From: a virus
DNA: 22,964 nt
Strand: one strand, 5' to 3'
IMG/VR virus record: IMGVR_UViG_3300028840_002779
The notes under the pieces are model-generated. The model was given only the letters and a program-made list of their open reading frames with translations. It did not search any database and was not told the DNA's origin. Numbering within the stretch: position 1 is the first letter of the stretch; every line of letters begins with the position of its first letter. A program made the translations under genes and the position numbers. Of this stretch, positions 1 to 22,964 are shown piece by piece.

Positions 1-144
1 ATTGCGTGGATCAGGGAGCATCCCGAGGGCTCGATGCCATCCGCACTGGGTTCCACGCCGATCACGAATCGCCACGGGGACAGTACGGTTGCGGCACGAT
101 ACGATGGTGCCACGATCCTTTCGGTGCCTCAGGGCATGACGTAC
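1..144. repeat. Terminal direct repeat, left copy (identical to 22821..22964); marks circular closure or terminal redundancy
   Basis: Compared by eye across all 144 nt: identical to the last 144 nt of the window. Confidence 0.97.
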
Positions 145-696
145 ACTGCCGGGCCGATGGGTCAATCAGATAAGTCATCGGCGCTGATCGAAAGCCTCCA
201 AGCCGCGTTGCGGAACATCGGCAGCCGCTGGCAGATGCCGGAGGGCCTGATCTCAGGCGACTCATCCAACAACAACCTTGCCTCCTCACTCGTTGCAGAA
301 GGGCCGTTTGTACGTGCCCTGGAAGCCCGGCAGTGGCACTACCGCAAGGCGTACACGCAGCTGCTACAGCGCGTGCTAGATCGTGCGGCATCGGCGGGCC
401 GCTTCGGTGGCGCGCGTGACTCGCTGTGGGACACGCTGGAGTTGAGCGTCGAGTGCAAGCCGGTGGTTGCCCGGAACCAGAAGGAAGAGACCGAGCGCAA
501 CGAGATTCTGTCACAGGCCGGCATTCTCAGCAACGCCACCTGGAGCGCACGCGAGGATCTTGACCGCGACGAAGAGCGCCAAAACATGGCCGAAGATCCC
601 ACCAAAACGCAGGCGCAAATTATGGGCATGGAACCCGGCGACGATGACGACGCGGCCGACGAATCCAAATCAAACTCAGAGGGAGTTTCGGTATGA
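1..696 (+). CDS. Portal protein, 3' part (track ORF 34..696 is the same frame from an internal Met)
   Basis: Base 1 is in phase with 22821. The C-terminal region (ETERNEILSQAGILSNATWSAREDLDRDEE, then an acidic tail GDDDDAADES) resembles the crown and tail of portal proteins. The stop TGA 694-696 overlaps the next ATG (ATGA). Confidence 0.8.
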   Translation: MAWIREHPEGSMPSALGSTPITNRHGDSTVAARYDGATILSVPQGMTYTAGPMGQSDKSSALIESLQAALRNIGSRWQMPEGLISGDSSNNNLASSLVAEGPFVRALEARQWHYRKAYTQLLQRVLDRAASAGRFGGARDSLWDTLELSVECKPVVARNQKEETERNEILSQAGILSNATWSAREDLDRDEERQNMAEDPTKTQAQIMGMEPGDDDDAADESKSNSEGVSV

Positions 697-1415
697 ATCA
701 ACGAACCAACGTCCTCGAATACAGCCGGCCCGTGGTCCGAGAACCCGGCACGATCGAAGGCGTGAAGGTGATCGGGACCAAATCACGCAACGGCTACGGC
801 TATCCGGTGGAGGTCTTACGCAAGGCCAAGCCACTCTATGAGGGCGCGGCGGTGTTCGTTTTGCACCCCTCAGGCCGTGAGAAGAAATCCAACTCCCGCA
901 AGTTGCGAGATCATTTCGGCAGCCTGCACAACGTCCGAGAACGCGGCGATGCGGACTCGTTCGGCGTGTTCGCCGATCTGACCATCAAACCATCCCACCC
1001 ACTCGCAAAGGACGTTCTTGAGCATCTGGCGGATGCGCACTTCGGTCTGTCACACAACGCGGTTGTGGTCATGTCGGACGACGGTTCTGAGGTCACGGAA
1101 ATCCTGGAAATCAACAGCGTGGATCTGGTTGACGATCCCGCCACAACGCAAAACCTGTTTGAAAGCGAGGAGCATGAAATGTCAACGGAGTTTCAAGAGA
1201 AACTACTGAAGCGGCTCGACACGCTCGAAAAGAAGATCGACGCGAAAGAGGCGCAGGCGGTAGTGACCGAGGAGGTCACGACGCCACCGAAAAGAACACG
1301 GCTTCAAGCCCTGGAAGAGGACAAGGGAGCAAAGGGCGACGATGATGCGCCGGCCATCGGAAACACTCACGAAGATTTCATCGGGGCCCTGAAGGGCTTC
1401 TCGGTGACAAACTGA
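693..1415 (+). CDS. Putative prohead protease (HK97/S78-like) fused to a scaffold-like coiled-coil C-terminus
   Basis: ATGA-coupled to the portal gene. The pattern GVKVIG..S.NGYGY...H...DHFGSL...GVFADL...FGLSHNA...EINSVDLVDDPATT resembles the S78 layout (His, GxS, then xVSLVxxPA). The C-terminal 80 aa are charged and helical (EFQEKLLKRLDTLEKKIDAKEAQ). Catalytic residues are not verified. Confidence 0.5.
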   Translation: MNQRTNVLEYSRPVVREPGTIEGVKVIGTKSRNGYGYPVEVLRKAKPLYEGAAVFVLHPSGREKKSNSRKLRDHFGSLHNVRERGDADSFGVFADLTIKPSHPLAKDVLEHLADAHFGLSHNAVVVMSDDGSEVTEILEINSVDLVDDPATTQNLFESEEHEMSTEFQEKLLKRLDTLEKKIDAKEAQAVVTEEVTTPPKRTRLQALEEDKGAKGDDDAPAIGNTHEDFIGALKGFSVTN

Positions 1416-1429
1416 AAGGAGCGTAAGCC

Positions 1430-2284
1430 ATGCGATTACTGCCAATCAATTTCGAGCGGGAGCAAGGCTTTGAGGTCTTTACTCAATTCGATCACGATGA
1501 ATACGTTACTGCTACGCCCCAGCTGGACGGCTGGATTCCGACCTTTGCCGCGGGCGATATGGAAACTGTGGAGCAAATCAGCCCGGCCGTGTCCGGCGTG
1601 CTGACGCAGCCGAACTCGCAAATCACTATTACGGGAACTGCTGTCGCCGACCAGTTCCATTCCTTCCTTCGGACGCACGAAGAGTTTATCTTTTCGATAG
1701 ACCGACCAATTCGTTTTGCGGCTCTTTTCCCCCGGGGTTACGCCGACGAAAATCTCGACGAATTGAACATTTTCGTCGGCTGCATGGAGGACATGGACAC
1801 CGCCACCGAGTTGCAAGATGACGGGGCGGGCCCCCGGGCAGATTCGGATATGTTTGGGTTTTTCAAAGTCGCGCAGGCGACCGGCGACTACGCAGGCGAG
1901 GTTTGGTGTTGCGTATCCGGCTTCGGTGCCAACCAGCAAATTACCGAGCTGGTCGCAACGAATCCCGACAACTTGTCGAATGCTGATCAGAAGGTATACG
2001 ACGCCGATGTATACCGCAATCGAAGCAAGTTGGTTGCTGAGTGGGTGCCGCTGAATGTCGTTCCCGGTGTTGGTGCCGTGGCACCGACGCTATTCGACGC
2101 CGAAGTTAGGTTTTGGATCAATGGCGTGTTGTGTGCCAAGCACGAAATGCGTGGCGTGAATCAGATCACGGCACTGGCAGCCGAACCGATGAACTTCGGC
2201 TACGTTTCGCGCACCGGGCTAAACCAAATCATCGTGAACCACATAGAGTACTTGCGTTGCAAGCAGCTCCGATTTGGCGAGTAA
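1430..2284 (+). CDS. Hypothetical 284-aa protein between scaffold and capsid genes (decoration or accessory capsid protein?)
   Basis: AAGGAG lies 8 nt upstream of ATG 1430. The ORF is long and clean, with a beta-rich sequence and no motif I recognise. GC is lower than its neighbours: 47%, 47% and 53% in three hand-counted 60-nt lines. Confidence 0.7.
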   Translation: MRLLPINFEREQGFEVFTQFDHDEYVTATPQLDGWIPTFAAGDMETVEQISPAVSGVLTQPNSQITITGTAVADQFHSFLRTHEEFIFSIDRPIRFAALFPRGYADENLDELNIFVGCMEDMDTATELQDDGAGPRADSDMFGFFKVAQATGDYAGEVWCCVSGFGANQQITELVATNPDNLSNADQKVYDADVYRNRSKLVAEWVPLNVVPGVGAVAPTLFDAEVRFWINGVLCAKHEMRGVNQITALAAEPMNFGYVSRTGLNQIIVNHIEYLRCKQLRFGE

Positions 2285-2298
2285 GAAAGGAAAGACAC

Positions 2299-3534
2299 AT
2301 GAGTTTTTTAGTTAAGGCGAAAGACCTGCAAAAGTTGGTGAAGGAAAAGGGCCTCCCCTGGACCTTGCACCACTTGCAGGAGTCGTATGACAAGAAGGAA
2401 ATCACGCCGGCCGACTTCAGCCTACGCGACCTCGTGACGCACACCGTTGACAGCGGTGGCGAGATGATCGACGACTGGGCGCGGCAACGGCGCAAAGGGG
2501 GTCACATCGTGGAAGCCGCGCACGCGGTCGACACGTCCGCCATGTCGCACATTACCGGGCAGTTGTTTTTCAACGCAATCAAGGAGGGGATGGTTCTTGA
2601 TCAGATGATCGGCGATCAGTTGTGTTCGACGTTCGGGTCAAACATCCAGGGCACGGAATTGGTGCCGGGCATCGGTGGCGTCGAAGACGAATTCGATACC
2701 AACGTGGTTCAAGGCGAGGACTACCCGCTCCTGGGCCTCACCGAGGAATACGTGCAGATTCCGGCGGCGGAAAAGAAGGGCGGGATTCTCGCGATCACCC
2801 GGGAAGCGGTCATTGCCGATCGCACGGGCGTGTTGATCGAACGGGCCCGGGGCGTTGGTGAAGCCCTTGGCATCCGGCGCGAGAAGTCGATTATCGACGT
2901 GGTGATCGGCGCGGTGAACCCCTACGTGTACAAAGGTGAGGCCAGACTCACCTACGGCGACGGTGCCACGGCAGGGCAGGCGTTGGGGTTCCTCAATGAG
3001 GCAACAGCGGCGCTCGTGAATTACACGGACATCATGGAAGTGGCGGAACTGTTCTACGCCATGCGGAACCCAACCACGAACGAGCCACTCGGACACGACC
3101 CCGATACGGTAATCTGCTGTAAGAACCTCTCCTGGACGGCGGCGGCAGTGTTCCATGATACCGATCTTGATCTTGTCGACCGCGCGGCGGCGGCTGGTCA
3201 GATCGGTTCGCACGGCAAAAACCGAATCCCGAGTTCCTATCAGTGCAAAATCCTCTCCAACGAGTGGGTCACGCAAGCGATCCTCAATGCGAACGGTGGG
3301 GCCGGCGGGATCACTGCGGCGGACCGAGATGCGGCGAACGCGTATTGGTTCATCGGCAAACCGACCAAGGCGTTTTGCTGGAAGGAAATCTGGCCGTTGA
3401 CAGTTGAAGAGGCGCCCAACAACAGTGAGGCGCAGTTCAACCGAGACATTTGGATGCAATTCAAAGGCTCGTACAAAGGCGTTGCCGGCGTACGCGAGCC
3501 ACGTTTGATGATCCGCAGTGACGGCACTGCATAA
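2299..3534 (+). CDS. Major capsid protein (HK97-fold inferred from synteny and size), 411 aa
   Basis: ATG 2299 is preceded by AAGGAAAG. The track ORF start 2113 is an upstream extension overlapping the previous gene. It is the largest head-module ORF, in the position portal - protease/scaffold - X - capsid. The fold is not verified. Confidence 0.7.
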   Translation: MSFLVKAKDLQKLVKEKGLPWTLHHLQESYDKKEITPADFSLRDLVTHTVDSGGEMIDDWARQRRKGGHIVEAAHAVDTSAMSHITGQLFFNAIKEGMVLDQMIGDQLCSTFGSNIQGTELVPGIGGVEDEFDTNVVQGEDYPLLGLTEEYVQIPAAEKKGGILAITREAVIADRTGVLIERARGVGEALGIRREKSIIDVVIGAVNPYVYKGEARLTYGDGATAGQALGFLNEATAALVNYTDIMEVAELFYAMRNPTTNEPLGHDPDTVICCKNLSWTAAAVFHDTDLDLVDRAAAAGQIGSHGKNRIPSSYQCKILSNEWVTQAILNANGGAGGITAADRDAANAYWFIGKPTKAFCWKEIWPLTVEEAPNNSEAQFNRDIWMQFKGSYKGVAGVREPRLMIRSDGTA

Positions 3535-3557
3535 CCACTTTACCGGGAGGAAATGAG

Positions 3558-3824
3558 ATGGAGTGGGCTGTTATAATTCCGCTGGTCATCGAGGCAATCA
3601 TGGCTTGCCTCGAGAACCGCGACCGGACCGAGATTATTGAGGGCCTGGCGAATCCCGGGCCACGCGAGACACTCGCCTTGTGGCGCGTGCTTCGCTCACA
3701 GGGCTTCCGGGGCCGCAAGCTCTATGCCGCGCTGCGTGAGGGCTTGCAGGCGATGCAGTCCGCCACACGTTCCGAGTTGACCAGCCTTGTCGACGCAGCT
3801 GAGGAAGCGAGGGCCGCGCAATGA
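3558..3824 (+). CDS. Small protein with a hydrophobic N-terminal segment (88 aa)
   Basis: GGGAGGA RBS before ATG 3558. N-terminus MEWAVIIPLVIEAIMACL, then a basic helical region. The stop overlaps the next start (ATGA at 3821). Confidence 0.6.
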   Translation: MEWAVIIPLVIEAIMACLENRDRTEIIEGLANPGPRETLALWRVLRSQGFRGRKLYAALREGLQAMQSATRSELTSLVDAAEEARAAQ

Positions 3825-4477
3825 AACCTCTATTCTGCCTGATTTGCCTGGCACTGTGTTTGCCGGCATCGGCGGAGGTAACGATCGTCGGCCCCGATCG
3901 GTTGGCGGTGCGGGAGGCCGCACTGCTGAATGTCGAGGGGATCACGGCGCAACAGTTTGCATCGTGCACCCTGGCGGTGTTCCCCGCTGAGAATCAGCCC
4001 CAGATCGTGGCGCTGCAAACGCTCGACAACCGGCCCGTGCTGTTTGTCACCGGCGGCACGCCCGGGCGCTTCGCATTGATTCTTGACGTGAATGTTCCGA
4101 AGCAGTACGCCTTGGTCATTCACGAACTCGAAATCGGCTTTCCCCCGGACCCTCCGATTCCCCCGGTTCCGACTCCCACGCCGGAGCCGGGGGAGGGTCT
4201 AACGGTCGTGATCGTCGAGGAGTCGAGCCTGACGACACCGGCGCAGGAAGCGGTGCTGACCGGCCCGTGGCGGGCGTGGTGTCGAGAGAACGGCTATCGT
4301 GTGAGACGGATCGAAAAGGACAGCACGGCGGTGGACGCCCAGCCATTCATCAAAAACGCATCCGACCTGCCCTACGTCTTTTTCGTTTCCGACTCCGGTG
4401 ATCGGTATGAATCGTGCCCGCTGCCATCGGCGGCGGACATGCTCACCCGATGCAAGAAGTGGGGTGCCAAGAAATGA
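3821..4477 (+). CDS. Secreted two-domain protein with a Pro-rich linker (218 aa)
   Basis: Sec-type signal MKPLFCLICLALCLPASA/EV. A beta-rich domain of about 95 aa is followed by the linker PPDPPIPPVPTPTPEP and a C-terminal domain of about 90 aa. It is ATGA-coupled on both sides. Confidence 0.75.
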   Translation: MKPLFCLICLALCLPASAEVTIVGPDRLAVREAALLNVEGITAQQFASCTLAVFPAENQPQIVALQTLDNRPVLFVTGGTPGRFALILDVNVPKQYALVIHELEIGFPPDPPIPPVPTPTPEPGEGLTVVIVEESSLTTPAQEAVLTGPWRAWCRENGYRVRRIEKDSTAVDAQPFIKNASDLPYVFFVSDSGDRYESCPLPSAADMLTRCKKWGAKK

Positions 4478-5217
4478 GCGTTCGCTGGACAGGTTGCTTG
4501 CCGAGAGAATCCAAGCCCGGGGACGGCACGTTTCGCGTTGTGCCCGATGACTGGTTGATTCCGGAGAAGGATTGGAAGACGTACCACGCAAACAACCTGA
4601 TCCCTTACGTCTGGCACGTGATCAACCAGGGGCGGCAGAATTCCTGTTGTGCCTGCGCCGGGGCGGGGATCGTGATGTTGGCCCGGGAGCGACAAGGGCT
4701 CGATAGAGTCCTCTTGTCTCAAGCCGTGCCCTATCATTTCGGCAACGGTGGTCGCGACGGCGGGATGGCGATTGACACCTGCCTGCGCGAGCTGCTGAAG
4801 CATGGCACCTGCCCGGCAGACGTGGTCGATCCTTACGACTGGCGGCGGAGTCACTGGCCCAGCGAGTGGGAGGAAATCGGCGAACTCTACAAGCCATTTG
4901 AATGGATGGATTGTCCGACGTACGAGCACGCCGGCTCGATGCTCGCACACGGCCACCCGGTCATCTACGGCGCAATGGGGCACGCGGTCGTGCGAGTAGC
5001 AAACGGCATGTTTACGGATACACCCGATCTCAATTCCTGGCCGGATTGGCAAGAAAAAGGCCTCGGTCGCTGGGCGACCGAACGAGAATTCAGACGCGGG
5101 ATCGAAGGCGGATACGGGGCCTGGGCGCTGCGGTACGCTGTCGACCCGCCAAACGACGGAGACCTCTTGTGGAAGACGACGCACAAAAAGCCGGAGCCAC
5201 TTGGATCGGCACGTTGA
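4474..5217 (+). CDS. Papain-family (clan CA, C1-like) cysteine peptidase, 247 aa, with no signal peptide or prodomain
   Basis: Motifs in canonical order: NQGRQNSCCAC (Cys codon 4645-4647), GHAVV (His codon 4981-4983) and LNSWPDWQEKG (Asn codon 5032-5034). The intervening RDGG and HPVIYGA blocks also match. ATG 4474 overlaps the upstream stop (ATGA), so the track start 4414 is an extension. Confidence 0.8.
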   Translation: MSVRWTGCLPRESKPGDGTFRVVPDDWLIPEKDWKTYHANNLIPYVWHVINQGRQNSCCACAGAGIVMLARERQGLDRVLLSQAVPYHFGNGGRDGGMAIDTCLRELLKHGTCPADVVDPYDWRRSHWPSEWEEIGELYKPFEWMDCPTYEHAGSMLAHGHPVIYGAMGHAVVRVANGMFTDTPDLNSWPDWQEKGLGRWATEREFRRGIEGGYGAWALRYAVDPPNDGDLLWKTTHKKPEPLGSAR

Positions 5218-5345
5218 TTCAACAGCAACTCATTCCACTGCTGACCGAGCTGCGGAAGACCGATCACGTGGAAGTGCAGCTGCCCCCGATCTTCGGATGG
5301 GAGCCGGTGATTGAGATTCGGCTGATCAAGAAGGATGACGCATGA
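5214..5345 (+). CDS. Possible 43-aa ORF (TTG start) filling the gap between the peptidase and gpW-like genes
   Basis: TTG 5214 overlaps the TGA of the peptidase gene, and the stop overlaps ATG 5342 (ATGA). It is otherwise unsupported. The rest of track ORF 4902..5345 is an alternate frame inside the peptidase gene. Confidence 0.35.
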   Translation: MIQQQLIPLLTELRKTDHVEVQLPPIFGWEPVIEIRLIKKDDA

Positions 5346-5554
5346 CCGTCCTAACCGACCTGCAAGACACGGCGGAACTGATTTCGGCGGAGCTGAAGGC
5401 CACCTACGCCTCTCCGCAACCAAGCTACACGGTAGACGGCCAATCGTTCTCACATACCGAATACCGGGCGCAGTTGATCCGGGACCTGAAAGAAATCCAA
5501 ATCCAAATCGTCAACCTGAGTGGCGGTGAGATTGCAACACAAGGGCTGGGCTGA
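5342..5554 (+). CDS. gpW-like head completion / head-tail joining protein (70 aa)
   Basis: The size and the pattern L.D..ELISAELKA......SY.VDG.S......Y.AQLIRDLKEI recall lambda gpW-type proteins. AAGGA RBS. The position downstream of the capsid gene fits. Confidence 0.5.
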   Translation: MTVLTDLQDTAELISAELKATYASPQPSYTVDGQSFSHTEYRAQLIRDLKEIQIQIVNLSGGEIATQGLG

Positions 5555-5736
5555 TGGAAACGATACCGGAAGTGATCGGATTTGGCGGGCTTTGCGTGTT
5601 CCTCGTCGGCGCGCAATTCTGGACGATCAAACGCCTATTCAGCCTGATGAAAGACCGCTTAGAACGGATCGAACGTAAAATCGACAATTTACCCTGTCAG
5701 AAAGAAGTGTGCCATGCAAACCATCCAACGGCTTAA
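5554..5736 (+). CDS. Small single-pass membrane protein (60 aa)
   Basis: One hydrophobic helix (VIGFGGLCVFLVGAQFWTI) followed by a charged helix (KDRLERIERKID). TGATG coupling to the previous gene. Confidence 0.5.
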   Translation: METIPEVIGFGGLCVFLVGAQFWTIKRLFSLMKDRLERIERKIDNLPCQKEVCHANHPTA

Positions 5737-6193
5737 GCCGATCGTCTGGAGTGACAGCGACGGTGATCTGGTCATGAGCCTCAATGGCCTGGCGTCCACC
5801 GCCCTGCGGATCGGGGCACGACACGATCTAGGCGCAGGTCACACGCCGTTGGATTTCGCCTGGCGTGCGGTCGTCCAATTCGAGGCCGCGCCCGTGCCCG
5901 GGGAGGCGATCCAAATCTATGGTTGCTCCTCCGACGGAACCTACGAGGACGGCGGGGTGGGCGCCATCGATGCGGCGGTCACTTTGGCGGAGCTGGCCAA
6001 CTTAACCCAAATCGGTGCCTTGACAGTGACCACCAATACCGCCGATCACGACATGATTGCCTCAGGCGTGGTCCGAATCGTCAGCCGGTATTGGAGCCCG
6101 GTGCTTTACAATGCCACCGTGACACAGATGGCAGCGCACGCCAATGTGTCCCGATTCATTTTGACGCCCCTGGTTCGAGGTCCGCGCGGATGA
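5714..6193 (+). CDS. Hypothetical structural protein (159 aa)
   Basis: Clean ORF in the structural block, ATGA-coupled to the LamG gene. No recognisable motif. The start is uncertain (alternative ATG at 5774). Confidence 0.6.
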   Translation: MQTIQRLKPIVWSDSDGDLVMSLNGLASTALRIGARHDLGAGHTPLDFAWRAVVQFEAAPVPGEAIQIYGCSSDGTYEDGGVGAIDAAVTLAELANLTQIGALTVTTNTADHDMIASGVVRIVSRYWSPVLYNATVTQMAAHANVSRFILTPLVRGPRG

Positions 6194-6945
6194 GCGAGCA
6201 GCGATATCGTCCGAGCTACGGCCAAGGTTTCGCGCCACGCGACGGCGCGCCGTTACACCCGGGTCTGTGGCGAGGTCTTAAACTGTTCCTGGACGGGTCA
6301 CTTGGGCCGCATGACGTTTTCGCGCAACGGGTGTGGCGCAATCAATCGGCCCAGGGCAGCAGCCTCGACGGCACGCTCACCGGGGCAACGTGGATGCGCG
6401 GGGCGAACGGGCCGGGGGTGTTGTTCGATGCGGGCAATGAAATCGTGGAAACGCCCGCCCTGCCGTGGGACGTCTCGCAGGCAACGCCGTACACGGTCGT
6501 CTGCCGCGCGAGCGTGTTGGGAGCCTTCGCGACGGGCGTCGGCACCTTGCTCAACAACGGCGGGACCGCGCTCAACGCCCCGATGTGGCTCGCTATCGAG
6601 GCAGCGGGCCCCAACATCTGGCTGTGGAAAAAACATCGGGCCACGTTGCCGGCAGCGTGGAACGACGGAGCAATTCACCAATTCGCTGGCGTGCATCCCG
6701 CCAACGCCGCCCTGGGCGCTGGGCAGATGTATTTCGACGGGCGCGCCCTGGCCACCGACGCGGTAGGCGGCGGCGGCGACTGGTCGAGCGCCGACACCAC
6801 GCTTGGGATCGGATGCACGCAGGATTTGGGCCACGAATGGAATGGCGAGATAGAGATGGTGGGCGTTTGGAACCGCGTTCTCTCCGCGGATGAAATCGCC
6901 CTGCTGTGGCACGATATTTACGCTCTCACTCGATTGGATGATTGA
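6190..6945 (+). CDS. LamG / concanavalin-A-like lectin domain protein (251 aa)
   Basis: Typical Laminin_G_3 ending: MYFDGRALATD...TLGIGC....GHEWNGEIEMVGVWNRVLSADEIALLW. ATG 6190 overlaps the upstream stop. Track ORF 5923.. is an out-of-context extension. Confidence 0.8.
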   Translation: MSEQRYRPSYGQGFAPRDGAPLHPGLWRGLKLFLDGSLGPHDVFAQRVWRNQSAQGSSLDGTLTGATWMRGANGPGVLFDAGNEIVETPALPWDVSQATPYTVVCRASVLGAFATGVGTLLNNGGTALNAPMWLAIEAAGPNIWLWKKHRATLPAAWNDGAIHQFAGVHPANAALGAGQMYFDGRALATDAVGGGGDWSSADTTLGIGCTQDLGHEWNGEIEMVGVWNRVLSADEIALLWHDIYALTRLDD

Positions 6946-6947
6946 CG

Positions 6948-7568
6948 ATGGCCATTGACCTCACAACAGATCACACGATGTTTGACGGCCTGGAGAACGT
7001 CACGCTCGACGGCGGGGCCGTTGCCGATTGTCTGCAATCGTTCGACGCGGTTGTCGAGGCCGCGCCCTCTGAGGGTGGCTACGTTGCCCGTGAGTGCACT
7101 TGGCGACTCCCCTCTGTGCCGGTCATCGCGCCCATCGTCGGGTCGGTGATCGTCGATGCTGGCGGGGTGTCTTGGGTGGCGCAGACGGTCAAGCACCCGC
7201 GACTCGGAACCGGCTGGGTTGTCGGCTGTCGCGAGTTGGACATTGCTGCCGGGCTCACCGATCTGATTGCACTCTGGCCTGCGGTCGTGGCGCTGGACGA
7301 AGGCGGCGGGCGGATCGTTACTCACCCGGCGGCGGATTTGGTGTTTATCGACGTGCCGGCGAAGATTCAGGAGCAACCGAACACAGAGGGCATCGAGGCC
7401 GGCCGGCATCAATGGACACGGAGGTTTCACATTTTCTGTGAGGTGGAGTTGACCGGGCTCAAAATTGGCGACCTGATCAAAGACGACGCCGGCAATCAGT
7501 ACACGATCAAATCGTGGCGGAACAGGGAGCGAATCGACGAACTGTCGGTAATCGTGGCGGAGTATTGA
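6948..7568 (+). CDS. Head-tail adaptor / head closure-like protein (206 aa)
   Basis: Position after the gpW-like gene. The C-terminal pattern (RFHIFCEVELTGLKIGDLIKDDAGNQYTIKSWRNRERIDELSVIV) resembles head-tail adaptor beta-barrels. TTG 6942 is an alternative start. Confidence 0.45.
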   Translation: MAIDLTTDHTMFDGLENVTLDGGAVADCLQSFDAVVEAAPSEGGYVARECTWRLPSVPVIAPIVGSVIVDAGGVSWVAQTVKHPRLGTGWVVGCRELDIAAGLTDLIALWPAVVALDEGGGRIVTHPAADLVFIDVPAKIQEQPNTEGIEAGRHQWTRRFHIFCEVELTGLKIGDLIKDDAGNQYTIKSWRNRERIDELSVIVAEY

Positions 7569-7570
7569 GA

Positions 7571-7999
7571 ATGAGCCGCAACATTCACAACATCCTGAAA
7601 TCGTTCCGCGACCGCATCTCGGCATCCGACGTGCTGAATGCCGCCCTGGCCGGCGGGTTGCATCACGGGTTCCGCACCGACACCGACGCCTCACGGCCGT
7701 TCGGGCAAATGGAAGTCAAAGAAGTCTCCCGGATCGGCAACTCCGGTTACACGGCGCTGGTCACCTACACGGCGGAACTGAGGGTGTTCGGTGGGCAGGC
7801 ACCCGGCGACATCGCCGACATCCAACAGGCATTTTCCGACGCGTTCGACCGCTCGCAAGACCTGCCCTCTGTCGAGGATCCTATCATCATGATGTGGCCT
7901 GTCGAGCCGTGCGGGATCACCGAGGCCGACGCACAACAATTCGGTGCCGACATTTTGGTCGGTACTCAAACTTGGCAAGTACTCATTCAGGAGAGTTGA
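7571..7999 (+). CDS. Neck / tail-completion-like protein (142 aa)
   Basis: ATG 7571 lies just after the previous stop. Size and position are typical of DUF3168 / tail-completion proteins. The call is by synteny only. Confidence 0.4.
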   Translation: MSRNIHNILKSFRDRISASDVLNAALAGGLHHGFRTDTDASRPFGQMEVKEVSRIGNSGYTALVTYTAELRVFGGQAPGDIADIQQAFSDAFDRSQDLPSVEDPIIMMWPVEPCGITEADAQQFGADILVGTQTWQVLIQES

Positions 8000-8000
8000 A

Positions 8001-8969
8001 ATGACAGTAACAGCTACAGCCGGGCGCAGCATGGCCATCGGTAATGAGCCGAGCCTATCCGGCAACGAGACGATCACCGCCAATTTCGGCACGTCGATCA
8101 ATATCCCTGTGGCCGTCGGGGCCGACGATGCGGTCACGGCCCTGGCCGTCGCCAAGGCGGATTTGGAGGGGCTTCTGCTGGAAGCCGATCAAGATCTGAT
8201 CATCAAAGTGTTGGGGGGGAACCCCTGGGACATTGCCACGATAGCAACGCTGGGCGATACGGCAACGGCGAACGGCGGCACGATCACGGTCATAGGCGAC
8301 CTGACCGAGTGGCTGTATATCGGTGATAACGTGTGGCTCGAGGGCTGCTCCGCACCGGCAAACGACGGCCGCTACGTGGTGAGAAGTACCGCAGTGGCCG
8401 CCGGAGTGACCACGGTGGAGCTAGTCAAGTGCGGTCAACTGGCGGCAGCCGACCCATTCACGATTGACAATGTGGCCGTGCACGAAGTGTTCGCGGCACT
8501 ACAGCCGGCGGCGGCGGGCACGATGACGAAATTCCTGCCGAGGAATGCGGGGCAAGCCCTGCTGGGCGCGGCGGCGGCTTTTGAATTCAACGTCGTGGCG
8601 GCTCCTGGGGAAATCGAGGTTGCCGGCGATTGGTCGTTTCTCCAAGCCGATGACAAAATCCTTATCGAGGCGGCCACAACCGGAGGCAACGCAGGGATCT
8701 ACACGGTCGTGTCAGCGACCTACGCAGCCCCCGACACCACGATCGTTGTCGAAGAGGCGCTGGCCGCGCAAGAGGCGGCGGCGGGCGACACGACGATTCA
8801 ATGGATTCGGACGGAGCTACTGATCCGCCTGACAGCCGACGTGCCGTTCCTCTGGACCGAGGAAGGGTCGATCCTAAATCCCGTGCTGGAAGACGTGACG
8901 CAACTGCTCGTAACCAACGCCTCCGGCGTGGCAGCGGACCTCGAAGGCCGGCTGCTCAGAACAGTGTAA
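8001..8969 (+). CDS. Structural protein, possibly the major tail protein, with two inserted ~47-aa repeat domains (322 aa)
   Basis: GGAGAG RBS before ATG 8001. The internal repeat is I.V.GD....(G/D)D....E.....N.G.Y.V.S.......TT(V/I), at aa 95-142 and 205-251. The tail assignment rests on position only. Confidence 0.4.
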   Translation: MTVTATAGRSMAIGNEPSLSGNETITANFGTSINIPVAVGADDAVTALAVAKADLEGLLLEADQDLIIKVLGGNPWDIATIATLGDTATANGGTITVIGDLTEWLYIGDNVWLEGCSAPANDGRYVVRSTAVAAGVTTVELVKCGQLAAADPFTIDNVAVHEVFAALQPAAAGTMTKFLPRNAGQALLGAAAAFEFNVVAAPGEIEVAGDWSFLQADDKILIEAATTGGNAGIYTVVSATYAAPDTTIVVEEALAAQEAAAGDTTIQWIRTELLIRLTADVPFLWTEEGSILNPVLEDVTQLLVTNASGVAADLEGRLLRTV

Positions 8970-8979
8970 GGAGGCCACC

Positions 8980-9555
8980 ATGCCACGCACGCCACGCACA
9001 CCCGCCCTCATTGCCGGCATGGGCGGACTGATTATGCCCTATCGCCACGCCAGTCTTTCGGAGGTCATCGGGAATCAGAAAATGGATCACGGGCCGTACC
9101 TCGATATCGCCAGCTACCGGGTGCGGCATCAAATGCTTCTTGCCCCGGTGACACAATCGGGCAGCAACGGTGCGGTGCAACGACACCTGGTCGGACAAGA
9201 TTGGTGGTTCGAGGCCGAGCTACCCTGGAATGCCCGGCTTGTTGCGAGTCGATCAAAAGAGGCGGTAGGGTTTCTCGAGGAGCTACTGATTGGGCACCAG
9301 GACGTGGGATACCGGGTATCGTGCCTGTTCACCCTGGGCGATGCGCTCAGCTATAACGAATCCGGGGCCGGCGGCGCGGACTATCAGGCCGGCCTATTCG
9401 CGCCTGAAGCACTCCTGGAGGTAGTCGATACCACGGTGCGGTCGGACGCCGGCGCTTCACCCGATGCCGTGATCCGAACCTTTGTTCGGGGGCAGGGAAC
9501 ATCGCTGCTTCAGGGCGTGCGCGGAAACGACGTGCACTTCAACGTGCTGCAATGA
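8980..9555 (+). CDS. Hypothetical tail-module protein (191 aa)
   Basis: Strong AAGGAGG RBS 5 nt before ATG 8980. ATGA-coupled downstream. No motif recognised. Confidence 0.6.
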   Translation: MPRTPRTPALIAGMGGLIMPYRHASLSEVIGNQKMDHGPYLDIASYRVRHQMLLAPVTQSGSNGAVQRHLVGQDWWFEAELPWNARLVASRSKEAVGFLEELLIGHQDVGYRVSCLFTLGDALSYNESGAGGADYQAGLFAPEALLEVVDTTVRSDAGASPDAVIRTFVRGQGTSLLQGVRGNDVHFNVLQ

Positions 9556-9809
9556 CACCACTCAGCGAGCAAGATAGATCCCTGTTTCTGCGGATGGCTT
9601 CCCGCGTGATCCGCAATGCTGAAATCCTTTGCGTCGATCTTCTTGGGAGAATGGGCGGCATGGTTGTCGAAGTCACCGACGGCAACGCCGATGAGGTGTG
9701 GGCCACGCTCCAGCCGCTGCTTGGTGACCGGCCGGCGGAACGCCACTTGTCGCCATCGGAAGCGCTGGCGTTGCTCCGACAACAGACCGCAGAAGAGGAG
9801 TCCGATTGA
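9552..9809 (+). CDS. Hypothetical small acidic protein (85 aa), in a tail-chaperone-like position
   Basis: ATGA coupling upstream and TGATG downstream. No motif recognised. Confidence 0.5.
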   Translation: MTPLSEQDRSLFLRMASRVIRNAEILCVDLLGRMGGMVVEVTDGNADEVWATLQPLLGDRPAERHLSPSEALALLRQQTAEEESD

Positions 9810-10216
9810 TGCCCCTTCCCATCGCATCCATGATTATGCACCTTGCCGTTGCCGAGTTGACCGGCAAAGGGGAAAAGGATATTGAGCCGCTCAACCCCGG
9901 GGACCTGGCCGAGGTCATGGCGCAGACGGAAGCCGAGCGGGGTTCGGGTGAGTCGACGCCGATGCGGCCGTTGGTTTCGAGAACATTGGAGGCGCTCAAA
10001 GCGGAAGACGACCGGGAACCCGGGGTAATGCCGATGCCGGCCAAAAGCACGACGGATCCGATCCAAAGCACGATGCCCCCGATCCAAGAGGTCAATCCGG
10101 TTGACGAAATGGTCGCGGCGCAACGCGAATTCCTCGCCGAACTCGTTCAATGGCGGAGGAAAGGCATTCCGGAAGCGAACAAGATCACCACCAACCCGAT
10201 CGGATCACGACGATAA
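9809..10216 (+). CDS. Hypothetical 135-aa protein (Pro/Glu-rich middle, helical ends)
   Basis: ATG 9809 overlaps the upstream TGA, and the stop TAA overlaps the next ATG (TAATG). It sits where a tape-measure gene would be but is far too short for a normal one. Confidence 0.5.
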   Translation: MPLPIASMIMHLAVAELTGKGEKDIEPLNPGDLAEVMAQTEAERGSGESTPMRPLVSRTLEALKAEDDREPGVMPMPAKSTTDPIQSTMPPIQEVNPVDEMVAAQREFLAELVQWRRKGIPEANKITTNPIGSRR

Positions 10217-11415
10217 TGCCCATCGAGAAATACCCTGACCTGACTGGCCCGGTGGAGACGGCTCCCGTGTCCGCGCGATCGCTCGATCCGCTGCGCGAGG
10301 TCCAAGTTGTCGATCGAACCGACCATTTGTCGATGCACGGGGTGGAGGTCAAGAGGCAATTCAGTGTCATGCCCTACAAGGCGTGGCTGCCATTTGTGGC
10401 TGCGATGGAAGGCTACGTAGGTTCCGAGGCAGGCAAACGCAAGCGATTCTTTCCGAACATCGACCCGTTCACCGGCTGCGCGTGGACGGACTGTATTGTG
10501 ACGCCTCTTGATTCGGATGGAGTAATGGCAAGCCGGAATCTGAATTGGATAGCACGCCGGGCAATGCAAAAAGGCAGCGACCGAGACACCCTGCACGCGC
10601 TGACTAACACGCCTTTCGGCGAGCAATTCTCCTGCCCTGCACTGGTTACCGGAGTATACCGGCCCCTGATCAGTCTATCAAAGGAAGACGGGGTAGTCGA
10701 TCATGTTTTCGATTGGCTGGAAGGCGAGCCAACATTCCTGCCCGGGTCGTTCACGTTGCCACGGCCCGATGGCCTGCGGTGGAGTGCGGGCCGATTCGCT
10801 AACGGGCAGTGGGAAACGCTCAACGATGCGGTCACGGCCCCGGTGACCATATCGACGATAGAAGTCACGATCCGCCGCTCACTCCTGCCGGTGCTGTACG
10901 GCGACCTTTGGAACTACCACGTAGGCAAAGTGAATTCTCAGGACTGGACGCCGGCCAAGACGAAACTGCCGAGGTTTCCCGCTGAGACCCTGCGGTTTGA
11001 TTCTTGGAAACCGACCCTGAAACACGCCCTGCGCGGCAACTACTTCGACGTGGAATTCAAGTTCACCTGGATCAACCAAATCGCCAAAAACGTGCAGGCC
11101 CGCGATGGTAGTTTCCCCGGTGGGTCCGACTGGATCACCTGGAATCACGTCCTGATGCGGCCCCGCAAGAGCGTGCCAGTCCCGGTGGCCGGGGCAGCGG
11201 TATGGGTGCCAATCCCCGCGTGGATCAAAGAGGATCTGGGGTGGTATCGCCCGGTCATCACCGAGGCCCCGCTACGGGATCTGCCGGTCGGTGGCGCGAT
11301 AGCGCAGCAAATCGCCAACCGGATCTTCGGCGCACCGCCACCCGCTGGGTTCCTCTATAACACCGTCGACAATTTTGACCAGTTGTTCATCTTGCAGCCG
11401 GTTGGACAGAAATGA
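10216..11415 (+). CDS. Hypothetical tail/baseplate protein (399 aa)
   Basis: ATG 10216 (TAATG overlap); the track start 10150 is an extension. Trp/Pro-rich beta-type sequence immediately upstream of the fibre gene. Confidence 0.6.
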   Translation: MPIEKYPDLTGPVETAPVSARSLDPLREVQVVDRTDHLSMHGVEVKRQFSVMPYKAWLPFVAAMEGYVGSEAGKRKRFFPNIDPFTGCAWTDCIVTPLDSDGVMASRNLNWIARRAMQKGSDRDTLHALTNTPFGEQFSCPALVTGVYRPLISLSKEDGVVDHVFDWLEGEPTFLPGSFTLPRPDGLRWSAGRFANGQWETLNDAVTAPVTISTIEVTIRRSLLPVLYGDLWNYHVGKVNSQDWTPAKTKLPRFPAETLRFDSWKPTLKHALRGNYFDVEFKFTWINQIAKNVQARDGSFPGGSDWITWNHVLMRPRKSVPVPVAGAAVWVPIPAWIKEDLGWYRPVITEAPLRDLPVGGAIAQQIANRIFGAPPPAGFLYNTVDNFDQLFILQPVGQK

Positions 11416-13193
11416 AGAAGCCCCTACACGGCGAAGAGATCACGCCGGAAAAGTTCTCGCCGCTGGTCGACTACTGCCACGGGGCGAAGCCTCATTCATC
11501 TACCCTGCTGACTATCCAGGGGCAGGGCACGGGCCTCGACTACCTCCCGCCTCCCGGCCCGGTCTGGGGCGTGATCACCGGCAAGAAGGAACTGCCCCCG
11601 GGGTCCGATCCTCCCGAGCGAGTGGAATACGAGTGGGTGGAGGTGATCCCCGGGGAACGGAACACCGAAGACGAGAAGGTAGAGTCGGAGGTGTGGCAAG
11701 AGCCGGTGTGGGGGCAACGATCAGTGTGGAGTGAGGAGTCTGCTTTCCTCGACAACGCGGCGATCGAAGCCAACGACAATCGCGGCGTGAGGGTGGGGAC
11801 CGTTGTGCGACTGTACCCGCGCGACCCGTTCACCAAAGTGATCGGCGGGGAGTACCGAACCGTTTGGACCTGGGGGTTCACCTATGAAGAGTTGCTACAA
11901 CCGTTTTTCGTCACTGAGGATCACATTCCCGCTCGCACCGGCGAAACGGCAGAGGAAACGGAGTCGATCAGCGGCTACCTACTCAACGACCCCGAGCGGA
12001 CCGAATTGCAATTCTTCGGTCCGGAGAGCACCCGACGCGAGCTGGAGGAAGAGGCCGACGAAACGCCCCCGATCTACGACGGCATCTGCCGCAAGGCGAG
12101 CGACGATTACCCGGCCACGCGCGGGTGGGCGAGGTGGATAGCTCGAGCGCACAAAGACACCTCGGGCGAGAACCGCTGGATCGGTCACTGGCAGATCGTG
12201 ACGCTGAATGCGTCTACGCTCACCGATGCCATCGTGTACGACGATGACATCGAGCCGGGGGACACCGGCACGGCGCAGGTGTTGTGGTGCAACACCGACC
12301 GGCCGGTGAGCGAATTTGAGTTGATCAATTCCTACCTGGAGGTTCAGCTCACGAACAACCAGGAGCTGAAGCTGCTGGAGGATCAGCGCCTGACCATCTA
12401 TTTCGACCGGCACGACTACCGCTGGTATCCGATGCTCGAAAACCGGAGCCACTACGCCAAGGTACAGCCGGGCTACACAAACGATTCAGGCGACACCTCC
12501 CGGGCGGTCTCGGTGAAGTCATGCGACTACCTCGGCAACAACGTCACCGGGGCGGCTTTCAATGCGTACACCGAGCTACGCGACGAGAAGGACACGGCCC
12601 TCTTCACCGATGACGTGGTGAGAATCGAGATTCAGCCGGACGGAGTGTACCTGATCACGTCCTACCACTTCGACGATCCCATCGGCACCGTCAAATGGGA
12701 AGGGGTCAACGTCGCCAATATTCGCCGCGGCTGGGAACTGTGCGACGGGGCGGCCACGGCCCCGGACCTGTCGGCCAAATTCATTATGTGCATCGATGAA
12801 CCACCTGGCGGGGCCGCCGATGAAAACGCCATCGGCAACACGGGCGGGAACAAGGCGCACGGCGGCGGCGTGAACGATCACAACGACCACACGTCCGCCC
12901 AGGTGGCCACCGCGATGGGCGACCACGCCGATGCCGACGTGGCCAATTGCATCGCCACCCACGCCGATCACGTCCACGACAACAACCACGTTGACGAGGC
13001 TGGGGCCGATTGGTACGACTACTATTCCGACACACAGTACAAAGCCCACAGCGACCACACACACGCGGCTCACGCGCCTAGCGGCGTGGACCTGGCCCAC
13101 TCCGGCGTAGGCGGCGGCGCTGACCTCTCCCACTCCGCGACCGACAACAGGCCGGCCTACTACGTGATGGCCGCGATAATGAGGGTGAGTTGA
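11412..13193 (+). CDS. Tail fibre / receptor-binding protein with a C-terminal phage tail-collar-type domain and a His/Asp-rich insert (593 aa)
   Basis: The C-terminus matches the tail-collar fibre pattern: GWELCDGAATAPDLSAKF (GWxxCDGxxGTPDLRxxF), IGNTGGNKAHGG (GxTGGxxxH) and a terminal DNRPAYYVMAAIMRV (NxPPYYxxxyI). It is the largest ORF, at the end of the tail block. Confidence 0.75.
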   Translation: MKKPLHGEEITPEKFSPLVDYCHGAKPHSSTLLTIQGQGTGLDYLPPPGPVWGVITGKKELPPGSDPPERVEYEWVEVIPGERNTEDEKVESEVWQEPVWGQRSVWSEESAFLDNAAIEANDNRGVRVGTVVRLYPRDPFTKVIGGEYRTVWTWGFTYEELLQPFFVTEDHIPARTGETAEETESISGYLLNDPERTELQFFGPESTRRELEEEADETPPIYDGICRKASDDYPATRGWARWIARAHKDTSGENRWIGHWQIVTLNASTLTDAIVYDDDIEPGDTGTAQVLWCNTDRPVSEFELINSYLEVQLTNNQELKLLEDQRLTIYFDRHDYRWYPMLENRSHYAKVQPGYTNDSGDTSRAVSVKSCDYLGNNVTGAAFNAYTELRDEKDTALFTDDVVRIEIQPDGVYLITSYHFDDPIGTVKWEGVNVANIRRGWELCDGAATAPDLSAKFIMCIDEPPGGAADENAIGNTGGNKAHGGGVNDHNDHTSAQVATAMGDHADADVANCIATHADHVHDNNHVDEAGADWYDYYSDTQYKAHSDHTHAAHAPSGVDLAHSGVGGGADLSHSATDNRPAYYVMAAIMRVS

Positions 13194-13552
13194 TGCAAAC
13201 CATCCCGCGCCTCCCCCGCGCCCTCCGCCGTCAACGCCGACTCGCCCCGCTGGACCCGGCAGAGGCACGGCGGCGGATGATTCGCCGATATCACGGGGTG
13301 AGGCCGACGCGGGGGCTGGTCGGTCAACGCCTCCAGATCATCCTCTCGATGCCGGTGTCGTCGTCCTGGGTCAAGTCGATTCACCTTGTTAGGATCGGCG
13401 GGAGCGAAAGTGTGATGCTGATTTTTAATGACGGGGCCCGCTGTCATTATCCCGGCACCACTGTCGAGGATTTCGAATTGATCCGCCGTGCATCGAGCAA
13501 GGGCAAGGCGGTTTGGCGGCATTTCTATCGGAAACCGTATGTGCTACGATAA
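13193..13552 (+). CDS. KTSC-domain protein with an Arg-rich N-terminal extension (119 aa)
   Basis: SSWVKSIHLVRIGGSESVMLIFNDGARCHYPGTTVEDFELIRRASSKGKAVWRHFYRKPY fits the KTSC pattern (S..I....Y......L.I.F..G..Y.Y..V....F..L..A.SKG..F...I). It is the last gene before the terminator hairpins. Confidence 0.65.
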   Translation: MQTIPRLPRALRRQRRLAPLDPAEARRRMIRRYHGVRPTRGLVGQRLQIILSMPVSSSWVKSIHLVRIGGSESVMLIFNDGARCHYPGTTVEDFELIRRASSKGKAVWRHFYRKPYVLR

Positions 13553-13566
13553 TGATACAGCATCCG

Positions 13567-13600
13567 CAAGCCCGTATCTTTTGCAGAGGAGACGGGCTTG
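13567..13600 (+). terminator. Hairpin directly after the last late gene (CAAGCCCGT / ACGGGCTTG plus 4 further pairs)
   Basis: The 9-bp perfect arms are 13567-13575 and 13592-13600, extended by TCTT/AGGA pairing around the loop TTGCAG. Only a weak U tract follows (ATTCT). Confidence 0.4.
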
Positions 13601-13622
13601 ATTCTACGGGTGCATGAGCAAC

Positions 13623-13670
13623 GAGGGGCCGCGTTTTCCCTCGAAAGTAGGCGCGGCCCCTCTCTTCTCC
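13623..13670 (+). terminator. GC-rich 11-bp hairpin followed by a pyrimidine tract; probable intrinsic terminator of the late unit
   Basis: GAGGGGCCGCG (13623-13633) and CGCGGCCCCTC (13652-13662) are perfect reverse complements. The loop is 18 nt with some inner pairing. TCTCTTCTCC follows. Confidence 0.55.
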
Positions 13671-13806
13671 AGACGCCCGCTAGCGGCCTGTAGCTCCGAC
13701 CCTATCAAAACCCACATCTGCCCTCGAAACGCCCAGGATCGACGCACAGGGCCTCCGATTTGGCGATTGTCGCCAGTTTGCTGGCGCCCCTACCACTCCG
13801 GGGGTA

Positions 13807-13845
13807 TTGACAGGGTTGTCAAGTCCCCCCCCTCCGCATTGTCAA
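13807..13845. promoter_or_regulatory. Operator-like cluster: palindrome TTGACA-GGGT-TGTCAA (13807-13822) plus a third box TTGTCAA (13839-13845)
   Basis: Read directly. Together with the -35 box at 13867 there are four TTGACA/TGTCAA hexamers in 66 bp. TTGACAGG recurs at 13807 and 13867, and TTGTCAA at 13816 and 13839. Confidence 0.5.
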
Positions 13846-13866
13846 CCCCAAATGGAAAGATTTCTG

Positions 13867-13895
13867 TTGACAGGTTTTCCGAAACCTGATATTCT
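13867..13895 (+). promoter_or_regulatory. Sigma70-type promoter with an extended -10 (TTGACA - 17 nt - TATTCT, TG at -15/-14) for the early unit
   Basis: TTGACA at 13867-13872. The spacer GGTTTTCCGAAACCTGA contains the palindrome GGTTT/AAACC. TGATATTCT ends at 13895. It lies in the only large non-coding region and points into the early genes. Confidence 0.6.
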
Positions 13896-13922
13896 CTGGG
13901 AAAGCACACTGAGGATTCAATC

Positions 13923-14024
13923 ATGAAATTCACTTCGCCCCTCTGCCAGCCCCGATCTGACCACCGGGATTCTCCCGGCCTCAGTGTGCCCCGGGGCGGC
14001 GGGGGCTTTGGAGATCTATCATGA
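13923..14024 (+). CDS. Possible 33-aa leader ORF (MKFTSPLCQPRSDHRDSPGLSVPRGGGGFGDLS)
   Basis: GAGGA lies 7 nt upstream of ATG 13923. The stop overlaps ATG 14021 (ATGA). It is below the track size cut-off and has no other support. Confidence 0.3.
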   Translation: MKFTSPLCQPRSDHRDSPGLSVPRGGGGFGDLS

Positions 14025-14299
14025 CAACTGCAACTGCATACGTCGAAGTACGGCGCCAACACTCAGTCGGGAGCGGCAACGGCTTCGGCGGACCTGACAC
14101 CTATTTTTGCGTCCAGGTCGTGCCGGAGGGAGTTGAGCGGCTCAAGGTCTTGAATCACGATCACGCCAGGCGGCGCGGGATCGAACTGATCCACTGCGGT
14201 CAGGGCTACTCGCGCAATCAAGGGCCGCGTTCGAGCTACGGGAAGGCCAGAGCCGAAGCAAACAGGATCGCCGACGAAATCAATTCCCGGACAACCTAA
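14021..14299 (+). CDS. Hypothetical early protein (92 aa)
   Basis: GGAG RBS. It is the first sizeable ORF after the promoter. No motif recognised. Confidence 0.6.
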   Translation: MTTATAYVEVRRQHSVGSGNGFGGPDTYFCVQVVPEGVERLKVLNHDHARRRGIELIHCGQGYSRNQGPRSSYGKARAEANRIADEINSRTT

Positions 14300-14311
14300 G
14301 TGGAGGAAATC

Positions 14312-14563
14312 GTGATCAGTATAAGTGCCACCGCATTGGAATTTACCACCCGCCTCAACTCTTGCGCCCCGCTGGTCCACCTGGTTTTCCGGGCCGGGGA
14401 GGGAGGCGCGCAGGTATTTACCCTCACGATTGACGCAGAGGACGCGATAATCGTTCACGAACAATTAGGCGCTGTCGTGGCTGAGTTGGAAGCACGCGAT
14501 CAGGCCGCCGAGGCTGACCCTGAAACCACGACCGATCCGAACCTTCAGAGGAGAACCGACTAA
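14312..14563 (+). CDS. Hypothetical acidic early protein (83 aa from GTG 14312; the track uses GTG 14300)
   Basis: GGAGGA at 14302-14307 sits inside the 14300 start but at RBS distance from GTG 14312. The same GGAGGAAATCG context precedes GTG 15061. Confidence 0.55.
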
Positions 14564-14988
14564 TGAACTCAAAAATCCTGGCAGAGCACGCGGCGTGGCT
14601 GCAGGACCCCGAGACCGGGAGCCGCGCCGATCTGCGCGATGCCGATCTTCGCCGCGCCGATCTGCGCGATGCCAACCTACGCCGCGCCGATCTGCGCGGT
14701 GCCCGTCTGATCTGTGCCGATCTTCGCCGCGCCGATCTGAGCGGTGCCGATCTTCGCCGCGCCGATCTGCGCGGTGCCCGTCTGATCTGTGCCGATCTAA
14801 CCGGTGCCAACCTGTGCGATGCCGATCTTAACGGTGCCGATCTTAACGGTGCCAACCTGAGCGGTGCCGATCTTCGCGGTGCCGATCTGAGCGAGGCCAA
14901 TCTGTGTGATTGCAATCTTAACGGTGCGCGGGTCATTTATCGCAAGCAAGCTGTTATCGTGCGTTTTGAGATTGAGCCCGCTAGCTAA
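14563..14988 (+). CDS. Pentapeptide-repeat protein (141 aa, 20 consecutive A(D/N)LxX repeats)
   Basis: The translation reads [30 protein letters not shown] ... [10 protein letters not shown] without interruption. TAATG coupling and an AGAGGAGA RBS. Confidence 0.9.
14681..14798 (+). repeat. 43-nt perfect direct repeat (14681-14723 and 14756-14798) inside the pentapeptide gene, period 75 nt
   Basis: GCCGCGCCGATCTGCGCGGTGCCCGTCTGATCTGTGCCGATCT occurs twice. Both copies encode [15 protein letters not shown]. Confidence 0.9.
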
Positions 14989-15060
14989 GGGAGTGGCAAA
15001 GCTTCGCAGGGAGAGGGAAAAACAAAGCGAGGGGCGGGCTTTTTTGGGGAGGAAATCGCA

Positions 15061-15894
15061 GTGAAACGTGAGTGTTATCGCCACCCAAAACTATACAATC
15101 TGGCCGCGCTGCTCGGTTGCAGCCGGCCAGAAGCTATAGGAATTCTGTCCCTTCTTTGGGACTACTGTGGCGAATTTGCGCCACGGGGCGACATTGGCAA
15201 GTTCCCCGATCCGACGATCGCTCGAGCGTGCGAGTGGTCCCCGGATCGGCCCACGGAATTCGTGCTCGCCCTAGTAGATGCGGGGTTTTTAGACACCCAC
15301 CCAGAGTACCGGCTGATAGTTCACGACTGGCCTTGCCATTGTGAGAAATACGTGCGGGCCCGGCTGAATCGAGCGGGGTTAGATTTCCTGGATTGCTACC
15401 CCCACCGAGAAGGGCTTTCGGTGTACGCCGTTTCAGCGTACCAACAGCGTACCGACGAAACGGTACGGCGTACCGCATATCCAATCCAATCCAATCCAAT
15501 CCAATCCAACGGATTGATCGATTCGAATCGAATCGATCGAATCGATCGACTGAGGGAAATTGACTGGGAGGAAGTACGAAGTTCCGCGCAGCGAATCCAA
15601 CGGAAACTCCGGCTGCAACTGACGGAGAAGAATCGAGGATTGATCTTGAAAGCCTGCGCGCTCGAATTGTACGGCCCCATGCCTGAGGCGTGGCTCTCCT
15701 CCGCCGTCGGGGCGGTTGACGCCAAGGTGGGGTGTCGATCGAAACCAGCCTACCTGACCACCTGCTTGAAACGGGGGGCTGAGGAGTTGGGCCAAAACTT
15801 CGCCGCGTTGATGGCGGCGGTAGAAGTGCCGGCCCAACTTCTTAAACCACCCAAACCCAAAAAGGAAGGCAAACTAAGTGAACCCAAACGATGA
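15061..15894 (+). CDS. Putative replication initiator / replisome-organiser protein (277 aa, GTG start)
   Basis: The N-terminal pattern (HPKLYNLAALLGCSRPEAIGILSLLWDYCGEF...GFLD....YRLIVHDWPCH) resembles phage replisome-organiser N-domains. The two domains are split by a repeat-encoded linker, like lambda O. The gene lies upstream of the recombination genes. Confidence 0.5.
   Translation: MKRECYRHPKLYNLAALLGCSRPEAIGILSLLWDYCGEFAPRGDIGKFPDPTIARACEWSPDRPTEFVLALVDAGFLDTHPEYRLIVHDWPCHCEKYVRARLNRAGLDFLDCYPHREGLSVYAVSAYQQRTDETVRRTAYPIQSNPIQSNGLIDSNRIDRIDRLREIDWEEVRSSAQRIQRKLRLQLTEKNRGLILKACALELYGPMPEAWLSSAVGAVDAKVGCRSKPAYLTTCLKRGAEELGQNFAALMAAVEVPAQLLKPPKPKKEGKLSEPKR
15479..15550. repeat. Iteron-like repeat block: (ATCCA)x6 (15479-15508), AATCC-AAC-GGATT palindrome, then TCGAATCGA/AATCGATCG repeats; candidate origin of replication
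   Basis: Read directly. GC is 43% over 15481-15540 against about 60% elsewhere. The block lies in the inter-domain linker of the putative initiator gene and encodes PIQSNPIQSNGLIDSNRIDRIDR. Confidence 0.55.
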
Positions 15895-16720
15895 ATACCA
15901 CGCAGACACGGCCCGCGTGTCGCACTCGACGCTTGAGGTCTACCGCAGATCGCCGGCCGAGTACCACGGGCGATTCGTGACCGGCACGATCCCCCGGCCG
16001 CCTTCGACGCCCGATCAGGTGTTCGGCTCGTTGGTGCACTGTCTGCTGCTTGAGCCGGAGGAGTTGGCGGAGCGATACGAAATCGCCGCCCTCGACCACC
16101 GGCGTGGCAACCAATGGAAAGAGGCCAAAGCGGAATCCGACAAGGCCGGCAAGGAACTGCTCTTGCCTTCGCAGTACAGAGCGGCCGCGCTCACAGCCGA
16201 CGCGGTGACGGCCCACCCCGAGGCGGCAAAACTACTGGGAGCCGGGGGCGTGGTAGAACAGCCGATCTACTGGCATGATGAAACCGGGCTCGCCTGCAAG
16301 TGCAAACCCGACTTGCTGATCAGACTGCCGGAGCACGTTATTTGCGTCGACCTCAAAACCGCAGTCGATCCGAGCCCGGGGGGATTCTCCGGTCTGATCG
16401 ACGGTGAGACTCGACGGGCGGGAGCGATTTGGCAGTGGGGCTACCATCGGCAGGCGGCGTGGTACCTCGATGGCATCGCTGCCGAACTCGGCGCGAAGAC
16501 GATCCCGGCAGAGTGGATCTTCATCGTCGTGGGCAAGGCCCCGCCGCACGATGTATACGTGTACAGATTGGACGCGGCCTACATCGAGATTGGCCGGGGG
16601 CAAAACACTCACGACATTTGCAATCTCGCCCGGTCGATCGAAACCGACGATTGGAGCGCACCGGGGCAGAATGAACTTCTAACCATCGAACCGCCCAAAT
16701 GGGCAAGGGAGCAAGCATGA
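15878..16720 (+). CDS. PD-(D/E)XK exonuclease, RecE / DUF3799-like (280 aa, GTG start)
   Basis: Motifs GSLVHCLLLEPEE, CKPDLLIR...VICVDLKT (D...D/ExK) and YHRQAAWY (QxxxY). AAGGAAGG RBS. It is adjacent to recT. Confidence 0.75.
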   Translation: MNPNDEYHADTARVSHSTLEVYRRSPAEYHGRFVTGTIPRPPSTPDQVFGSLVHCLLLEPEELAERYEIAALDHRRGNQWKEAKAESDKAGKELLLPSQYRAAALTADAVTAHPEAAKLLGAGGVVEQPIYWHDETGLACKCKPDLLIRLPEHVICVDLKTAVDPSPGGFSGLIDGETRRAGAIWQWGYHRQAAWYLDGIAAELGAKTIPAEWIFIVVGKAPPHDVYVYRLDAAYIEIGRGQNTHDICNLARSIETDDWSAPGQNELLTIEPPKWAREQA

Positions 16721-17685
16721 ACCAACAACAAACGCAGCCGGCCACAGCCGGACAGACCACCACCGACAACGGCCTGATCGACCAGACAATCCAGGCCACG
16801 CCGCGCGAAACGATCGTGGGGAGGGCGGCGGCTTTCCTGGGGACCGAGCCGAGCAAGGTTTTCAACCTGCTTCGCGGCGCGTGGCCGACAGGCAAGGGGG
16901 AGCCACCCCTGAGCAACGAGGAGCTAACGAGCGGGCTGGCGCTCGTTGCCCGTTACGAGCTAGACCCACTGGCACGCGAGGTTTACGTCACGCGCCACAA
17001 GGGGAAGCTCATGACGGTCATCGGCGTCGATGGTTGGGTGAGAGTGCTCGACCGCACGCCGCACTACGATGGATTCGACGTGGAATTCGCGTGGAAGGAT
17101 GAGGCGGAGACTGAGGTGAAGTGGATCGAAACCACGATCTACTCCAAGACCCGGGAGCATCCGACGAAGTATCGGGCGTTTGCTGCCGAGTACAGCAGGC
17201 TATCGGGATTCGTCGCCAAGTCGATCCCTATCCACATGCTGAGAATCTTCAGCCTCCGTCACGCCGTCCGGCTATTCACGCCGATTTCCGGGGCGACCAG
17301 CGAAGACGAAGCACGATGGATGATCAACAATCAGCCGGCGGGAACACCCGACAAGCCCTCGGTGGATGATTTACTGAATCAGCGCGACATCCCAACCGAA
17401 GCCGAAAAGGCGGCGGAAAAGGCGGCGGAACTGCCTAACGAAAGACCCGACGTGCCGTTCGGAGCCGGCGGGGGCCGGACGAAAGAAAAACCTCTGTACG
17501 ATCCGGCGGCAATGGACGCGGCGGCGGAGGAGTACTGCCAGGCGTTCGAGGGAGCGAAGGATTTGCTGGCGGTCGAAAAACTGTTCGCCCGGATGATGGA
17601 GGATGATTTCATCCAACAATCACCCGACGCGGCGGCTCGGTGCCACAAAGCCGCGCACATTGCAAGGGGGAGATTCGATGGCTGA
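16717..17685 (+). CDS. recT: RecT/Bet-family single-strand annealing protein (322 aa)
   Basis: ARYELDPLAREVYV....GKLMTVIGVDGWVRVLDRTPHYDGFDVEF matches the RecT core. ATG 16717 overlaps the nuclease stop (ATGA). Confidence 0.8.
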   Translation: MNQQQTQPATAGQTTTDNGLIDQTIQATPRETIVGRAAAFLGTEPSKVFNLLRGAWPTGKGEPPLSNEELTSGLALVARYELDPLAREVYVTRHKGKLMTVIGVDGWVRVLDRTPHYDGFDVEFAWKDEAETEVKWIETTIYSKTREHPTKYRAFAAEYSRLSGFVAKSIPIHMLRIFSLRHAVRLFTPISGATSEDEARWMINNQPAGTPDKPSVDDLLNQRDIPTEAEKAAEKAAELPNERPDVPFGAGGGRTKEKPLYDPAAMDAAAEEYCQAFEGAKDLLAVEKLFARMMEDDFIQQSPDAAARCHKAAHIARGRFDG

Positions 17686-17914
17686 TAGCGACGACAAACT
17701 AATTACCGATCGACTCGACCGACTCGACGAAAAAGCGGAGTTGCTGATTGAGGTGACAAAGCAGACGTTAAGCTGGCTGGTGTTGATACTGCCAACGCTC
17801 GGACTATTAGGAGAATTTCTAAATGCCCAAAAAGAAGCAGACGCCCGCGCAACAACGCATGGCACACGCCCGGTCAAAGATCAAGAAACCGGTGAAGCGA
17901 GCCGGACCGGTTGA
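17678..17914 (+). CDS. Possible small membrane protein (78 aa)
   Basis: AAGGGGGAG RBS before ATG 17678. One hydrophobic helix (LSWLVLILPTLGLLGEFL). It overlaps the next well-supported gene by 92 nt, which lowers confidence. Confidence 0.35.
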   Translation: MADSDDKLITDRLDRLDEKAELLIEVTKQTLSWLVLILPTLGLLGEFLNAQKEADARATTHGTRPVKDQETGEASRTG

Positions 17915-18329
17915 CGTTTTGAAACGGGTCAACCGGGCGTTTGAGCTGATCCCGTTTCACCGGCGCTACGTGGTGCGGGAAAAAATCATGAATCAATTCA
18001 AGTGTTGTGCGGACTCAGCCGAGACCGCGATTAGAAAAGCAAAAGAGCGGCTGGCGGTCATCGCGAACGAGTCGCGACAAGATCACCTGGCCCTCGCTCT
18101 GGAGCAAATCGAAGACACGATACGCGTAGCCGATCACTCCAACCGGCTTGCGGCGATCAAGCTGAAAATGGAATTGCTGGGGCTTGGAGCCCCAAAGCAG
18201 ACGGAGGTTGCCGTGGCGGTGACCTCTTACGATCCGGCGGCACTCGCCGCGATGCGAGATCCTCAGCTGCGGGAAAAGGCCCTGCAATTGGAGGAAGAGA
18301 TTTCAGAGTTTCACGAAAGGGAGGATTGA
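17823..18329 (+). CDS. Basic/helical protein (168 aa); weak candidate for a small terminase or DNA-binding protein
   Basis: AGGAGA RBS. Lys/Arg-rich N-terminus and an HTH-like stretch (CCADSAETAIRKAKERL). NRLAAIKLKMELLGLG recalls the C-terminal motif of some small terminases. Recall-level evidence only. Confidence 0.3.
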   Translation: MPKKKQTPAQQRMAHARSKIKKPVKRAGPVDVLKRVNRAFELIPFHRRYVVREKIMNQFKCCADSAETAIRKAKERLAVIANESRQDHLALALEQIEDTIRVADHSNRLAAIKLKMELLGLGAPKQTEVAVAVTSYDPAALAAMRDPQLREKALQLEEEISEFHERED

Positions 18330-18331
18330 TC

Positions 18332-18640
18332 ATGGGCTTTGAAAAAACTCGGCAGAACCAAAAACAGGAACCGAAGAAGAAACGCCCACCCAAGCAACAG
18401 CAAATCGAGGGCACGTTTGATCCGCCGAACCCGGCGGTGTTGCAGGCGGCGGAGTTGTACGCCGAAACCCTGCACGCGCGGCAGGAGTTGCAAGTCACAG
18501 AGGCGACCCAGCGCGCCGATTTGGTGGCGCAGATGCAGGAGCATTCCGTAGAGGAGTGTGCAATCGATGGCTACGTAGTCAAGTTGAACCATCGCGGCGA
18601 CACGATCAAGGTTGAGAAAATTAAGGACGCCGACGCATGA
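18332..18640 (+). CDS. Hypothetical protein (102 aa), Lys/Gln-rich N-terminus
   Basis: GGGAGGA RBS before ATG 18332. ATGA-coupled to rusA. Confidence 0.55.
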   Translation: MGFEKTRQNQKQEPKKKRPPKQQQIEGTFDPPNPAVLQAAELYAETLHARQELQVTEATQRADLVAQMQEHSVEECAIDGYVVKLNHRGDTIKVEKIKDADA

Positions 18641-19158
18641 TCAGTTTCACGGTCTACGGCAAGCCCCAATCGCGCGGGTCAAAAAACCCTCGCAATCTGA
18701 AATACAAGGATGGCCGGCTGGTCATGCGGCCCGGCACAACTTGGCCGGTGATCGTGACGGCGGACGATAACCCACAGTCGAAAGGGTGGATGGAAAAGGT
18801 TACAGCGGTGGCCCGGCTGGCGGTCGGTGATGACGCACTGATCGCCGGGCCGGTTTGCCTGGGGGTCCGATGCTTTTTTCGTCGCCCGAAGTGTCATTAC
18901 CGGACCGGGCGATACAGCGCCATGTTGAAGGCATCGGCCCCCAGGTTTCATACTTCAAAACCGGACGCGTCGAAACTGATTCGCCCGATTGAAGACGCGC
19001 TGACTGGCGTTGTGTACGTTGACGATAGCCAAATCGTCGAATACGCGCCGGGGCCAATCAAGCAGTGGACCGAGGCTGAGGAGCGCGCCGAGATCACAGT
19101 CGACGCGCTCGAAGAACTGCCACTATTAACAGCCGCAGACGCGGCGGGAGGGAAGTGA
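18637..19158 (+). CDS. rusA: RusA-family Holliday junction resolvase (173 aa)
   Basis: N-terminal FTVYGKPQSRGSK, and SKPDASKLIRPIEDALTGVVYVDDSQIV (the kPDxDNLxKxxxDALxGxxyxDDsQI acidic catalytic block). Confidence 0.8.
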   Translation: MISFTVYGKPQSRGSKNPRNLKYKDGRLVMRPGTTWPVIVTADDNPQSKGWMEKVTAVARLAVGDDALIAGPVCLGVRCFFRRPKCHYRTGRYSAMLKASAPRFHTSKPDASKLIRPIEDALTGVVYVDDSQIVEYAPGPIKQWTEAEERAEITVDALEELPLLTAADAAGGK

Positions 19159-19430
19159 TGCCAGATCGACTTGAAGAAATTCGCCAGTCGTTTCAGGACG
19201 ACGGCCGTGGAATTGACGACCTCGATGCGGAGTGGCTGCTGCAACATGCGCTGTGGTTGCGGGGCGAGATTCAACGGCAACCGCCACCGCCCGATTCGTA
19301 CAACAGCGGCTATCGTGGATGCATGGGCGTTGCGACCGCGCTGATAGTGATCGGCGGCGGTGGGCTCCTGCTGTACGTGGTGATGATGGCCGGGGCTACC
19401 GTGCTCGACGCATTGAAGAACATGCCGTGA
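19158..19430 (+). CDS. Small membrane protein (90 aa) immediately upstream of terL
   Basis: GGGAGGGA RBS. C-terminal hydrophobic stretch CMGVATALIVIGGGGLLLYVVMMAGATVL. The stop overlaps the terL GTG. Confidence 0.55.
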   Translation: MPDRLEEIRQSFQDDGRGIDDLDAEWLLQHALWLRGEIQRQPPPPDSYNSGYRGCMGVATALIVIGGGGLLLYVVMMAGATVLDALKNMP

Positions 19431-20812
19431 GTAACACCCTCCTACCATCGACGCTTGCCCGTGCTGCGCTGCCTGAGTGGCAATTCCCCGCGCACATTCA
19501 GGCGCTTCAGCGGGCGGTGCTGCAAACGCTGTACGATCCCGACAAGAACCGGCTTGTGATTGAAATCCCGGTGCGGCATGGGAAATCATTCTACTGTAGC
19601 TACATCCTCCCGTCGTGGTACATCATGACGCACCCGAACAAATCGGTTTGGGTCGTGTCATACGGTTCCGACTTCGCAACGGAGTGGTCTTCCAAGGTCC
19701 GGAGCCTCGTTGGGGAGTGGGGGCCGAAATTGACGGGCGTGCATCTTGATCCGAAGTACAAGCCCCGCGCTCACTTCAGACTCGCTCCGCCGCACACTGG
19801 CGACCTGCGCGGGCTGGGCATCTACGGCGGGATCGCCGGCAAGGGCGCGCACCTGATCGTCTGTGACGATCTGGTCAAGGAATTTGGCGAAGTCGCCACG
19901 GAGGAAGGGCGTGACAAGTTGTACAAACAGTTCCACGGGGAGCTGCTTGGGCGATTGGAGCCCGGTGGCAAAATCATCATGGTGATGAGCCGCCGCCATC
20001 CCGACGATCTATCGGGCAAGCTACTGGAGAGCAACGCCCACCTGGAGCCACGCGAGCAGTGGCACCGGCTGAAGTTCCCCGCGCTGAGTGACGATGGGGA
20101 GCGAGCGTTGTGGCCTGAACGATACGACGCCAAAAAGCTACGGGCGATCAAACGTGATCACGAGTTGGCCGGTACGGAGTGGCAATGGTACTCGCTCTAT
20201 CAGCAAGATCCGTCGACGGCTGCCGAGTTGTGCGAGTGGCCCGCGAAATACTGGCAGGATCTTTACTACCACGAGTTGCCCGAATTCAAGCCGCGATTTC
20301 GGTTTCTCGCTCTAGATCCGGCGAAAGGCAAGAAGGCCAAGAAGGGCGACTACAGCGCGTTGCTTTACGGGCTGGTCGATCCGCAGGGCACTCTCTGGAT
20401 TGATGACCCGATCCTAAAGCGCATCCCCACAACGCAGCTGGAGGAATTGGCGGCGGCGCAGGTGAAACAAAAGAACCCCGATGCGTTCGCAATCGAGACC
20501 AACAATTTTCAGGAATGTATCGCGCTGAACATCTACAAGCTGGCTCCGGCGGCGAAAATCTACCCTTACGAAAATACAGAAAACAAGGAAATCAGGATTC
20601 GCATGATCTTGACTCCGCTGCTTGCGCAGGGGCTGGTCAAAATCCGCGACACACCGCAGGGGCGAATCCTGGGGAATCAGTTACGGGATTTTCCACTCGG
20701 GTCACACGACGATGGCCCAGACGCACTGGCACTAATGCGTCGTCTCTGGTTGGATTTGCTTGGAACGACCGGGCAGCCGACCGGCGGTGACCAAAGGATC
20801 TACACGACATGA
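19427..20812 (+). CDS. terL: Terminase large subunit (461 aa from GTG 19427)
   Basis: Walker A PVRHGKS, Walker B HLIVCDDL, coupling motif MSRRHPDDL, and nuclease-domain acidic motifs LALDPAKG...GDYSAL and GSHDDGPDAL. Track start 19232 overlaps the previous gene in another frame. The GTGA overlap favours 19427. Confidence 0.88.
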   Translation: MSNTLLPSTLARAALPEWQFPAHIQALQRAVLQTLYDPDKNRLVIEIPVRHGKSFYCSYILPSWYIMTHPNKSVWVVSYGSDFATEWSSKVRSLVGEWGPKLTGVHLDPKYKPRAHFRLAPPHTGDLRGLGIYGGIAGKGAHLIVCDDLVKEFGEVATEEGRDKLYKQFHGELLGRLEPGGKIIMVMSRRHPDDLSGKLLESNAHLEPREQWHRLKFPALSDDGERALWPERYDAKKLRAIKRDHELAGTEWQWYSLYQQDPSTAAELCEWPAKYWQDLYYHELPEFKPRFRFLALDPAKGKKAKKGDYSALLYGLVDPQGTLWIDDPILKRIPTTQLEELAAAQVKQKNPDAFAIETNNFQECIALNIYKLAPAAKIYPYENTENKEIRIRMILTPLLAQGLVKIRDTPQGRILGNQLRDFPLGSHDDGPDALALMRRLWLDLLGTTGQPTGGDQRIYTT

Positions 20813-20943
20813 AACACGAAGCCGAAAAAATGAACGAGCCCCGGCGGCTCGATGCCCTGCGGACGCACAGTCACGATCGGTTTGATTGTCCGCTGAGTGA
20901 AATGGTGCCGTGGCCGAAACCGAAACCGGAGCCCGGCTTGTAG
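20809..20943 (+). CDS. Possible 44-aa ORF (MKHEAEKMNEPRRLDALRTHSHDRFDCPLSEMVPWPKPKPEPGL)
   Basis: ATGA-coupled to the terL stop and ends just before the terminator hairpin. It is below the track cut-off. Confidence 0.3.
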   Translation: MKHEAEKMNEPRRLDALRTHSHDRFDCPLSEMVPWPKPKPEPGL

Positions 20944-20955
20944 CCGGCGCTCCCA

Positions 20956-20991
20956 CCGGCGCCCTTGCGTGGGGCGGGGCGCCGGGTTTTT
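20956..20991 (+). terminator. Rho-independent terminator (CCGGCGCCC / GGGCGCCGG stem, T5 tail)
   Basis: The 9-bp perfect GC-rich arms are 20956-20964 and 20977-20985, with a 12-nt loop. GTTTTT follows at 20986-20991. Confidence 0.7.
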
Positions 20992-21016
20992 ACAGCTCTT
21001 TACAAGGAGAAGCGAG

Positions 21017-21820
21017 ATGAGCAGGATCAGCACACGACTGGAAACGTTGACGCCAGACAAGGCCCAACGATGGCTTGACAACCGGGCGCCAAATCGCCCG
21101 CTGAGTAAACTCTACGCCAGAGAGTTGGCCAATTCAATCCAGGTGGGCGAGTGGGAGCGTAACGGGGCAACAATTGTGTTCAACAGCGACGGGAAAATGG
21201 AGGACGGGCAGCATCGGTGTTTGGCTGTGGTTATGGCTGGAAAATCGATTGACGTGATCGTCGTGAGAGGAGTTGCGGTCGGGTCGTTTGATTCGATCGA
21301 CACAGGACGGGGAAGAACCGCCGCTCATCTTCTCGCCCGTGACGGTGAAAAACACTACGCAGTGCTAGCGTCTGCGCTTCGTTGGTTGAACCTGTACAAC
21401 CATGGGACATTTCAAAGCAACGGTTCTGGATGGGCTCTCAAGCTCACCCGGCATCAGCTCCGACAATTGTTAGACACACATCCCGGCATACGGGACTTTT
21501 GTGTGCTTCCGAAAAATGCCGGCGGGATTCGAGGAACCATCCCCTCCGGGATAATTGCGGCCTTTCACTATATCGGATCATCGATTGATGTAGATCTTGC
21601 CGAGACCTACTTTCACGGCCTAATGACCGGTGAGAATATCGGAAAAAGTTCTTGGAGTTGGCAAGTTCGCGAAAGGCTATTTGCAGCCTTTCGGTCGACT
21701 GCGCAGAGACTGCATACCTCGGCTAAGGCTGAGATCGTGGTGCGCGGCTGGAACGCGGCGAGAAGTGGCCGTAAGCCCGGGATTGTAAAAATACTCAATG
21801 AGTTCGTGGCGATGAAGTAG
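21017..21820 (+). CDS. ParB/Srx-superfamily (ParB-like nuclease domain, DGQHR motif) protein (267 aa)
   Basis: LTPDKAQRWLDNRAPNRPLSKLYARELANSIQVGEWERNGATIVFNSDGKMEDGQHRCLAVVMAGKSIDVIVVRGV is the classic phage ParB-like N-domain. DGQHR is at 21203-21217. AAGGAGA RBS before ATG 21017. GC is about 48-55% in three hand-counted lines. Confidence 0.8.
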   Translation: MSRISTRLETLTPDKAQRWLDNRAPNRPLSKLYARELANSIQVGEWERNGATIVFNSDGKMEDGQHRCLAVVMAGKSIDVIVVRGVAVGSFDSIDTGRGRTAAHLLARDGEKHYAVLASALRWLNLYNHGTFQSNGSGWALKLTRHQLRQLLDTHPGIRDFCVLPKNAGGIRGTIPSGIIAAFHYIGSSIDVDLAETYFHGLMTGENIGKSSWSWQVRERLFAAFRSTAQRLHTSAKAEIVVRGWNAARSGRKPGIVKILNEFVAMK

Positions 21821-21836
21821 CACCCCACAATAGGGG

Positions 21837-21866
21837 TTGACATTCCCGGGGGCCCGTGCCTATGAA
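21837..21866 (+). promoter_or_regulatory. Promoter-like element upstream of the portal gene (TTGACA - 18 nt - TATGAA)
   Basis: TTGACA is at 21837-21842 and TATGAA at 21861-21866, in the 52-nt gap before ATG 21873. No Shine-Dalgarno lies between the -10 and the ATG. Confidence 0.4.
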
Positions 21867-21872
21867 TTAGGC

Positions 21873-22964
21873 ATGGCCACATTTCTTCAACGGCTTGGCA
21901 ATCAGCACAAGGCCGAAGAGGACTATCGGAAAGCCCTCCAGGCTCGCCACGCTTTGGAGGATGCCTGGGCTTCCGCCGATCCTTATCAGCACGTTGGCCC
22001 GCTTGCTGCCGGCCTGGGGGCAGCGGCAAACGACCTCTACGCCTACTCTGCGGGCTCGACGCACACCGCACGGCCGGGCAGCCGGCAACATGGCGACCTG
22101 CCCCCGTTCTATCGCACGGAGTCCCAGCAGACCGAGATTATCGACGCAGCCCGGATCGTCGAGGCGTACTGCCCCACCGCAGTCAATGTGCTTGACGTTC
22201 TTACGCAGTTCGCCATCTTTACCGGGTTCACCTATACGGTCACGGAGCGAAAGAAGCCCGGGGACCGGCCAGAGATACCGGCGGCGCCCGATCCGTTGGA
22301 CCCGGACGCAGCGCCCGTACAGCGCCCGCCGGAGAACCCGCTAGTGGCGGAGGTGCAGGCGGCGCTCGACAAGTGGCTTCTGGACGTGGACTGGCAGTCT
22401 TGGGAGTCTGAGATATTCCGCCGGACCCGGCGCGACGGGGAGGCTTTCCTTGAATTCGTCGACGATGAATTTTCGGACCTGGGCGTTCGGCTGAAATCGA
22501 TCGAGCCGGAGCAAGTGAAGGAGCCGACGGAGAAAACGGCCACCCACGCCAGTGATCAGCACAGCTGGAAGTACGGGATTCTCACCGAAAAAGACGACAC
22601 CGCGACACCAATCGCTTATTGGGTCACATCTCAATACGCTGACAAACGCGGGCGGCAGGGCGAAGAGGTCGACGCCGATGACGTGTTCCACCTCAAGACG
22701 GAGTGGGTCGACCGGCAGGCGAAGCGGGGCGTTTCGGATTTCTTCAGCGTGATCAACGATTTGCCCGGGGTGAAGAAACTCCTGCGCAACCTCCGGGAAG
22801 GGGCCACTGTACAGGCGGCCATTGCGTGGATCAGGGAGCATCCCGAGGGCTCGATGCCATCCGCACTGGGTTCCACGCCGATCACGAATCGCCACGGGGA
22901 CAGTACGGTTGCGGCACGATACGATGGTGCCACGATCCTTTCGGTGCCTCAGGGCATGACGTAC
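21873..22964 (+). CDS. Portal protein, 5' part (runs off the window end and continues in phase at 1..696; whole product 547 aa)
   Basis: My own translation. The frame opens after TAG 21831-21833, the first ATG is 21873, and there is no stop to base 22964. Product: MATFLQRLGNQHKAEEDYRK...RRDGEAFLEF...WKYGILTEKDD...AIAWIREHPEGSMPSALG. It lies between the terminase gene and the protease/scaffold and capsid genes. It is absent from the supplied ORF track because there is no stop in the window. Confidence 0.8.
   Translation, partial: MATFLQRLGNQHKAEEDYRKALQARHALEDAWASADPYQHVGPLAAGLGAAANDLYAYSAGSTHTARPGSRQHGDLPPFYRTESQQTEIIDAARIVEAYCPTAVNVLDVLTQFAIFTGFTYTVTERKKPGDRPEIPAAPDPLDPDAAPVQRPPENPLVAEVQAALDKWLLDVDWQSWESEIFRRTRRDGEAFLEFVDDEFSDLGVRLKSIEPEQVKEPTEKTATHASDQHSWKYGILTEKDDTATPIAYWVTSQYADKRGRQGEEVDADDVFHLKTEWVDRQAKRGVSDFFSVINDLPGVKKLLRNLREGATVQAAIAWIREHPEGSMPSALGSTPITNRHGDSTVAARYDGATILSVPQGMTY
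22821..22964. repeat. Terminal direct repeat, right copy (identical to 1..144)
   Basis: Same comparison. Positions 22821 and 1 are both first codon positions of the portal frame. Confidence 0.97.

Follow-up and report, generated by a model that had tools for sequence, protein, structure and literature searches.

What does a tailed phage do with a papain-like cysteine peptidase encoded directly downstream of its major capsid gene, and why is the peptidase gene preceded by a gene for a secreted protein? The question is raised by a 22,964-nucleotide stretch of viral DNA, the whole of which is referred to here as the window. In the original prediction, the peptidase gene and the two genes in front of it were described as one unit, to be understood either as a lysis or envelope-attack module or as a virion-associated or secreted effector cassette. 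Comparison of the ends of the window identified it as a complete circular phage genome of 22.8 kb, since its first 144 nt (1-144) are repeated at its end (22821-22964). (The portal gene crosses the circular junction, which explains the minus-strand ORF 22341-22895 as an artefact.) The three ORFs (3558-3824, 3821-4477 and 4474-5217), the ATGA overlaps at both of their junctions and the positions of the catalytic motifs were found as described. The relevant features of this region are the following.

693-1415: positional candidate for a protease/scaffold, located between portal and capsid, with a coiled-coil tail
2299..3534, + strand: major capsid protein (Pfam Phage_capsid_4, E 8.8e-12), adjoining the 88-aa gene on its 5' side
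3558..3824, + strand: 88-aa protein, N-terminal helix amphipathic/hydrophobic; its gene is coupled to that of the partner by an ATGA overlap; membership in the module uncertain
3821..4477, + strand: 218-aa partner, predicted to be exported, with signal, beta domain, Pro-rich linker and thioredoxin fold (from alignments, AF2 and Foldseek)
4474..5217, + strand: 247-aa xylellain-type C1A cysteine peptidase, the putative catalytic subunit (from family profile, AF2/Foldseek and conserved catalytic residues)

The peptidase and partner genes are part of a late, same-strand gene string that includes the capsid gene. No promoter- or terminator-like sites were found when the + strand was inspected between 2900 and 7000.

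Judged from the family profile and the structure model, the product of 4474-5217 is a true C1A cysteine peptidase of the papain family and belongs to the short bacterial type represented by xylellain. Its predicted catalytic residues are Q52, C58 (codon 4645-4647), H170 (4981-4983) and N187 (5032-5034). Q52 is located six residues ahead of C58, as Q19 is relative to C25 in papain, and N187, which comes after the His, begins an N-S-W motif (N187-S188-W189, 5032-5040). The catalytic residues are kept throughout the alignment of a 27-member peptidase family. Among 173 relatives, non-gap conservation was complete for C58 (168/168) and H170 (172/172), and high for N187 (158/172), Q52 (156/161) and the Trp (166/172). 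This retention, together with the profile and structure matches, indicates that the motifs are more than a chance resemblance. When the family profile was compared with PDB, dozens of papain-family chains matched, the best being 3OIS (E 2.3e-10, profile positions 12-211). The AF2 model (pLDDT 90, pTM 0.87) has the two-lobed papain fold. With this model, Foldseek returned 246 PDB matches at E <= 1e-3, of which the best 50 were all C1 enzymes; the best one was again 3OIS (TM 0.68), and the best matches in BFVD were phage proteins named 'Peptidase C1A' (TM 0.74). Sequence and model thus agree in predicting an active-looking C1 enzyme.

The C1 identity proposed originally was in this way substantiated, but not by the expected Pfam Peptidase_C1 match. 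The single sequence gave no match to PF00112 at E <= 1, nor any match in PHROGs, NCBIfam, PADLOC or a phmmer search of PDB, so that either the family profile or the model of the structure is required for the assignment. PF00112 weakly matched 8 of the 27 relatives (best 8.4e-5), and in two relatives in which the peptidase is fused to other domains its scores (P0123, 39 bits; P0061, 25.3 bits) were above the 20.7-bit cut-off. Neither the peptidase nor its relatives matched CHAP or NlpC-P60 in Pfam, and no CHAP or NlpC structure was among the best 50 matches listed in the Foldseek searches of PDB and BFVD. As PADLOC returned no defence-system match, a defence or anti-defence role is without support.

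The peptidase had been described as lacking both a signal peptide and a prodomain. The first part is correct (the maximum 19-residue Kyte-Doolittle mean is 0.99), and 144 of the 173 family members are likewise signal-less. The second part holds for the I29 prodomain, but at its N-terminus (aa ~5-45, nt 4486-4608) the protein does carry a conserved extension with a G-C8-L-P-R11 motif, and residues ~8-31 align with the N-terminal segment of xylellain when the family profile is compared with 3OIS. C8 is conserved in 103/129 and R11 in 118/130 sequences, and the extension was modelled with a pLDDT of ~97. Inteins are inserted at the catalytic Cys in three peptidase homologues, which suggests that the gene is one the phage cannot do without.

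Xylellain (Xylella fastidiosa XF0156, PDB 3OIS), the best match both by profile and by PDB structure, resembles the phage peptidase in size (~250-290 aa), in the Q/C/H/N active site and in the aligned N-terminal extension, and both are devoid of an I29 prodomain and of a signal peptide. Xylellain has a blocked active site and binds a nucleotide. The two proteins differ in that identity is only ~19 % and the phage enzyme has its own G-C-L-P-R N-terminal motif. Moreover, the obligatory thioredoxin-fold partner gene belongs to the phage family and is not described for xylellain. Xylellain-type C1A genes have been acquired by tailed phages, and the roles of 'short' prokaryotic C1A peptidases are almost unknown (PMC10380794).

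The partner has the Sec signal, Pro-rich linker and two domains that had been attributed to it. The signal peptide (aa 1-18, 3821-3874) has a 19-residue Kyte-Doolittle mean of 2.19 and a cleavage site between ASA and E; it is plausibly of the Sec type, and export of the protein is predicted. The possibility of Tat export with the peptidase hitch-hiking was considered as some partners start with RR, but Sec export was judged to apply because the window signal (MKP...) and most of the others are without a twin arginine. The signal is followed by a variable, beta-rich N-domain (aa ~19-106), for which the AF2 model has low confidence, by the Pro-rich linker (aa 107-124, 4139-4192) and by the C-domain (aa ~127-218, 4199-4474). 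The C-domain was modelled with a pLDDT above 93 and has the beta-alpha-beta-alpha-beta-beta-alpha topology of the thioredoxin superfamily; the best 50 PDB matches listed by Foldseek were all thioredoxins. Unlike in thioredoxins, the CxxC is missing. Among 21 partner sequences there was no CxxC outside the signal peptide and no conserved cysteine, and one member had no cysteine at all. A role as oxidoreductase was rejected for lack of the CxxC; by sequence, the C-domain is a thioredoxin fold only and redox-inactive. By analogy with the redox-inactive b/b' domains of PDI, it is more likely a binding module.

Other assignments of the partner were also rejected. It is not a lipoprotein, as no member has a lipobox. 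I-spanins consist of an N-terminal anchor and a periplasmic coiled coil, and o-spanins are lipobox lipoproteins, whereas the partner has a cleavable AxA-type signal, no lipobox, and a beta domain plus thioredoxin fold instead of a coiled coil. The N-domain was dismissed as a chagasin-type (I42) inhibitor on motifs, the NPTTG and RPW loops being absent from all 21 sequences.

The pairing of the peptidase with a secreted protein proved to be stronger than originally claimed. An HMM of the thioredoxin-like domain matched the ORF directly 5' of the peptidase gene in all loci that extend ~700 nt or more upstream, the distant loci L012-L014 included. In about 15 relatives partner and peptidase have been independently fused in the order signal or anchor, (beta domain), thioredoxin-like domain, peptidase, and one protein (P0107) consists of a signal and the peptidase alone. 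Synteny and the natural fusions argue that the functional coupling of the two proteins is real. Since fused forms carry export signals, the peptidase is predicted to act outside the cytoplasm, together with the partner domain. A programmed -1 frameshift joining the two reading frames was rejected: the junction GCC AAG AAA TGA does not form a slippery heptamer, and gaps or intervening genes in other loci also disfavour it. Translational coupling is more likely at this junction.

The 88-aa protein, in contrast to the partner, does not belong to a conserved unit, and the notion of a trio was not upheld. Six small neighbouring proteins (43, 60, 70, 78, 88 and 91 aa) were compared by jackhmmer with all fetched related loci, and homologues were found for the 88-aa and 70-aa proteins only. 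Those of the 88-aa protein were in the close relatives L023 and L024 alone, at the same position; in other phages the slot is occupied by an unrelated family of 96-177-aa proteins with hydrophobic segments. The N-terminus of the 88-aa protein is hydrophobic or amphipathic, as had been noticed, but its 19-residue Kyte-Doolittle mean of 1.72 is borderline and the helix contains acidic residues; it is no clear-cut membrane protein. The homologue of the 70-aa protein (L011, 8101-8340) lies ~5 kb 3' of the L011 peptidase gene, beside a homologue of window 6942-7568. Because of this location, the 70-aa protein was assigned to the downstream, presumably structural genes and not to the module.

The peptidase family was found to be rare: when a closer subset of the alignment was used, 185,579 species genomes yielded 1 match, IMG/VR 2 and the JGI metagenomes 16. 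GenBank phages gave one weak match to the window peptidase, none to the partner and none to the L013 peptidase.

The absence of a canonical lysin or holin, stated in the original prediction, was confirmed for the complete genome. Neither Pfam (all listed ORFs) nor PHROGs (most ORFs) nor NCBIfam (ten ORFs), searches that are sensitive to known families only, detected any lysozyme, amidase, CHAP, NlpC, transglycosylase or holin family. About 15 ORFs of the genome are unannotated, and a new muralytic fold might be concealed among them. In ~120 kb of related phage loci there was likewise no canonical endolysin domain of Pfam. Searches that included PHROGs and NCBIfam matched no holin or spanin family among the ORFs of the genome, and no holin was identified with confidence. 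The candidates are these.

5554..5736, + strand: 60-aa protein, the nearest holin-type candidate, with one clear TM segment near the N-terminus and, at the other end, a charged tail that closes with C-x4-C
19155..19430, + strand: 91-aa ORF, an alternative holin candidate, with the strongest TM segment of the genome (19-residue Kyte-Doolittle mean 2.26)
17678-17914: a further holin candidate, on hydrophobicity

The TM segment of the 5554..5736 protein (aa 7-25) has a 19-residue Kyte-Doolittle mean of 1.85. This protein had no sequence homologue in the fetched loci by jackhmmer and no PHROG holin match; small single-TM proteins are encoded at comparable positions in L011, L005 and L009. The ORF 19155..19430 is located between RusA and the large terminase, which is the position of lysis genes in lambdoid phages. 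It had no family match, and since it overlaps the terminase ORF in the longest version of the latter, it may not be a gene.

C1 catalytic domains were also met in phage proteins, annotated or predicted as enzymes, in which they are combined with wall-binding or muralytic domains. ORF0095 of the Alicyclobacillus phage MMB025 (PV686781) comprises Peptidase_C1, Ig-like, Rv2525c glycoside-hydrolase-like and PG_binding_1 domains, and its C1 domain is homologous to the window peptidase family (hhalign 97.2 %, E 3e-11). The protein is a predicted endolysin according to its authors (bioRxiv 10.1101/2025.06.28.662109). Its glycoside-hydrolase-like and PG_binding_1 domains are unmistakably wall-directed. 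It differs from the window pair in being a single polypeptide of 753 aa from a phage of a Gram-positive-type host, and in having no thioredoxin-fold domain, export signal or G-C-L-P-R extension. The BFVD matches of the peptidase model also included C1-fold phage proteins which by annotation only are 'Peptidoglycan binding-like' or 'N acetylmuramidase'. Phage ctsTn925 has both a different C1 peptidase and an R21-like endolysin, so that a C1 peptidase in a phage is not necessarily its endolysin.

Among established lysis enzymes, clan CA peptidases (CHAP/C51, NlpC/P60/C40, Amidase_5 and the pseudomurein endoisopeptidase C71) have the papain-like Cys-His core in common with the window peptidase, and phages use clan CA peptidoglycan peptidases as endolysin domains to cut wall peptides (PMC10318531). 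CHAP, NlpC and the others are nevertheless different families; the window peptidase has the full two-lobed C1 fold, the Gln oxyanion residue and the N-S-W motif. PlyC, with its separate catalytic and binding subunits (PlyCA/PlyCB), shares the concept of the peptidase/partner pair. The signal-peptide/SAR endolysins (Lys44, P1 Lyz, R21) represent exported forms beside cytoplasmic, holin-dependent ones within one family, and the mixture of signal-less and exported members in the C1 family parallels that of canonical and signal/SAR endolysins. None of these four systems is related to the pair in sequence or fold, and we know of no described lysis system with the arrangement of the window, where export is confined to the non-catalytic subunit.

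The best explanation of these findings is that 3821-4477 and 4474-5217 encode a two-part, envelope-directed C1-based lytic enzyme, which may be the phage's equivalent of an endolysin; we are about evenly divided between accepting and doubting it. According to this model, the peptidase would be made in the cytoplasm without a signal, and its conserved N-terminal strand would keep it inactive there, in the manner of xylellain. As the infection ends, it would be let into the periplasm by a membrane protein of the holin type (5554-5736 or 19155-19430) and would dock on the thioredoxin-fold domain of the partner already positioned there. The variable beta domain of the partner would target the complex to the wall, and the peptidase would cut peptide links of the wall, in the stems or cross-links of peptidoglycan or in structural proteins of the envelope, thereby releasing the progeny.

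Of the options originally offered, lysis or envelope attack is thus favoured, as an inference, and a virion-associated role is disfavoured because the partner is exported. The lysis reading is preferred because the genome is complete and has no other detectable lysin, because homologous C1 domains occur in modular endolysin architectures, because the fused relatives bear export signals, and because in some relatives the module occupies the place of the lambdoid lysis cassette, after RusA (the fused gene of L033) or before the packaging genes, the terminase among them (the pair of L003 and L008). In many relatives the pair is flanked by small TM or secreted proteins. To our knowledge C1A enzymes are protein endopeptidases and not peptidoglycan hydrolases, which counts against an endolysin. 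Other points against a lysin are the coexistence in ctsTn925, the location of the pair within the structural gene string in the window and in L011/L014, and the want of a confident holin; also, the model does not account for export of the partner ahead of a signal-less enzyme.

Alternatively, the pair might be a protease directed at the envelope whose task is non-lytic or accessory. It would cleave surface or periplasmic proteins of the host, for instance for receptor destruction (which would save progeny from being caught on debris), superinfection exclusion or the loosening of outer-membrane tethers (as a spanin substitute), and the true endolysin would be an unrecognized fold among the unannotated ORFs, of which the window has many. 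The export signals of the partner and of the fused forms point to extracytoplasmic action, it is established that C1A enzymes normally cut proteins, ctsTn925 has a canonical endolysin besides its C1 peptidase, and Arg-rich secreted peptides adjoin the module in relatives. However, a signal-less peptidase, as found in 144/173 members, has no access to the envelope until the membrane has been breached, which rules out early functions such as exclusion; in MMB025 the homologous C1 domain is fused to glycoside-hydrolase-like (muramidase) and PG-binding domains, and no alternative lysin was found in the complete genome. We consider an accessory protease unlikely.

A regulatory variant of the lysis model, in which the partner has a negative instead of a targeting role, is that the two proteins form an enzyme-inhibitor pair, effector-immunity-like or prodomain-like. 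The partner would then be a periplasmic inhibitor or chaperone that silences exported or leaked peptidase until lysis is triggered, or protects the infected cell against enzyme set free by its neighbours. The strict coupling of the two genes would suit such a pair, as would the position of the thioredoxin-like domain in the fusions, N-terminal to the enzyme like a prodomain. The architecture, a signal-less hydrolase with a Sec-exported cognate protein, is that established for T6SS amidase effectors and their periplasmic immunity proteins. But the partner bears no likeness to known C1 inhibitors (the chagasin motifs are absent and there was no I29 or cystatin match), and a variable beta domain with a long Pro-rich spacer is more typical of targeting or spanning modules, which makes inhibition a distinctly improbable function.

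That the peptidase processes capsid or scaffold as a virion morphogenesis protease is hardly credible and was rejected on export signals and variable genomic position: although in the window, L011 and L014 the gene directly before the pair is that of the major capsid protein, and Pfam detected no prohead protease family, the obligatory partner is exported and fusions have signal peptides while capsids assemble in the cytoplasm, the pair and the capsid genes are far apart in L001, L003, L008, L032 and L033, and ORF 693-1415 is a positional candidate for the protease/scaffold.

Returning to the two-part lytic enzyme, a more specific version can be put forward only tentatively. One binned 5.2-kb contig points, weakly, to a Planctomycetota bacterium as the probable host. 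The Planctomycetota envelope is thin-walled and has historically been described as protein-rich. It is possible, though we would not expect it, that a phage lineage probably living on Planctomycetota replaced its muralytic endolysin with a two-subunit papain-type protease, in which an exported thioredoxin-fold 'receptor' is pre-positioned in the periplasm and a signal-less, self-inhibited catalytic subunit is activated on meeting this receptor after the membrane has been breached. Such activation would constitute an undescribed logic for the timing and targeting of lysis, possibly acting via envelope proteins rather than peptidoglycan.

[quoted passage not shown] The conserved two-gene, sometimes fused, module would also allow lysis genes to be annotated in environmental phages that now show none. 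Should the lysis reading be wrong, the strict pairing and the natural fusions would still define a new protease-plus-thioredoxin-fold system.

The first and last 144 nt of the window (1-144 and 22821-22964) were identical when the ends were compared, so the window is a complete genome that is circular (or terminally redundant) and 22,820 bp long. Every gene is on the + strand, and the portal gene spans the circle junction; a minus-strand ORF at 22341-22895 was discarded as spurious, the portal gene running across the junction there. The genes identified from Pfam, PHROGs and NCBIfam, and the other ORFs referred to below, are as follows:

Across the junction into 34-696, + strand: portal
693-1415, + strand: putative protease/scaffold
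2299-3534, + strand: major capsid protein (Phage_capsid_4)
3558-3824, + strand: 88-aa protein
3821-4477, + strand: partner, 218 aa, in four parts (signal, N-domain, linker, C-domain)
4474-5217, + strand: peptidase, 247 aa
5554-5736, + strand: clear TM protein by hydrophobicity, the nearest to the pair
14563-14988, + strand: pentapeptide-repeat protein, 141 aa (Pfam E 5.8e-35)
15878-19158, + strand: recombination block of PD-(D/E)XK nuclease (DUF3799), RecT and RusA
17678-17914, + strand: further TM protein
19155-19430, + strand: further TM protein, between RusA and terminase
20897-21820, + strand: ParB-like protein, 307 aa, with a 'DGQHR' motif (PHROG 5931, E 1.7e-50)
Elsewhere, + strand: Laminin_G_3 protein, tail-fibre-like protein, replication initiator and large terminase

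No integrase or repressor families were detected across the whole genome. The pentapeptide-repeat gene stands at the start of the early/replication genes and had no match in PADLOC; its product may be a DNA mimic or an anti-defence protein. The ParB-like gene, whose PHROG is a family of unknown function, sits between the terminase and portal genes. The original prediction had found no lysozyme, amidase, transglycosylase, CHAP/NlpC domain or holin-endolysin pair. This held for the complete genome at the sensitivity of the three libraries: none of these families, nor any M15/M23 peptidase, holin or spanin family, was found in the ORFs scanned.

The 88-aa, partner and peptidase ORFs were present as predicted, and both junctions are ATGA overlaps. 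Pfam, which had been expected to return Peptidase_C1 for the 247-aa product, gave no match with the single sequence, and neither did PHROGs, NCBIfam, PADLOC or a sequence search of the PDB; the reading of its motifs thus had to be put to a proper test. Among 5.8 billion proteins searched, 27 relatives were found, all unannotated, and eight of them reached Pfam Peptidase_C1 weakly. Their alignment preserved Q52, C58, H170 and N187-S-W, together with an N-terminal motif G-C8-L-P-R11...G16-D17. When the alignment profile was compared with the PDB, the top match was xylellain, the short C1A peptidase of Xylella fastidiosa (3OIS, E 2.3e-10, positions 12-211), followed by papain, cathepsins, ficins and falcipains. 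The AlphaFold2 model (pLDDT 90, pTM 0.87) also found 3OIS first in Foldseek (TM 0.68), with C1 enzymes only among the best 50 PDB matches. When 1.84 billion representatives were searched exhaustively with an HMM, the family grew to 92 relatives at E <= 1e-30 and to 1042 at E <= 1e-10. Over 173 sequences, non-gap conservation was 168/168 for Cys58, 172/172 for His170, 158/172 for Asn187 and 156/161 for Gln52. Profile and model bear out the papain-family assignment proposed from the motifs: the 247-aa protein is a genuine C1A peptidase, presumably active, and belongs to the short prokaryotic "xylellain type". The accompanying statement that it has no prodomain was correct for the I29 type; residues ~5-45 nevertheless form a conserved, confidently modelled extension aligning with the N-terminal region of xylellain. 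That region, in the structure paper on xylellain, reportedly blocks the active site.

Three peptidase homologues (P0080, P0128 and P0151) carry large insertions with intein hallmarks (C at the start; HN or GN at the end, then C/S) placed exactly before the catalytic cysteine. This cysteine would be the +1 splice residue, and the active site would form only once splicing had taken place.

The partner has the secreted, two-domain layout ascribed to it: a Sec-type signal (hydrophobicity 2.19, 19-residue Kyte-Doolittle mean) with an ASA|E cleavage site and, by motif check, no lipobox, a beta-rich N-domain whose model has low confidence, a Pro-rich linker (aa 107-124) and a C-terminal domain. The predicted model of the latter (pLDDT above 93) has beta-alpha-beta-alpha-beta-beta-alpha topology, and all of its 50 best PDB matches were thioredoxins. 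No CxxC or conserved cysteine was present in 21 partner-family members. The model and the alignment identify the domain as a redox-inactive thioredoxin fold.

The surroundings of peptidase homologues were fetched from Logan, ENA, JGI, IMG/VR and GTDB, and all ORFs were searched with HMMs for both the peptidase and the thioredoxin-fold domain. Wherever a locus had ~700 nt or more upstream of the peptidase, the partner lay upstream on the same strand; the two genes mostly overlap or are neighbours, and in two cases one or two small ORFs lie between them. The reverse test agreed: downstream of each of three distant partner homologues from a profile search (P0037, P0038 and P0040) stands a protein of 240-302 aa, and two of these proteins have precomputed Peptidase_C1 matches. 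Among the best 150 representatives of the family, about 15 were single-polypeptide fusions, in the order signal peptide or membrane anchor, (beta domain plus Pro-rich linker), thioredoxin-like domain and G-C-L-P-R peptidase; P0107 consists of a signal peptide and the peptidase. Two fusions occur in plainly phage-like contexts, after a helicase/primase block (L032) and after RusA (L033). These fusions, of the Rosetta-stone kind, show that peptidase and partner act together, outside the cytoplasm. Altogether 144 of 173 family members are signal-less and ~16 are exported, which mirrors canonical versus signal/SAR endolysins. No description was found in the literature of the conserved module and its fused variants, of a split arrangement in which the non-catalytic subunit alone is exported, or of this module as sole candidate lysin of a complete phage genome.

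At locus L031 a fused Trx-peptidase gene (P0061, 2711-4210) adjoins a cellular-looking AP_endonuc_2 gene and is followed by a secreted paralogue of P0061's own N-terminal beta domain (4296-4862). This copy may be a prophage remnant or domesticated.

Homologues of the 88-aa protein were found only in L023 and L024, there too directly upstream of the partner. The ATGA coupling claimed for it is real, but its supposedly hydrophobic N-terminal helix, MEWAVIIPLVIEAIMACL, is amphipathic with acidic residues (hydrophobicity 1.72 on the scale used for the partner's signal) and thus does not make a convincing membrane span. Its place is taken in other phages by an unrelated family of 96-177 aa that has hydrophobic segments, an 'RRERR' stretch and, at the C-terminus, an amphipathic helix (W..II..I..L):

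L003, 4116-4649
L011, 1384-1839
L005, 12-488
L008, 4602-4892
L009, 4326-4649

The similarity of the two helices suggests that the one in the 88-aa protein is a permuted or analogous element. Recurring neighbours of the pair in relatives are small single-TM proteins and secreted proteins in which an Arg-rich stretch follows a Cys-x-x-G-x-C loop; the same elements occur as partner C-terminal tails:

L008, 6828-7088: small secreted protein
L032, 10242-10511: small secreted protein
L033, 3019-3300: small secreted protein
L001, 8950-9708: partner with such a C-terminal tail
L009, 5147-5998: partner with such a C-terminal tail

One of these has a lipobox (LLAC), and they may be outer-membrane-disrupting components; no obvious copy was seen in the window. 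None of the window's three TM proteins was assigned to a holin family. Where the pair lies differs between loci: the capsid gene precedes it in the window, in L011 and in L014, RusA precedes it in L033, and in L003 and L008 the packaging genes come immediately after it. No promoter- or terminator-like sites were found around the trio on the + strand, and it is probably co-transcribed with the late genes.

Xylellain-type C1A genes in tailed phages have been recorded (PMC10380794), and endolysins use clan CA peptidases such as CHAP and NlpC/P60 as standard domains (PMC10318531). There is one published note of a predicted endolysin with a C1 domain. In a comparison with predicted viral structures, 'Peptidase C1A' proteins of uncultured phages matched the peptidase model best (TM up to 0.74), and other matches included phage proteins of C1 fold that bear the names 'Peptidoglycan binding-like' (484 aa) and 'N acetylmuramidase (fragment)'. 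When a typical xylellain-type domain was used as tblastn query, no more than four of 50,697 GenBank phage records matched. The match in Alicyclobacillus phage MMB025 lies inside a 753-aa gene annotated as endolysin (L034 3920-6181; PV686781 47982-50243), whose product contains, by Pfam, Peptidase_C1 (aa 39-225, above gathering score), Ig-like, Rv2525c glycoside-hydrolase-like and PG_binding_1 domains. This C1 domain and the window peptidase family are homologous (hhalign 97.2 %, E 3e-11), which places a papain-family domain within a predicted modular lysin of an isolated phage.

A different C1 peptidase, with neither partner nor G-C-L-P-R extension, is located in the tail module of Caudoviricetes sp. 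ctsTn925 (MW202426; L035 3998-4891), and the same phage encodes an R21-like endolysin. It follows that phage C1 peptidases probably serve more than one purpose and, as this phage warns, need not all be endolysins. In one rival reading the window peptidase could be an accessory envelope protease, the true endolysin having escaped recognition; in another, peptidase and partner could be an enzyme and its inhibitor. The export signals make a morphogenetic role for the protease unlikely. The best-supported mechanism would make the pair a two-part lytic enzyme, since an intact, signal-less C1 peptidase is obligatorily coupled, and in some relatives naturally fused, to an exported thioredoxin-fold partner. 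Extracytoplasmic action, homologous domains in wall-directed architectures and the lack of any other detected lysin in a complete genome argue for a lytic role. In the host, which one binned 5.2-kb contig suggests to be a member of the Planctomycetota, the peptidase of this two-part enzyme would be self-inhibited by its own N-terminal strand, be released through a holin, dock on the thioredoxin-fold partner and cut wall peptides or envelope proteins.
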